From assembly GCA_934277545.1 (NCBI GenBank), contig CAKQUG010000005.1, positions 33,588 through 97,587 on the forward strand: a stretch of DNA of 64,000 nucleotides, written 5' to 3'. Positions within the stretch are counted from its first letter, which is position 1, and every line of letters starts with the position of its first letter. This document shows, piece by piece, positions 1 through 64,000 of this stretch. Source of the DNA: an uncultured Alphaproteobacteria bacterium (lineage in GTDB: Bacteria; Pseudomonadota; Alphaproteobacteria; RF32; CAG-239). Under the pieces are notes generated by a model, which searched no databases, had not been told where the DNA came from, and worked only from the letters and a program-made list of their open reading frames with translations. Made by a program: the position numbers and the translations under genes.

Positions 1-357
1 CAAATTTTCACCAGCTCTTTACGACGCTCCTCGCTCAACGGAGGAATCGGAATACGAATCAGCTGACCGTCTGACATTGGGTTCAAGCCTAAATCACTTT
101 CGCGCAAGGCTTTTTCAACGCTTTTTGCCAAGCCTTTATCCCAAACGCTGACCGACAGCGTACGCGCGTCCGGTACACCGACGGTGCCGACCTGACTAAT
201 CGGGGTCATACTGCCATAGGCTTCAACCAGCACGCCGTCAAGCAGGCTGGCGTGAGCACGGCCGGCGCGAAGTCCGGCAAAATCCGTTTTCAGCGCATCT
301 AAACTTTTTTCCATACGACCCAAGGTTTCAGTTTTAATTTTTTCAAAATCAGACATT
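1..357 (-). CDS. frr: Ribosome recycling factor, N-terminal part; the gene runs off the left edge of the window. Start codon at 357-355.
   Basis: Reverse translation from 357 gives [67 protein letters not shown], typical RRF. It lies immediately downstream of pyrH, the conserved pyrH-frr order. Confidence 0.85.
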
Positions 358-371
358 TTTACCTCTTTATT

Positions 372-1082
372 TTATTTAATTATTGTACACTTTGCCAGAC
401 CGCAAACAGCCTCGACAATCGAATTTTTTCCTTTTTGCGCAAACACCATAATCGGAATATTATTTTCCGCCGCCATAGTGATTGCAGTCATATCCATAAC
501 TTTAAGTTTTTTAGCTTCAACTTCGGCAAAACTAACAGTTTCATAACGTTTAGCATCAGGATTGCTTCTCGGGTCGGAATCATACACACCGTCAACCTGC
601 GTTGCTTTCATAATTACATCACAGTGCATTTCCGCCGCACGTAAAGCCGCACCTGAATCCGTGGTAAAATACGGGTTGCCGGTACCGGCGGCAAAAATAA
701 CCACCCGACCTTTATCCAAAGATTTCATTGCCTCGCGAAAACTATAAGTTTCGCATACTTGCGGCATTACCAAACCCGAATAAATTTCCACAGGACAGCC
801 GGCACGCTCAATAGCGGTTTTCATTACCAGCGCATTCATCAGGGTTGCCATCATACCTACCTGGTCAGCGACGCTTCTGTCCATTCCTTCACTGGCGTTT
901 TTAGCACCACGGAAAAAATTTCCGCCGCCGATAACCAGACAAATCTGCACACCGAGCTCACGCACTTTAGCAACTTCTTCAGCCAATGCGGCGGCTATTC
1001 CGGCATCAACACCAAAGCCTTTATCCCCCATCAAGCCTTCGCCCGAAAGTTTGAGCAATATTCTTTTATAAACAGGTTTCAT
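372..1082 (-). CDS. pyrH: UMP kinase
   Basis: 236-aa ORF reading MKPVYKRILLKLSGEGL...IGGGNFFRG...AAGTGNPYFTTDSGAALRA, the uridylate kinase signature. Precedes frr. Confidence 0.93.
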   Translation of the reverse strand: MKPVYKRILLKLSGEGLMGDKGFGVDAGIAAALAEEVAKVRELGVQICLVIGGGNFFRGAKNASEGMDRSVADQVGMMATLMNALVMKTAIERAGCPVEIYSGLVMPQVCETYSFREAMKSLDKGRVVIFAAGTGNPYFTTDSGAALRAAEMHCDVIMKATQVDGVYDSDPRSNPDAKRYETVSFAEVEAKKLKVMDMTAITMAAENNIPIMVFAQKGKNSIVEAVCGLAKCTIIK

Positions 1083-1240
1083 TTTCTCACCTTATACTAA
1101 TCTGATTGTATGTTACGCATTTTACCGCCGTTGTCATCAATATTTTACACGTTTTCAGCAGAATTTTTTTAAACAATAAAATAGGGTTGAAAATTTTACA
1201 TTTTCTGTTAATGATAGAAAAAATTTCAAACAGGAGAAAG

Positions 1241-1882
1241 ATGATGACTTTATATATGTTTTTATGCGCAATCGGCGGCTATTTGGCCGGGTCAATACCG
1301 TTCGGACTGGTTTTGTGCTTTATGGCCGGCTACGGAGATATCCGCAAAATCGGATCCGGCAATATCGGCGCCACCAACGTTTTGCGCACCGGAAACAAAA
1401 CTTTAGCTTTGTTAACCGTGCTACTGGACGCGTTCAAAGCAGGTTTGGCCGCCTATGCAGCTTATCATCTTTTGCCGGAAACACCGTTTTCTTTTGCCGA
1501 CACAAACACAACATTAAACGTGTTCGGCTCTTTGCTGGCAGGCTCATTCGGCGTTATCGGACATAACTTTCCGGTTTGGCTCAAATTCAAAGGCGGAAAA
1601 GGCGTAGCCTCGGCATTCGGTCTTATTCTAATGACACAATGGCAGGTAGCTTTAATTGCTCTGGCGGTTTGGTTGGTAATGGCTTTTACTTTTCGTTATT
1701 CATCACTTGCCGCATTGACAGCGGCTGCCTCAATACCGGTAGTGGCATTTTTTATGTGCCCTCCCGTTTATGCCGCTTTTTACACAATAATTGCCTTACT
1801 TGTAATTGTGCGCCACCACGCCAATATTGCCCGCTTATTGAACGGCACGGAAAGCAAAATCAGCTTAAAGAAAAAGGCTTAA
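1241..1882 (+). CDS. plsY: Glycerol-3-phosphate acyltransferase PlsY
   Basis: Start chosen at ATG 1241, after GGAGAAAG at 1232-1239. Translation MMTLYMFLCAIGGYLAGSIPFGLVL..GSGNIGATNVLRTG matches the PlsY motif and the protein is polytopic. The listed ORF from 1106 begins in upstream non-coding sequence. Confidence 0.88.
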   Translation: MMTLYMFLCAIGGYLAGSIPFGLVLCFMAGYGDIRKIGSGNIGATNVLRTGNKTLALLTVLLDAFKAGLAAYAAYHLLPETPFSFADTNTTLNVFGSLLAGSFGVIGHNFPVWLKFKGGKGVASAFGLILMTQWQVALIALAVWLVMAFTFRYSSLAALTAAASIPVVAFFMCPPVYAAFYTIIALLVIVRHHANIARLLNGTESKISLKKKA

Positions 1883-1885
1883 AAC

Positions 1886-3007
1886 GTGGTTGACAGCGAG
1901 CTTTTAAATATTTTGCGCATGATGCTGACCGAGGGAATCGGTCCGATTACATTCTATAAATATATGCAGACTTACAACAGTTTGGATAAGGTTTTGAGTG
2001 CAGTTACGCAAAAGAAAAAGCTCTGTCCTCCGGCGCTTGCCGAAAAAGAACTTGAACGGGCGGCGGCACTCGGAGTTAAACTGATTGCCTATACAAGCAC
2101 CGCTTACCCCGAATCGTTAAAGCAGTTAAACGACGCTCCGCCGATATTATACGCTTTAGGCAACACCGATTTATTAAACTATCCTCTGAGCATGGCGATT
2201 GTAGGCGCCCGCAACGCCTCAATCAACGGCCGCAAAATAGCCTCGCGAATCGCCTATGATTTGACAGAAAACGATGTTTTAGTGGTTTCCGGCATGGCTC
2301 GCGGCATAGACAGCGCCGCCCATAAAGGCGCTTTATATGCCAAAGAAAAGCACGGACCGACAATAGCCGTTTTGGGTACCGGTGTTGATGTGGTTTATCC
2401 GTCGGAAAATAAAGATTTGTACAAGAACATTGCCGAACAAGGCTTGATTATTTCAGAACTTCCGTTCGGCACAGCGGCGCAGATTTCTACTTTTCCGCGG
2501 CGGAATCGAATTATTTCCGCCCTTTCCGCCGGAACTTTGGTGGTGGAAGCAAGCATGCACTCCGGTTCGCTGATTACGGCAAAATGCGCACTGGAACAAG
2601 GGAAAGATATTTTCGCCGTTCCCGGCTCTCCGCTGGAAAATCGTTCACAGGCACCGAATCTCTTAATTAAAGAAGGAGCTGTTTTAACAGAAAACGCCGA
2701 CGACATACTTAATGTATTAAGTATAAGTCAAAACCGGCAAATAAAAAACACCCAACTGAGTTTGAAGCCTCTTGACAAAGCGGAAAATCGTGTAAATATT
2801 TCTGACATTAAAATTGCTGAGCCGCAATCGGAAAAAGAAGACAAAGTTTCTTTAATCGAACTTATCTCTTTTGAAGGTGTGGATATAGATGAGCTATTGC
2901 GTTCCAGCGGTTTAACGCAAGCCGACTTTTTTTCGCAGCTCTTGGATTTGGAGTTTAGCGGGAAAATAGAACGGCAGGCCGGCAACCGGGTGGCGCGCTT
3001 AAAATAA
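1886..3007 (+). CDS. dprA: DNA processing protein DprA (Smf)
   Basis: 373 aa with a GTG start. The N-terminus has L..L.TEGIGPITF and the core has GMARGIDSAAHKGAL plus a Rossmann-like fold and a C-terminal extension. The dprA-topA adjacency is conserved. Confidence 0.88.
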   Translation: MVDSELLNILRMMLTEGIGPITFYKYMQTYNSLDKVLSAVTQKKKLCPPALAEKELERAAALGVKLIAYTSTAYPESLKQLNDAPPILYALGNTDLLNYPLSMAIVGARNASINGRKIASRIAYDLTENDVLVVSGMARGIDSAAHKGALYAKEKHGPTIAVLGTGVDVVYPSENKDLYKNIAEQGLIISELPFGTAAQISTFPRRNRIISALSAGTLVVEASMHSGSLITAKCALEQGKDIFAVPGSPLENRSQAPNLLIKEGAVLTENADDILNVLSISQNRQIKNTQLSLKPLDKAENRVNISDIKIAEPQSEKEDKVSLIELISFEGVDIDELLRSSGLTQADFFSQLLDLEFSGKIERQAGNRVARLK

Positions 3008-3020
3008 GGTATAAAATAAA

Positions 3021-5483
3021 ATGAAGTTAGTTGTTGTAGAATCTCCGGCAAAAGCCAAAACAATCAATAAGTATCTGGGTTCAGACTATAAAGTTTTGGC
3101 CAGCTATGGACATATCCGAGATTTGCCCAGCAAAGACGGCTCTGTAGACCCGGACAATGACTTTGCCATGACTTGGGAGTTCAGTCCCGTGGGCAAAAAG
3201 CACCTCAACGATATTATCGCTGCGCTTAAAGACTGCGACACACTTATTCTCGCATCCGACCCGGATAGAGAAGGAGAAGCTATTGCTTGGCATATTCTGG
3301 AAGAACTGAAAGAAAAGAAAAAACTCAACGGCAAAAAAATTGAGCGCGTGGTTTTCCACGAAATTACAAAATCAGCCGTCAAGGAAGGTATTGAAAACCC
3401 GCGGGAAATAGACCAGGATTTAGTCAGCGCCTATATGGCTCGCCGTGCTTTGGATTACTTGGTGGGTTTCAATTTATCACCGATTTTATGGCGTAAACTT
3501 CCGGGCTCTAAATCGGCAGGACGCGTACAATCTGTAGCTCTGCGTTTGATTTGTGACCGTGAAAATGAAATTGATAAATTTAAGCCGGAAGAATATTGGA
3601 CTATTGATGTTAATGTTTTGACTGCGCAAAAAGCGGAAATGTTAACCCATTTAATTAACTTAGACGGCAAAAAATTAGACAAGTTTACAATTAACAGCGA
3701 AGAAAAGGCCCTTGCCGCCAAAACTAAAATAGAAGCTCAAAATTTTGCAATTTCAAACGTTGAACGCAAAAAAGCCAGCCGCTATCCGGCTCCGCCGTTT
3801 ACCACATCCACCTTGCAGCAGGAAGCCGCTCGCAAGCTGCGTTTTTCTGCTAAAAAAACCATGCAGGTGGCGCAAAAACTTTATGAAGCCGGTATTATCA
3901 CTTATATGCGTACCGATGCCGTAAACCTTTCTAAAGAAGCCATAAAAGCCTGCCGCAAAGCTATTGAAAAGTATTTTGGTGCAAGTTATTTGCCAAAGAC
4001 CGCAAAAGAATATAAAAACAAAACCAAAAACGCACAGGAAGCACACGAGGCCATTCGTCCGTCCGATGTGATGAACACTCCGAAAAAAATGGAACAGAAA
4101 CTGGACAGCGATGCCCATAAACTTTATGAACTGATTTGGAAACGCACGGTTGCCTGCCAGATGAATCCGGCAATTTTAGACCGCGTTGTGGTTGACGCCA
4201 AATCGGCTGACGGCAAAATTTTGCTACGCGCCAACGGACAAGTGATTCAATTTGACGGTTTCTTAAAACTTTATCAAGAAAGCAAAGACGATTCCGATGA
4301 TGACGACGAAAACACCATTTTGCCAAATGTGGAGCCGGGTGAATCCGTTGAAAAAAAGGAAATTAAACCAACCCAGCATTTTACCACGCCGCCGCCGAGA
4401 TTTACGGAAGCAAGTTTGGTTAAAAAGCTGGAAGAACTTGGTATCGGACGACCGTCAACTTATGCCAACATTATTGCCGTTTTGCAGGAACGTAAATATG
4501 TAAAAGTGGAAAAACTGCGTTTTATTCCGGAAGACCGCGGCCGAATTGTTACCGTATTTTTGGAAAACTTTTTCAAAAAATATGTTGAATATGACTTTAC
4601 GGCGCAAATGGAAGAATTTTTGGATGATGTTTCTGCCGGTGCCATGCAATGGAAAAAACTGCTGGCCGGATTTTGGGCTAAGTTTATCAAAAACATAGAC
4701 GAAGTTAAACCGCTGCAGCTGACCGAAGTGATTAACAAAGTTGACGAAGCGCTTTCCGCCCATCTGTTTCCGCCGCGTGAAGACGGTTCCGACCCGAGAA
4801 TTTGCCCGAAATGCGGCAAAGGACGCTTAAGCATAAAGTTCGGCAAGTTCGGCGCCTTTTTAGGTTGTTCAAACTACCCGGAATGTTCGTACACTAAGCC
4901 TTTGACCGACACTAAGGAAGAAGAGGAAGAAGCCGCCAATGCCAGCGCACAAAAACTTGCCAGTGGCGAAGATAAAATTTTGTGTCAGATGAACGAACAA
5001 AATGTTTATTTGCGCAAAGGACCATACGGCTACTATGTTCAGCTCGGCGATGCCTCCGGCAATACAGAAAAGCCAAAACGCTGTTCGCTGCCTAAGTTTG
5101 TGAAACCGGAAGAATTATCAGCCGAGCAAGCGCAAATTCTGCTTTCTCTGCCTCGTGATTTGGGCAACGGAATAGAAGTAAATATCGGCAAATTCGGACA
5201 ATATATTAAGCAAGGCACAAAATCAAAATCTTTGAGCGGCGAAGATAATATATTTAACATTACGGCAGAGCGCGCCGAAGAGCTTTTGAAAAACGCCGTG
5301 GCCAAGCCTGAACCAGCGATTTTAGCTCAGCATCCGACTACAAAAGAAAATATTACCTTAAATAAAGGACGCTATGGTATGTATTTGAAATGCGGCAAAA
5401 ATAATTACGCCATTCCAAAAGGTTATGCCCCGAGTTCACTGACCGCCGAAGAGGCAATACAGATTGTAACCGCAAAAAAATAG
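3021..5483 (+). CDS. topA: DNA topoisomerase I
   Basis: 820 aa. The TOPRIM N-terminus reads MKLVVVESPAKAKTINKYLG, the catalytic region contains GIITYMRTD, and C-terminal zinc-ribbon motifs (CPKCGKG...CSNYPEC) are present. Confidence 0.95.
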   Translation: MKLVVVESPAKAKTINKYLGSDYKVLASYGHIRDLPSKDGSVDPDNDFAMTWEFSPVGKKHLNDIIAALKDCDTLILASDPDREGEAIAWHILEELKEKKKLNGKKIERVVFHEITKSAVKEGIENPREIDQDLVSAYMARRALDYLVGFNLSPILWRKLPGSKSAGRVQSVALRLICDRENEIDKFKPEEYWTIDVNVLTAQKAEMLTHLINLDGKKLDKFTINSEEKALAAKTKIEAQNFAISNVERKKASRYPAPPFTTSTLQQEAARKLRFSAKKTMQVAQKLYEAGIITYMRTDAVNLSKEAIKACRKAIEKYFGASYLPKTAKEYKNKTKNAQEAHEAIRPSDVMNTPKKMEQKLDSDAHKLYELIWKRTVACQMNPAILDRVVVDAKSADGKILLRANGQVIQFDGFLKLYQESKDDSDDDDENTILPNVEPGESVEKKEIKPTQHFTTPPPRFTEASLVKKLEELGIGRPSTYANIIAVLQERKYVKVEKLRFIPEDRGRIVTVFLENFFKKYVEYDFTAQMEEFLDDVSAGAMQWKKLLAGFWAKFIKNIDEVKPLQLTEVINKVDEALSAHLFPPREDGSDPRICPKCGKGRLSIKFGKFGAFLGCSNYPECSYTKPLTDTKEEEEEAANASAQKLASGEDKILCQMNEQNVYLRKGPYGYYVQLGDASGNTEKPKRCSLPKFVKPEELSAEQAQILLSLPRDLGNGIEVNIGKFGQYIKQGTKSKSLSGEDNIFNITAERAEELLKNAVAKPEPAILAQHPTTKENITLNKGRYGMYLKCGKNNYAIPKGYAPSSLTAEEAIQIVTAKK

Positions 5484-5574
5484 CGTATTTTTAGAGGATT
5501 GCTGACAAATTTGCTTGCAAAATTGATTATAAACAGTTATACCTTTGACAAATATTGAAAAAAATGAGGTTTTA

Positions 5575-5796
5575 ATGAGTAAAGAAGAATTGTTGGAATT
5601 AACCGGCGAAGTTATTGAAAAACTGCCAAACGCCATGTTTCGCGTCCGTTTGGAAAACGGTGTGGAGATTTTGGCGCATACTGCAGGAAAAATGCGTAAG
5701 TTCCGTATCCGCGTTATGGTCGGCGACAAAGTTGATATTGAAATGACGCCGTACGACCTGACTAAAGGGCGCATTACTTTCCGCCATAAAGATTAA
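5575..5796 (+). CDS. infA: Translation initiation factor IF-1
   Basis: 73 aa, [73 protein letters not shown], an S1-like fold. The RBS TGAGG lies upstream of ATG 5575. The listed ORF from 5545 is an in-frame upstream extension. Confidence 0.9.
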
Positions 5797-5826
5797 GAAA
5801 GAAGCCGGCACGGCTTCTTTTTTTAT
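5797..5826 (+). terminator. Rho-independent terminator after infA
   Basis: Hairpin aagaagccg-gca-cggcttctt followed by TTTTTTT. Confidence 0.75.
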
Positions 5827-5850
5827 GTCTTTAGATGCTGATTATCCGTA

Positions 5851-5888
5851 AACAAAAATCCTCAACCGCAAGATTGAGGATTTTTTAC
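5851..5888 (-). terminator. Rho-independent terminator of the autotransporter gene; usable from either strand
   Basis: Hairpin atcctcaa-ccgcaag-attgaggat with an A-run on its 5' side and a T-run on its 3' side. It lies 15-50 nt beyond the minus-strand stop at 5903. Confidence 0.7.
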
Positions 5889-5902
5889 TGAAAGTAAACT
5901 CA

Positions 5903-8900
5903 TTACCACTTGTAGCGGATATTTCCACCGACACCCCAAGCACTGTAGCTTGAACCGAAGGTATAGTTACCGAACGCTCCGAGCGAGAAGTTTTTAACAA
6001 TTTCAGCGTCGGCGCCGACTTCAATACGTCCCAAAGTTTCGTTTTCAATGGTCTTGTCAAACGTCGTATCGTTAACTTTGACATTGCCGCCGTTGGCGAT
6101 AGTCTGAATTACCGACGGTTTAATATAACCGGTTGTCGGCAGCTGGCGTTCATTGTTAAACTGATATTCATATTTAATACCGGCTTCAAGTTCTATATCG
6201 TGAATGGTATCAAAACTTACTTCCTTGCCGGTTGAATCTTTGATGTCATCAAATTTGATATAGTCATAAGTAGCCTTAATTGATGGAGTCAAAACCGAAC
6301 GCTGCGAGGTTTTAATATCATAGCCGATTTCAGCCTGCGCGCCTAAATTCAGTCCGTCGGTTGAAGCGCTGACGCCGTTGTCAGCCTTTATATCAGCACT
6401 TTGCATACCTCCGTAAACCGCGCCGCTCATAAACAGGTCGCCGAAATATTGACGATAGTAAGCACCGCCTAAAACGCTGGTAATATCCAATTCACTGCCA
6501 TAGTTGGAAAGAATATCACCCTCGCCTTTGCCGCTGTTTTCATAAGTGCCGTCGCGGTAAGAACCGAAGATTCCGAACTGGCTGGAAATGTTGAACTGGT
6601 GGTCATAGCCAAAGTCAACTCCGTACATTTTAACATCGGTTTCAACCGGCTTGTCAAACGTGCCGGAACGATATACCGGAGTAGCCCAAACGCTGTCTTT
6701 ACCGCCCATATCACGGAAGTTGCAGACTTTGTAGTTGCATTCATCACGATAGCAGTTGCAGCTGCCTTTATCCAAACGTCCGACATTAAACAGCAGCGAA
6801 CGGCTTTGTTCAATCGCCGAACGAGGCAAATCAATATAGGCGATAACCTCGGGGCTCAAAAACTTAGTGCGATAGAAATACCAGTCGTTAACCATTCCGT
6901 TTTCATCATGGCCGATACCGATTTCATAAATATTGCTGCTGGCTTTGGAAACAAACGTATAATCAGCCAAAGACTGCTCGGCTTGAGTTTGCGCAAAATA
7001 AATACGGTCATCAATACCCAGTTTCAAGTTTGTCGCATTGTCAAACGCAATATTGGTGGTTCCGTAAATCTTATCGTTTACAATAATGCGATCGGCCTTC
7101 AAGTTCGGATTATCCACATCAATGCGGATAGTACCGTTTTCGCTTTGCACCGTGTTGATGGAAAAGTCTGTCAGCACACCGTCGCCTAAATTCAGCAGGC
7201 CGGCATTTTTAAGAGTATTTGCCAAATTTTTGCTGGCAGTACCGTCGTTTGCCTTGTAGTTAATTGTTGAACCGCTGAAAATATCAAAATTGTTATTAGT
7301 CAGGCTATCGCCGTCATCCAAGTTCAGATAAGAGCCGGAATTAAGATTTACCACCGTGTTTTTAAGATTGAGCGTCGGCTCGTAATCTATGTATCCGGTT
7401 TTGCCGATATTTAATTGCGTGTTGGCAATATTATAGACACCGGTGCCGGCAAAAGTCGAGTTAAGAATAATTTGCGACTGCGAACTGTTTACCGCTTGCG
7501 GCAAAACCGCGCTGCCAACCGACATTGTGCCCAAAATCAAATTCGGAGAATCGCCGGTAATGGTAATTGTGCCAAGGTTATAAACATCATCCGCCGTAGT
7601 GTTGAACACCAGCTTCGCCGTGTCGGACAAAGTAAAATTCATATCTCCGGCCGTTTCATTATAAATGGCTCCGCCCAAACCGCCGGTTGCGCTGTTGCCG
7701 TCAAAAGTCAAAGACGTGTCTTTTTTCAGGCCGGCATTAAACACAGCATGACCGGAATTATATACCGCGCCGCCTTTTGCCGCTTTGTTAGCGCTGAAAT
7801 TTATGCTTGCCGTATTGGTTACATTATTGGTTTGCAAAGTGATTTTGCCCAAGTTATAAATCGCTCCGCCGTTTTCTCCGGCTGCGTTGCGCGCAAACTG
7901 CACAGTTCCGTTATTGCCGACCGCCAATTCAATGTTGCCAAACTCATAAGTTCCGGAGGTTTGGTCTAAGTTACCGGCGTTTGCCCAAGCACCACCGTTA
8001 ACTCCGGCCGTGTTATCGCTGAAAGTAAGCTCATAACCGTCCGAAACCTTAAAAGTCATACCGTCTTCATCGGCATAGTTATACATTACACCGCCGTATT
8101 TGTTTGCTTTGTTTCCGCTGAAAGCAATATTTCCGCCGGTAGCATTCACGGTTAAACGGGAAATTTCACCGTCCGGGTTGTTAGTGCCGTTTCCGCTTGC
8201 CGAATTTGCCAAAGCACCACCCAAATCGGCTTCATTTTGTTTGAATAGTATCGTATGTCCGTTTTCGGCAAAAATATCCAGCTGTCCCAAATTATCATTG
8301 GTTATGGCGCCGCCGATACCTGATCCCGACGCGGATAAAGCCTTGTTGCCGGATAATTCTATATCGGCGTTGCGAGCAATAAGCTGCAAGCGGCTTACAT
8401 GTCCGGAATTATTTTCGCCTTGAGCCCGGTTATAAATGGCACCGCCTTCTGCCCCAACTCCAGGATTGGCAGAAGCGCTGATAACCTGGTTGTTTTTAAA
8501 TGAACTGTCAATAATTTCGCTGAGCGGAGAAGTATTTTCGCCGGCTGCCGTAGCATTGGCAAACGCACCGCCGTAAGACACTCCGGTTTGCGATTCCGCA
8601 CGGGCGTAGTTGTTTTCAAACGTGGCTCCGCTGATGGTTATTTTTCCTTCATTATAGACAGCGCCGCCATAAACATTGTTGGTGTCGTTAACGGCATAGT
8701 TGTTGCTGAAAGTCGCACCACTGACCGAAGCGACACCGGTCAAACCATTGCCCAACGCACCGCCTTTAACCACGACACTGCCGTTAGCATGGTTGCCGTC
8801 AAAGACCAATCCGCCGTCGGTTGCTGTTAAAGTTCCGTCATTATAAAAAGCACCGCCGAACACGCCGGTATTTGTTGTTGTGCCGACGCCTTGCAGGCTG

Positions 8901-10186
8901 TTGTCGGAAAACAAAGTGTTGCCGGTAAGGGTATAGGAACCGCCCTGTGCGTTATAAACGGCGCCACCGTATGCGGTTGCAGCTTCGGCATAGTTATTGC
9001 TGAAATTATTTTCATCGGCGGTATAAGTACCGCTGTTGGAAACCGCGCCGCCTTTTGCCGTGGAGGTTGCTTTGCTGTAATTGTTTGCGAAAACACTGCC
9101 GGAAACAGAAATAACGCCGTTATTATAAACAGCGCCACCCTCGCCCAATTCGTCGCCGGCCACATAGTTGCCGCTAAAGTTGGTACTTCCATTGTTGGTT
9201 ATGGTAAAATTGCCGGTAACGCCGTTTTCAATTCCGTTATAAACCGCTCCGCCCTGAGCTGTTGTTCCTTTGGCAAAGTTAGATTTAAAGACATCATTTT
9301 CCGAAATGAACGTGCTGCTGTTATAAACTGCGCCGCCCATAGCTTTTTCGGTAGTCTTTCCCACAAACTGCGTTAAAAAAGCGTTGGTAGAAGAAGTTTC
9401 GTTTGCTGCATAATTGCCGACATATTGGTTGTTTTTAGACAGCAAATAGCCTTTATCCGTATTATCCAAAGCAAAGTTAGAAACCGCACCGCCGGAAATT
9501 GTTTTTTCGCCCATTACATAGTTTTTAACAAATTTGCTGTTGCTGATAACATTATCCTGATTATTGCTGTAATTGGCAATCGCACCGGACGTAATCATTC
9601 CGGTCGGATTATTGGCGCTGGCACTATTGTTTTCAAAAGTGGTGTTTGTTATTTTTATAAGTGGCTGAGTTCCGATTTCATCTTCATCGCCAACCGCAAA
9701 AACACCGCCGCCGACCTGATTCATTAAAGCGCGGGTATTGTGCTTGTTAGAGATGATAACGCCGCCGGTTACTTCCGTAATTTGTCCGGTACCAAAATCA
9801 TATTTGTAACCGGTATAAACATTGCCGTTATCAAATATCCAAGCGCCGGCCTTAAACTGAGCCGGGTCGGAACCTTCCGAAAACAATTCCTGCGTGTAGT
9901 TTCTGTCAATATACAAAGTGCCGATAGACTGCTTGTTGGCTCCGGTATCGGTACTGATGGTGGTTCCCATATAATCTTTGAGATAACCGATAGTAGTTTG
10001 ACCTTTAGAATCCAAATTCCCCGAATTACTGGCATTGGCAGTCTGGTTCGGTGTCCAATCGTCGGCAACAGCCGGAGCTGCCGCCATAAAGAAAGCAGCC
10101 GCCAAATTCAGCAACAAGCATTTTTTCAAAACACTGCGGTATTGCGCATTTAACAAACCTAAAGTATGACTATGTGCCTTCATCAT
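5903..10186 (-). CDS. Very large autotransporter (type Va) outer-membrane protein with a Pmp-like repetitive passenger domain
   Basis: 1427 aa. The extended signal peptide is MMKAHSHTLGLLNAQYRSVLKKCLLLNLAAAFFMAAAPAVA. The passenger carries dozens of GGAVYN / GGAI(Y/T)N and F(x)xN tetrapeptide repeats (Pmp-type). The C-terminal roughly 300 aa look like a beta-barrel translocator and end ...GNIRYKW with an aromatic last residue. The RBS AGGAGA precedes ATG 10186. Confidence 0.85.
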   Translation of the reverse strand: MMKAHSHTLGLLNAQYRSVLKKCLLLNLAAAFFMAAAPAVADDWTPNQTANASNSGNLDSKGQTTIGYLKDYMGTTISTDTGANKQSIGTLYIDRNYTQELFSEGSDPAQFKAGAWIFDNGNVYTGYKYDFGTGQITEVTGGVIISNKHNTRALMNQVGGGVFAVGDEDEIGTQPLIKITNTTFENNSASANNPTGMITSGAIANYSNNQDNVISNSKFVKNYVMGEKTISGGAVSNFALDNTDKGYLLSKNNQYVGNYAANETSSTNAFLTQFVGKTTEKAMGGAVYNSSTFISENDVFKSNFAKGTTAQGGAVYNGIENGVTGNFTITNNGSTNFSGNYVAGDELGEGGAVYNNGVISVSGSVFANNYSKATSTAKGGAVSNSGTYTADENNFSNNYAEAATAYGGAVYNAQGGSYTLTGNTLFSDNSLQGVGTTTNTGVFGGAFYNDGTLTATDGGLVFDGNHANGSVVVKGGALGNGLTGVASVSGATFSNNYAVNDTNNVYGGAVYNEGKITISGATFENNYARAESQTGVSYGGAFANATAAGENTSPLSEIIDSSFKNNQVISASANPGVGAEGGAIYNRAQGENNSGHVSRLQLIARNADIELSGNKALSASGSGIGGAITNDNLGQLDIFAENGHTILFKQNEADLGGALANSASGNGTNNPDGEISRLTVNATGGNIAFSGNKANKYGGVMYNYADEDGMTFKVSDGYELTFSDNTAGVNGGAWANAGNLDQTSGTYEFGNIELAVGNNGTVQFARNAAGENGGAIYNLGKITLQTNNVTNTASINFSANKAAKGGAVYNSGHAVFNAGLKKDTSLTFDGNSATGGLGGAIYNETAGDMNFTLSDTAKLVFNTTADDVYNLGTITITGDSPNLILGTMSVGSAVLPQAVNSSQSQIILNSTFAGTGVYNIANTQLNIGKTGYIDYEPTLNLKNTVVNLNSGSYLNLDDGDSLTNNNFDIFSGSTINYKANDGTASKNLANTLKNAGLLNLGDGVLTDFSINTVQSENGTIRIDVDNPNLKADRIIVNDKIYGTTNIAFDNATNLKLGIDDRIYFAQTQAEQSLADYTFVSKASSNIYEIGIGHDENGMVNDWYFYRTKFLSPEVIAYIDLPRSAIEQSRSLLFNVGRLDKGSCNCYRDECNYKVCNFRDMGGKDSVWATPVYRSGTFDKPVETDVKMYGVDFGYDHQFNISSQFGIFGSYRDGTYENSGKGEGDILSNYGSELDITSVLGGAYYRQYFGDLFMSGAVYGGMQSADIKADNGVSASTDGLNLGAQAEIGYDIKTSQRSVLTPSIKATYDYIKFDDIKDSTGKEVSFDTIHDIELEAGIKYEYQFNNERQLPTTGYIKPSVIQTIANGGNVKVNDTTFDKTIENETLGRIEVGADAEIVKNFSLGAFGNYTFGSSYSAWGVGGNIRYKW

Positions 10187-10261
10187 AAAATATCTCCTAT
10201 AAATTTGCCTTATGCTAACGCAAATTTATTAAGAAATATCTAAAACCTTAGGCTGTTTTTA

Positions 10262-11320
10262 CTAATTTGCGATATAAACAACCTGATTAAACACGTTTTC
10301 CAAAAAGAACAGGCTGATAAAGCAAATTGTCATGGAAATTACCGGCGCGGCAACCCAGCCGACCATAATTTTACCGACAATCGTCCAGTTTATACCGCGT
10401 CCGCCTTTTAAAAGCCCCAAACCGACAATCGCGCCGATAACCGCCTGAGTGCTGGAAACCGGAACCAGCGGCAATGACGGCAGCGAATGCGCCTCCAGCC
10501 AATTATGCAAAGTTACAGATGAAAACAGCAACAAAACAATGGCTTGCGACAGCACGACAATCCAGGCGGTTATCGGTGTCATTTTCATTAGGTTATTGCC
10601 AACCGTCATAATGATTTTTTTAGAATAAGTCAAAATTCCGACACTGACCGCCACCGCGCCTAAAAAGAACAGTACCTGTTCCGGCGTAAAGGTGGCTAAA
10701 CTGCCGATTTTCAACGGCTTAAACGGACAAGATTCCACAAACATTCCAACCGCGTTGGCAATATTGTTGGCGCCCAAAGCATAGGCGCTGATTGCCGCCG
10801 TAACCACCAAGCCGATACGGGTGATTTGATCTTGCATAAGCAGGTGAATGTGCGAATATTTCAGAATTCGCTTAAAAATAAAATACAAAATTACCGCTAC
10901 CACACCGGAAAGCATAGGACATACCGTCCAAGTAGAGCAAATGCGCGCCAAAGTTTCCAAATCTGTCGGCTTGCCGGCGTAAAGGTTCCAGCCGATAATA
11001 GCTCCGACCACCGCCTGCGACGAAGACACGCTTAAACCGGTGCGCGCCATGGAATAAACCGCCAAAGCCGCCGACAGCGCCACCATAAAAGCACCGGCCA
11101 AAGCGTTAACAGATCCCAAACTTCCCAAAGTTTTACTGGTTCCGGCACCTCCGTACACCGCACCCAAAATTACGAAAAAACTGGATATTAAAGCAATGGT
11201 CATAAAGCGCACCATTTTGGAACCGACAGCCGTTCCGAAAATGTTTGAAGCGTCGTTTGCCCCCAAAGACCAGCCCAAAAACAAACCGCTGCTTAAATAA
11301 AATAAATAGCTGATGTCCAT
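10262..11320 (-). CDS. pit: Inorganic phosphate transporter, PiT family
   Basis: 352 aa and polytopic, with two PHO4 signatures: GANDASNIFGTAVGS and GANNIANAVGMF. Confidence 0.88.
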   Translation of the reverse strand: MDISYLFYLSSGLFLGWSLGANDASNIFGTAVGSKMVRFMTIALISSFFVILGAVYGGAGTSKTLGSLGSVNALAGAFMVALSAALAVYSMARTGLSVSSSQAVVGAIIGWNLYAGKPTDLETLARICSTWTVCPMLSGVVAVILYFIFKRILKYSHIHLLMQDQITRIGLVVTAAISAYALGANNIANAVGMFVESCPFKPLKIGSLATFTPEQVLFFLGAVAVSVGILTYSKKIIMTVGNNLMKMTPITAWIVVLSQAIVLLLFSSVTLHNWLEAHSLPSLPLVPVSSTQAVIGAIVGLGLLKGGRGINWTIVGKIMVGWVAAPVISMTICFISLFFLENVFNQVVYIAN

Positions 11321-11979
11321 TAGATGTCTCGCTTAATTGTGAAAATCAACAACGCATCTATGCAGTCTTCAGCTTTATCCGCCACATCGGCAACTTCGCC
11401 GATTAACATATTAAGCTGAATTTTGTGCGCCAGTTCCATATCGGAAGCGAACACGTTTTCTTTTAAACGGGCACTGGTTTTATCGCTTTCATGCTCTAAA
11501 AAATATACTTTTTGCGAATAGTCGCGCACCGTTACAAAATCACGGAAAAAAGCCCGCGAAGAAATCGCCATATTTTCAGCGCAATCGGAAACCTGTTGCA
11601 CCAGCAGCTTAAAATCGTCCTGATATTGTTCCGGTATATCCGGCTGTTCAATATAAAATTTGTGCGCAACTTCATCCAATTCGTTAATAACTTTATCAAT
11701 ATTTTCAACCATTTGCAGTACATCGGCTCGCAAATCCGGAATTAAATTCTGCGCATACAGACTGCTCTCTATTTCACGACGCAAATCATCTGCCTGAGAT
11801 TCAATGTTTTTAATTTTTTTGCTGGCACGGCGATATGACAAGCTGCGTTTTTCTTTCAAAAAAATAGCAAACGCCTCTTTAAAATACATGGCGCATTCAA
11901 TAACTTTGTCGTGCATTAAATCTATTTTATGTTCCAGTTCCCTTGTACCGGAAAACAATGAAATTTTAACATTAAACAT
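11320..11979 (-). CDS. DUF47 / PhoU-like phosphate-transport regulator, the usual PiT partner
   Basis: 219-aa helical protein directly upstream of pit. Its stop overlaps the pit start by 1 nt, which suggests translational coupling. The size and gene context match the TIGR00153/DUF47 proteins that pair with PiT. Confidence 0.7.
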   Translation of the reverse strand: MFNVKISLFSGTRELEHKIDLMHDKVIECAMYFKEAFAIFLKEKRSLSYRRASKKIKNIESQADDLRREIESSLYAQNLIPDLRADVLQMVENIDKVINELDEVAHKFYIEQPDIPEQYQDDFKLLVQQVSDCAENMAISSRAFFRDFVTVRDYSQKVYFLEHESDKTSARLKENVFASDMELAHKIQLNMLIGEVADVADKAEDCIDALLIFTIKRDI

Positions 11980-12142
11980 TTTTATCTCCCTTAAATATAA
12001 TTTTTCTTTGTACTAACAAAAAGCAAGGTTGTCCACACTTATTTTTTATTTGCAAAACTATTTTTGCCCTTGCAAATTTCAGAAATTTCAGCTATTTTTG
12101 AAAATGATTTGAACGTTAATTATTTTATAAGGACATATCAAT

Positions 12143-12877
12143 ATGAAAAATTTTTCAATAATTCTTTCTACCGTTGCCGTTATTTTGGCAGCAGCCTCTT
12201 TGGTTTGCAGCCTCAAATGCAAAACAGCAAACACCGAAGCTGCTCCGGCCGTAAACGTTGAAGAAGCTCTTAAAGCCAACCCGAAAATGGTTGTTGACGC
12301 TTTGCAGGCTTATCAAATTCAACAACAAGAAGAACAAAGAAAAGCCGCTGAAGAAGCATTGAGCAAATACGTTCCGGAAATCAACTCTTCTGCCAACGCT
12401 CCGTTTGTCGGCCCGGAAGACGCTAAAGTAACCGTTGTGGAATTTTTTGACTTTTCTTGCCACTACTGCAAACAATTAGCTCCGGCTTTAGAAGAAGTTA
12501 TGGCTAAAAACACTGATGTTAAATTTGTGTTCAAACCATTGTCTTTTGTTGACCCGCAAAATTCTCATTATCAGGCTCAGGCCGGTTTGGCAGTTTATAA
12601 ACAGGGCAAATTTGCTGACTTTTACAAAGCTGTAATGGCTGCAGAAGGCAGAGTTACAAAAGACACTGTTGACGGTATTGCCAGAGGTTTAAATATTGAC
12701 TTTGATAAATATAAAGCCGATGTGGAATCCGCTGAAGTTAACGGCGATTTGGATGAAATTTCCAGCCTGGCTCAAAAAATTCAGGTTAACGGCGTTCCGA
12801 CAGTTATCGTTAACGGCAAACATGTTCAAACAATGCGCGCTGAAGAATTGCAAGCCGCTATTGATGAGGCAAAATAA
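12143..12877 (+). CDS. dsbA: DsbA-family thiol:disulfide oxidoreductase; periplasmic, signal peptide present
   Basis: 244 aa with an N-terminal signal peptide. The thioredoxin-fold active site is FFDFSCHYCKQLAP (CxxC), and the cis-Pro loop reads GVPTVIVNGK. Confidence 0.8.
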   Translation: MKNFSIILSTVAVILAAASLVCSLKCKTANTEAAPAVNVEEALKANPKMVVDALQAYQIQQQEEQRKAAEEALSKYVPEINSSANAPFVGPEDAKVTVVEFFDFSCHYCKQLAPALEEVMAKNTDVKFVFKPLSFVDPQNSHYQAQAGLAVYKQGKFADFYKAVMAAEGRVTKDTVDGIARGLNIDFDKYKADVESAEVNGDLDEISSLAQKIQVNGVPTVIVNGKHVQTMRAEELQAAIDEAK

Positions 12878-12904
12878 TTTTGCACTGTCATAAAAAATTT
12901 TAAA

Positions 12905-12937
12905 AAGAGCAGTCTGAACGGACTGTTCTTTTTTTAT
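12905..12937 (+). terminator. Rho-independent terminator after dsbA
   Basis: Hairpin agagcagtc-tgaacg-gactgttct followed by TTTTTTT. Confidence 0.8.
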
Positions 12938-13020
12938 ATGCAGATAAATTTTGCTTTAGTATTTGACTTAATAAAACAAATGGCTTAAATATAGTGGTGT
13001 GTTAAATTTATGGATTATGA

Positions 13021-13986
13021 TTGATGACCGATACTGCTGCCGTGGCTATTTCTGTGATTATTCCGATTTATAACGTGGAAAAATTTTTACCGCGCTGTTT
13101 AGACAGTGTCGTCAATCAAACATTTTCAAATATAGAAATTATTTGCGTGAACGACGGATCCACGGATAAAAGCGGAGAAATTTTGGCCAAATTTGCAGCA
13201 AATGACCAACGTTTTTTAGTTATCACACAAGAAAACCAGGGACTTTCCGCTTCTCGAAACAACGGGCTGGAAGTTGCCAGCGGTAACTATGTTTTTTTCT
13301 TGGACGCTGACGACTATTTACATAAACAGGCTTTGGAAATTTTTTATAAAACCGCGCAAAAGTCAGAATGTCCGATTGTGATTTCAAAAAAATTCTGCCG
13401 TGTCGGCAAAGACGCTTTGAACATGCAGACGTATAATTCAGATGCGGTTCCATTTAAAATCTGCAATAACCCGCTGAATGATTTGTATAAATACCGTTTG
13501 GTTTCGGCTGTGGTTTGGAATAAATTATACCGCACAAACGCTTTAAAAAGATTCCGTTTTATTGAAGGAATTTACTATGAAGACTGGCCTTTTACCGCCT
13601 GTGTATTTTCCAGCATTGAGCGCTTTGCTTTAATTGATGAAAAACTTTATATGTATAATACAACTTCGCCGTCAATAGTCCGCAGTTCATTTTCCATAAA
13701 AAAAATTCATGATTATATTCGAGGAATCCGCCATGTTTATAACTATTTCATGGCAAAAAACAAAAAAGAACAATGGATGGTCGTTCGTAAAAAACGCATT
13801 AGCCTTTCTCTCAAAATGGCGCTTTCAAAAATTTCTAAAAGCAAAGAAAATAAAAACGAACTTGAATCTTATTTCAAACAAGAATATCAAAAACTGGCAG
13901 ATGAAGACATTATATCTTTTGCCGACTTAACGCTTAAAAGTAAAATTCGGTTACTGCGCTTGCTGTGGCATCAAAGAAACAGATAG
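13021..13986 (+). CDS. Family 2 glycosyltransferase
   Basis: ISVIIPIYNVEKFLPRCLDSVVNQTFSNIEIICVNDGSTDKSGEIL...FFLDADDYL is the GT-A DxD architecture. The candidate promoter TTGACT-N17-TAAATA lies at about 12961-12989. Confidence 0.85.
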   Translation: MMTDTAAVAISVIIPIYNVEKFLPRCLDSVVNQTFSNIEIICVNDGSTDKSGEILAKFAANDQRFLVITQENQGLSASRNNGLEVASGNYVFFLDADDYLHKQALEIFYKTAQKSECPIVISKKFCRVGKDALNMQTYNSDAVPFKICNNPLNDLYKYRLVSAVVWNKLYRTNALKRFRFIEGIYYEDWPFTACVFSSIERFALIDEKLYMYNTTSPSIVRSSFSIKKIHDYIRGIRHVYNYFMAKNKKEQWMVVRKKRISLSLKMALSKISKSKENKNELESYFKQEYQKLADEDIISFADLTLKSKIRLLRLLWHQRNR

Positions 13987-14745
13987 TCAATGTTTCAAAT
14001 AAAATAAATCATACATTTTAGCAAAAATTATATTGGTATAAACAAATATTACCGTGCTTACGGTATAATGAAACCATTCCTGCAAATGAAAAACGCGATC
14101 GATTTCCAGTCCCAAAGCCTCGGGATACAGCAGCGCCGCCGAAATCATCACAAACGCCACATAATTGCCGCGGGTTTTGTTGCCGGCTTTACGGAAAGAA
14201 GCGTTATGCCCGCGCAATGAGGAAATCCACGCCAGATACGGCTTGCAAATCAAGTGCGGAGCTAATAACGACATAATGCCGTAAACTACCAAAATATCAA
14301 CAAAAGACGTTCCTATATCCTGAGTGTCCGACAAATTTTCGATTGCTGCCGTATAGCGCTCATAATAGTCCAAATATACATCATTAAAGCCTAAGAAAAG
14401 CGGCAGCATAGGCAACAGAGCCAATCCCATTATAACCACAAACATCAAAACCAACGCCTTGGACGACGGCGCCATGCTGCCCAACAGGGTTTTGCTCAAA
14501 ATATAGGGCTTAAGATGATAGTAGTAGCGATAAAAAGCGCACCAAAAAATATAATAAGTAACAGCCCAAACTAAACTCAGCGGGTTCGACAAACCGCCGT
14601 CTATGGATTTAAAAGTCAGCATATACGCCATATTGACAACAAAAACACAAAGTGTAAAAAGTCGATTTTCGGCAATATAGCGGTTAGCCTCGCGAAAAAT
14701 AGCGCTGACATACATAGTGATTTTCGGGTTTTCCTTCGGTGTCAT
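13987..14745 (-). CDS. Hypothetical polytopic inner-membrane protein
   Basis: About 250 aa, strongly hydrophobic, rich in Y, F and W (YYIFWCAFYRYYYHL...). Start set at the internal Met (MTPKEN...) so it does not overlap the upstream regulator. The longest ORF extends to 14799. Confidence 0.5.
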   Translation of the reverse strand: MTPKENPKITMYVSAIFREANRYIAENRLFTLCVFVVNMAYMLTFKSIDGGLSNPLSLVWAVTYYIFWCAFYRYYYHLKPYILSKTLLGSMAPSSKALVLMFVVIMGLALLPMLPLFLGFNDVYLDYYERYTAAIENLSDTQDIGTSFVDILVVYGIMSLLAPHLICKPYLAWISSLRGHNASFRKAGNKTRGNYVAFVMISAALLYPEALGLEIDRVFHLQEWFHYTVSTVIFVYTNIIFAKMYDLFYLKH

Positions 14746-14746
14746 T

Positions 14747-15364
14747 TTAGGCATTGCAATCATCCTGCAACAGCATGTAACCTCCGTTATCCGTAACAAT
14801 CAAACGGCGCCCGCCGTTTTGCTCAACCTTTTGGCGCAGCCGATAAATGTGCGTTTCAATCGTGTGCGTCGTAACATCTTCGCTATATTTCCAAACATTC
14901 AGCTGTAAATCGGTCTTAGAAACATAAGTGCCTTGAGTTTTATACAGATATTTCAAAATGCTCACTTCTTTTTCGGTCAGTTTGGTTACCGAACCGCTCG
15001 ACAAATCGGCAATTTCACGCAAATTAGGACGCAACTCGTAACCGTTAAAAGTTAAATAGCCGTCCTCGGAATTGTCCAGGTTATTATTCGCCGCACGCAA
15101 AACATCAAGAAAATTCATCAAAGCAAACGGCTTTTTAACATAAATATTCAGCCGGTCATCCGCTTTGCTATCCGCTGAGAGAAAAATCAGAGGAACGGAC
15201 GGATATTTTTTTCGCAAATCGGCACACAGCTCTTCATTTTCATCTACCAGCATCAAGTCCGGAGCCGTTTCAACAAATGAAAAATCCGGAGCAAAACGCA
15301 GCATCTGCGCTTTTAAATCTTCGGCAAAATCGACATTATCAGAAACAAACAAAATATGCGACAT
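14747..15364 (-). CDS. OmpR/PhoB-family response regulator with a divergent receiver and no adjacent kinase
   Basis: 205 aa. The C-terminal winged-helix Trans_reg_C domain is readable (LTEKEVSILKYLYKTQGTYVSKTDLQLNVWKYS...TIETHIYRLRQKV). The N-terminal roughly 100 aa resemble a receiver (LMLVDEN, PLIFLSA, YVKKPF) but carry SDN in place of the usual acidic pair. Confidence 0.65.
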   Translation of the reverse strand: MSHILFVSDNVDFAEDLKAQMLRFAPDFSFVETAPDLMLVDENEELCADLRKKYPSVPLIFLSADSKADDRLNIYVKKPFALMNFLDVLRAANNNLDNSEDGYLTFNGYELRPNLREIADLSSGSVTKLTEKEVSILKYLYKTQGTYVSKTDLQLNVWKYSEDVTTHTIETHIYRLRQKVEQNGGRRLIVTDNGGYMLLQDDCNA

Positions 15365-15369
15365 AACTG

Positions 15370-16479
15370 TTAAAACTCCACTTCCAAACCGCTGATAAAA
15401 GCATAGCCGCGGTTATTTTCTTCCACCGTTTGTCCACCTGTGTATTCAGCATAAGCCGCAGCCAAATACAAAGACACATATTTATGTACAGCAATTTTAT
15501 TCGCCCATGTTACGATTTTATCTTTATTATCCGTTTTATCTGCAGATGAAGCAAAATAGGAAATACCCGTGGTCAGCGGCCCGAATTCGTAACTTAAACC
15601 GACATTATACGCCTGCCCGCTGCGGTATCCGTCAAAATAATACGGCAAACCGGTAACATCATTCAAAGCATAATCGCCGGAAGAGGTAAAGGATTTACGA
15701 TAGGAACCGCCCAAAGTCCAGCCTTTACGATAAACACTCAAACCGGCGGAAACTTCCTGATTATTCTTGCGGTTATAAGCATAGCCGAGCGAGCTTTCAA
15801 TTTCCCACGAACCTAATTCATGATGATTGTATAATCCGGCGGCATAAGACGAGCGACTGTCATAGCGGCTGTGTTTGTTGATCAAACCGGCTGCGGAATA
15901 GCTGTCCGGCGTGTAAGAAACCGCCAGCTTGGTACGATAAAATTCCGGCGTAACATAACTGATTTTCGGTGCGTCGGCGTCGGTATTCAAATAGGTGGAA
16001 TTAAGTGTCCGATAAGAAGCCGTACGACTGTGGCGCTGCCAATTCGGATTAGCGATAAAATCTGTTATCGGCGAATTATTTACACGAAAAGCGCCGACTT
16101 TAGGCGCGCCGACACCAAGTTGATAGGCAGCGTTATAAATTTGTCCCAAACTTAGTTCGCCATAGGCAGACTCTAAAGTGCCATAAATATTTTCGCCCCA
16201 TTTTCCCTGATTGTAGTCTTCCACCTCTTTACCGCCGGCAGCCTGCAAATCAAGCCCCAGTTTAATTGAAGTTTCGTCATCAAAGCGATAGCCGGCAGAT
16301 GTATAAACTTCCGCAGTTGCCGGAGTATGACTATGCGTATAGCGCGGACGATATTTTTCAGCATAATCGCCATAACCGTAAAAAGAATTGCCGACACCGG
16401 AAACATCATAAAAAAACTCTCCGGCGCAAACCGGCGACGCCATCAGAAAAAAAGCAACAACCAACAGATTTTTTTTCAT
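15370..16479 (-). CDS. Outer-membrane beta-barrel porin (putative)
   Basis: 369 aa. Signal peptide MKKNLLVVAFFLMASPVCA. Composition is rich in Y, G and S with alternating amphipathic strands, and the C-terminus ...GLEVEF ends in Phe. Confidence 0.6.
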   Translation of the reverse strand: MKKNLLVVAFFLMASPVCAGEFFYDVSGVGNSFYGYGDYAEKYRPRYTHSHTPATAEVYTSAGYRFDDETSIKLGLDLQAAGGKEVEDYNQGKWGENIYGTLESAYGELSLGQIYNAAYQLGVGAPKVGAFRVNNSPITDFIANPNWQRHSRTASYRTLNSTYLNTDADAPKISYVTPEFYRTKLAVSYTPDSYSAAGLINKHSRYDSRSSYAAGLYNHHELGSWEIESSLGYAYNRKNNQEVSAGLSVYRKGWTLGGSYRKSFTSSGDYALNDVTGLPYYFDGYRSGQAYNVGLSYEFGPLTTGISYFASSADKTDNKDKIVTWANKIAVHKYVSLYLAAAYAEYTGGQTVEENNRGYAFISGLEVEF

Positions 16480-16664
16480 TTTATATCCTTAATATTTATT
16501 TTTAATTTATGAATACTCACACTTTATGTCAATAAAAAATCATATTTTTATACTTTTTTAAAAATAAGTCTGTTTATAAATAAAAAAATAGTGCTTTTAA
16601 AATTTGTTTTCCTATATATAATAGTAGACAGTTTAAAAGATTTAAGATTTAAAGAAAGGATACA

Positions 16665-18197
16665 TTGATGCAAAGACCGGTTATGTTACTTATTTTGGAC
16701 GGCTGGGGATATAGAAGCACAACAACCAAAGACAACGCCATTGAAATGGGCGAAACTCCGAATTGGCATGAATTGTTGAAAACTTGTCCACACTGCTTTG
16801 TGGAAACTTCAGGCTTAGATGTCGGCTTGCCGGAAGGGCAAATGGGAAACTCTGAAGTGGGGCACATGAACCTTGGCGCAGGCCGTGTGGTTATGCAAGA
16901 TTTACCAAAAATCGACCAAGCCGTTAAAGAACACACTTTGGAAAAGAACCCGGTTGTGGCTGATTTAATCAACACCTTGAAAGCCAACGGTAAAACCTGT
17001 CATGTTATGGGTTTGATGTCTCCGGGCGGCGTTCACTCTCATCAGGAACATATTGTCGCTTTATGCGAAATTCTTAACCGCAACGGCATTAAAGTTGACG
17101 TGCACGCCTTTTTAGACGGGCGCGACACTCCGCCGACCTCAGCAGAAGGATTTTTAGCCGATTTCAACAACTCGATTAAAAATATGCCGTTGGTTAAACT
17201 GGCAACGTTATCCGGACGTTTTTACGCCATGGACAGAGATAAACGCTGGGATAGAGTTGAGTTAGCTTATAACAACATTGTTTCCGCCAACGGCAAACGC
17301 TATACCTCCGCCGCGGAAGCAATAAAGGCTTCTTATGCTGCCGGTGTCAACGATGAATTCGTCGTTCCGTGTGTTATCGGCGATTATCAAGGCGCAAACG
17401 ACGGCGATGCTTTCTTAATGGCAAACTTCCGCGCCGACCGCGCCCGTGAAATTACTTATGCTTTGGGTGATGATAAATTTGAAGGCTTTGTCCGCCATAA
17501 AATCGTTAAATTCTCTGCTTGCGTCGGCATGGCCGAATATTCGGTTGACCATAACCGTTTTATGAAAACCATTTTTGCACCGGAACAGCTCAAAAACATT
17601 TACGGCGAAGTCGTTTCAGAACACGGAATGACTCAGCTGCGCATTGCCGAAACCGAAAAATACGCCCATGTTACGTTTTTCTTTAACGGCGGTGAAGAGC
17701 GCATGTTCAAAGGCGAAGAGCGCATTTTAATTAACAGTCCGAAAGTCGCAACATACGATTTGAAGCCGGAAATGAGCGTGTATGAAGTAACCGACGCTTT
17801 GGTAAATGCTATTGAAAGCAAAAAATTTGACACAATTATCTGCAACTTTGCCAACGGCGATATGGTGGGACACACAGGTATTATGTCGGCGGCTTTGCAG
17901 GCTGTTGCGGCTGTAGACAAGTCTTTGGGACGCGTTATGAAAGCTATTAAAGACGTTGACGGCGTTTTGTTTGTAACCGCCGACCACGGCAATGTGGAAA
18001 AAATGGTTGATGAAAAAACCGGACAACCATACACCGCGCACACCGTGGGCAAAGTTCAAGCCGTTTTATATAACGCACCGGCAGATGTAAAAGGTATGGA
18101 AGACGGTAGATTAGCTGACGTTTCTCCTACTCTGCTTGACTTGCTGGGCTTGGAAAAACCTGCCGATATGACCGGTCATTCTTTGTTGAAAAAATAA
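16665..18197 (+). CDS. gpmI: 2,3-bisphosphoglycerate-independent phosphoglycerate mutase
   Basis: 510 aa. LILDGWGYR...SEVGHMNLGAGRVV...TADHGN is the iPGM signature. Confidence 0.93.
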   Translation: MMQRPVMLLILDGWGYRSTTTKDNAIEMGETPNWHELLKTCPHCFVETSGLDVGLPEGQMGNSEVGHMNLGAGRVVMQDLPKIDQAVKEHTLEKNPVVADLINTLKANGKTCHVMGLMSPGGVHSHQEHIVALCEILNRNGIKVDVHAFLDGRDTPPTSAEGFLADFNNSIKNMPLVKLATLSGRFYAMDRDKRWDRVELAYNNIVSANGKRYTSAAEAIKASYAAGVNDEFVVPCVIGDYQGANDGDAFLMANFRADRAREITYALGDDKFEGFVRHKIVKFSACVGMAEYSVDHNRFMKTIFAPEQLKNIYGEVVSEHGMTQLRIAETEKYAHVTFFFNGGEERMFKGEERILINSPKVATYDLKPEMSVYEVTDALVNAIESKKFDTIICNFANGDMVGHTGIMSAALQAVAAVDKSLGRVMKAIKDVDGVLFVTADHGNVEKMVDEKTGQPYTAHTVGKVQAVLYNAPADVKGMEDGRLADVSPTLLDLLGLEKPADMTGHSLLKK

Positions 18198-18216
18198 AAG
18201 AACGGACTTTAGTATT

Positions 18217-19458
18217 GTGCAAAAAACATTTTTAATTTTGACTTTAATTTTATCAGCGGCCGCCGGAGAGTATGTAAACACTGCTTCGGCAGCCGGTGTT
18301 TCCGCGTCGGAAGTAGCCAAGGTGGAAGCCGAGGCCAAGCGTGTTTCCAAAGAACATCAGGAAATGGAACAAAAAGCCAATAAACTTAAAGAAGAACTTA
18401 AAAATGTTAATCAAAAACTGATTGCCGCCGCCAAAAAAATTCAAAACGGCGAAGATGAAGTGCGCAAAAAGCAAGAAGAACTTGCCGTTTTACAAAAAAA
18501 GCTCAGCGAATCCGAAGAAAAGTTTAATTCGGAAAACGATATGTTGATAGAAACCCTGGCGGCGCTGCAGAATTTGGCTCTGCGCCCGTCCGAAGCCGTG
18601 CTGGTTCAGCCGCTGTCGCCGGTTGAAGTTATGCGCAGCAGCATTTTGCTGCGCGGCAGCGTGCACTCTTTGGAAAGCCGCGCCAGTTCCATCCGCAAAA
18701 GCATAGAAGACATCAGCAATCAAAAAGAACAAATCGCCCTGCGTCTGCAAGATTTGGAAAAAGACAATAAAAAACTGGCGCGGCAGCAAGATGATATGAA
18801 AAAATTATCGCAGCAAAAAAACGCCATGTACAGTCAAATTTCCAGCAAAAGCGAAGAAGCGAAAAAGAAAGCCGATTTATTGGCAAGCCAAGCGCATAAC
18901 CTGCGGGATTTGTTGGAAAAACTGGAAAAGCAAAAAGAAATCAGCCGCCGGCAAATGGCTGAAAAAGCTCGGATAGCCAGAGAACAAGAGCTGAAAAGAA
19001 TCCATAAAGACAGCCATGGTTTAGAGGCTATTGAGGAAATGGACAACTCCGCCGCACCAACTGCTATTGCCTCCGGTTTCAGTAAAGCTAAAGGACGCTT
19101 GTCGCGCCCTGCCCGCGGTCCGATTGTTACGGCGTTTCATACCGAATTGTCTAAAGGCGTATATTCCAACGGCATAGACATTAAAACCGCCGCCAAAGCG
19201 CAAGTTATTGCTCCATACGACGGTAATGTGATTTATGCCGGGCCATTTAAAAACTTTGCAAATTTGGTAATTATCGACCATGGCGACGGCTACACCTCGC
19301 TTTTAAGCGGTTTGGGCGAAACAGATACCGAGGTCGGGCAAATGCTGCTGGCCGGCGAACCGGTGGGCACGATGCCTGCCGACGCCAACAGCAAACTGCA
19401 TATTGAAATTCGCAAAAACAACCATCCTGTCGACCCGAATGTTTGGATAAAAAAATAA
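18217..19458 (+). CDS. envC: EnvC-like murein hydrolase activator: coiled-coil plus M23/LytM domain
   Basis: 413 aa. Signal peptide, then a long coiled-coil region rich in E, K and Q, then a C-terminal M23 domain (DGNVIYAGPFKNFANLVIIDHGDGYTSL). The conserved gpmI-envC-ctpA context supports the call. Confidence 0.82.
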   Translation: MQKTFLILTLILSAAAGEYVNTASAAGVSASEVAKVEAEAKRVSKEHQEMEQKANKLKEELKNVNQKLIAAAKKIQNGEDEVRKKQEELAVLQKKLSESEEKFNSENDMLIETLAALQNLALRPSEAVLVQPLSPVEVMRSSILLRGSVHSLESRASSIRKSIEDISNQKEQIALRLQDLEKDNKKLARQQDDMKKLSQQKNAMYSQISSKSEEAKKKADLLASQAHNLRDLLEKLEKQKEISRRQMAEKARIAREQELKRIHKDSHGLEAIEEMDNSAAPTAIASGFSKAKGRLSRPARGPIVTAFHTELSKGVYSNGIDIKTAAKAQVIAPYDGNVIYAGPFKNFANLVIIDHGDGYTSLLSGLGETDTEVGQMLLAGEPVGTMPADANSKLHIEIRKNNHPVDPNVWIKK

Positions 19459-19476
19459 AATAATGAGGAAAATAAC

Positions 19477-20814
19477 ATGTTAAAAAAATCGTTGATTGTT
19501 TACACCTTGATTTTGAGTTTAATTACGAGCTGCGCTACCGCTAAAAATAAGACAGAGCAAGAAGAACAGGTTAACACCTATGAACTTCTTAATTTGTTCG
19601 GCGAAGTTATGGAGCGCACAAAAATGACTTATGTGGAAGAAGTCAGCGACCAAAAACTGATTGAAGCGGCAATAAACGGAATGCTGTCTTCTTTAGATCC
19701 TCACTCCAGCTATTTAACCGCCAAAGACTTTAAATATATGTCAGAACAAACCAAAGGGAAATTCGGCGGCTTGGGTATTCAAATTACCACCGACAACGGT
19801 TTGGTGAAGGTTATTTCGCCGATTGACGACACTCCGGCGGCCAAAGCAGGTATTAAAGCCGGCGATTACATTACCGAAGTTGATGGCAAAACGGTTATTG
19901 GGCAAACTCTTGATGAAGTTGTGGATAAACTCCGCGGCAAAGTCGGATCAAAAGTAAAAGTAACAATTAAACGAGCTAACAAAAAACCGTTTACGGTTAC
20001 GCTCCGCCGCGCCGAAATTAAAGTAGACGCCGTTAAAAGCGCCCTGAAAAATGATGATATTTTATACATCCGCATTTCTTCGTTTAATGAAGATTTAAGT
20101 AAAAATGTGGAAAAAGAAGTTAACAACGCGCAAAAGAAACTCAAGAACAAACTTGCCGGAATTGTATTGGACTTGCGTAATAATCCGGGCGGACTTTTGG
20201 AACAAGCCGTAAATGTTTCTGACCTGTTTTTGGAACAGGGAGAAATAGTTTCAACCCGTTCACGCAATGTTGAAGATACAATTAAATATTCCGCCTCTGC
20301 CGGAGAAATCGCAAAAGGGTTACCTATTGTGGTAATTATTAACGAAGGTTCAGCCTCAGCAGCGGAAATTTTAGCAGGTGCGCTGCAAGACCATCACCGC
20401 GCTGTAATTATCGGCGAAAAATCTTTTGGCAAAGGTTCGGTGCAAACTTTGTCCCCGCTTCCGAACGGCGGCGGTATGCGCTTAACCACGGCACGCTATT
20501 ACACACCGTCGGGACGCTCTATTCAAGCCAAAGGAATTGAGCCGGATATTGAAGTAAAATTAGCAAAAGTTGAAGAAGTTGAAGACACCGGCTGGAACAT
20601 CAGCGAAGCCGACTTAAAAGGTGCACTGAAAAACGAACAGGCCGACAAGAAAAAAACCGATAATAAAAATTCAGACAAACTTTCTGATGAAGATAAAAAA
20701 GACTATCAACTTATCCGAGCTTTGGATTTAGTTAAGGCTTTGTATTTGTATGGGCAAAACGACAATAAAAATGTTTTAAATTTGTCAGAACCGGTGAAAA
20801 AAGGCAAAAAATAA
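19477..20814 (+). CDS. ctpA: Carboxyl-terminal processing protease (S41)
   Basis: 445 aa. Signal peptide, a PDZ domain (GGLGIQITTDNGLVKVISPIDDTPAAKAGIKAGDYI) and the S41 catalytic region (GSASAAEILAGALQD...FGKGSVQT). Confidence 0.9.
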   Translation: MLKKSLIVYTLILSLITSCATAKNKTEQEEQVNTYELLNLFGEVMERTKMTYVEEVSDQKLIEAAINGMLSSLDPHSSYLTAKDFKYMSEQTKGKFGGLGIQITTDNGLVKVISPIDDTPAAKAGIKAGDYITEVDGKTVIGQTLDEVVDKLRGKVGSKVKVTIKRANKKPFTVTLRRAEIKVDAVKSALKNDDILYIRISSFNEDLSKNVEKEVNNAQKKLKNKLAGIVLDLRNNPGGLLEQAVNVSDLFLEQGEIVSTRSRNVEDTIKYSASAGEIAKGLPIVVIINEGSASAAEILAGALQDHHRAVIIGEKSFGKGSVQTLSPLPNGGGMRLTTARYYTPSGRSIQAKGIEPDIEVKLAKVEEVEDTGWNISEADLKGALKNEQADKKKTDNKNSDKLSDEDKKDYQLIRALDLVKALYLYGQNDNKNVLNLSEPVKKGKK

Positions 20815-21290
20815 TGACAGAATGGTTCAGACGCAACGCCGGAATAGTTGTTTTCAGAGCAGATAAAAAGGTTTTACTCTGCCAGCGTAATGATATGGCC
20901 GATTCCTGGCAATTTCCGCAAGGCGGTATTGAAGAAGGAGAAACACCGGAACAAGCAGCGACGCGTGAATTAAAGGAAGAAACGTCTTTAGCCGGATTAA
21001 AACAAATTAAAACATTAAGCGAAGCGGCGCGCTATCATTTTCCGCCGGAAGTAATCGCACAAATGCAAAAGCGAGGCTTTAACAACGCAGGGCAAGACAT
21101 GTATTGGTCGCTGTTTTATTTTGACGGACAAGATTCCGCCATTAACCTGCAAACCGCAGAGCCGGAATTTAAAGCATTTAAATGGGGTACTTTAGAAGAA
21201 GCTGTCGCGCTTGCCGTGGAGTTTAAAAAGCCTGCCTACGAAAAAATGTATCAGGCTTTTAAACCGCTGATTGACAATTATCAAGCCTAA
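20814..21290 (+). CDS. rppH: RNA pyrophosphohydrolase (Nudix)
   Basis: 158 aa. Nudix box GGIEEGETPEQAATRELKEETSL. The start overlaps the ctpA stop (ATGA). Confidence 0.85.
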   Translation: MTEWFRRNAGIVVFRADKKVLLCQRNDMADSWQFPQGGIEEGETPEQAATRELKEETSLAGLKQIKTLSEAARYHFPPEVIAQMQKRGFNNAGQDMYWSLFYFDGQDSAINLQTAEPEFKAFKWGTLEEAVALAVEFKKPAYEKMYQAFKPLIDNYQA

Positions 21291-22000
21291 TCGGCTTTTA
21301 GAAAAATATAAAAAGTTCCGGTTCCTCCTTCTTTAGCAGCAAGCCGACAGGTTTCATTAACCTGTGCCATGGTAGAGGTTTTAAAATTTGCCCGATACCA
21401 AAGATTTTGCCAATTACTGCCGTTCCACTTGTCGGAATCTTTACTGGAAAAAGCCACATTGTTAATTTCCTGCGGAATTTCTTTTGCCACCAGAAAAATG
21501 TTACGACAATAATCCTGCGCCGACAAAGAAAGCCTATCGGTTCCGGCTTTTACGCGTATTCCCATTAAATATTGATACTGCATATAATATGAACCGTCTT
21601 CCCGACGGATTTTTGCTGCCCCATAATTGAAATAAATCATATTATTATCTAAATCATAAAGGTAGTTATTTTTAAAGGTAAAGCCTTCAGGAACAGCTCC
21701 GACAGCGTTAAAAATAGAGGTAATATCGACATTATCTTTTTTCAGTCCGGCTATTAAGTTTGGCTTGAGAGATATAGCATTGGCGATAAGAGAGGCAAGC
21801 GCATGTCTTTGTAAATTTGAATGCCACATCAGCATGGCTTTACTATAACCGGCAATTCCGCCAACGGAAAGCACACCGATAATCGCCAGCACTCCAAGCA
21901 TTTCTATCATACTTCTACCAACCTCGCTCCCCGAGGGTAAGGTCGAGGCGCAAGCCTCGGGTGAAAGGTATTTAAAAACATTATTCAAATTCTTACACAT
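21287..22000 (-). CDS. Type IV pilin/pseudopilin-like protein with an unusually long leader peptide
   Basis: 237 aa. The class III signal is ...SEVG|RSMIEMLGVLAIIGVLSVGGIAGY: a cleavage-site Gly, Glu at +5, and a hydrophobic N-terminal helix. It is preceded by a leader of about 28 residues (MCKNLNNVFKYLSPEACASTLPSGSEVG). The RBS GGAG lies about 10 nt upstream. Confidence 0.7.
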   Translation of the reverse strand: MCKNLNNVFKYLSPEACASTLPSGSEVGRSMIEMLGVLAIIGVLSVGGIAGYSKAMLMWHSNLQRHALASLIANAISLKPNLIAGLKKDNVDITSIFNAVGAVPEGFTFKNNYLYDLDNNMIYFNYGAAKIRREDGSYYMQYQYLMGIRVKAGTDRLSLSAQDYCRNIFLVAKEIPQEINNVAFSSKDSDKWNGSNWQNLWYRANFKTSTMAQVNETCRLAAKEGGTGTFYIFLKAD

Positions 22001-22065
22001 ATTTCTAATTTCTAACTCCGTTTAATTTGTTACCTAAAACAAAACCCGCTAAAAGCGGGCGGATG

Positions 22066-22093
22066 TTGACAAACCGTGAAATATATGTATAAA
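22066..22093 (+). promoter_or_regulatory. Near-consensus sigma70-type promoter facing truA
   Basis: TTGACA (22066-22071), a 16-nt spacer, then TATAAA (22088-22093). Confidence 0.5.
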
Positions 22094-22345
22094 ACGGCTC
22101 GGCTTATTTGGCACATAGCCTTATTTAGCCGACATCCATCCCCCAGAACAGAAGTCGGCATACAATTATTTAAGTCGCTTATGCTCAAAGCGACTACATA
22201 TATTTCAAAGGGTTGTCACGCCCTGACAAGCTCTCACTTATCTGTCTTAATGTTAGCTGTAGTTTTATAAAAAGTAAAGCTGATTTTTGTTTGACTTTTA
22301 AACTTCCCTCGCCTAAGCTGGAAAAAATTTTAAAAAGGGTTGAAA

Positions 22346-23086
22346 ATGCGTTATAAAATTACGGTGGAATATGAGGGAACTCACTTGGTTGGCTGGCAAA
22401 AACAAAAAGACGGCGCCAGTGCGCAAGAATTTTTGGAAAAAGCTATTTTAGGCTTTTCACACCAAGCAACCGAAGTATTCGGCGCCGGGCGCACCGACGC
22501 CGGTGTTCACGCTTTGGCGCAAGTGGCGCATTTTGACTTAAATCTGGATTTAAGCGAATATAAAATAATGGAAAGTCTGAACGCTTTGCTGCGCGAGTTG
22601 CAAGCGCCGGTCAGCGTGTTGCAGGCAGAAAAAGTGTCTGACGATTTTCACGCCCGTTTTTCCGCGGTCGGACGCGGCTATATTTATCGAATTTTAAACC
22701 GCCGCGGTCCCAGTCCTTTGCTAATGGACAGAGTATGGCGCGTACCATATCCGCTGGATATTGAAGCTATGCGACAAGGCGCTAAATATTTGCTGGGATA
22801 CCATGATTTCAGTTCATTCCGCGGAGCCGGCTGTCAGGCGAAAAGTCCGGTAAAAACTTTAGATAAACTTGATATAGAACGCAACGGAGATGAAATTATT
22901 TTTACCGTGGAGGCACGCTCGTTTATTTATCATCAGGTGCGCAATATGGTCGGTACCTTGAAAGAAGTCGGCAACGGACGCCTTAAACCGGAAGACGTCA
23001 AAACCATTTTAGAGGCTTGCGACCGCACTAAAGCCGGTATCAGCGCCCCCGCCTGCGGATTATATTTGAATAAAGTTATGTACTGA
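22346..23086 (+). CDS. truA: tRNA pseudouridine(38-40) synthase
   Basis: MRYKITVEYEGTHLVGWQKQ...GAGRTDAGVHALAQVAHFD; the catalytic Asp lies in RTDAGVHA. ATG 22346 is preferred over the TTG at 22340. Confidence 0.92.
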   Translation: MRYKITVEYEGTHLVGWQKQKDGASAQEFLEKAILGFSHQATEVFGAGRTDAGVHALAQVAHFDLNLDLSEYKIMESLNALLRELQAPVSVLQAEKVSDDFHARFSAVGRGYIYRILNRRGPSPLLMDRVWRVPYPLDIEAMRQGAKYLLGYHDFSSFRGAGCQAKSPVKTLDKLDIERNGDEIIFTVEARSFIYHQVRNMVGTLKEVGNGRLKPEDVKTILEACDRTKAGISAPACGLYLNKVMY

Positions 23087-23180
23087 CCTGATAAAATTAA
23101 GCCTTGCAGAAAAGCAACAAAACTCTTGTACTGTACGCATATTTCCGTTAGTCTAGTGCCAACAGAAGGATTGTAAAAAA

Positions 23181-23828
23181 ATGATTGCTAAATTACGCGG
23201 GCTGATTGACACAATCGGCGATGATTATTGCATTATAGATGTGAACGGCGTGGGCTATCTCGTTTCCGCCTCGTCTAAAACTCTTGGTAAATTGGCTCAG
23301 GGACAGGAAGCCACACTTTTGACCGAAATGGTAGTGCGTGAAGACAGCCTTTCGCTGTTTGGTTTTGCCGACGCTTGGGAAAAAGAATGGTTTACGACTC
23401 TTACAAAAGTTCAGGGAGTCGGCGCTAAAGTTTGTTTGAGCATTCTCTCGGTTTTAACTCCGGCGCAACTTTCTCAAGCTATCAGCGCGCAAGATAAAAC
23501 ATCATTTTGTCGCGCTTCCGGCGTGGGGCCAAAACTTGCCGCCCGCATAGTAACCGAACTCAAAGATAAAATCGTTACAATTCCGGTCGGAATTTCCGGC
23601 ACCAATGCTGATGAAGTTATAGAGGGCTCTCCGGCGGCTCAGGTTGTTTTGCCTAAAGACGCCGATTATTCTAAAAGCGAAGATGTTATTTCGGCTTTGG
23701 TTAATCTGGGCTATCAACGTTTGGAGGCTTATCGCGCCGTATCTAAAGCTGTGGCAGAAAATCCTGACGCCAATGTGCCGACGCTTATCCGACTTGCCTT
23801 AAAAGAATTTGCTCAAAAGGAATTTTAG
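23181..23828 (+). CDS. ruvA: Holliday junction helicase subunit RuvA
   Basis: 215 aa. MIAKLRGLIDTIGDDYCIIDVNGVGYLV...LTKVQGVGAKVCLSIL with HhH motifs. Confidence 0.93.
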   Translation: MIAKLRGLIDTIGDDYCIIDVNGVGYLVSASSKTLGKLAQGQEATLLTEMVVREDSLSLFGFADAWEKEWFTTLTKVQGVGAKVCLSILSVLTPAQLSQAISAQDKTSFCRASGVGPKLAARIVTELKDKIVTIPVGISGTNADEVIEGSPAAQVVLPKDADYSKSEDVISALVNLGYQRLEAYRAVSKAVAENPDANVPTLIRLALKEFAQKEF

Positions 23829-23831
23829 ACC

Positions 23832-24887
23832 ATGAAAGATGATACGCGAATCGTTAGCCCGCAAGCCCAAGCCGAAGATGAACAAATCGGCAACAATCCG
23901 GTTAGTCTGCGTCCGACAAGTTTGGACGACTTTGTGGGACAGCGTGATGTTTGCGACAATTTGAAAGTGTTTATAGCCGCTGCCAAACAACGCGGAGAAG
24001 CGCTTGACCATGTGTTGTTATTCGGTCCTCCGGGACTTGGCAAAACCACGCTTTCTTCTATTGTAGCCAAAGAACTGGGCGTAGGTTTCCGCGCCACTTC
24101 GGCACCGATGATTTCTAAATCCGGCGATTTAGCGGCGATTTTGACTAATCTGGAACGCAACGACGTGTTGTTTATTGATGAAATCCACCGCTTAAATCCG
24201 GCTATTGAAGAAGTCTTATATTCAGCAATGGAAGATTTTCAGCTGGACTTGATTATCGGCGAAGGACCTTCCGCCCGCTCGGTGCGCATAGACCTACAAC
24301 CTTTCACATTGGTTGGCGCCACCACTCGTTCCGGCTTGCTTTCCACCCCGTTGCGTGAACGTTTTGGCATCCCTTTGCGCTTAGATTTTTATTCGCATGA
24401 AGACTTAAAAAAAATCGTGCAGCGTAACGCAAAACTTTTAAACATAGAAATTTCAGAAGACGGAGCTATGGAAATTGCCAAACGTTCGCGCGGAACACCA
24501 CGTATCGCCGGACGCTTGTTGCGCCGCGTGCGCGACTTTGGTGCGGTTTCAGCCCAAAAAATTATAGACTCGCGTATTTCCGACTTAGCTTTGAAACGCC
24601 TGGATGTTGATGACTTTGGGCTTGACGCTTTTGACCGCCGCTATTTGAATTGCATTGTCAAAAACTACGGCGGAGGTCCGGTCGGAGCCGATACTTTGGC
24701 GGCCGCTCTTTCGGAAGAACGCGACACTATTGAAGAAGTTGTGGAGCCGTTTTTGCTGAAACTCGGATTTCTACAGCGCACACCGCGTGGGCGTATTATC
24801 TCACAGCTCGGGTATCGTTATTTAGGCGTCAATATGCCGGCAAAACAAACCAAACAGTATGAACTTTTGGAAACTTTGGAGGATTAG
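23832..24887 (+). CDS. ruvB: Holliday junction helicase subunit RuvB
   Basis: 351 aa. AAA+ Walker [10 protein letters not shown], Walker [10 protein letters not shown], and the RuvB C-terminal winged helix. Confidence 0.95.
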
Positions 24888-24890
24888 ACA

Positions 24891-25334
24891 ATGTTTGAAA
24901 ATACACTCCCTGCTTTGGGACAAATAGAAAACAAAATTTTCGCTTATCCGGTGCGTGTTTATTATGAAGATACCGATGCCGGCGGAATTGTTTATTATGC
25001 CAATTACCTAAAGTTTGCCGAACGCGCTCGCACAGAGTTTATTCGCACATTGGGAGTTAATCAGGAAAAAAATCTGGAAGTCGGGCAGACCGGATTTGTA
25101 GTTCGCTCCTGCAATATTGACTATATTGCCTCGGCTCGTTTAGATGATGCGTTGGTTGTTACCTGCAAAATTTTAGAAGTCGGCGGCGCCAGTTTGCGTG
25201 TGTTGCAAGAAATTTACCGCGGCGACACACTACTGACAAAAATTGAAGTAAAACTCATTCACATGAGTTTAGCTTTAAAAAGACCGGTTAGAATTGACGC
25301 AGATTTAAGCGCTAAAATCAAAGAATTGCTTTAA
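24891..25334 (+). CDS. ybgC: Tol-Pal-associated acyl-CoA thioesterase YbgC (4HBT fold)
   Basis: 147 aa. YPVRVYYEDTDAGGIVYYANYLKF hotdog-fold motif. It directly follows ruvB, as in other proteobacteria. Confidence 0.85.
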   Translation: MFENTLPALGQIENKIFAYPVRVYYEDTDAGGIVYYANYLKFAERARTEFIRTLGVNQEKNLEVGQTGFVVRSCNIDYIASARLDDALVVTCKILEVGGASLRVLQEIYRGDTLLTKIEVKLIHMSLALKRPVRIDADLSAKIKELL

Positions 25335-26053
25335 TCCATACTCACGCCATAATGGTGTTCGCCAAATTTACGCACTTCGTCTTGCGGAGTAAATAAAAAG
25401 TAATAATAACGAATATTTGAAGCTGCTTGAGTTGTGTTTTTTTGGCGGAGACGCTTCCAAATTTCCTGCTTGTGATTCCATTGGTTGTAAGAGCGGCTTC
25501 CTTTAACTGCAACTTTCTGCATAGCCATCCATGTTGTGTCAATATAATAAGTATAACCGTTAATATTTACGGCATTCCAAGCATGACCGGTTCCAAGTTG
25601 CCGAGGATTATATATTTGCTGCAACCGTTTGGTTTTTACAACAAAACCTGAAACAATTCTAACTCCCCGTATTCCGGCATATAACGACATTTCTTGAAAC
25701 AACATGGCAAAATCGCCGCAAATACCTGTTCTCGCCTTAAAAACATCATAATGGTATTTCTTATTTTTTAAATTCGGCACCTTGTCAAATTTGTAGCTGT
25801 CATAGGCGATATGGGTTGCTATCCAGTAGGCAATCGCCTGCATTTTTTCTATTTTATTATCAAACGGTTTAGCCAGATAAACAGCAAGTGAACGAGGATT
25901 TTCAGAAACATATTGCGGAGCGTTCTTAGCATATCGCAAAATTTGTTGTTGACGAATACTGCTTTGTTTGATAAGCGGCTGTTCTTTGGCAAAAACCGGA
26001 GACACAGCAAAAAAAAGAACTGTTACAAACCACCAAAGTTTCTTCATTTTCAT
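25331..26053 (-). CDS. Secreted transglutaminase-like cysteine peptidase superfamily protein
   Basis: 240 aa. Signal peptide MKMKKLWWFVTVLFFAVSPVFA. Cys-His-Asp triad candidates: GICGDFAML, GHAWNAV, YYIDTTW. Confidence 0.65.
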   Translation of the reverse strand: MKMKKLWWFVTVLFFAVSPVFAKEQPLIKQSSIRQQQILRYAKNAPQYVSENPRSLAVYLAKPFDNKIEKMQAIAYWIATHIAYDSYKFDKVPNLKNKKYHYDVFKARTGICGDFAMLFQEMSLYAGIRGVRIVSGFVVKTKRLQQIYNPRQLGTGHAWNAVNINGYTYYIDTTWMAMQKVAVKGSRSYNQWNHKQEIWKRLRQKNTTQAASNIRYYYFLFTPQDEVRKFGEHHYGVSMD

Positions 26054-27579
26054 CCCTGTTTGGTCAGTTCAGGCTTAATTGCCGTAAATATGTAGCCGTA
26101 AACAGGACTTTCAGCCTCGTTTCGCAGAATGTGGCGTTCGCAGTTTATAATTTTTAAACCGGTGCTTTTCAGAGCTTTTTCCACATAATTCGGATTATGC
26201 ACAAAACGACCGCTCGGAGCCATAAAGAAATCATCGTCATTGTAATGATTTTCGGTTACCGAAAAAAAGAACATTCCGTTCGGTGTTAATGATTTTGAAA
26301 CTCTGACAAAAACTTTTGTTAAATCTCCAAAATAAGTAAGCACATCAGACGCAATAATTACATGAAAATAATACTCGGTTGTTTCCATATAATGACAAAT
26401 ATCATCGCACAAAAGTTGAGCATAAATTTTTTTTGCCCGCGCCACCTCAAGCATTTTTTCAGACAAATCAACCCCGATAAGCCCTTTACGAGAAGCAAAC
26501 TTTTTCATTTTTTCACCGCACAAGCCTGTGCCGCAACCAAGGTCTAAGATGTGATAACCTTTAAAAACCGAAGTTTTAAGATGTTTAGCCGCCTCATTTT
26601 CAATTAAAGCCGGAGCCTGATAGTCTAATGACTTCAACGTATCATCAAAATCTTGGGCAAACGAATCAAACGTAGCCTTAATAAAATGACTATCGGAATT
26701 TAAAAGCGCGTGTCCGTTTGTTAACGCACAAGCCATGTGTTGCACAATCTTATTATCCGGGAAAAAGTTAAGCCATTTAGATGCGTATTTTTTTGCTAAC
26801 TCTTCACTTTTTTCAGAATAACACTCATAAAGCAGATAACCAAAATTCAAATTTACATCATCGGTTTGTTCGGGGGCTGTCTTTACATATTTCCAGGCAA
26901 AAACAATGCAATTTTCCCAATCATTTAGATTACGGTAAGTTTCACTTAAAGCATTTAAAACCTCTCGATTATGCTCATCTAATTCATAGGCCCGTAAATA
27001 TTTATCTATGGCTTTTTCATATTTCTGCATAGCGGCGAGAGCATTACCGGAAATCATGTTGGCAACCACGCTTGACGGATGCCGTTCTAAAGATTTTTTT
27101 GCAAATTCCAACGCTAAAACATACTTACCCAACGAATAGTAGGTGTTGGCAAGGTTAATCATGGCAATATAACTGTTATTGTTCTGCTCGTACATTTTTT
27201 GATAATAAGTAAGAGCGTCTTCATAATTGCCACGGCAAAAAGCGATGTTTGCCAAATTTTGCCAAGCAGTCATATTATTTGGATTTAGATTAAGAGCTTT
27301 ATTGGCAAAATCCGATGATTTATCATATTCGCCAATTTCATAATTTATGGTAGAAAGATTTAACAGCGCCGCTTCAGAGCTTTTATTCAATTTCAAAGCA
27401 TGTGTATAAAATTCAATTGCTTTTTCTTTATCACCAAGCGAATCATAACAGTTACCGCAAGCAATCGCATATTTTTCCACCTTTGGATTACCTTGTAACA
27501 AAAGTTGGTAAATTTCCAAAGCTCTTTGAAATTGTTTCTCGCCAAATAAAACCGAAGCCTGATGCTCTAAATTTTCCAC
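26050..27579 (-). CDS. TPR-repeat protein fused to a class I SAM-dependent methyltransferase (COG4976-like)
   Basis: 509 aa. The N-terminal roughly 270 aa are TPR repeats (AIEFYTHALKLN..., ALTYYQKMYEQN...). The C-terminal domain carries methyltransferase motif I, ILDLGCGTGLCG. The stop overlaps the start of the downstream gene by 4 nt. Confidence 0.75.
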   Translation of the reverse strand: MENLEHQASVLFGEKQFQRALEIYQLLLQGNPKVEKYAIACGNCYDSLGDKEKAIEFYTHALKLNKSSEAALLNLSTINYEIGEYDKSSDFANKALNLNPNNMTAWQNLANIAFCRGNYEDALTYYQKMYEQNNNSYIAMINLANTYYSLGKYVLALEFAKKSLERHPSSVVANMISGNALAAMQKYEKAIDKYLRAYELDEHNREVLNALSETYRNLNDWENCIVFAWKYVKTAPEQTDDVNLNFGYLLYECYSEKSEELAKKYASKWLNFFPDNKIVQHMACALTNGHALLNSDSHFIKATFDSFAQDFDDTLKSLDYQAPALIENEAAKHLKTSVFKGYHILDLGCGTGLCGEKMKKFASRKGLIGVDLSEKMLEVARAKKIYAQLLCDDICHYMETTEYYFHVIIASDVLTYFGDLTKVFVRVSKSLTPNGMFFFSVTENHYNDDDFFMAPSGRFVHNPNYVEKALKSTGLKIINCERHILRNEAESPVYGYIFTAIKPELTKQG

Positions 27580-27717
27580 TGTAACCTCAATTTTTTATCA
27601 ACTGGCAGAGAGTATAACATAGGCTGACATAAAATAAAAGGAAAAATATTTACAAAAATACAAAAAAAGTATTGACTCATAAAAAAATATACTGTAATAA
27701 CGTAGTGTAATTTTTAT

Positions 27718-27804
27718 GGGGTTGTGGCGGAATTGGTAGACGCGCCAGACTCAAAATCTGGTGGCAGCAATGTCTTGAGAGTTCGATTCTCTCCGGCCCT
27801 ACCA
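27718..27804 (+). tRNA. tRNA-Leu (anticodon CAA), class II with a long variable arm
   Basis: 87 nt. D-arm GCGGAATTGGTAGACGC. Anticodon stem-loop CCAGA-CTCAAAA-TCTGG gives anticodon CAA. T-arm GAGAG-TTCGATT-CTCTC, followed by the 3' acceptor strand CGGCCCT, discriminator A and an encoded CCA. The acceptor stem GGGGTTG/CGGCCCT needs three G-U pairs. Confidence 0.8.
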
Positions 27805-27810
27805 TAAAAC

Positions 27811-27850
27811 TAAAAACACTCATTCGAAAGAATGGGTGTTTTTTTGTTTT
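27811..27850 (+). terminator. Rho-independent terminator after tRNA-Leu
   Basis: Hairpin aacactcattc-gaaa-gaatgggtgtt followed by TTTTTTTGTTTT. Confidence 0.75.
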
Positions 27851-27988
27851 AAAGCCGGAAGAAGCGAACTCGATAAGAGAGTTCGAAGCGGATAGCCGGC
27901 AAAACCGAGCAATTGCGATGGTTGAGCCGTTGCGACGCGAAAGGCACTGCTCGCAGCAAACTTGTTTGCAAGAGTAGGAATATAACAA

Positions 27989-28050
27989 GCTCTCCGGCCC
28001 TACCATAAAATTAACACACTCATTCGCAAGAATGGGTGTGTTTTCGTTTT
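27989..28050 (+). repeat. Imperfect direct repeat of the tRNA-Leu 3' end plus terminator (second copy)
   Basis: ctctccggccctaccataaaa at 27990-28010 is identical to 27789-27809, the T-arm 3' half, acceptor strand and CCA. It is followed by a diverged copy of the terminator hairpin (acactcattcgcaagaatgggtgtgttttcgtttt versus acactcattcgaaagaatgggtgtttttttgtttt). Confidence 0.85.
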
Positions 28051-28154
28051 AAACGACTTTGTAAAACAACCGTTTCATTCGGAATGTTTTATAATTTAAT
28101 GCCCTACATTTTCGTTTTTGCCACTTAAATAGTTTTTGTCTTTTAGCAACACCT

Positions 28155-29087
28155 TTACCGTAAAAACTTTATAACCTCCAGGGCGGCTTTGGCGCCGGAG
28201 CCGGCGGCGATTACAGCTTGATGATGTTCCGGTTCGCAAACATCACCTGCCGCGAACACTCCTTTTATATTGGTAGAACAGCCGTTTGCGCCTGTAACTA
28301 TATATCCTCCCGAGGTCAAATTAAGATAATTACGGAATAACTCTGTATTCGGATGATGCCCTATTGCCACAAATAAGCCAACCACATACAGTGTTTTTCG
28401 CATATCTGTTTTAACGTTGCGAATTTTTAATCCGGTAACCGAAAGCGGCTCATCTGTTCCTAAAACTTCTTCAATCACATTGTTCCAAACCAACACAATT
28501 TTACGATTTTGCAATATGCGTTGTTGCAAAACAGAATCTGCTCGCAGCGAATGACGTCTATGAATTAAATATACCTTATCCGTAAACGCCGATAAATAAA
28601 GCGCTTCTTCCGCCGCTGTGTTACCGCCGCCCACCACAGCCACTTCTTTTCCGCGATAGAAAAAGCCGTCGCAAGTGGCGCAAGACGAAACTCCGTGCCC
28701 CATATATTTTTGCTCACTCGGTAACCCCAGCCAATTTACCGATGAACCTGTCGCCACGATTATAGCTTTAGACTGATAAGAATTTCCGCCGATGGAACTG
28801 CAAGTAAACGGATGGTCAAAAAAATCGACTTCCGATATAATATCATCAACCATGGCTACACCGCGCGCCTCGGCCTGCCGGCGCATTTTTTCCATTAGTT
28901 CAAAACCCGCCAATGTTTCAACAAATCCGGGGTAATTATCAACTTCGCTTGATAAAATGAGCTGTCCTCCTTTTTGATTTCCGGCAACTATTAAAGCCTT
29001 AAGCCCTGCTCTAGCCGCATAAATTCCGGCCGTATACCCCGCAGGTCCCGACCCGATAATTAAAACGTCCGCTTTATATTCAGCCAT
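28155..29087 (-). CDS. trxB: Thioredoxin reductase
   Basis: 310 aa. FAD site IIGSGPAGYTAG, redox-active CATCDGFFY, NADPH site VVGGGNTA. Confidence 0.93.
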   Translation of the reverse strand: MAEYKADVLIIGSGPAGYTAGIYAARAGLKALIVAGNQKGGQLILSSEVDNYPGFVETLAGFELMEKMRRQAEARGVAMVDDIISEVDFFDHPFTCSSIGGNSYQSKAIIVATGSSVNWLGLPSEQKYMGHGVSSCATCDGFFYRGKEVAVVGGGNTAAEEALYLSAFTDKVYLIHRRHSLRADSVLQQRILQNRKIVLVWNNVIEEVLGTDEPLSVTGLKIRNVKTDMRKTLYVVGLFVAIGHHPNTELFRNYLNLTSGGYIVTGANGCSTNIKGVFAAGDVCEPEHHQAVIAAGSGAKAALEVIKFLR

Positions 29088-29217
29088 ATTTTCTCCTTTT
29101 TTCTAATTAAATAAGCCCATTTTCTAATTTTACAATGCTGTTAATTTTTGTCCAAAAACAGACTGGACTTTTTTAAAAATCCGCTTTATAATATAATAAA
29201 TTTAAAAGGTGTTGTTA

Positions 29218-31034
29218 AAATGAAAAAAGAATATGAAGATTTTTTGCTAAGCGAATATAAAAACAGTAATTTTGAACCGTTTAAAATTTCTTTGGGAAAA
29301 TATGATTTTTTTGTTCCTGTTGCGTATGCGACCGGCAACTATGATTACAGCGCTTTTGAACAAGCACTTTTCAGTCAATACCTTAAAAATCAAGCTGCCG
29401 AAATTGCAAAATACAGCAAAGACGGCGTACGAAAAATTCCGACTTTACGTTTTAAGGACAGGATTATAGTCAAACCTTACAGCTTGAGAAATTTGCAAGA
29501 TGATGAAGCTAAATTGAAAGTTGTAGAAAATATTTATGCCCGCTATAAAAAAGCGGTTCGTCTGACAATGCTGTTAAACAATGCCAACCCTGACAACTCC
29601 TTAAAAATCAGAGTAGACACAGATAATATGAAAAGGCTGAATAAAGCCTATAATCAATATCTGGCACAAAAATTCAAAGACAAAGCGCTGGTTTCCGCGG
29701 CAAAAATGAGTGATTTTACCAAGCAGGGCGGAACTATTCTTTATAACACTTTCAAAGTGTTAACCGCTCCAGTTTTCAAAAACATGAGCGATAAATATTT
29801 AAAACGCCTTGAACACATCAAAAAAATTTTTGAGAAAAATCATAAAAGAATTGGGGCTGTTTTGGGTGCCGCCACATTATGCGCTTTTTTATCGCTTAGT
29901 GTTTATAAATGCGCGAATCCTAAAAAAGAACGTAAATCCGACATTATTGAAGCGGGGATTGCGCCCGATAAAACATTAAAAAACATATCTGACGCCGTAA
30001 TTTATTATAAGCACGCAGCAAAAAAAAATAACACCTCCAAAGCAAAACAAAATACCGCTGCTAAAACTATCGGCTTTGAAACTCTGGACGAAAACGTACA
30101 AGAAGCGTTAACCGCTCAGGGTTTGGGCAAAGATCAATTAAACGATGTGCAAAAGCACAATTTAGCCGCCTTTATAAATACGCAGCAGGATTTCAGAACT
30201 TTTGTAGCGTTTGCCGAAAATTTTCATTCCGCCACCTACGATGACAATAAAGGATTTTTAACAATCGGTTACGGCTGCACAAATTATTTGGATGAAAAAG
30301 GAAATCCGCTGGAAAAACGCGGAATTAAAGGCAAAATGTCGGCTTTTGTGCAAAAAGGTCAATACATCACGCAACGACAGGCCATGCAACAGGTTGACAG
30401 AGCCTCTTATTTTTATCTGCTACCGAAAATTTTAAAAAATGTAAAAGTAAAGCTGAACAATACCAAAATGTTTGTAACCAAAAACTTTGCTTTTGTAGCC
30501 AATAACGAATTCGGAGATTCGGAATTTGTAAAAGCCTTAAATGAAAATAAACCAAACAACCATTTAAGCCGCTGTTTGGCACTGTGGAAAGTCGACGCCG
30601 GAATTTCCAAAAGGTTTTTTGTTCTGCACATGATTTTGAACAATTACATTACTGCGGATGAAATAAAAACTTTTAAACCAGCCGGATGCTATAATTTGCA
30701 GATTGACCAGTGCTTGGTTTGCCATAAAAATCCAGACGGTTCAACTAAAATGAAAAAAACTCCGGTGGTAACTACTGAAATTAAAAACGGAAAAAAGAAA
30801 AAAATAAGACGCTTTAAAAACCGCCCGGTGTATAAAATACAAAACGGTATGCCACAATTTTATTGCAAACAACAAGCTATAGATGAAGCAGTCGCTTTAA
30901 TGAAAGCCGAACCTGATGAAAAGTGCGTGGCGCAAATTGTACCTTTGGAAAAGAAACAAACAAAATACCTGAGCGAAAACACCCCTAAAGTAAACCTCGT
31001 GAAGGTTAAACAAAACAAAAATGCTCGCAGCTGA
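29218..31034 (+). CDS. Membrane-anchored protein with a GH24 (T4/lambda-type) lysozyme domain and an unknown N-terminal domain
   Basis: About 605 aa from ATG 29218, after AAGGTG. One central transmembrane helix (IGAVLGAATLCAFLSLSVY). Downstream of it lies the GH24 catalytic motif FAENFHSATYDDNKGFLTIGYGCT, which aligns to T4 lysozyme E11/D20/T26 ([21 protein letters not shown]), and then QQVD...RCLALW as in T4L. The C-terminal tail is very basic and rich in Cys. The N-terminal roughly 230 aa have no recognizable family. Confidence 0.7.
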
Positions 31035-31113
31035 CAAAAAAAACACTTGCTTTTATTATGAAATGTTTTAGAGTGGTTTCCGCTGATATAAAAATTTTTA
31101 AGGAGAATAAAAT

Positions 31114-31353
31114 ATGCCTTCAGTAGTAAATAACAACTGTGTTAAATGCGGCACTTGCGCCTCGGTTTGCCCTGTAAGCGCTTTTCATGTTAGCGATGAA
31201 CAGTATGTTGTAGACCCGGATACCTGCATTGACTGCGGCGTTTGCATTTCCGAATGCCCGCAAAGCGCTATTTGCAGTGATGCCGAAGCTGACGAAGCTG
31301 CTATAAAATTCAACGCCGAACAGGCTAAAGTTTGCCCAAACGCAAATGACTGA
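31114..31353 (+). CDS. 2[4Fe-4S] ferredoxin
   Basis: 79 aa with two CxxCxxCxxxCP motifs: CVKCGTCASVCP and CIDCGVCISECP. Confidence 0.88.
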   Translation: MPSVVNNNCVKCGTCASVCPVSAFHVSDEQYVVDPDTCIDCGVCISECPQSAICSDAEADEAAIKFNAEQAKVCPNAND

Positions 31354-31375
31354 TTTGTTTAGCAAATAGGCTTTA

Positions 31376-31405
31376 GCTCAGGAGTTTGGCTCCTGAGTTT
31401 TTTTG
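31376..31405 (+). terminator. Rho-independent terminator after the ferredoxin gene
   Basis: Hairpin gctcaggag-tttgg-ctcctgag followed by TTTTTTTT. Confidence 0.8.
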
Positions 31406-31425
31406 TATAACAAGGAAAATAAAAT

Positions 31426-32175
31426 ATGCTGCCGCCCTATACTTCCGATTATCTTTTAGACAAGAAAGTTAAAATTTTTCAGCCTGTTGACGGTTACCGC
31501 GCTTCAACCGACGCCGTATTACTGGCAGCTTTTACGACAAGTTTTAAAAATGGAAAAATTTTGGATGTCGGCTCGGGAACCGGTGCGGTATCACTGTGTT
31601 TGGCAAAACGTTTTGAAAATAACGATATTGATATTTTGGGCTTGGAACTTCAGCCGGAATTAGCGGAATTGTCTACATTCAGCGCCAGAGAAAACGGCTT
31701 TGACAGCCTGCATTACCAAAACGCCGATATTCGTTTGGGAACAAAAGAAAACAACCTTGTTCCCTGCTCGTTTGACGCCGTGGTTACAAACCCTCCGTAC
31801 AGCGAACATGACTTACCGTCTCCCAACAAAAGCAAAGCGGCTGCCCATAACCACAGCGGCTTTGACTTACGGCAATGGCTTGAGTTCTGCCTGAAAATGA
31901 CAAAGCCGTTTGGTAAAATATATATGGTTAACCGCGCCGAAGCGCTGCCGCAAATATGCAGCATTCTATACGGCAAAGCCGGTAATCTTCAAATTTTACC
32001 GGTTTATTCAAAAGAAGGGCAAACCGCAAAACGAGTTTTAGTCTCGGCGCAAAAAGACTCCAAAGCACCGTGCCGCCTTCTGCCTCCGTTTATCACACAT
32101 TCAGAAAGCGGCGCCTACAGCGAAGCGGCGCAAAAAATTTTACGCTCCGGCTTGGGCTTTGAGGACATTATTTAA
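31426..32175 (+). CDS. N6-adenine-type SAM methyltransferase, TrmN6/YfiC-like (tRNA m6A37)
   Basis: 249 aa. Motif I ILDVGSGTGAVSL and the N6-adenine motif VVTNPPY. Confidence 0.65.
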   Translation: MLPPYTSDYLLDKKVKIFQPVDGYRASTDAVLLAAFTTSFKNGKILDVGSGTGAVSLCLAKRFENNDIDILGLELQPELAELSTFSARENGFDSLHYQNADIRLGTKENNLVPCSFDAVVTNPPYSEHDLPSPNKSKAAAHNHSGFDLRQWLEFCLKMTKPFGKIYMVNRAEALPQICSILYGKAGNLQILPVYSKEGQTAKRVLVSAQKDSKAPCRLLPPFITHSESGAYSEAAQKILRSGLGFEDII

Positions 32176-32236
32176 GATAGTCTTTACTTTTTAAAGCTAA
32201 AGTATTATTATAACGGCTAACAGAAAGGCTTTTTTT

Positions 32237-33313
32237 ATGTTTAAATATCTTTTGTTTGTATTTTCTCTTTGCTATGCTTTTACGGCAAAAGCCGATGTGA
32301 GCGAATTTGTGTTTCCCGAATATTTAGATGATGAAGCCTATGAGCAGTGCTATAAACTAACTCATAACAGCGATGAGTGCGCCAAAGAAGAAAGCCAACG
32401 CATTTTGCGAGACATAAAAATTTCATATAAAAATTTGCTGGCCGACAGCAGATTAAACGATTGGAACGGCTCTGTAGATAAAAATAAAGATATGCTGCGC
32501 GATATGTATGAAAGCTGGACGGCTTACCGCAACCGCGTCTGCTCGCTGAATGTTCCGGTCTCAAAATATATTGCGCCGTTGGTAGACCCGAAAATTTCTT
32601 GCACCTTATATCAAAACTTTATGCAAAAAGATTATTTAGGAAATATCCTGCATAATCTAAACATAAAAAATCCGCGTAACCCATATCCCGAAAGACTGAT
32701 TAACGCCGACGGAGGCAACAGATATTTGGAAGTAGATCACGATGCTGAATATAAATCATGCGTTGCCGAAAAAAAGCCGCAGGATGAATGTCTTAAGGCA
32801 GAAATCGAGCGCACAACAAAATATATTAAAGATGATTTAGCCACTATTTTAACCATTCCGACCATTGCAAAATGGAACAACGGTCCGGATATTAAAAACG
32901 GCAATATCCGCGATATGTTTGATAGCTGGGTAGCATACCGCAACCGCGTTTGCTCGCTGAACGCCTATGTGCAAAAAATTGCGAATCCGCAAAAACCGGT
33001 GTCTTTTGATTACTGCATACAATATTATAATGAAAACTTTGCCGCTTTGCTGGATTTATATTTGAAAAACGCCAACTCCGTTTTGGATGAAGATATGTAT
33101 GGCACAGACAACGAACCGGAAGAAGGCGGCGCGGAAGAAGGCCGTTCCATAACTCCGCTGAAACGCCGCATTGTTACCGACTTGGATAATTCGGTTGTCT
33201 CCACCGCCACAGAAGATGAAGACGGCGAAGCAGCTCTGCAGGCCGAAACAGTAAGTGCCCCGGAAACCACTGATAAACGCGGCAGACAGTTGCCTTCTTG
33301 GGCGACAAGATAA
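32237..33313 (+). CDS. Secreted protein with two tandem DUF1311 (LprI-like lysozyme inhibitor N-terminal domain) repeats and an acidic tail
   Basis: 358 aa. Signal peptide MFKYLLFVFSLCYAFTAKA. Two units of about 137 aa each carry the pattern C..(x)..C ... W.AYRNRVCSLN ... C (ESWTAYRNRVCSLN and DSWVAYRNRVCSLN). The duplication is visible at the DNA level: 32501-32560 versus 32912-32972. The C-terminal roughly 80 aa are acidic. Confidence 0.6.
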   Translation: MFKYLLFVFSLCYAFTAKADVSEFVFPEYLDDEAYEQCYKLTHNSDECAKEESQRILRDIKISYKNLLADSRLNDWNGSVDKNKDMLRDMYESWTAYRNRVCSLNVPVSKYIAPLVDPKISCTLYQNFMQKDYLGNILHNLNIKNPRNPYPERLINADGGNRYLEVDHDAEYKSCVAEKKPQDECLKAEIERTTKYIKDDLATILTIPTIAKWNNGPDIKNGNIRDMFDSWVAYRNRVCSLNAYVQKIANPQKPVSFDYCIQYYNENFAALLDLYLKNANSVLDEDMYGTDNEPEEGGAEEGRSITPLKRRIVTDLDNSVVSTATEDEDGEAALQAETVSAPETTDKRGRQLPSWATR

Positions 33314-33434
33314 TCTTCATTTAATAAGTTTTTAATAAATATACATACCTGTATGTATAAAAAAAATATTGAAGTTTTTTGATTTTGTTTTATACATACC
33401 ATTTGGTATAATATAATTCAAAGGTGTATCCGCA

Positions 33435-34070
33435 ATGCGCAGAACAAAAGAAGATGCTGAACAAACCAGGCAGGCGATATTAGAATCGGCTATGGATATT
33501 TTTTATGAAAAAGGCTACTCTAAAACCACTTTTGATGAAATAGCCAAACGCATAAATTTAACTAAAGGCGCAGTTTATTGGTATTTTCGCAACAAGCCGG
33601 ATATTGTCGCGGCACTAATCAACGAATTTGTGCAAAAACATATTAAGCGACTTGAAGATTTTCGTAATGGAAAAAAAGAAGAAGATTTGAATGTTTTGGC
33701 AGATATGATGCTGCTTGCTTATCATTACATGAAAGAGAATCCGCTGGAATACAAGTTTATCTTTTTTATTACCTGTCAAATGGAATGGAGTGAAGCTATT
33801 TTGGTGAAAATCCGCCCTTTGGTGGAAAAGACCAAAGTAGTTTCCCGTAAAATTATGATTGACACGTTATGCGAGCTTAAAGAAAATAAAAAAATAAGAG
33901 CCGATGTTGATGTTGAAAGTATTACGGAAATTTTGCAAGCTCTTTGGATGGGGCTTTTAGAAAACTATTTGGCAAAACGGATGACTTTGGATTTTGAAAA
34001 AACAGTCAGACAAGGATTTAATTTAATTTTTAACAGTATAAAAACGGAAGGTGTAAACAATGAAAATTAG
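33435..34070 (+). CDS. TetR/AcrR-family transcriptional repressor
   Basis: 211 aa. The N-terminal HTH is ILESAMDIFYEKGYSKTTFDEIAKRINLTKGAVYWYF. It sits immediately upstream of the RND efflux genes. Confidence 0.88.
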   Translation: MRRTKEDAEQTRQAILESAMDIFYEKGYSKTTFDEIAKRINLTKGAVYWYFRNKPDIVAALINEFVQKHIKRLEDFRNGKKEEDLNVLADMMLLAYHYMKENPLEYKFIFFITCQMEWSEAILVKIRPLVEKTKVVSRKIMIDTLCELKENKKIRADVDVESITEILQALWMGLLENYLAKRMTLDFEKTVRQGFNLIFNSIKTEGVNNEN

Positions 34071-35235
34071 TTCTCCAAACATTAAAGGAGCTGTTGTTAG
34101 AATTGCAATCTTATTGGTTTGCATTTCTATCGGCTGGTATTTAAAAGGTCGTTTATCTCCATCTGCTCAAGGAATGGGCTATGGCATGGGTGAAGTTTAT
34201 GTTTTGGCGCAAAAAAGCGAAACAAAAGATATTACGTCCGCCCAAACCAAAATTTCGTATGTTGAAACAATTAACGAAGTAAACATTTTGCCGCAAGTTA
34301 CCGGCACGGTGGAAAAGGTATTGTTTCAAGAAGGAAAGTTTGTAAACGAAGGCGATGTTTTGTTTGAAATAGACCCTTCAAAATATCAGGCCGCCTATGA
34401 TTTGGCTAAGGCTCGTTTGGACAGCGCCAAAGCAAATTTGGTACGCGCTGAACGCGACTATAATCGTCAAGTGAAATTAAGCCGTGAAAAATTTGCCTCT
34501 AAAGCAACTTTTGATTCGTCAGAAAGCACTTATTTACAAGCTAAAGCCGCAGTTGAAGAAGCTCAAGCCAACTTAGATGTCGCTAAAATTGATTTGGATA
34601 ATACAAAAGTAACAGCGCCAATCAGCGGACGTATCGGTAAAGCCTTGGTAACTAAAGGTAACTATGTTGTTGCCTCTAATCAGGTATTGGCAAAAATCGT
34701 GCAAATCAGCCCGATGAGAATTTCCTTTTCTTTGACCGATAAAGAAGTTCTACAAGTAAAAAAATTGGGACACAAGGCTGAAGATTTAACCGCCCGCATC
34801 ACTTTGGCTGACGGAGAGGTTATTGATGAAAAAGTTGTCGACAAATTCTTAAACAATGAAATCAACTCGGCCACTGCCACTGTTTCTATTTTTGTTGATG
34901 TAGACAATTCCGACCAAAAATTGATTCCGGGCAACTATGTTCAGTCGGCTATTTTGACCGGTAAACCGACATATTCTGTTGTGGTTCCGCAATCTGCTTT
35001 GAACTACGACACAGACGGAGCTTTTGTTTATATTGCTAAAATTGATGAAAGTAAGAGCAAAGAAAACGACTTGCATGGTGTGGCAGAACAAAGACGCGTT
35101 GTTTTGGGCGACCCGATTAACGAAAACGAACAAATCATTATCAATGGTTTGAACGAAGGCGAAATGATTGTGGTTTCCGGCACTGTAAAAATTCAAAACA
35201 ATTCTCCGATTAAAATTGGCGTTTTAGAGAAATAA
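34060..35235 (+). CDS. RND efflux periplasmic adaptor (membrane fusion protein, AcrA/MexA-like)
   Basis: 391 aa. An N-terminal anchor, coiled-coil hairpin and lipoyl/beta-barrel domains (VTAPISGRIGKALVTKGNYV). Confidence 0.88.
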   Translation: MKISSPNIKGAVVRIAILLVCISIGWYLKGRLSPSAQGMGYGMGEVYVLAQKSETKDITSAQTKISYVETINEVNILPQVTGTVEKVLFQEGKFVNEGDVLFEIDPSKYQAAYDLAKARLDSAKANLVRAERDYNRQVKLSREKFASKATFDSSESTYLQAKAAVEEAQANLDVAKIDLDNTKVTAPISGRIGKALVTKGNYVVASNQVLAKIVQISPMRISFSLTDKEVLQVKKLGHKAEDLTARITLADGEVIDEKVVDKFLNNEINSATATVSIFVDVDNSDQKLIPGNYVQSAILTGKPTYSVVVPQSALNYDTDGAFVYIAKIDESKSKENDLHGVAEQRRVVLGDPINENEQIIINGLNEGEMIVVSGTVKIQNNSPIKIGVLEK

Positions 35236-35253
35236 AAATAGGATAAAAGAAAA

Positions 35254-38200
35254 ATGTTTTCTAAGTTTTTTATTGAAAGACCTCGTTTTGCCGTAGTAAT
35301 CGCTATTGTTATGGCGTTGGCGGGCTTGGTTTCCGTATTTACGATGCCTATCGGCATGTATCCGGAGATTGCACCTCCGGAAATTCGCGTATCAACCGTA
35401 TACGTCGGCGCCAGTGCCGAAACTGTGGCTAAAAACGTTGGTATTCCGCTGGAAAAGAACATTAACGGTATTGAAAATATGCTGTATATGTCGTCTTCTT
35501 CTTATAACTCCGGTGCTTATCAGCTTTCTATTGCCTTTGAAACCGGTACAGACCCTGATTTGGACCAAGTAAAAGTGCAAAACCGCGTACAGCAGGCTTT
35601 AAGCTCTTTGCCGTCTGAAGTGCAAACCTATGGTGTAACCGTGGAACGCCGTTCTTCAGATATTTTGGCGTTTATGCAAGTAACATCTCCTAAAGGAACA
35701 TACGACAGTAACTACTTAAACAACTATGTTGAAAATAATATTAAAATTGCTTTGAGCCGTGCATACGGTGTGGGCGAAGTTAATATTATGGGTTCGGCAA
35801 CAAGTATGCGTGTATGGATTGACGCTGACAAAGTGGCCGCTTTAAACATTCCGATTTCGGCCATTAAAGCCGCCATTACCAGCCAAAACGTTCAACCTTC
35901 TTTAGGTTCTATCGGTTCGGCTCCGGGGGACGGCAAACAGGTTTTGGTATATTCATTGGAAACTCAAGGCCGTTTGAACGACCCGAAAGATTTTGAAAAT
36001 ATCATTGTGCGCACGGCCGAAGAAGGCGGATTGGTTCGCCTGAAAGATATTGCCCGCGTAGAACTGGGTTCGGAAGACTATTTGATGAACTCAACCGTTG
36101 ACGGACAGCCGGCTGTGTCTATTATGATTAACAAATCATCTGGCGCCAATTCCATTAACGCCATGAAAGCCGTTCGCGCTGAACTGGCTAAATTGGAACG
36201 TTTTTATCCGGAAGATTTGGAAGTAAAAATCTTTAAAGATACGACCGAATTCATTTCTGCCTCTATTGAAGAAGTGTTCTTCACATTGTTTTTGACATTC
36301 TTGTTGGTGGTTTTGGTTTGCTACGTCTTTTTACAAGACTGGCGCGCAACTTTGGTGCCGTCAATAGCTATTCCGGTGTCTATTTTAGCCACTTTTGCCA
36401 TGATGAAAACTCTGGGATTTAACTTAAACATTTTGACCTTGTTCGGTTTGGTGCTGGCTATTGGTCTGGTGGTTGATGATGCCATCGTGGTGGTGGAACG
36501 TACACTAGCCCTGATGCAAGAAGAAAAACTGAAAGCCAAAGAGGCGGCCATAAAAGCAATGAGCCAGGTTTCCAGCGCCGTTGTAGCCACAACTTTGGTA
36601 TTGCTGGCAATTTTCGTACCAATCGCCTTCATGGGCGGTATTACCGGTAAGATTTATCAGCAATTTGCTATTACCATTGCCTTTGCCGTGGGTTTTTCTG
36701 CAGTAAACGCATTGACTCTGTCTCCGGCGCTGTCGGCAACATTTTTACGTCCGTTTGAACAAAAGGAAACAGGATTTTTGGGCTGGTTTAATCGTTTCAT
36801 TCAAGGAACAACCAATAAATATCTGGTTGCGGTCGGCTATATCGGACGAAAAGTAAGTGTGATTGTGTTTATGCTGTTGATTTTGTTTGCATTAAACGCT
36901 TTCTTTATCAAAATTACTCCGACATCATTTCTGCCTGACGAAGACCAAGGCATTATCATGGTGAACGTTCAATTACCTGAAGGTGCTTCAAATGTCAGAA
37001 CCAAGGCTGTAAATGAAAAAATGCTGGCCGCCATCAAAGATCATCCGGCGATTGAATCCGTGATGACAATGGAAGGTTTCAGCATTATGGCCGGTCAGGG
37101 CGAGAACGTGGGCTTTGCCGTTATTTCCTTGAAAAATTGGGCTGAACGTAAAGGCGATGATATGTATTCAACCAATGTTTTGCGCAACCTGATGGCAAGA
37201 GTTTCAAACTTTTCGGAAGCAAAGATTCAAATGTTTGAAATGCCGGCTATTCCGGGACTTGGTTCAACCAATGCTATGGACTTCAAAATTCAGGCGGTTG
37301 ATAATACAGATATGAAAGACTTGGAAAAAACGGTAAATGCGTTTACCCGTCAAGCGATGGCTTTGCCGCAAATTTCATTGGCTTATTCAACCTTTAACGC
37401 GCAAACACCGCACGCTTATATTGAAATTGACCGTGAAAAAGCCGAATCTTTGGGGGTTGCCGTGGGTAATATTTACAGCACGTTGCAAACCTATATAGGT
37501 TCTTCACATATCAATGATATTAACATCGGCACCCAGGTTAACAAAGTTAAAATCCAAGCTGATTGGAAATACCGTAAAGACCTTGACAGCTTGAACAAAA
37601 TCTATGTTCAAAGTGATAAAGGAGAAATGGTACCGCTGGGAAGTTTGATTAAGATGAAGACTGTTCTGCTGCCGCGTGGTATTGACCGTTATAACCAATA
37701 TCCGGCTGCAACCGTAAACGCAGTTGCCGCCAGCGGTTACAGTTCAGGTGAAGCTATGCAGGCTTTGGAAGATTTAGCCACCAAGACTTTGCCAAAAGGA
37801 TATACATACGCTTGGTCGGGTACCAGCTTACAAGAAAAAAACAACCAAGGACAAATTTTCTACATCATCGCATTTGCCGCTTTGTTTGCATATTTGTTCA
37901 TGGTGGCACAATATGAAAGCTGGATGATTCCGCTGGCCGTTATGCTGTCTGTTTTAACGGCTATGCTCGGCGCCACCTGCGGTTTGTTTGTAACCAATAT
38001 GTCATTGAGTATTTATGCCCAACTAGGTTTGGTGCTGCTGGTTGGTTTGGCCGCTAAAAACGCAATTTTGGTGGTAGAATTTGCCCGTGAGGCTCACCTG
38101 AAAGGCAAATCAATTTTGACATCGGCTTTGTATGGTACGCGTGAACGTTTCCGCGCCGTGCTGATGACCGCCTGCACATTTATTTTGGGTGTAGCTCCGT

Positions 38201-38379
38201 TGGTATGGGCTACAGGCGCATCGGCAGGAAGCCGTGTGGCTGTGGGCGTACCGGTGTTTACGGGTATGGTTGTCGGTACATTAGCCGGTTTGGTATTCAT
38301 TCCGTTAATGTATATCTTAATCCAAACCATTACCGACCGCAAAAAAGTGAAAGGTAAAAATGCAAAATCTAAGGATTAA
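35254..38379 (+). CDS. RND multidrug efflux permease (AcrB/MexB-like, HAE1)
   Basis: 1041 aa with 12 transmembrane helices and two large periplasmic loops. MFSKFFIERPRFAVVIAIVMALAG; the conserved TM4 region reads GLVVDDAIVVVE. Confidence 0.93.
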   Translation: MFSKFFIERPRFAVVIAIVMALAGLVSVFTMPIGMYPEIAPPEIRVSTVYVGASAETVAKNVGIPLEKNINGIENMLYMSSSSYNSGAYQLSIAFETGTDPDLDQVKVQNRVQQALSSLPSEVQTYGVTVERRSSDILAFMQVTSPKGTYDSNYLNNYVENNIKIALSRAYGVGEVNIMGSATSMRVWIDADKVAALNIPISAIKAAITSQNVQPSLGSIGSAPGDGKQVLVYSLETQGRLNDPKDFENIIVRTAEEGGLVRLKDIARVELGSEDYLMNSTVDGQPAVSIMINKSSGANSINAMKAVRAELAKLERFYPEDLEVKIFKDTTEFISASIEEVFFTLFLTFLLVVLVCYVFLQDWRATLVPSIAIPVSILATFAMMKTLGFNLNILTLFGLVLAIGLVVDDAIVVVERTLALMQEEKLKAKEAAIKAMSQVSSAVVATTLVLLAIFVPIAFMGGITGKIYQQFAITIAFAVGFSAVNALTLSPALSATFLRPFEQKETGFLGWFNRFIQGTTNKYLVAVGYIGRKVSVIVFMLLILFALNAFFIKITPTSFLPDEDQGIIMVNVQLPEGASNVRTKAVNEKMLAAIKDHPAIESVMTMEGFSIMAGQGENVGFAVISLKNWAERKGDDMYSTNVLRNLMARVSNFSEAKIQMFEMPAIPGLGSTNAMDFKIQAVDNTDMKDLEKTVNAFTRQAMALPQISLAYSTFNAQTPHAYIEIDREKAESLGVAVGNIYSTLQTYIGSSHINDINIGTQVNKVKIQADWKYRKDLDSLNKIYVQSDKGEMVPLGSLIKMKTVLLPRGIDRYNQYPAATVNAVAASGYSSGEAMQALEDLATKTLPKGYTYAWSGTSLQEKNNQGQIFYIIAFAALFAYLFMVAQYESWMIPLAVMLSVLTAMLGATCGLFVTNMSLSIYAQLGLVLLVGLAAKNAILVVEFAREAHLKGKSILTSALYGTRERFRAVLMTACTFILGVAPLVWATGASAGSRVAVGVPVFTGMVVGTLAGLVFIPLMYILIQTITDRKKVKGKNAKSKD

Positions 38380-39643
38380 AGCAGCACAAGCACTGCAATC
38401 CGTCTTAGAAGACAAAGTCTTTTTCGGAGAACTTAAAAAGCAATTCTCCGAAAAGGATTTGCCTTTCGTCAATATGCTGATTTTAACCGCTCTGCGGCGT
38501 TATACGGCGCTGCAGGCGGTTTTACGTTCATTTTTAAGCAAAAAAATTCCCAACAAACACCGTTTTGCCGAATATTTGCTTATTTTGGCCGAATGTGAAT
38601 TATTATTTATGCAAACCGCGCCTTATGCCGTGATTAACGAAACAGTGGCAAACATCCGCAAAACAACCGACCGTTTTTTAGGCGGGCTGGCAAACGCGGT
38701 TCTGCGCAAAATTTTGGCGCAAAAAGAAAAACTTTTGCTTCAAATAGCAAACGCCAATCCCCTGCCCGACGGTTTTAAGCAAATTATTGCTGACTATTCC
38801 GAACAGGAACAAGCTGGTGTTGCGCAGAGTGTGTTTGTGTTACCGCCGCTGGATATTACAGTAAAAGAAAATCCGGAAAAATGGGCTGAAGAGCTTAAGG
38901 CTGATTTATTGCCGAACGGTTCGCTCCGACTGTATAACAATCCGAAAGTTCCGGCCTTAAAAGGTTATAACGAAGGCGCTTGGTGGGTGCAGGACGTTGC
39001 CGCAAGTTTGCCGGTGCAGACTCTGCCGAAAGATTTACATGGGTTAAAGGTTTTGGATTTATGCGCCGCTCCCGGCGGAAAAACCGCTCAGCTGGCCGCC
39101 TGCGGGGCACAGGTTACGGCGATTGATATTTCCGCCGAACGTTTGGAAACTTTAAAGCAAAATATGAAACGCCTTGGTTTTGAAAACATCAAGACCATTG
39201 CCTCCGACGCTTTAGAATTTTTACGGCACAACACAGAACAATTCGATATTATTCTGCTGGACGCGCCTTGTTCGGCAACCGGAACTTTCCGCCGTCATCC
39301 CGAAGTGCTGTATCTCAAAACCAAAGAAGACGTTGCTGTGCAAGCCGCTTTGCAAAAACAACTGCTTGACGCGTGTAAAAATGCTTTGAAGTTTGGCGGG
39401 ACTTTGGTTTACAGCACCTGTTCAATAGCTAAAAGTGAAGGGGAAAAACAAATTGAAACCTTTATAAAGGAACATTCCGAATTTCAAATTTCACCGATTA
39501 GCCTTGACCAAATATCCGCATTCGGCAAATGGAACAACTCGACGATTACTCCGCAAGGCTATATCCGCACACTGCCGTTTTATGAAGCTGATAAAAACGG
39601 GATGGATTCATTTTTTATTTGCAAATTGAAAAGAATAATTTAA
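38360..39643 (+). CDS. rsmB: RsmB/Sun-family 16S rRNA m5C methyltransferase
   Basis: 427 aa. An N-terminal NusB-like domain, then motifs DLCAAPGGKT, ILLDAPCSATGTFRRHPE and LVYSTCS. The start overlaps the 3' end of the RND permease gene by 20 nt. Confidence 0.8.
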   Translation: MQNLRIKAAQALQSVLEDKVFFGELKKQFSEKDLPFVNMLILTALRRYTALQAVLRSFLSKKIPNKHRFAEYLLILAECELLFMQTAPYAVINETVANIRKTTDRFLGGLANAVLRKILAQKEKLLLQIANANPLPDGFKQIIADYSEQEQAGVAQSVFVLPPLDITVKENPEKWAEELKADLLPNGSLRLYNNPKVPALKGYNEGAWWVQDVAASLPVQTLPKDLHGLKVLDLCAAPGGKTAQLAACGAQVTAIDISAERLETLKQNMKRLGFENIKTIASDALEFLRHNTEQFDIILLDAPCSATGTFRRHPEVLYLKTKEDVAVQAALQKQLLDACKNALKFGGTLVYSTCSIAKSEGEKQIETFIKEHSEFQISPISLDQISAFGKWNNSTITPQGYIRTLPFYEADKNGMDSFFICKLKRII

Positions 39644-39685
39644 CAAATTACGTTTATAATAGCCTCAAGTTAAAGGAGATTTTAA

Positions 39686-40828
39686 ATGTTAAATGCCGGT
39701 ATATTTATATTTGCGTTGTTGATTTTTGTCGGTTTGGCAGCCATGCTGATTGTTTTTACCCCCATTGCCAATAAATATATGCAAACGCTGACTGTAACTC
39801 CGGCGATGTTGCCTTTCAGCTATATTTTCGGCTTTTACGCCGTCGGTTCGATTTTAATTTATTATTTTTTTCCGCTTAATGATTTTATAGAACCGCTGAC
39901 GGCGAATCGCTTTTTTATTCCATTGCTTTTGGCGGCGGTTATTTTTATATCTTCCATGTTCTTTGACAATTCAATTTTTATACCGATTGTTATTGCCTGC
40001 GTGGCGGTTACTGTTTTTTTACAGCCGCTGGGCAGCGGATTTCCTTATTCCGCTTTACCGCTTTGGGCGGCACGGCTTTTGTTAATTGCCTTTTTCTCAA
40101 TATTCTGCATTTTTTACGGTGTGCTGAATTTTTTGCCGCACACCATGATAATTTCAGCAATTCTAACTTTATCCGGTCTGGCTTTGCTGCCGTTTTTTTC
40201 GGCGGCTCCTTTTTATTTTCTGCTAAGTTCGGCTTTGTTAATCGGTACCCTCGCCGGTTATTTATGCGTTAACCTGAACACGGTAAAAGTTCCTTTTGAC
40301 AGCGGTTCGTCCTGCGCTTTGGCTTATTTATTGAGTAACCTGATTTTGCAAGACAGCGGGGAATACAGCTTTAGTTCCTGCATTATTTTTACCGCGTTTT
40401 TCTGGAGTGAATTTGCTTTTGCTTTATGGAATAAATTTGTAATTGTTAAATCCGGCGCCTTATATGAAAACACAAACTGCGCCTTGGCCGCTCAAAAATA
40501 TAATTTGCGCTTTTTAACCATCAATGTTGCCAAAATCTGCGGAGTAAGCCTGTTAATCGGCTGTTTCCAGCTGTTTGCCGTCAATCAATATTCGCTGATA
40601 ATAATTTGTTTGGCTATAACAGGCTGGCTGAGTCATACCATGCTGCACCCGTTTAATTCCGACTTAAAAACAATCAATGCTGAGTTTGTGGCAGATTTCA
40701 AGCAAAATCTGGCTAATATTCATAATGACCTGAAATCTTTGCAGCAGCCTGATTTGCCTAAAAAAAACAAGCAGCCTAAAAAAGCCGCTAAACGTAAATC
40801 ACCGCGCAGCACACGCAAGGAATCGTAA
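39686..40828 (+). CDS. Hypothetical polytopic membrane protein with a basic C-terminal tail
   Basis: 380 aa with about 10 predicted transmembrane helices and a C-terminus LPKKNKQPKKAAKRKSPRSTRKES. No recognizable family. Confidence 0.5.
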   Translation: MLNAGIFIFALLIFVGLAAMLIVFTPIANKYMQTLTVTPAMLPFSYIFGFYAVGSILIYYFFPLNDFIEPLTANRFFIPLLLAAVIFISSMFFDNSIFIPIVIACVAVTVFLQPLGSGFPYSALPLWAARLLLIAFFSIFCIFYGVLNFLPHTMIISAILTLSGLALLPFFSAAPFYFLLSSALLIGTLAGYLCVNLNTVKVPFDSGSSCALAYLLSNLILQDSGEYSFSSCIIFTAFFWSEFAFALWNKFVIVKSGALYENTNCALAAQKYNLRFLTINVAKICGVSLLIGCFQLFAVNQYSLIIICLAITGWLSHTMLHPFNSDLKTINAEFVADFKQNLANIHNDLKSLQQPDLPKKNKQPKKAAKRKSPRSTRKES

Positions 40829-40831
40829 AAT

Positions 40832-42169
40832 ATGTCATTTTCGCCGAATTTATTAAATATACGCAGCCTGCTGGGTTCTGAAAAAAAGCCTGATAAAAAT
40901 GGCTTGTTTCGGGTTACGGTTGTGGCGTTTGAAGACAAGTGCAGTCTGAACTGCGGTCTGCGCTTTGCCGAGCTTTTGAAAAAAAGCAATTTATTTGACA
41001 TAACTTTTTTTAACGAACCTTTTGCCAAAGGATTTTTAAACCTGCAAAGCCGCAATTTTTTTGACTTTATTGACCGCGGCAATAAAATTTTGAGCTCAAC
41101 ACAAGCCGATATTGTGATTTGGGGCTATGAAGACGACGGCAAAATCCGCCTTAATTTTCAGGTTGCCAACCAATATGCCATTCCGGGCAGCCTATCTTTT
41201 TCATTGCTGGACAGCTTATTTATTCCTTTAAACTATTTAACCGACACCGCGAATTTTTCCGAATCGCTGCTGCTCTTAATTTATGGAATAATCGTGGCGG
41301 CGATAAATCCGGTTACAAACGCACAAAAACAAAAACGTCCGCAAATTCTGCAAGAGCTTATCGCCCTGCTATCCGCCGATAAATCACCCAAAGACATATC
41401 TAAAGAATTTATGCCTTACATTATGAATTTATTGGGTAAAATTTACTTGTGCAACGCTTGCGCCAACTTAACCGAAAAAGACATTGAAATTATTCATAAT
41501 CTGTTTGAATTAGCGCTCAAAAATAAGCAATACATCAGGCTGCCCATTTATTACGGCTGTATTTATAACAATTTCGGACAGCTGTATGAAGCGGCTTTCC
41601 GGCAAAGCAGAATGGGAAACATCAGCTATTTGAAACAAGCCATTTCCAACTATCAATCGGCGCAAAAAAATCTGAACCGCAACTATCCTTATGATTTTGG
41701 GCTGATTGCTTATCATTTGGCGCAGCTTTATTTTGAATATTGGAAGCACACCGCCGATTTACAGGCTTTGCGCGACGCCGTATCAAAACTCCGCGAAGCT
41801 GAAAAAGTGTATTCTTTGGCACAGTTTCCGGAATCCTGGTGTCAAATTGAAGGACTTTTGGGCAATTACATTACCTCTCTCGGTCTGCAAACCAAAAGCA
41901 ACGAGCTGATGCAACTGGCGATAGAAGCCTATAAAAGCCAGCAGAAAATTTACACTCAAAACAACGCTCCGGCTGTTTGGGCAGAAATTCAAGAAAAAAT
42001 CGGCAATATTTTTTATTTGCTGGGCAAACAAAATGATGATGACAAACTAATGGAAGAAGCCCGCAACTATTTTAATTCCGCACTGGAAATATATAATGAG
42101 CTGAATCTGAAACACGGCGTTAAAAACGTGGAACGCGCCTTATTAAAAATCAGAAATTATTTGGGCTGA
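40832..42169 (+). CDS. Hypothetical protein with a TPR-like helical C-terminal region
   Basis: 445 aa. Begins 4 nt after the upstream membrane protein, so it is operonic. No motif recognized. Confidence 0.45.
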   Translation: MSFSPNLLNIRSLLGSEKKPDKNGLFRVTVVAFEDKCSLNCGLRFAELLKKSNLFDITFFNEPFAKGFLNLQSRNFFDFIDRGNKILSSTQADIVIWGYEDDGKIRLNFQVANQYAIPGSLSFSLLDSLFIPLNYLTDTANFSESLLLLIYGIIVAAINPVTNAQKQKRPQILQELIALLSADKSPKDISKEFMPYIMNLLGKIYLCNACANLTEKDIEIIHNLFELALKNKQYIRLPIYYGCIYNNFGQLYEAAFRQSRMGNISYLKQAISNYQSAQKNLNRNYPYDFGLIAYHLAQLYFEYWKHTADLQALRDAVSKLREAEKVYSLAQFPESWCQIEGLLGNYITSLGLQTKSNELMQLAIEAYKSQQKIYTQNNAPAVWAEIQEKIGNIFYLLGKQNDDDKLMEEARNYFNSALEIYNELNLKHGVKNVERALLKIRNYLG

Positions 42170-42221
42170 CCTTGATTTTTTGCCGGCAAGGCTTATCTCC
42201 CGACTTTGAAGGAGATTTATA

Positions 42222-42824
42222 ATGACACATTGCATAGAACAAGACAGTTTAACCCGCCGCCGCTCAATTTACGCGCTCGGGCACACCAGAATTGTTACGG
42301 ATTTTTGTTTGGAAGACACCTTAAAAGACTGCTTAAAAAATTGCCCGACTCCGTTTAACGCACAATCGGCAAGATTAGTTTTACTTTTAAATCAACAACA
42401 TACAAATTTTTGGAAATTAGTGCTGCAAAAAGTTTTGGCAGTTACTCCGCTTGGCAAAAAAGACAGCACAGCGCAAAAAATAAACTCTTTTGCCGCGGCG
42501 TACGGAACAATTTTGTTTTTTGAAGATTTAAGTGTTTTAGAACAGCTGCAAAAAGACTTTCCGCTTTATCAAAAAAATATGCACAACTGGACTTTTGAAG
42601 CCAACGGCATGTTACAATATATGGTTTGGCAGGCCTTGGCAGAAAATGAAATCGGCGCATCCTTGCAGCATTACAATGAATTGATTGAAGAAGATGTCAA
42701 AAAAATGCTCGGTTTGCCGGACAGTTGGAAAATTTTGGCGCAAATGCCGTTTGGCAGTATAGAAAAAACACCGGCAGAAAAAACTTTTTTACCATTGGAA
42801 AACCGCTTCAAAATTTTCAAATAG
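42222..42824 (+). CDS. Nitroreductase-family NAD(P)H-dependent oxidoreductase
   Basis: 200 aa. The N-terminus RRRSIYALGHTRIV resembles the nitroreductase RRS(I/V)R motif; the size is right. Confidence 0.55.
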   Translation: MTHCIEQDSLTRRRSIYALGHTRIVTDFCLEDTLKDCLKNCPTPFNAQSARLVLLLNQQHTNFWKLVLQKVLAVTPLGKKDSTAQKINSFAAAYGTILFFEDLSVLEQLQKDFPLYQKNMHNWTFEANGMLQYMVWQALAENEIGASLQHYNELIEEDVKKMLGLPDSWKILAQMPFGSIEKTPAEKTFLPLENRFKIFK

Positions 42825-43406
42825 CTACCGATGATTCAGTTTTAAACCGAGTTGGTTAGAAAATTCGGCAAGACCTTTTTTGAAAAGTACGCCGATTAAA
42901 TCGGCTACCAAATCAATATTGGCTTCCAGATTGGCTTTATCAGCTTTGGAAAAGCCGGAAAGGACATGACTGACAATGCTATCGGCGTCTCGGTTCTGCG
43001 GATGTCCGATACCAATGCGAATCCGGTTATAATTAGGGGTAATGCAAGAATCTATACTTTTTAAGCCGTTATGTCCGCCGGCGCCTCCGCCTAGTTTGGC
43101 TTTTATTTTGTCAGTCGGCAAATCCATATCGTCATGGATAACCACAATATTCTGCGGTAAAATTTTATAAAAGTTAGCCGCTTTAACAACGCTGTTGCCG
43201 GAAAGATTCATAAATGTCTGCGGTTTCAGCAAATATACTTTTTCGCCATCAATGTTTCCTTCGGCAATCAGACCGTCAAATTTAGAGCGAAACGGTGAAA
43301 AATTATAGCGGCGATGAAGCTCATCAGCCGCCATAAATCCAACATTATGGCGGGTAGCCGCATATTCCGTTCCCGGATTACCTAAACCAACCACCAAAAA
43401 CATCAT
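42825..43406 (-). CDS. pth: Peptidyl-tRNA hydrolase
   Basis: 193 aa. MMFLVVGLGNPGTEYAATRHNVGF...HDDMDLP...GGHNGLKS. Confidence 0.93.
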   Translation of the reverse strand: MMFLVVGLGNPGTEYAATRHNVGFMAADELHRRYNFSPFRSKFDGLIAEGNIDGEKVYLLKPQTFMNLSGNSVVKAANFYKILPQNIVVIHDDMDLPTDKIKAKLGGGAGGHNGLKSIDSCITPNYNRIRIGIGHPQNRDADSIVSHVLSGFSKADKANLEANIDLVADLIGVLFKKGLAEFSNQLGLKLNHR

Positions 43407-43412
43407 TACACC

Positions 43413-43703
43413 TTATTTACGCATAAAATCAACGTGAATAGGCTTGTCAGAAACCGGATGGAATTGAACGTCTTGGCAAACAGTCTTAACTTTTTTGCCT
43501 TCAACATCAACAACGATTTCAGATTTGTAGAAATCTCTCAAATCAAGGGCTTTTTCCAATTCTACAGGGTCAAGGCTGATTAAAACAGCATCTTTTTTAC
43601 CACCATAAATAACGGCAGGAACACGGCCCTCACGACGACATGCACGAGCTGCCCCCTTACCTGCTTTTTCACGCTTTTTTGCATTAAAAGTAACTTCTGT
43701 CAT
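43413..43703 (-). CDS. rplY: 50S ribosomal protein L25 (short form)
   Basis: 96 aa. MTEVTFNAKKREKAGKGAARACRREGRVPAVIYGG. The rplY-pth pair is conserved. Confidence 0.85.
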   Translation of the reverse strand: MTEVTFNAKKREKAGKGAARACRREGRVPAVIYGGKKDAVLISLDPVELEKALDLRDFYKSEIVVDVEGKKVKTVCQDVQFHPVSDKPIHVDFMRK

Positions 43704-43862
43704 TTTTATATCCTTTATTTTAAATTCAATTTAACCGACGGCCTCCAGGGGTGCCGTCAGTAACGGCTTTGTACAACAAAAAAGTCAAAGATTCAAGCCT
43801 TTTTAATAAAATTTTATGATTTTTTTGTTATCTTCCTTTCTAGTAAATTTACGGAGGTTTCT

Positions 43863-44576
43863 ATGTTATACATTTTAACAGGTTTTGTATTCGGCTGTTT
43901 AATTCCCTATTTGGCACGTCGTCTCGGCAAGTTGATGCCGGCAACCATGGGCTATATTCTGCTCAAAATTTTTATCCCTCAGCACTATATGCCGTGGAGC
44001 AAACTGAAAAATGATTTTGAATATATGCAATTATTCAAAAGATATATGATGAGAAGTTTGGGCTGGGGTATTTTTTGCGCCGCCGTTACATATTTATTTG
44101 CCGTAAATTTTGACCCGTATTACACCGGCTGGTACATTGCTTTTTTATGGATTATGCTGCTGCTTGTGGAAATTGACAAGCGCTTTATGCTGCTGCCTGA
44201 TGTTTTGACTTTACCACTATTGGTGCTGGGTTTCGGCTATGCGACAATTAACGGCGTGTGGCTGGACACGATTGACCCGCAGCTTATAAGCAATGCACAA
44301 AACAGTTTTATGGGTGCCTGCGCCGGATATTTAATGCCGGTTGTCGCCAGTATGTTTTTAGTTTGGAAATACCCGGACGCATTCGGCGGCGGCGACATTA
44401 AACTTTTGGCGGCTATCGGCGCTTGGGTCGGCTTGGGACCTATTTCCTACATTTTGCTCGGTTCCTGCATTTTGTTTGCTCTCGGCTGCTTAATCAAAAA
44501 GCAAAGAGTCGGTCCGTTCGGTCCTTCCATTGTCTACGCCACTCTGCTGGTTTGCATTTTCTTGTTCGGAATCTAG
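43863..44576 (+). CDS. Type IV prepilin peptidase (A24 family)
   Basis: 237 aa and polytopic. Both catalytic Asp motifs are present: EIDKRFMLLPD and GGGDIKLLAAIGAWVG. No N-terminal Cys-rich Zn module. Confidence 0.8.
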   Translation: MLYILTGFVFGCLIPYLARRLGKLMPATMGYILLKIFIPQHYMPWSKLKNDFEYMQLFKRYMMRSLGWGIFCAAVTYLFAVNFDPYYTGWYIAFLWIMLLLVEIDKRFMLLPDVLTLPLLVLGFGYATINGVWLDTIDPQLISNAQNSFMGACAGYLMPVVASMFLVWKYPDAFGGGDIKLLAAIGAWVGLGPISYILLGSCILFALGCLIKKQRVGPFGPSIVYATLLVCIFLFGI

Positions 44577-44595
44577 CAAAAATCAGGTGATTGCA

Positions 44596-46419
44596 ATGAC
44601 TGATCAAACAAAAATAATCTTGAAACATAATATAGAATTATCTTTATCGTCAAATGCGCCCGCAACAGATGTAGCAGCGTTGATTTGTGATTTTTTCGCA
44701 AATTATTATAAAGATGATGATGACCGCCAATACGCGCTATTAATATTTAATGAAATTTATAAAAAATATAGTAAAGATGAATTACCTGCTATTTTTTTTA
44801 GTGAGTTTGTAAGACTTTATGTCAATATTCTGCGTGAAAATTCATCAATGATGTCACCAGATACTATTGATTTTATCTGCTCTAATATAATTGACTTTGC
44901 AGATATTGCTATCAAAAAAAATCCTAAAAGCAATGTACCTTATCTTTATCTTGCCAGATTTTATAATTTAAACATCAACTCAAAACTGCTTAACGAGCTG
45001 GATACAAAAAAATTAACTAAACAATATTTTCTTAAAGCTATTAACCTTGGCAGTAAAAATGCTGTAAAAGAATACAATTCTTTTTTGAACACTCTTAGCG
45101 CCGCAACATCTTTTGATTTTCTAAACGTGAATATAAACCTAAACAAAATTGTTGATGCCCTCTTAAACAATATTGATAAAGACCGTTTTTCATTATTGCT
45201 TTATGGACCTGAAGGCAGCGGTAAAAGTATATTTGCTCAGCATTTGATAGGAAAAATAAAAGATTTTTACAATCAACACAATTTAACTTTCAAAATTGTA
45301 AAATTATCTCCGTTTAACTTTGATGAGAATTTTAAAAATATATCAGAAACAACTACTTTGATACAAATAGACGATAATTTCGGAATTGCTCTAAAAGATA
45401 TAAAACACTGCTATTTACTGCTTAATAAAATAAAAAAACAAACCAACAATATCATTGTTTCCATAAACTCTCTGGATAATCTGCCCAAAGATTTTATTTC
45501 TAATTTTTTGTTTAAGATAAAATTCAATTATATGAATCAAGAACAAGAAGAAGCCGCTTATGAGCTATTTTTCAACAACAAAGCCCCTGAAGAGTTAAAA
45601 TCTATAAGCGGAATGGTTATCAGTGATTTTAACCGTATTCAAAAAACTTGTTCTGTTCTAAATATAAATAAAAATGCCGATATTCTTAATATGATAAAAG
45701 ATGAAATGTTTTTCAAATTTGGCAATAACAACTACAACAAGCCGATTATTCAGTTTGATTCTAAAATGATAAATTGCGATACAGATGTTGAAGTTTTGAT
45801 TGAAAAACTGAAATATTATGACCCGAAATATCCGTTTTCGATTTTAGTTTATGGTCCGCCGGGAACTGGTAAAAGTTATTTTTTGCGTTATTTAGCTCAA
45901 AACATTGGTATTTCAACCGTTGAAAAGAAACCAGCAGAGATGTTTTCTAAATATCAAGGACAACCGGCAAAAGAAGTTTTAAATATCTTTAAAGAAGCTC
46001 AAGACAAAAATGCCATGCTTATTATTGATGAAATAGAAGGCATTATTTCTGAACGCGGCAAAGATTCCGGCGAAAATAAATGGAAAAGCGATATGACAAA
46101 CTCCTTTTTATCTTCATTAGAAAGTTGCACCGTACCGTTTGCCGGCACCTCAAACCATTTAAAATTTGTTGACAAGGCCATTTTACGGCGGTTTGTCTTT
46201 AAACTGCATTTTGATTATTTAACTACAATGCAGGCAATTTATGCCTTTGAAAAAATATTTGGTTTAATTGCACCATATGAAAAAATATCAAAATTAAAGC
46301 ATCTAACCAGCGGTGATTTTTCTATAGTTAAACGAAAAGCTCTGATTTTGGGCTGCATAAACGACGCAGAAAAATTGTGTGATATGCTAAACGATGAAAT
46401 AGCTAAAAAAGAATTATAA
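44596..46419 (+). CDS. Tandem AAA+ ATPase with an N-terminal helical (Sel1/TPR-like) region; strongly AT-shifted composition
   Basis: About 607 aa from ATG 44596, after AGGTGA. The first, degenerate ATPase module has LLLYGPEGSGKS and hhhhDD (LIQIDD). The second is a classical AAA module: ILVYGPPGTGKSYFLRYLA (Walker A), MLIIDEIEGI (Walker B) and ILRRF (second region of homology). The listed ORF from 44530 is an upstream extension that overlaps the peptidase gene. Confidence 0.75.
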   Translation: MTDQTKIILKHNIELSLSSNAPATDVAALICDFFANYYKDDDDRQYALLIFNEIYKKYSKDELPAIFFSEFVRLYVNILRENSSMMSPDTIDFICSNIIDFADIAIKKNPKSNVPYLYLARFYNLNINSKLLNELDTKKLTKQYFLKAINLGSKNAVKEYNSFLNTLSAATSFDFLNVNINLNKIVDALLNNIDKDRFSLLLYGPEGSGKSIFAQHLIGKIKDFYNQHNLTFKIVKLSPFNFDENFKNISETTTLIQIDDNFGIALKDIKHCYLLLNKIKKQTNNIIVSINSLDNLPKDFISNFLFKIKFNYMNQEQEEAAYELFFNNKAPEELKSISGMVISDFNRIQKTCSVLNINKNADILNMIKDEMFFKFGNNNYNKPIIQFDSKMINCDTDVEVLIEKLKYYDPKYPFSILVYGPPGTGKSYFLRYLAQNIGISTVEKKPAEMFSKYQGQPAKEVLNIFKEAQDKNAMLIIDEIEGIISERGKDSGENKWKSDMTNSFLSSLESCTVPFAGTSNHLKFVDKAILRRFVFKLHFDYLTTMQAIYAFEKIFGLIAPYEKISKLKHLTSGDFSIVKRKALILGCINDAEKLCDMLNDEIAKKEL

Positions 46420-46436
46420 TTTTAAGGTTTGATATC

Positions 46437-46465
46437 TTGACATTGCATTTTGCAAACACTAACTA
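46437..46465 (+). promoter_or_regulatory. Candidate groESL promoter
   Basis: TTGACA-N17-TAACTA. No CIRCE inverted repeat (TTAGCACTC-N9-GAGTGCTAA) is present. Confidence 0.4.
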
Positions 46466-46506
46466 AACAAGTAGTTGAATAAAACTAATTGTTTAGGAGT
46501 ATTGAA

Positions 46507-46794
46507 ATGAACATCAAACCATTACACGATAAAGTTTTAATCAAGCGTGTAGATGAAGAAACAAAAACTGCCGGCGGAATCATTATTCCTGACACGGCAA
46601 AAGAAAAACCGTCTGAAGGCGTTGTTGAAGCTGTGGGCAACGGCCGTGTTGCTCCTGACGGAAAAATTATCGCTTTGTCCGTAAAAGCCGGCGACCGTGT
46701 GTTGTTTGGCAAATGGGCAGGCACAGAGATTAAGGTTAACGGCGAATCTCGTTTGATTGTTAACGAATCTGATATTTTAGCTATTATTGAATAA
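46507..46794 (+). CDS. groES: Co-chaperonin GroES
   Basis: 95 aa. [29 protein letters not shown]. The RBS GGAG precedes it. The listed ORF from 46489 is an upstream extension. Confidence 0.95.
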
Positions 46795-46808
46795 TCTGCG
46801 AAAGGTAA

Positions 46809-48455
<1,647 letters not shown>

Positions 48456-48473
48456 TAACAATTTTGGTTATAC

Positions 48474-48513
48474 GCTCCCTGTTTTGATTACTTCAAAGCA
48501 GGGAGTTTTTTTT
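48474..48513 (+). terminator. Rho-independent terminator after groEL
   Basis: Hairpin ctccctg...cagggag followed by TTTTTTTT. Confidence 0.8.
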
Positions 48514-48730
48514 ATATTTGGCACAATATGTTTCAGGCGGTTTGAATTAGAATTAACAAAAATAGAGAAAAGAATGATAAAATATGCTTAACCTAAAGAC
48601 GTTACACAAAATTAACAACGCCGAAAGTAAAATTATAAATTACCGCTAAGTATATAGCGGTAATTTACTGAAATTTGAACACATCTGAAAGTAAAGAAGC
48701 CGCTTTTTCAAGCGGCTTGCTGTTATTTTA

Positions 48731-51154
48731 TTATTGTTGCGTTTCACCTTTTTTGAGAGCATAGAACTGATTTTCTTGTGCCACTTTTTCGCCGGAGTGA
48801 ACCACTATCTGCGGGAACGGAATTTCTATTCCCTCGTCAATAAAGCGTTTGTTGATGGCAAAACGCAAATCGCTCGGCACAATCCAACCTTTCCAAATAT
48901 CATTGGTATAGCAACGCAGTTCAAAGTTCAAACTGCTGTCGGCAAAATCTTTGAACAACACATAAGGCGCCGGATTTTTCATAACATATTTATGAGCAAG
49001 CGCACATTCCAACAAAATTTTACGCACTTTTTCCACATCCGAACCATAAGCCACCCCAACGGAAATGCTTTGGCGCGAGATATTGTCGCCGTGGGTCAAA
49101 TTTACGATAGAGCTGGAAAGCAAAGTCGCGTTAGGCACAATCACGCTGGTGCGGTTAAAACTTTCCATTTCGGTTGAACGAATGTTGATTTGCTTAATTT
49201 TACCTTCCGTACCGTTCATAATTACCCAATCGCCCACCTTAAACGGACGCTCAAACAAAATGATGACACCTGAAACAAGGTTCTTAATTACGTCCTGCAA
49301 ACCAAAACCGATACCTACCGACAAAGCACCGGCGATGAATGCGAGGTTAGTTAAATCTACACCGACGGCGATAATGGCCAGTAAGCACGAGATTATAAAC
49401 CCGACGAAGCTGATACCTGAAATTAAAGAGTGCTTAATGCCGTCGTCAATATCCATATTGTTAAAGACATTGGTAGCTAAATGTTTTTTAATCAGCTTAA
49501 CCACGGTTAAAGACACAAAGAACACCAAAATACCAAAGGCAATGGCAATAAGTGAAATTTGCACGCCGCCGATTTTGAAACCGAATAACAGTTTTTTACC
49601 CATTTGCAGCATAAAATCGCCCGGTAAACCCCACAGATTAAGCAAAGTGAAAATAAAGGTTAAAACCAAAATAGGATTTATAAAAGAGGTTATCCAAAAT
49701 TCTATTTTGCTGACATTGCGTTTAGTTACTTTTATAGATTTCATCCACGGGCTAGCGAGCACCAAACGCTTTAATATATCAATAAAGGCATGGCGGAATA
49801 ATTCAAAAATACCGAATATAACCATGGATAAAATCAGATTGCGTAAAATAAATGAAGAAAGCTCAGGGTAACCGATTAAAGACAAACCGAATGCTGTTGC
49901 TAACAACAAATTACTGGCAACCATAATTTTAAAACCGCTGTCCAAGGAATCGTGATCTTCTTCGTTTTCTTCGATATCTTCAGCTGTAATTCCTTTCATC
50001 TCACGATAAGAATCTACAGCAATTTTAATTATCCATATCAGGAAAAATGCTTTAACCGCACATGAAATCATCGTCAAAAAGTGTATGGTATCAATGGAAT
50101 ATTTTGCTTTTTGAGCAACAGTAACCTGTATAAGAGCAATGGCGTTGCATATAATAAACAAGAATATCACTCTGGTAAAGCGCAGAGCTTGGTCGTTTGG
50201 AATGTTAAACAATCGCCATTGCGGATGATTCGGCGCAAAAGTAACACGAGAAATAGTTGCCTCGATAATCGCCAAAAAAGAGGCAAAACCGCTTATCATC
50301 AAAACATGTCCCAACAGACTGTCTCCAAAAATTTTAGTGCTGACCATCCAAATCATGCAGGCGCCGACAAAGGCATCCGGAATCAAACCTCGAGCAATAG
50401 CGACAGCTATGGCGGCAACAATTTTACGGCTGAAATGCGGCAATTCAATGTCGTCTTTATATCCCCAGTGCGTTAAAATGTATTTACGCAGAATAATAGC
50501 GACAGCTAACGCGGCAATCAAAATCAGCGCCATGGAAACAATGCTCAAAATTGTGTAACTGCGGTCTTCGGCCGGTATTCCCTGATACCAGTCAACCGGC
50601 GATTTGGTAATATTCCAAAAGAAAATGGCATATAATTTCAAGCTGTTAAAGAAGACCATAGGGTTAATCAAGGCGGACTGTTTGGTGATTAAATCTCCGT
50701 AAACACGTTTGCTGCGAGCATTCAAAACCTGAGCGGTCAAGTCTTCTATTTTAACAATCAGTAAATCCGCTTCTTTCAGCACACGGTCTTCGGCGGTTAG
50801 CTGTTTAGTCAAGTCAGCACGCTGTCTGGTTATTACCTTGTCTTCTGTAGCGCCTTCTTTAGGTTCTCCAAGGGCATCAAGCTGTTTTTGGATATATTTT
50901 ATATCCTTGTCTAAATCTTTGCGGGTACCGCTGATTTGTGCTTCTTGTTCGCTTAAATAACTGACATAACTGTTTATGTTATCTTCAGTTAAATTTTCTT
51001 TTTTCAACTCATTGTCAATTTGTTCCAGTTTTTTATTTATCTTATTAAAATCTATGGAATTTTTAGAATCCGCACCGTCAGCGGCTTGCAGATTACCGGC
51101 CAGTAATACAATGGTAAAAAAAGCAATAAAAACAGCTTTAAAAAGTTTAGCCAT
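48731..51154 (-). CDS. MscK/KefA-like mechanosensitive channel (large MscS family)
   Basis: 807 aa. Signal peptide, a periplasmic coiled-coil N-terminal domain, about 11 transmembrane helices, and the C-terminal MscS domain (GDWVIMNGTEGKIKQINIRSTEME...). A terminator hairpin aagccgct-ttttcaa-gcggctt lies just downstream at about 48695-48722. Confidence 0.85.
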   Translation of the reverse strand: MAKLFKAVFIAFFTIVLLAGNLQAADGADSKNSIDFNKINKKLEQIDNELKKENLTEDNINSYVSYLSEQEAQISGTRKDLDKDIKYIQKQLDALGEPKEGATEDKVITRQRADLTKQLTAEDRVLKEADLLIVKIEDLTAQVLNARSKRVYGDLITKQSALINPMVFFNSLKLYAIFFWNITKSPVDWYQGIPAEDRSYTILSIVSMALILIAALAVAIILRKYILTHWGYKDDIELPHFSRKIVAAIAVAIARGLIPDAFVGACMIWMVSTKIFGDSLLGHVLMISGFASFLAIIEATISRVTFAPNHPQWRLFNIPNDQALRFTRVIFLFIICNAIALIQVTVAQKAKYSIDTIHFLTMISCAVKAFFLIWIIKIAVDSYREMKGITAEDIEENEEDHDSLDSGFKIMVASNLLLATAFGLSLIGYPELSSFILRNLILSMVIFGIFELFRHAFIDILKRLVLASPWMKSIKVTKRNVSKIEFWITSFINPILVLTFIFTLLNLWGLPGDFMLQMGKKLLFGFKIGGVQISLIAIAFGILVFFVSLTVVKLIKKHLATNVFNNMDIDDGIKHSLISGISFVGFIISCLLAIIAVGVDLTNLAFIAGALSVGIGFGLQDVIKNLVSGVIILFERPFKVGDWVIMNGTEGKIKQINIRSTEMESFNRTSVIVPNATLLSSSIVNLTHGDNISRQSISVGVAYGSDVEKVRKILLECALAHKYVMKNPAPYVLFKDFADSSLNFELRCYTNDIWKGWIVPSDLRFAINKRFIDEGIEIPFPQIVVHSGEKVAQENQFYALKKGETQQ

Positions 51155-51163
51155 GGATTTTTC

Positions 51164-52168
51164 CTATTTTTTTAACAAAATTTTCAAAATGTTATAAGCG
51201 TTTTGAGCGGTACCGGCGCGCAAATCATCGGCCACGCACCAAAAACTGAAACCGTTTTCAACTGAAATGTCCTGACGCAAGCGGCTGATGTAAATATCGC
51301 TTTCGCCCTGAACATCGTTAATTGAAACATAGCCGCAGTCAACGTGTTTATCAAAAACCACCACGCCTTTGGTATCACGCATAAGGTTGCGAATCTGGTC
51401 TATATCCACATCATCGGCACATTCAACATTAACAAATTCGCCAATACCGATAAAAGCAGGAACAACGGCGCAATTAGCGTGTACTTTTATATTTCCGCCT
51501 AAAATTTTTTTAATTTCAACATTCGCTGCCCACTCATATTTTGTTTCATCGCCTATAAATTCGCCAACTTGCGGCAAAACGTTAAAGGCAATTTGTTTAT
51601 GAAAGATTTTTTCATCATCAACAATAGGTTCGTTCATAAAAATTTTACGAGTTTGTGCAAAAAGCTCATCCATCGCCTCACGGCCATAAATGGAGGCAGA
51701 CATATAAGTGTTAATCACAAAACGTTTAATTTTATGATTTGCCGCAACTTTTTGCAAAGGCAACATAATTTGCGTTACTTGCGGTGACGGAACGGCAATA
51801 ATTCCTTTTTTGGCATCGGAAATTTTTTCATCATTCAAGCCGGCAATAATTAACGGAACATCCGAATCGGCTGAATGAGCCATAGAACAATCTATTACCA
51901 TAACTTTTTTGGACGAAGCATGAGGAATGTAACGTTTGGCAACTTCTTCAGAAGTAGCAAACACCGCGATTTTAACTGATGAAAAATCAAAATCGTCTAA
52001 ATTCCAAACATCCATATCAACATCTTCGCCGTATGAAACCTGAGTACCGAGCGGACTGTTTGTATCTACCGCAAAAATACTGTCGGCAGATATGCCGTTT
52101 TCTTCCAAAATATTTAATATTTCACGACCTAAACTATTATTTACACCAACAATGGCAATTTTATTCAT
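51164..52168 (-). CDS. Aspartate-semialdehyde dehydrogenase family protein (short Asd type) in which the catalytic residues appear substituted
   Basis: 334 aa. Clear blockwise similarity to the short Asd type is visible by eye: HKQIAFNVLPQVGEF, FVINTYMSASIYGREAMDELFAQT and ENGFSFWCVADDLRAGTAQNAYNI. Where Asd has GATGxVG, this protein has GVNNSLG. Where Asd has the catalytic NPNCSTIQ, this protein has VPSPQVTQ, so the Cys is absent. Where Asd has QTGHSES, this protein has FIGIGEF, so the His is absent. Confidence 0.6.
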   Translation of the reverse strand: MNKIAIVGVNNSLGREILNILEENGISADSIFAVDTNSPLGTQVSYGEDVDMDVWNLDDFDFSSVKIAVFATSEEVAKRYIPHASSKKVMVIDCSMAHSADSDVPLIIAGLNDEKISDAKKGIIAVPSPQVTQIMLPLQKVAANHKIKRFVINTYMSASIYGREAMDELFAQTRKIFMNEPIVDDEKIFHKQIAFNVLPQVGEFIGDETKYEWAANVEIKKILGGNIKVHANCAVVPAFIGIGEFVNVECADDVDIDQIRNLMRDTKGVVVFDKHVDCGYVSINDVQGESDIYISRLRQDISVENGFSFWCVADDLRAGTAQNAYNILKILLKK

Positions 52169-52262
52169 AATGAGCCTCTTAAAAAAAACTTTTATTCATG
52201 CCCGTATGATAAAACAAAAATGTTTACAAATAAATAAAATTTACTCTAAAAAATATAAAATA

Positions 52263-53678
52263 TCAGCGTTCAACAGACTTTTGCAATGAAGATAAAGCTG
52301 TTAAACCTTTTTGTTGAGTTTGAGTAATGGTGTTGCCCTCTTTTTTTACCGGTTCATTTATAGCCGCTGAAATACGTCCGCTTAGTTGCAGCATTTTTTT
52401 AGGATTTGACAGTGCTTTAGCCAATGTTTTTTGATCTTTTTTCTGCGACCCCGGCAAAGCATCGCTTATTTGCTTACCCTCATCCAAACTGAATCCTGTT
52501 CTTTCTTTAGTTATTTTATTTGCCTCAATCATAAAATTTTCTGAAAGTTGAAAATCTTCTTTAGGCAGATACTGAGAAAGTTTACCAACTTTTATACCGA
52601 GTTTTTGTATTTCCGGATTTTGATCAAAAGAATCAAACATTTTGTCTTTGCGTTGAGAATAGTCCTGCTCATTTCCAATTAACAAACCGGCAGCATTTAC
52701 GTCATTTGATAAAGAAACTCGTCTCATAGTTGAAGGAACTTGTTCTTTCATATAAATTTCCAGATAATTTTCCTTCCACATTTTTATTGTACCATTTACC
52801 ATAAGCTCTTTTGCTTCATGACTATCTGGATTAAGGCCTCCGGCGATTGCTTCTTTGTAAAACGAAAACTCTCCACCCAATACATCAAATTCTTTAAGTG
52901 CTTCTTCTTTAGATGCTCCCGCAGATAAAGATTCTTTATATTTATGATTTGCAACAACCAGCTCAGCCACATTTGCCGAACATTCATCCCAACAATTTAA
53001 CTTTCCATATTCTACGGCATTCAAGCCCGGTGCATACGCATTATTTAAATCATTTATTTTATGTTGATTTTCGTGAGTTATAAAACTAATTTCTTCTGAA
53101 GGTGTCGCGGTAAAACGGTTATATTTTTCTATAATTTGCTGCGCTTGTTCAGGAGTATAATTTTTACTTTCTTTCAATTCATTAAGTTCTTCTGGTGTTA
53201 AATTAAACGAATTTATTATAATATTTTTTTCAGTAGATGAATATCCTCCCACTGTAACGCCACCCTTCTCATTAATATCGTCTAAAAAAGATTCCAAATC
53301 TTTTTTGTGCGTTCCGTCTTTTTCAGCATTGTTAAATGCTTGTTGCTGTTCTTTGCTATATTCTTTTTTAGCTGTTTTAGTAGAAGCCTGCATATTCTTG
53401 TCACATACCGCATTATCAACAATCGTATATTGTTCTCCATTTTCTCTGACAAATTCAAACGCTTTGCCATTTTCTAAAGAAATTACAAGGGTATTACTTT
53501 TTCCTTTTTGGTAGTCTTTAACTCTTTGTAATGCCTCTTTCTTTCGTGCATCTATTTGCTCTTTAGTATAGCTTTGTGCTTGAGCGGCTGTCGGAGATGC
53601 CAACACTAATGCTAAACTAAGCGTTGTACATTTAGATTTCAAAAACTTATTCATCGATTCAAGCGACATTACATCCAC
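52263..53678 (-). CDS. Hypothetical secreted protein with an HExxH motif (possible zinc metallopeptidase)
   Basis: 471 aa. Signal peptide (MNKFLKSKCTTLSLALVLASPTAAQA); the true start may be one of the internal Met codons at 53672 or 53654. The single HExxH motif is FITHENQHKIN. The protein is Lys/Glu-rich with no other recognizable domain. Confidence 0.45.
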   Translation of the reverse strand: MDVMSLESMNKFLKSKCTTLSLALVLASPTAAQAQSYTKEQIDARKKEALQRVKDYQKGKSNTLVISLENGKAFEFVRENGEQYTIVDNAVCDKNMQASTKTAKKEYSKEQQQAFNNAEKDGTHKKDLESFLDDINEKGGVTVGGYSSTEKNIIINSFNLTPEELNELKESKNYTPEQAQQIIEKYNRFTATPSEEISFITHENQHKINDLNNAYAPGLNAVEYGKLNCWDECSANVAELVVANHKYKESLSAGASKEEALKEFDVLGGEFSFYKEAIAGGLNPDSHEAKELMVNGTIKMWKENYLEIYMKEQVPSTMRRVSLSNDVNAAGLLIGNEQDYSQRKDKMFDSFDQNPEIQKLGIKVGKLSQYLPKEDFQLSENFMIEANKITKERTGFSLDEGKQISDALPGSQKKDQKTLAKALSNPKKMLQLSGRISAAINEPVKKEGNTITQTQQKGLTALSSLQKSVER

Positions 53679-53744
53679 CCTTTTAATATGCTATTAAGTA
53701 AGTATAACAGATTTATAAACTTTATGCAATCAGTTATAAATCAT

Positions 53745-53783
53745 AAAACGCAAAAACAGCACTCGTTTTCACGAGTGCTGTTA
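53745..53783 (-). terminator. Rho-independent terminator for the 53804-54277 gene
   Basis: Hairpin aacagcactcg-ttttc-acgagtgctgtt with an A-run on the plus strand, which is a T-run for the minus-strand transcript. Confidence 0.7.
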
Positions 53784-53803
53784 AAAATTTGCTTAGAAGC
53801 TGA

Positions 53804-54277
53804 TTAGAAATCCATGTCTTCAGTACCAGCCTCACTGTCGCAAACGGCAGCTACCACTTCCAGGCTGAGCGGGGAAAGACGCTTGCGTGGCTTGCGAGGA
53901 GCAACTGATAACGCTTGATAACGCTTGAAGCCGTTGACCGTGTCCTTAAGTCCATAGGTTACCCCCTTGATGCGGAAATTGCCGAGAACCTCAGTCTCCG
54001 AAGCAATAACCGACGAGTCGACAATCTTGGCAGAACCTGTCTGGATATCCACGATAGCGTTGAGGTTCTTTGAATGCTTGATGAACGCGTAGAACGGCAC
54101 AGAGGCATTCTTCTTGAACATCGGCACGCGCAGTACGATTTTTACCATCTGGGGCTGAGCTTCGCACGAAGAAAGGTCCACGAGATTAGGATTCTTCTTG
54201 TTAAAATCTTCAAAAGCCTTGTTAGCCTTGATGTTAGCAACCATAGTGTTCAACTTCTTTTCAGCAATAGTACTCAT
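53804..54277 (-). CDS. Hypothetical 157-aa protein with GC-shifted composition (probable horizontal acquisition)
   Basis: MSTIAEKKLNTMVANIKANKAFEDF...KRYQALSVAPRKPRKRLSPLSLEVVAAVCDSEAGTEDMDF. This ORF is visibly GC-richer (about high 40s %) than the surrounding roughly 40% and uses different codons (GAC, CTC, CGC, AAC). It has its own AT-rich promoter region (54278-54370) and its own terminator. Confidence 0.55.
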   Translation of the reverse strand: MSTIAEKKLNTMVANIKANKAFEDFNKKNPNLVDLSSCEAQPQMVKIVLRVPMFKKNASVPFYAFIKHSKNLNAIVDIQTGSAKIVDSSVIASETEVLGNFRIKGVTYGLKDTVNGFKRYQALSVAPRKPRKRLSPLSLEVVAAVCDSEAGTEDMDF

Positions 54278-54370
54278 AGTAATAATATTTAAAACGTTAA
54301 TAATAAATTCAATACCAATTTATATAGCATATCTTTTTGGCAAAAGCAAGCATAATTTGTCAAAAAATAT

Positions 54371-55993
54371 TTATTTTTTACATTTTTTCGTCAAATCAAG
54401 TGATTGCGCATATTCATCAGCGCTTATTCCGCCTATTCCCAGCAAAGTATGAAAAACATTATCGTGTGAAACGTTTTCTTTTTCGATAGATTTCAGACAT
54501 TGTTTGTCCAAATTAAGTGTTTTTAATACCGAATCGGTTGACCACATAAAAAACGGAACGTGTTTTTGCTCTTTCGGCGCAATAACGTACGGTGCGGAAT
54601 GTAAATAAACATTATATTCTCCCAATGATTCCCCATGGTCTGAAACATAGAACAGCACGCTGTTATATTGTGTGTATTGAGTTTGCAATAAACTTATTAT
54701 GTCTGCCAAATTTTGGGAGGTATAAAGAATGGTATTGTCATACGTATTTACAATTTCTTCGGTAGTGCACATATTCAGTTTTTCGGTGTTGCAAACAGGT
54801 GCGAATCGGGTAAATTCTTGCGGGTAACGCTTATAATATGTAGGTCCGTGGCTTCCGGCTTGGTGCATAACCAAAACCGTATTTTGAGCCGGTTCAGACA
54901 GTTGTGTTTTCATTTCATCGGTTAAAACAGTATCAAAACAAGTACCGGCGCCGCTCTGACAAGGACGATATGTTTCTACTCGGGTGCAGACACCTTTGCA
55001 ATCACTGTTATTTTCAAGCCAAACTACACGCCAATTATTCTTTTTAAAAATATCAAGTACATTTTCGGTATAATTCAAGCTGCCGTTATCATATTCTGTT
55101 CTGCTATCCTTAGAAAACATACATGGCACGGAAACAGCTGTTGAGGTGCCGCATGACGTCGTATTTTCAAAATTTATGATATTATCGGAATAAGGCATTA
55201 AAGGATTGTTTGTACCGCGCTCATAACCGTTTAATGAAAAATTTGCGGCGCGGGCAGTTTCTCCGACCACAAAAACAATCAACATAGGTTTGTCGTTGTT
55301 CCAATATTTTGTAAAATGCGAATCCAAACCGATAGGTGTAAATTCATGGTTAGCACGCATATTGTGTTTGACGGTAGAACTTACGGCGCCGATATAGTTT
55401 ACGGGAATAAGCAAATATTTAACAGGTTTATTGTTGCGTATAAATTGTGCAACGTCTTTGCTATTCGGGACAATAATCGCGGCAAATATCAATAAAAACA
55501 GAGCAAACAAACCACCGCGCTGTTTTAGTATGCTTGCTTCCGTAAAATTAACACGACTTATAATAAACGCAGGTATTCCGCCTAAAAGCAAAATATAAGC
55601 AAGCAATGTAAAGTTCAGTAATTCCGCGGTCTCATGCAGATTTGTTTGCAAAACGTTGCGCAACATTTCTTCATCAACGGCAACGTGATAATTTTTTACA
55701 AAATAAAAAACACCGCTGTTTATTAACAAAAAAATCACAGATAACGGTTTAACCGTCCATTTCCAAAAAAGCAACAAGCTGCAAACGGTTAATAGTATCC
55801 AAAGCACAAAAAATGCGCCTATTGTAAACATTGTACTTTGGCTTAAATCATATATTTTTTCAAAAAACACACAATTAAAAGCAAGCAAAGTGTACAGCAT
55901 ATAAAAAATGCCGTACACTTCAATATTCAGAGAAAATGAGCGGAATAACTGCGGTTTAGCCATAAAAATTCGCCCTTTTTCACTGTTAAGCAA
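54371..55993 (-). CDS. eptA: Lipid A phosphoethanolamine transferase (EptA/MCR family)
   Basis: 540 aa. Five N-terminal transmembrane helices and a periplasmic sulfatase-fold domain with [17 protein letters not shown] and [11 protein letters not shown]. The start is probably the internal MAKPQ (55963); the longest ORF overlaps the alaS stop. Confidence 0.85.
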
Positions 55994-58610
55994 TCATTGT
56001 TTTGATTTTTGAAATTGCATCGTTGATTTTGGCCACGTCCGAACCGCCGGCCTGAGCCATATCCGGACGTCCGCCGCCGCCCTGTCCGCCAACCACGGCA
56101 GAGGCTGCGCGCACAAAATCAACAGCATTATATTTTGCTGTCAAATCTTTGCTTACACCGACCACAACCGATGCTTTGTCATCTTTATCAGAACAAAGAA
56201 CAACAATACCAGAACCAAGATTTTGCATGATGTCATCAACAAAGGCTTTCAATTCTTTCGGGTGCGCACCGGATACCAACTTACCGACAAATTTCACGCC
56301 GTTAACAGTTTCGATTTCATCAGAAGATGATTTTCCGCCGGCCAAAGCTTTTTTGAGATTAAAGATTTCTTGCTCTTGTTTTTTGCGTTCTTCCAGCAAA
56401 CTGTTGATACGAGCTTCCAAATCATTCAGATTGGTTTTTAAGGTTGCGGCAACATGATGCAATTTGTTTTCGGTTTCACGCACATAAGAATCCGCGCCAA
56501 CGCCGGTCAAACATTCCAAACGACGTACGCCGGCGGCAACAGCAGACTCGCCGACAATATGGAAATAACCGATGTTTCCGGTAGAGCATACATGAGTGCC
56601 GCCGCAAAGCTCACGGGAGAACGGATTGTTTTCGTCGCCCATTGTTACCACGCGCACATCGTCGCCGTATTTTTCATCAAACAAAGCCATGGCGCCGAGT
56701 TTTACAGCCTCTTCTTTGTTCATGATAACGGTTGTAACCGGCAAATCATTACGGATTTGTTCGTTGACAATATCTTCTACCTGACGCAGTTGTTCGGCAG
56801 TAATTTGCTTTGGATGAGAAACGTCAAAACGCATTCTGTCGGCTTCCACCATGGAACCTTTTTGCGCAACGTGGTCGCCCAAAATCATTTTAAGGGCTTT
56901 ATGTGCCAAGTGGGTTACCGAGTGGTTGGCACAAATACGTTTGCGGTTTTCCTCATCAACTTCAAAGTTAGCGCAAGTGCCGATTTTAACCGAGCCTTTT
57001 TCCAATTCGCAGACATGAACAAAAATCTTGTCCAACTTGCGTTTAGTATCAACAACTTTTGCCGTAAAATCTTTGGAAACAATCAAACCGGTGTCGCCGA
57101 CTTGACCGCCGCATTCACCATAAAACGGTGTTTGATTGGCCACAAGTTCAAATTTACCTGAAGTAACTTCATTGACTTCTTTATTATCTTGGATTAAGGC
57201 TACAATTTCGCCATCAGATTTTGTAACATTGTAACCTAAAAATTCAGTCGGATTTACCTTATCTTCTACGGAATACCAAACTTTTTCCACCGCGGTATCG
57301 CCGGAACCGGCCCAGTTTTTGCGAGCTTCTTCTTTTTGGCGAGCCATGCAAGCGTCAAAACCGTCAACATCAACTTCAATATTTTTGTTTTTCAAAGCAT
57401 CTTGTGTTAAATCCAACGGGAAACCGTAAGTATCATAAAGTTTGAACGCTGTTTCACCATTCAGTTTATCACCGCGTCCGAGATGAGAGATTTCTTCATC
57501 AAGAAGTTTTAAGCCTTTATCCAAAGTGCGTCCAAAACGTTCTTCTTCTATTTTAATAGTTTCACTAATCAGATTTTCGCGGGCGTAAAGTTCAGGATAA
57601 GCGTCGCCCATTTCTTTTTGCAAAGTCGGCAACAGTTTGTAAATCATCGGGTCTTTTACGCCGAGCATATAAGCATGACGCATAGCGCGACGCATAATAC
57701 GGCGCAAAACATAGCCGCGTCCTTCATTAGACGGCAAAACTCCGTCGGCAATCAAAAAGCAGATTGAGCGCAAGTGGTCGGCTATCACATTATGAGAGGC
57801 TTTTAACGGGCCGTCGGGGTCGGTATTGGCCATATCGGCAATGGCTTTGATAATGTGTTGAAACATATCGGTGTCAAAGTTGGAATGTACGCCTTGCAAA
57901 ATAGCGGCAATACGTTCCAACCCCATACCTGTATCAATACCGGGGCGCTTTAAATTTATGCGAGAACCATCAGCCAAATCTTCAAATTGGTCAAACACCA
58001 AATTCCAAATTTCAATAAAGCGGTCGCCGTCTTCTTCAGGTGTTCCTGGCAGTCCGCCCCAAACTTCCGGACCGTGGTCGTAAAAAATTTCGGAGCAAGG
58101 GCCGCAAGGACCGGTGTCGCCCATTTGCCAAAAGTTATCTTTGGTGCTGATGCGGATAATTCTGTCATCAGACAGTCCGGAAACTTTTTTCCACAAATTA
58201 TAAGCGTCTTCATCGTTGTAATAAATAGTAACTGCCAGCTTATCTTTCGGCAAACCGAAATCCTTAGTCAGCAATTCCCAGGCAAACGGAATGGCACCTT
58301 CTTTGAAATAATCGCCGAAAGAAAAGTTGCCCAGCATTTCAAAAAACGTGTGGTGGCGTACATCATAACCGACGCTGTCCAAGTCATTATGTTTACCGCC
58401 GGCGCGCACGCTTTTTTGCGCGGTGGTCGCTCGTGTGTAATCGCGGGTTTCATTGCCGGCCAGCACATTTTTAAATTGCACCATACCGGAGTTTGTAAAC
58501 ATCAATGTCGGGTCATTATCCGGAACAAGGGATGATGACGGAACAACTTTATGACCGTTCTTGGCAAAATAGTCCAAAAAGGTTTTGCGGATTTGATTTA
58601 CACTAGTCAT
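55986..58610 (-). CDS. alaS: Alanyl-tRNA synthetase
   Basis: 874 aa. [30 protein letters not shown]...FTNSGM, the editing domain HSVTHL...CGGTH, and the C-terminal DHHA1 domain. Confidence 0.96.
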
Positions 58611-58719
58611 TGTACGTCCCTAAAAAAAAGTTTTAACTAAATTTCATTTTGTCGGGGCTAAACTAGCGCAAACTTATAAGGTTGTCTAGCAGAATCTTAA
58701 GTGATTTTTCAAAAATATA

Positions 58720-59211
58720 TCAAAAAATGTAGGCACTTCCGTTCAAATCAAATATTCCCCAATTTAAATAGGTGGCAAACAGCAACCAAAATAAATAAGG
58801 AATCAGCAAATAAGCCGCGGTTTTACGGATATGATAAAAATAATCAATCAACAACACGGTAATAAAATCGAGCAGCCCCAAAATAAAAAATCCGGCTAAA
58901 AACATTCCGCAGTAAAAGAAAACGTAAGTCCAGATAATTTGCAGCAGCATATTGAGCCAAAAAATCGGTAAAGCCGCTTTTATTTTGACTTTATCTTTTG
59001 TATTAAGAACTAAAGTTAAAGAAACCGTCAACAATGCGTATAAAACACTCCAAACGAGCGGAAATACATTATTTTGAGGTGTTAACGCCGGCAAGTATAT
59101 TTGCTGATAAAAAGTGTTTAGACCAAAATCATTTAAATAGCCGCATAATCCCGCCGTAACACCGACCGCAAGGAAAGCGTATAAAAAATTGACATATTTG
59201 TTTTGAAACAT
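58720..59211 (-). CDS. tspO: TspO/MBR tryptophan-rich sensory protein
   Basis: 163 aa with five transmembrane helices and a W/Y-rich sequence: PLVWSVLYALLTVS, WLNMLLQIIWTYVFF, LLIPYLFWLLFATYLNWGI. Confidence 0.85.
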   Translation of the reverse strand: MFQNKYVNFLYAFLAVGVTAGLCGYLNDFGLNTFYQQIYLPALTPQNNVFPLVWSVLYALLTVSLTLVLNTKDKVKIKAALPIFWLNMLLQIIWTYVFFYCGMFLAGFFILGLLDFITVLLIDYFYHIRKTAAYLLIPYLFWLLFATYLNWGIFDLNGSAYIF

Positions 59212-59359
59212 CTGTCTTCTCCTGCCTTAGAAGTAAGCCGCAATTCAAAAATTTCAAGTATTGAAAACTTTTTCTTTTTTGTCATATTTTTCATTTGCAT
59301 TTTGTCAAAAAGTGTGTATCATAAGATATAACTTTTAAATAATATACGGAGTAACGACC

Positions 59360-61231
59360 ATGGCTAAAGCAGAAGAAGGCACAAAGATTGATTTTTTGGG
59401 CGGTAATAACGAGTCAAGAATCGGCGGCAACAGTCTGTTAATTGAACACACCGAAGAGGGCGAAGGCGTTAAAAGGGTTATGATTGACCTGGGCGCTTTA
59501 TTTCCACCTGAATGGACCGGATTAGATTCCATTATTCCGGATGTCCGCACGTATTTGGGAAAAGAAAGCGAACCGGCGGAAAAACCTTTGGACGCCATGT
59601 TTATTTCTCACTGCCACGAAGACCATATCGGCGGTTTGGTGCATTTAGCCCGTGCCGGTTATAAATTTCCGGAAATTTACACCAGTTCCTACACCAAAGA
59701 ACTTTTAAAAACAGCTTTCAAAGAAGGGCATGTATCGGTTGAAAATCAGCCGGAAATTAAAACGGTCAGCGAAGGTCAAACTATTGATGTTGCCGACAAT
59801 GTTCATGTCAGCCCGTTTAACGTTTCTCACTCCACCGTCGGCGCCATGGGTTTCCATATTCTGACAACCGTCCGCGGACGCGTCAGCGCCGGAATAATCG
59901 ACCCTGGCGATTATCGCATGGGAGAATCTAAAGTAGGCCCTGGTTTTGAAGAAGATAAATTTAAGGAGTTTTTGAAAGATAAACCGGTTACACATGTTTT
60001 GCTCGATTCCACTTCAAGCGACAGCACCGACGAATATTTAGTAGACTTTGACCACGCAGTTGAAAACACTCTGGAACAAGTAAAAAAACACCCTGAAAAA
60101 CAAGTTATCTCAGCAGTTATTTCTCGCAGTATTCAAAACATGGCAATTGATTTGGAAGCGGCTAAGCAATCTAACCGTAAAGTTTTTATTGACGGATATT
60201 GGGCCAAACTGGCGTTTCTGGCAATGCAACGCAGCGGCATACATGATTATGATGATGTTGTGTATAAAAGCGAAGATTTGAAAAACGCCAACGCTAAGGC
60301 TTATTTGGCTAAATATGACCGCGGCGAACGCTATATTATTCCAAGCGGCGCTTTTGCCGAATCTAAAAAAGGCATGAAATCTGGACTATATAAAATGTCA
60401 GAACAGCAAAAAGTTATGCTGGATAAAAACGGCAAAGTGAAAGGCAACAGCAAAGGCGAAGCCGGACACCCTGACTTTACGGTTGACTCTATGACTTTGA
60501 TTCTTGCCCGTCAGCGCTGTATCGAGTCCATTAACGGTAAACAAGTTCGCGCCATGTATAATCGTTTGGCGGCTCTGGGCGCAACCATAATTGAAAATCG
60601 TTCCGGCAACAACACCGGCAAATTTGAAACTGCTTTAATGCAACGCACCGGACATGCCGTCCGTTCGGAAACCAAGAAATTTATTGAACTGATTGTAAAC
60701 AATCGTAAAAACGGCAGCAAGTTGGTATTTATCCCGATTCACGGCGATGTTCATCAGCTGGCAAACACTGCGAAAGTTGTGAGAGAAGCCGGCGGCGAAC
60801 CTTCTATTTGCCACAACGCCGATGAAATTAAAGTTTGGGCCGGCGGCACGAAAAAACTGGAACAAAAACCGATAGAAGAACAACGCTGGATTGCCGTACA
60901 GGGCGAAACATTAAACGGCTATGCAGGAGGAGCAAGCCAATACACCTATACTTTGGTGGACAAAGATTTCAGCAAAGTTGCAGATTTGCAGGTTGTTCGT
61001 GAAGAGGCGACTCCGGCAGTTGCCAGAGATTACGCTTCAAGAGCATTGGCTCAAGCCCGCGATGATGAAGACAACTACTATGTTCCGTCTCGTAAAGAAA
61101 TTCATGCGCAAAAAGAAAAACTCTCACGCAAGAAAAAGAAAGAACTTGTCCGTAAAGCGGCTAAGGCGGCCGGACTTATTGATGAAAAAGGTCTGCCAAT
61201 CGGTTTGAAAAAAGGCAGTTACGACAGATAG
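59360..61231 (+). CDS. rnj: Ribonuclease J (metallo-beta-lactamase / beta-CASP)
   Basis: 623 aa. The HxHxDH motif is FISHCHEDHIGGL, followed by a beta-CASP region and a C-terminal Lys-rich tail. Confidence 0.85.
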   Translation: MAKAEEGTKIDFLGGNNESRIGGNSLLIEHTEEGEGVKRVMIDLGALFPPEWTGLDSIIPDVRTYLGKESEPAEKPLDAMFISHCHEDHIGGLVHLARAGYKFPEIYTSSYTKELLKTAFKEGHVSVENQPEIKTVSEGQTIDVADNVHVSPFNVSHSTVGAMGFHILTTVRGRVSAGIIDPGDYRMGESKVGPGFEEDKFKEFLKDKPVTHVLLDSTSSDSTDEYLVDFDHAVENTLEQVKKHPEKQVISAVISRSIQNMAIDLEAAKQSNRKVFIDGYWAKLAFLAMQRSGIHDYDDVVYKSEDLKNANAKAYLAKYDRGERYIIPSGAFAESKKGMKSGLYKMSEQQKVMLDKNGKVKGNSKGEAGHPDFTVDSMTLILARQRCIESINGKQVRAMYNRLAALGATIIENRSGNNTGKFETALMQRTGHAVRSETKKFIELIVNNRKNGSKLVFIPIHGDVHQLANTAKVVREAGGEPSICHNADEIKVWAGGTKKLEQKPIEEQRWIAVQGETLNGYAGGASQYTYTLVDKDFSKVADLQVVREEATPAVARDYASRALAQARDDEDNYYVPSRKEIHAQKEKLSRKKKKELVRKAAKAAGLIDEKGLPIGLKKGSYDR

Positions 61232-61248
61232 TTTTTATATGTGATATA

Positions 61249-61290
61249 TTTTACCCCCGAGTCTTGTATGAAACTCGGGGGTAAATTTTA
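61249..61290. terminator. Bidirectional rho-independent terminator between rnj and the convergent small gene
   Basis: A 13-bp stem tttacccccgagt / actcgggggtaaa with T-rich or A-rich flanks on both sides. Confidence 0.8.
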
Positions 61291-61294
61291 GCAT

Positions 61295-61690
61295 TTATTC
61301 GACAATCAGCCAATAAATGAAATACACAAATTGCACGAAAATTGCCGCAAACAAAAAAACAACGGCAAATTTTGCTTCAAACTTTTTAAGTTTGGCATCG
61401 CGTTTTTTTCTCACCTCAACCAAACCGGACAAAGCCACAATAGTTGCAGAGACATTGCAAAACCAAAAAGATGACCACGCTATCATATAGAATTCCGGGT
61501 CGCTAAAAGAAAACAGCTCTACGACAAACATTGTAAGCAACAATAAAACGGTACAAAGCATACAGCCGTAATAAAGTATTTGACAACGTTTGGGCGCTCT
61601 TAATTCCGGCGATTCAGCACATCCGCTGGCAACAATAAGAAAATACACTGATAACAGCGGAACTAAAATAAATAAGTTTTCCATAATCAA
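61295..61690 (-). CDS. Hypothetical small membrane protein (4 transmembrane helices)
   Basis: 131 aa and hydrophobic. No motif recognized. Confidence 0.45.
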   Translation of the reverse strand: MIMENLFILVPLLSVYFLIVASGCAESPELRAPKRCQILYYGCMLCTVLLLLTMFVVELFSFSDPEFYMIAWSSFWFCNVSATIVALSGLVEVRKKRDAKLKKFEAKFAVVFLFAAIFVQFVYFIYWLIVE

Positions 61691-61779
61691 TAATTTTAAG
61701 ACAAAACAAAATAATACATTTAATGTTAAAAATGTAAGACAAAATCAATATTTTGTCAAGCAATATAAAAAGCGAAGTT

Positions 61780-63588
61780 TCAGTTTTGCGCGGCTTTCTG
61801 CAATTTTTTTATAACCTCGGGATTTGTCAGCGGTAAAACCGTATTATGAACAACACCGGTATCTATTTTTTTCTGCACTTTTTCTTTATTCAAAACATTT
61901 TCATCTTCTTTCAAAACAAGAGCATGCTGCCACTGATAAACCGCTTCGTTTTTGCGCCCGACGAACCAATAGGCATCGCCCAAATGGTCGCAAATTACGG
62001 CGTTTTCGGGGTTAATATCCGCTGCCTGTTCCAAAAAATATACGGCTCTGTCATATTGTCCGGTTCTAAAAAACGCCCAGCCCAAACTGTCTATAATATG
62101 CCCTTCGTACGGATAATTGCGGTAAGCCTCCAAAATCATCTGCACCGCATTGTCGATATTTGTGTTATTGTCCAAATATATATACCCTAAATAGTTCATT
62201 ACATTCGGGTTGCGACCGCTCAATTCCGCCGCTTTATTTAAATATTCAATCGCTTTGTCATAGTCATTTTCCTGATAATAAAGAGCACCCAGCGCATAAT
62301 AAATCGACCAGCTGGTTTTATCAGGATTTTGCTGAGCCTCCAAGGCTTGATGATATAATCTCAACGCCTCTTTAGTTTGCTTAAGCTCGCGCTCAATATC
62401 GGCTAAATTACTCAAAAGCATAGCATTATCTGGGTATTCTTTTAACAATTCGCGCAAATATTTTTCGGCGCCTTTATAGTCCTTTTGAGCGTTAAGGTTT
62501 TCAACAACCTTCAGCCGCGCCAAATAATAAGAAGACGCATTTTTGCGGTTAATTTGTCCGTAAATGCGGTTTGCATCGGTATAAAAACCCATATTTTCAT
62601 AGACATTAGCCAAAGCGAATTTTGTAACTTCATAGTCAGGATTCAAATAAACCGAAGCGGCTAAATAAACTTGCGCCAGTTCAGGAAAATTTTCCGTGCG
62701 GTACATGGTTCCCAAATTAAACATTATTTCGGCAAAACCTTTTTGCGGCGTATCGATTATGGCTGGGCATGAAGAATTCGTGTTGTCAATTTTCTGACGC
62801 AGACTTTCCATTAACAAAGCCATGGCGCCGCTTTCTTTATAATGATTAAAAATCTGCTCGGCCACATTCTTTTGATTATGACGAATATAAAAATTAAGCA
62901 TTACATCCAGCAAACGATAGTTAATTTCTTCGGAATGTAATTTCAGAAACTTTCTATAAGTTTCATCTGCTTTTTTATAGTTGCCGGAATAATCATAAAT
63001 CATTCCGGTGTGCATCAAAGTCAAAACCTCAAACCCTTTGACTTTAATTTTATTCAATGAAGCAATCGCCGCCTGTTCCTGATGCTCTCCGGCAAAAGAC
63101 CAAGCGTCAAACAGCGGACGCACAACTTTTTTATAGAAAGGGTCGCGATCAAACTCCGTAATTTCTTTACGCACTTTGGCGTATTTGCCTTCTTTAAAAT
63201 CCTTGGTCGCAACAATAAGAACCGGGAGCAAAGATTTGTTGCCGTTTTCTATATTTTTCTCCGCATAAGCAGCAGCTTCGTCAAAATTTCCCAAATACAG
63301 CATAACACTGGAAATTGCGTTAACGGCATTTTGATTTTGCGGTGATTTTTCCAAAACTATTTTATAATACGCAGCAGCGTTTTCATAATCGCGCCGAATA
63401 AAAGCGACATGCGCAGCCATGGCCGCGCCGTATAAGGAATCGGAACCGGAAAAAGACGTTTTACTTTCATTATCTGTCTTCCGCGATTGTTTCAAAGTTC
63501 CAAAATCAAACACATTTTGCGAACAAGCCAAAACGGCGGCGGACAATAAAATAACAGCGCAAACAGTTTTTTTCATAACATCTCTCAT
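61780..63588 (-). CDS. TPR-repeat lipoprotein
   Basis: About 598 aa. The probable start is MKKTVCAVILLSAAVLAC|SQN (lipobox, 63576). Multiple TPR units run throughout (AAAYYKIVLEKSPQN, ALRLYHQALEAQQN, AIEYLNKAAEL...). Confidence 0.75.
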   Translation of the reverse strand: MRDVMKKTVCAVILLSAAVLACSQNVFDFGTLKQSRKTDNESKTSFSGSDSLYGAAMAAHVAFIRRDYENAAAYYKIVLEKSPQNQNAVNAISSVMLYLGNFDEAAAYAEKNIENGNKSLLPVLIVATKDFKEGKYAKVRKEITEFDRDPFYKKVVRPLFDAWSFAGEHQEQAAIASLNKIKVKGFEVLTLMHTGMIYDYSGNYKKADETYRKFLKLHSEEINYRLLDVMLNFYIRHNQKNVAEQIFNHYKESGAMALLMESLRQKIDNTNSSCPAIIDTPQKGFAEIMFNLGTMYRTENFPELAQVYLAASVYLNPDYEVTKFALANVYENMGFYTDANRIYGQINRKNASSYYLARLKVVENLNAQKDYKGAEKYLRELLKEYPDNAMLLSNLADIERELKQTKEALRLYHQALEAQQNPDKTSWSIYYALGALYYQENDYDKAIEYLNKAAELSGRNPNVMNYLGYIYLDNNTNIDNAVQMILEAYRNYPYEGHIIDSLGWAFFRTGQYDRAVYFLEQAADINPENAVICDHLGDAYWFVGRKNEAVYQWQHALVLKEDENVLNKEKVQKKIDTGVVHNTVLPLTNPEVIKKLQKAAQN

Positions 63589-63713
63589 AACTTTTTACCC
63601 TAATGCACAATCAATCTGTATAATATATAAAATTTATTAGCAATGTGTAAAGAGTCTTTATCATATTGCAAAAAATGTATTTTAGGATATGATTAGCGGT
63701 AACGGATAAAAAA

Positions 63714-64000
63714 ATGGAAGATTTAGAAGAAATATTGCGTTGGTATATGCTGGGCGGAGTTGATGAAATCTGCGCCGCCGAACCGTTTAACGCTTTAACA
63801 AAACCGGCTCCGGCCGTTTCCAAAGCGGAAGCACCGGCGCCAAGCGCATTTGCACAGTCTTCCGCACCGCAGCGCCCGGCCACTACTCTGCTGGCGCAAA
63901 GCAGCAACAGCGCCTGCATAAACGCCCGCGAAACTTGCGCGGCCGCTCAATCTTTGAACGAGCTTAAAAACGCTATGGAAAAATTTGAAGGTTGTTCGCT
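63714..64000 (+). CDS. Family-4 uracil-DNA glycosylase, N-terminal part; the gene runs off the right edge of the window
   Basis: MEDLEEILRWYMLGGVDEICAAEPFNAL... then a low-complexity Ala/Pro/Ser linker, then ...SLNELKNAMEKFEGCS. This resembles the alpha-proteobacterial UDG N-terminus (WY..GVDE ... tLeeLr..f.gC.L). Confidence 0.55.
   Translation, partial: MEDLEEILRWYMLGGVDEICAAEPFNALTKPAPAVSKAEAPAPSAFAQSSAPQRPATTLLAQSSNSACINARETCAAAQSLNELKNAMEKFEGCS

Follow-up and report, generated by a model that had tools for sequence, protein, structure and literature searches.

The 157-aa open reading frame at positions 53,804–54,277 on the reverse strand of the window (the whole 64,000-nucleotide stretch of DNA analyzed), for which the name X157 is coined here, is very probably a resident gene that is specific to its lineage and hypervariable, with homologous recombination exchanging its alleles. 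The sequence-only reading had suggested a recent horizontal insertion. A gene with a compositionally foreign look and with its own promoter and terminator need not be a recent arrival; the standard inference of foreign origin fails at this locus because the odd codon usage persists in hosts whose GC contents range from 29 to 45%. The proposed function is more tentative and is treated in the last section. The novelty lies in the family, which is undescribed, and in its unusual mode of evolution; the locus does not amount to a new kind of system. The family is uncharacterized, and its fold is predicted with confidence, but no solved structure comes close to it. Promoter and leader are more strongly conserved than the protein itself, and the alleles are diverse in a way that is more usual for surface or conflict loci.

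Chromosomal slot and allele exchange

Nine loci emerged when one genome per species was scanned with a profile as guide, and each of them lies in a metagenome-assembled genome of uncultured gut Alphaproteobacteria; three of the nine carry plainly wrong bin labels. Further contigs for the comparison were obtained by exact look-ups. About 18 related genomes and contigs have the gene in the same slot, between alaS or eptA on one side and asd on the other. The gene order in the genus of the window is g623, TspO, alaS, eptA, X157, the HExxH gene (where present), asd, and msc, and the segment from alaS to msc is kept in L001–L005, L007, L014, L016, L019, and L024–L026. The order is alaS–X157–asd in L008, a relative with 29% GC, and X157–asd–msc in L013. 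In L020, L022, and L027, X157 follows eptA and is followed by a small partner ORF, after which asd comes next in L027; the X157 protein of L027 is 35% identical to that of the window. Other contexts were found in L009 and L010 alone, where the neighbors are housekeeping genes and mobility genes are absent. The neighbors in the window are those described earlier: the eptA product matches the Pfam families EptA_B_N and Sulfatase, and the gene on the other flank (52,263–53,669, reverse strand) encodes a protein of 468 aa whose N-terminus is signal-peptide-like and which carries an HExxH motif (H199-E-x-x-H203).

The proposed recent insertion is contradicted by this distribution, as X157 lies at the same site in all relatives that have the locus. 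Wherever the locus was found, the gene is syntenic and conserved; the deviation in composition, which had suggested the insertion, is nevertheless real. No relatives of X157 were found in IMG/VR, the INPHARED phages, the PLSDB plasmids, BFVD, or PADLOC. There is no integrase, transposase, or adjoining tRNA gene at the locus, where the neighbors of X157 are eptA, asd, and alaS, and the sole tRNA gene in the window is at 27,718. A search for direct repeats flanking the gene returned only weak AT-rich chance matches.

DNA at this locus did move, by replacement of alleles and not by insertion of X157. The conspecific contig L014 is 98–100% identical to the window over ~16 kb outside recombined patches. 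In a sharply bounded block from 55,400 to 52,200, identity to L014 drops to 68–89% and the HExxH gene is missing. Besides X157 and the HExxH gene, this strain-variable block takes in the 3′ two-thirds of eptA; asd of the window and L014 is 100% identical, whereas the X157 proteins are 83% identical. Exchange between species is seen in L001. The flanking genes asd, msc, eptA, and TspO group L001 with L002 and L003 (pS of 0.08–0.23, with 0.39 for TspO between L001 and L002), and the window is the outgroup in these four genes (pS of 0.43–0.65). The X157 gene of L001, which belongs to another species, groups with that of the window, with a pS of 0.08 and a dS of 0.085 compared with a flank dS of 0.65–1.47. 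By sliding identity, the tract that was exchanged lies at about 54,350–52,250, where the window and L001 are 90–99% identical. The tract covers X157 with its promoter and terminator as well as the HExxH gene, and is nested in the larger block; outside it, the L001 flanks match L003 at 95–99%. In L026, asd is 96–97% identical to those of L004 and L005, yet no other allele is more than 51% identical to its X157. Overall, X157 alleles are 45–97% identical in backbones in which asd is 89–100% identical. The demonstrable horizontal events are homologous allele replacements of a 2–3 kb block, between strains and between species. The whole-gene dN/dS of X157 is 0.12–0.16 and that of the flanking genes is 0.03–0.09, indicating that X157 is under purifying selection that is looser than in its flanks.

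The presence/absence element of the slot is the HExxH gene, not X157, and it travels with X157 alleles. The gene was found with allele group A alone (the window, L001, L018, and L019), homologues with 50% identity occupy the same slot in L024–L026, and it is absent from L002–L005, L007, L008, L013, L014, and L016. The H199-E-x-x-H203 motif of its product is invariant (HENQH), and the protein has no match in Pfam, NCBIfam, or PDB. The right junction of the HExxH insert looks like the descending arm and T-run of the X157 terminator.

Codon usage and its origin

The GC content of X157 is 0.481, compared with 0.345 for the HExxH gene and 0.371 for eptA. Among the ~50 ORFs of the window, it has the highest GC3 (0.582; others, 0.24–0.55), whereas the HExxH gene has the lowest (0.24). 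The scaled chi-square against the synonymous usage of the window is 1.23 for X157 and 0.57 for the runner-up gene, and the mean codon log-likelihood is −1.335, compared with −1.014 ± 0.070. Lys is encoded by AAG in 16 of 17 codons (94%), compared with a fraction of 0.145 ± 0.093 in the other genes (maximum, 0.33). The share of TTC is 75% against 17%, and that of CTC is 36% against 4%. The gene is indeed GC-richer than its surroundings and uses another codon set, as claimed from the sequence, with the top GC3 and the most deviant codon usage in the window. The deviation lies in GC3 and codon choice; total GC is unremarkable, because 6% of the 474-nt windows are equally GC-rich.

The same bias was found in the orthologues. 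In 15 of 18 lineages, the GC3 of X157 lies above that of the adjoining genes, with values of 0.42 in L008 (flanking genes, 0.17–0.20), 0.44 in L027 (0.28–0.29), 0.49 in L010 (0.29–0.31), 0.55 in L009 (0.33–0.39), and 0.61 in L013 (0.42). It correlates only weakly with the GC3 of the host (r = 0.38). The preference for AAG and TTC is kept between allele groups despite saturated dS, and the codon bias is weak in the alleles of L007, L020, and L022. Since the bias toward G/C-ending codons recurs in orthologues, including that of the 29% GC genome, it belongs to X157 itself. Since it outlives saturated synonymous divergence, it is maintained either by selection on synonymous sites or by continual import. 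Across hosts the gene keeps this codon bias as a property of its own, the cause of which is most likely expression-linked selection on synonymous sites and not a foreign origin.

Genes used as proxies for high expression explain part of this pattern. In groESL, AAG accounts for 11% of the Lys codons and TTC for none of six Phe codons. AAG is used in 4 of 13 Lys codons in the gene for ribosomal protein L25, and S15 in L020 is intermediate (4 of 9). The groESL and L25 genes share the preference for GCT, GAC, and AAC with X157, but not that for AAG, TTC, and CTC. Host high-expression codon bias as an explanation is partly supported and accounts for only part of the codon usage of X157. GC-biased gene conversion was also considered because the locus recombines. 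We rejected it as a sufficient cause, as the effect (94% AAG against 15%) is far too large and the co-recombining HExxH gene has the GC3 minimum of the window.

Other origins of the composition have to be weighed against a resident gene with intrinsic codon bias. If X157 had recently come in as a mobile passenger from a phage or plasmid, its foreign composition would not yet have been ameliorated, and its standing as the strongest codon-usage outlier in the window, its own promoter and terminator, and the movement of the surrounding block between lineages would all be in keeping with this. Such a passenger would not be expected in the same slot even where alaS is just 76% or X157 just 35% identical, nor without relatives in the viral, phage, and plasmid collections and without repeats or mobility genes in its flanks. 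A codon deviation that orthologues in other hosts also show is no marker of recency; as the shift recurs in orthologues with saturated dS and in hosts with 29–45% GC, it cannot be the signature of a recent arrival that has yet to ameliorate. The passenger reading is largely refuted by synteny, and we consider it very unlikely. Alternatively, the gene could be resident and only the allele of the window imported from a GC-richer relative. Allele swapping is demonstrated at this locus, the GC3 of X157 is nearly independent of that of the host, and the strength of the bias varies between allele classes, all of which speak for this view. The ~18 host contigs, however, all have a GC content of 45% or less and X157 is richer than its flanks in 15, so that no plausible donor was seen. 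The HExxH gene, transferred in the same tract, has the lowest GC3 of the window, and the saturated dS between allele groups should have erased the signature of a donor. Import from a GC-richer donor as the source of the composition is accordingly improbable. The GC shift might also stem from an additional role of the nucleic acid, either as an antisense gene overlapping X157 or as an RNA with structure; in favor of this, a codon-aligned antisense frame is open for 100–145 codons in several orthologues. The frame is broken in the window (68 codons) and in L001, L002, L008, and L022, the X157 mRNA folds no better than shuffled sequences (z = −0.58), and an Rfam search of the region gave chance-level matches only, making this explanation the least credible of those considered. 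The reading of X157 as a resident gene with its own codon bias is preferred to all of these.

Transcription signals

X157 was described as a self-contained transcription unit with its own promoter and terminator, which agrees with the elements identified here. A σ70 promoter is predicted at 54,349–54,321 (reverse strand), as read from the sequence. It consists of a −35 element, TTGCTT (54,349–54,344), a 17-nt spacer, and an extended −10 element, TGcTATATA (54,329–54,321). A simple promoter scanner missed it, as TTGCTT/TATATA falls just below the 9-of-12 threshold. The TTG of the −35 element and the TG.TA of the extended −10 element are invariant across 13 aligned loci, which include other genomic contexts and proteins down to 30% identical (homologues with 30–40% identity). 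The promoter motif occurs once in the window. The spacer contains a palindrome, TTTTGcCAAAA (TTTTGCCAAAA), which could be an operator.

Between the putative transcription start and the initiation codon lies an AU-rich 5′ leader without a Shine–Dalgarno sequence (54,314–54,278, reverse strand). The motif TTATTATTAAC is located at 54,306–54,296, ~20 nt ahead of the ATG; its ATTA.TAA is invariant in the 13 loci, and the motif occurs once in the window. X157 and all its orthologues lack a Shine–Dalgarno sequence; of the window ORFs, 35 of 40 have a Shine–Dalgarno-like 4-mer between −20 and −4. The region upstream of X157 (54,278–54,370) was correctly described as extremely AT-rich: it has a GC content of 19.4%, which is within the lowest 0.5% of the 93-nt windows. 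There may be a resemblance to the T7 "epsilon" enhancer sequence, for which a literature search gave no usable match.

The intrinsic terminator (53,782–53,745, reverse strand) reads AACAGCACTCGT-GAAA-ACGAGTGCTGTT followed by TTTGCGTTTT. The hairpin at 53,782–53,755 has a perfect 12-bp stem with six G–C pairs and a 4-nt loop and is followed by a T-run, in agreement with the strong terminator noted earlier. An equivalent hairpin with altered stem sequences follows X157 in L001–L005, L007, L008, L013, L014, and L018. In the proposed scheme, the near-consensus extended −10 promoter would drive transcription of the Shine–Dalgarno-less AU-rich leader, and the hairpin would end a monocistronic transcript. 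The regulatory region is better conserved than the protein, which argues for strong or specific expression control. The quality of the promoter hints, with low confidence, that X157 may be highly expressed.

Protein and candidate functions

The X157 protein consists of a helix (residues 11–28), a β core (43–125), a basic linker containing APRKPRKRL (126–136), a C-terminal helix, and an acidic tail ending in EDMDF. The calculated pI is 10.1 for residues 1–136 and 4.05 for residues 137–157. The Lys-rich N-terminus, the RKPRKRL patch, and the acidic tail pointed out from the sequence are all present. That the protein belongs to no nameable family is upheld by profile searches, as X157 found no family in Pfam (E values up to 10), NCBIfam, PHROGs, PADLOC, or the PDB sequence profiles. 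The family is tiny: at 90% identity it falls into 18 clusters, and at 50% identity 54 clusters were counted in a set of 1.84 billion representatives; the sole name found for any member is "hypothetical protein". Two motifs, PFYAF.K and F.I.GVTY..KDT.NG..RY, are invariant in the family alignments. A literature search on gut RF32 Alphaproteobacteria yielded nothing specific.

An AlphaFold2 model built from a 62-sequence alignment (pLDDT of 95 and pTM of 0.80 for the monomer prediction) has a helix at residues 11–28, eight strands within residues 43–125, and a helix at residues 139–152. A Foldseek search with this model returned nothing at E ≤ 1e-3; Hfq is present in the list, without a match at that threshold. 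The core is predicted to be a basic, Sm/SH3-like small β-barrel, and the product looks cytoplasmic. Across the family, the median pI of the core is 9.8 and the tails are net acidic in 28 of 37 proteins. A C-terminal Phe is present in 14 of 62 family proteins, in 8 of which an acidic motif precedes it. The E(I/M)DF ending recurs in members that are just 20–45% identical to the protein of the window.

Comparison with known small nucleic-acid-binding and sensor proteins illustrates both likenesses and differences. X157 has no sequence similarity to Hfq and other Sm-like (LSm) proteins (hhalign probability against Escherichia coli Hfq of 0.05%; no Pfam match). It is double their length and has three additional strands, the conserved GVTY..KDT.NG..RY hairpin, and a C-terminal helix. 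The WYL domains of CapW, DriD, PafBC, and BrxR are sensor modules in transcription factors that contain a helix–turn–helix, whereas X157 is a single-domain protein with one N-terminal helix, without a helix–turn–helix, a WCX domain, or a Pfam WYL match, and the rmsd is large. With SSB-type proteins such as bacterial SSB and T7 gp2.5, it shares an architecture in which a linker joins a basic core to an acidic tail with Phe as the last residue, which is an analogy only: no OB fold was detected in X157, and the tail motif is lacking in many family members. The tip of the SSB tail is a docking site for partner proteins.

We propose the following explanation of the locus. X157 is very probably an old chromosomal gene, specific to one clade within the uncultured gut Alphaproteobacteria, and not an inserted passenger. 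Its eptA/alaS–asd slot is conserved, the content of the slot is hypervariable, and alleles are exchanged through homologous recombination of 2–3 kb blocks. Its Sm/SH3-like barrel may bind RNA or DNA, and the acidic tail with its terminal Phe may dock on a partner or fold back onto the basic core, as do the tails of SSB and Hfq. The fold class, the charge pattern, and the promoter tentatively suggest that the protein is abundant and binds nucleic acids, as an RNA chaperone or in association with the nucleoid. The earlier guess of a nucleoid-associated protein is still plausible; the lack of any match to a sequence family, or to E. coli Hfq, counts against the proposed function. As a whole, the combination of an old lineage-specific chromosomal gene, allele exchange, intrinsic codon bias, and an abundant nucleic-acid-binding product is slightly favored.

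The main rival explanation of the function is a conflict or immunity-like role, in which X157 would be an immunity-, antitoxin-, or defense-like protein under diversifying or frequency-dependent selection, paired with a variable neighbor (the secreted HExxH protein in the genus of the window, a small partner protein elsewhere) and often orphaned. The extreme divergence inside near-identical backbones with repeated allele exchange, the covariation and cotransfer of X157 and HExxH alleles, and a promoter that looks constitutive are consistent with such a role. So is the small ORF lying directly after X157 in distant lineages. Its product is hydrophobic at the N-terminus, contains an SPxPPP motif, and carries RGxRNH at the C-terminus, and P0034 seems to join X157 and this small partner protein in one chain. 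The partner ORF is absent from the window, a homologue search with it returned the query alone, and a Pfam search was empty. None of X157, the HExxH protein, and the partner ORF matches a defense or immunity family in PADLOC or Pfam. The whole-gene dN/dS points to purifying selection, and the X157 core is basic with strongly conserved motifs, both of which speak against such a role. X157 lies upstream of the HExxH gene with a terminator between the two, and in most genomes it occurs without either neighbor. The signal-peptide-like N-terminus of the HExxH protein, which X157 lacks, would place the two in different compartments and so argues against conflict pairing. Capsule/O-antigen, pherotype, and immunity loci resemble the X157 locus in having deeply diverged alleles in a fixed slot, with recombination in the flanks and discordant phylogenies, but they usually encode surface, secreted, or conflict functions, whereas X157 looks cytoplasmic and is under purifying selection. 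On this evidence, a conflict role seems rather unlikely. A more far-reaching proposal is given a similarly small chance: X157 would represent a new small β-barrel family specific to gut Alphaproteobacteria and located at the center of a recombination hot spot. Its ancient allele classes (45–97% identical) would be maintained in the population and shuffled between species for a conflict or self/non-self role together with the neighbor (the HExxH protein or the RGxRNH-tailed partner), with the conserved Shine–Dalgarno-less leader and the host-independent G/C-ending codon set serving as dedicated expression control.

Hypervariability of this kind is unusual for a housekeeping nucleic-acid-binding protein and fits proteins of genetic conflict better. 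X157 is a candidate for either a major nucleic-acid-binding protein or a conflict module of these poorly known gut Alphaproteobacteria, and the gene is handy as a strain marker.

The HExxH gene and its junction

The HExxH protein gene (52263–53669, minus strand), located 3′ of X157 (the gene for a 157-aa predicted small β-barrel protein), encodes a 468-aa protein whose N-terminus looks like a signal peptide and in which the motif HENQH is invariant. The protein had no family match in Pfam, NCBIfam, or PDB, and its family, like that of X157, is a tiny orphan family, here of 13 clusters. The GC3 of the gene (0.24) is the minimum of the window. Its presence or absence varies among strains, and in sister species the same slot is filled by HExxH alleles that are just 50% identical. 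The right junction of the insert, GAACGCTGATATTTTATATTT (52240–52262), is similar to part of the X157 terminator (53745–53775), namely its descending arm and T-run, in the form that this terminator takes in genomes without the HExxH insert. This resemblance suggests that an imperfect direct repeat was involved when the HExxH gene was gained or lost.

The leader of X157 and its downstream partner

The X157 leader contains a conserved motif, which in the window reads TGAA-N7-TTAAC (54296–54314, minus strand), an apparent match, with one mismatch, to the alphaproteobacterial CtrA box, TTAA-N7-TTAAC. The version in the related locus L006 is TTAACTTTA, a probable match to the "epsilon" translational enhancer of T7 gene 10.

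In distant lineages, a small, fast-evolving ORF of 47 to 104 aa lies immediately 3′ of the X157 homologues, as found directly downstream of the homologue in L009 (about 8500–8730), L010 (1734–2045), L020 (2206–2454), L022 (5028–5300), L023 (1811–1954), and L027 (1276–1590). The N-terminus of the encoded partner is hydrophobic; the protein also has an SPxPPP motif, acidic stretches followed by basic ones, and (R/K)GxRN(H/K) at the C-terminus. The window has no homologue of this ORF. The 213-aa family member P0034 appears to be a fusion of X157 and the partner.

Other variable segments and features of the window

An AAA/KAP-type ATPase gene (44530–46419, plus strand; 629 aa; GC 0.30, GC3 0.27) has groES on one side and the peptidase A24 gene on the other. 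The conspecific contig L014 lacks this gene, which looks like a strain-specific insertion. Against the PADLOC IetA models, the ATPase gave only partial matches, in the AAA domain. Two more short recombination patches were found elsewhere in the window. In alaS, the segment 57100–58000 is 85 to 93% identical to L014, with which the sequence is otherwise 98 to 100% identical; a 200-nt stretch of the metallo-β-lactamase-fold gene (59816–60015) is 97% identical to L001, compared with ~85% around it. The sole tRNA gene in the window is that for tRNA-Leu(CAA) (27718–27804, plus strand), and the 109-aa ORF overlapping it (27677–28006, minus strand) is probably spurious.

Taxon labels of related genomes

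The record titles of L002, L003, and L004 name Bacteroidaceae, [Ruminococcus] gnavus, and Eubacteriales. The gene order at these loci is as in the window, and their flanking proteins (AlaS, Asd, and Msc) are 91 to 97% identical; L003 also shares 95 to 99% nucleotide identity over the flanks with the Alphaproteobacteria MAG L001. Because of these matches, the taxon labels of the three MAGs look like mis-assignments.
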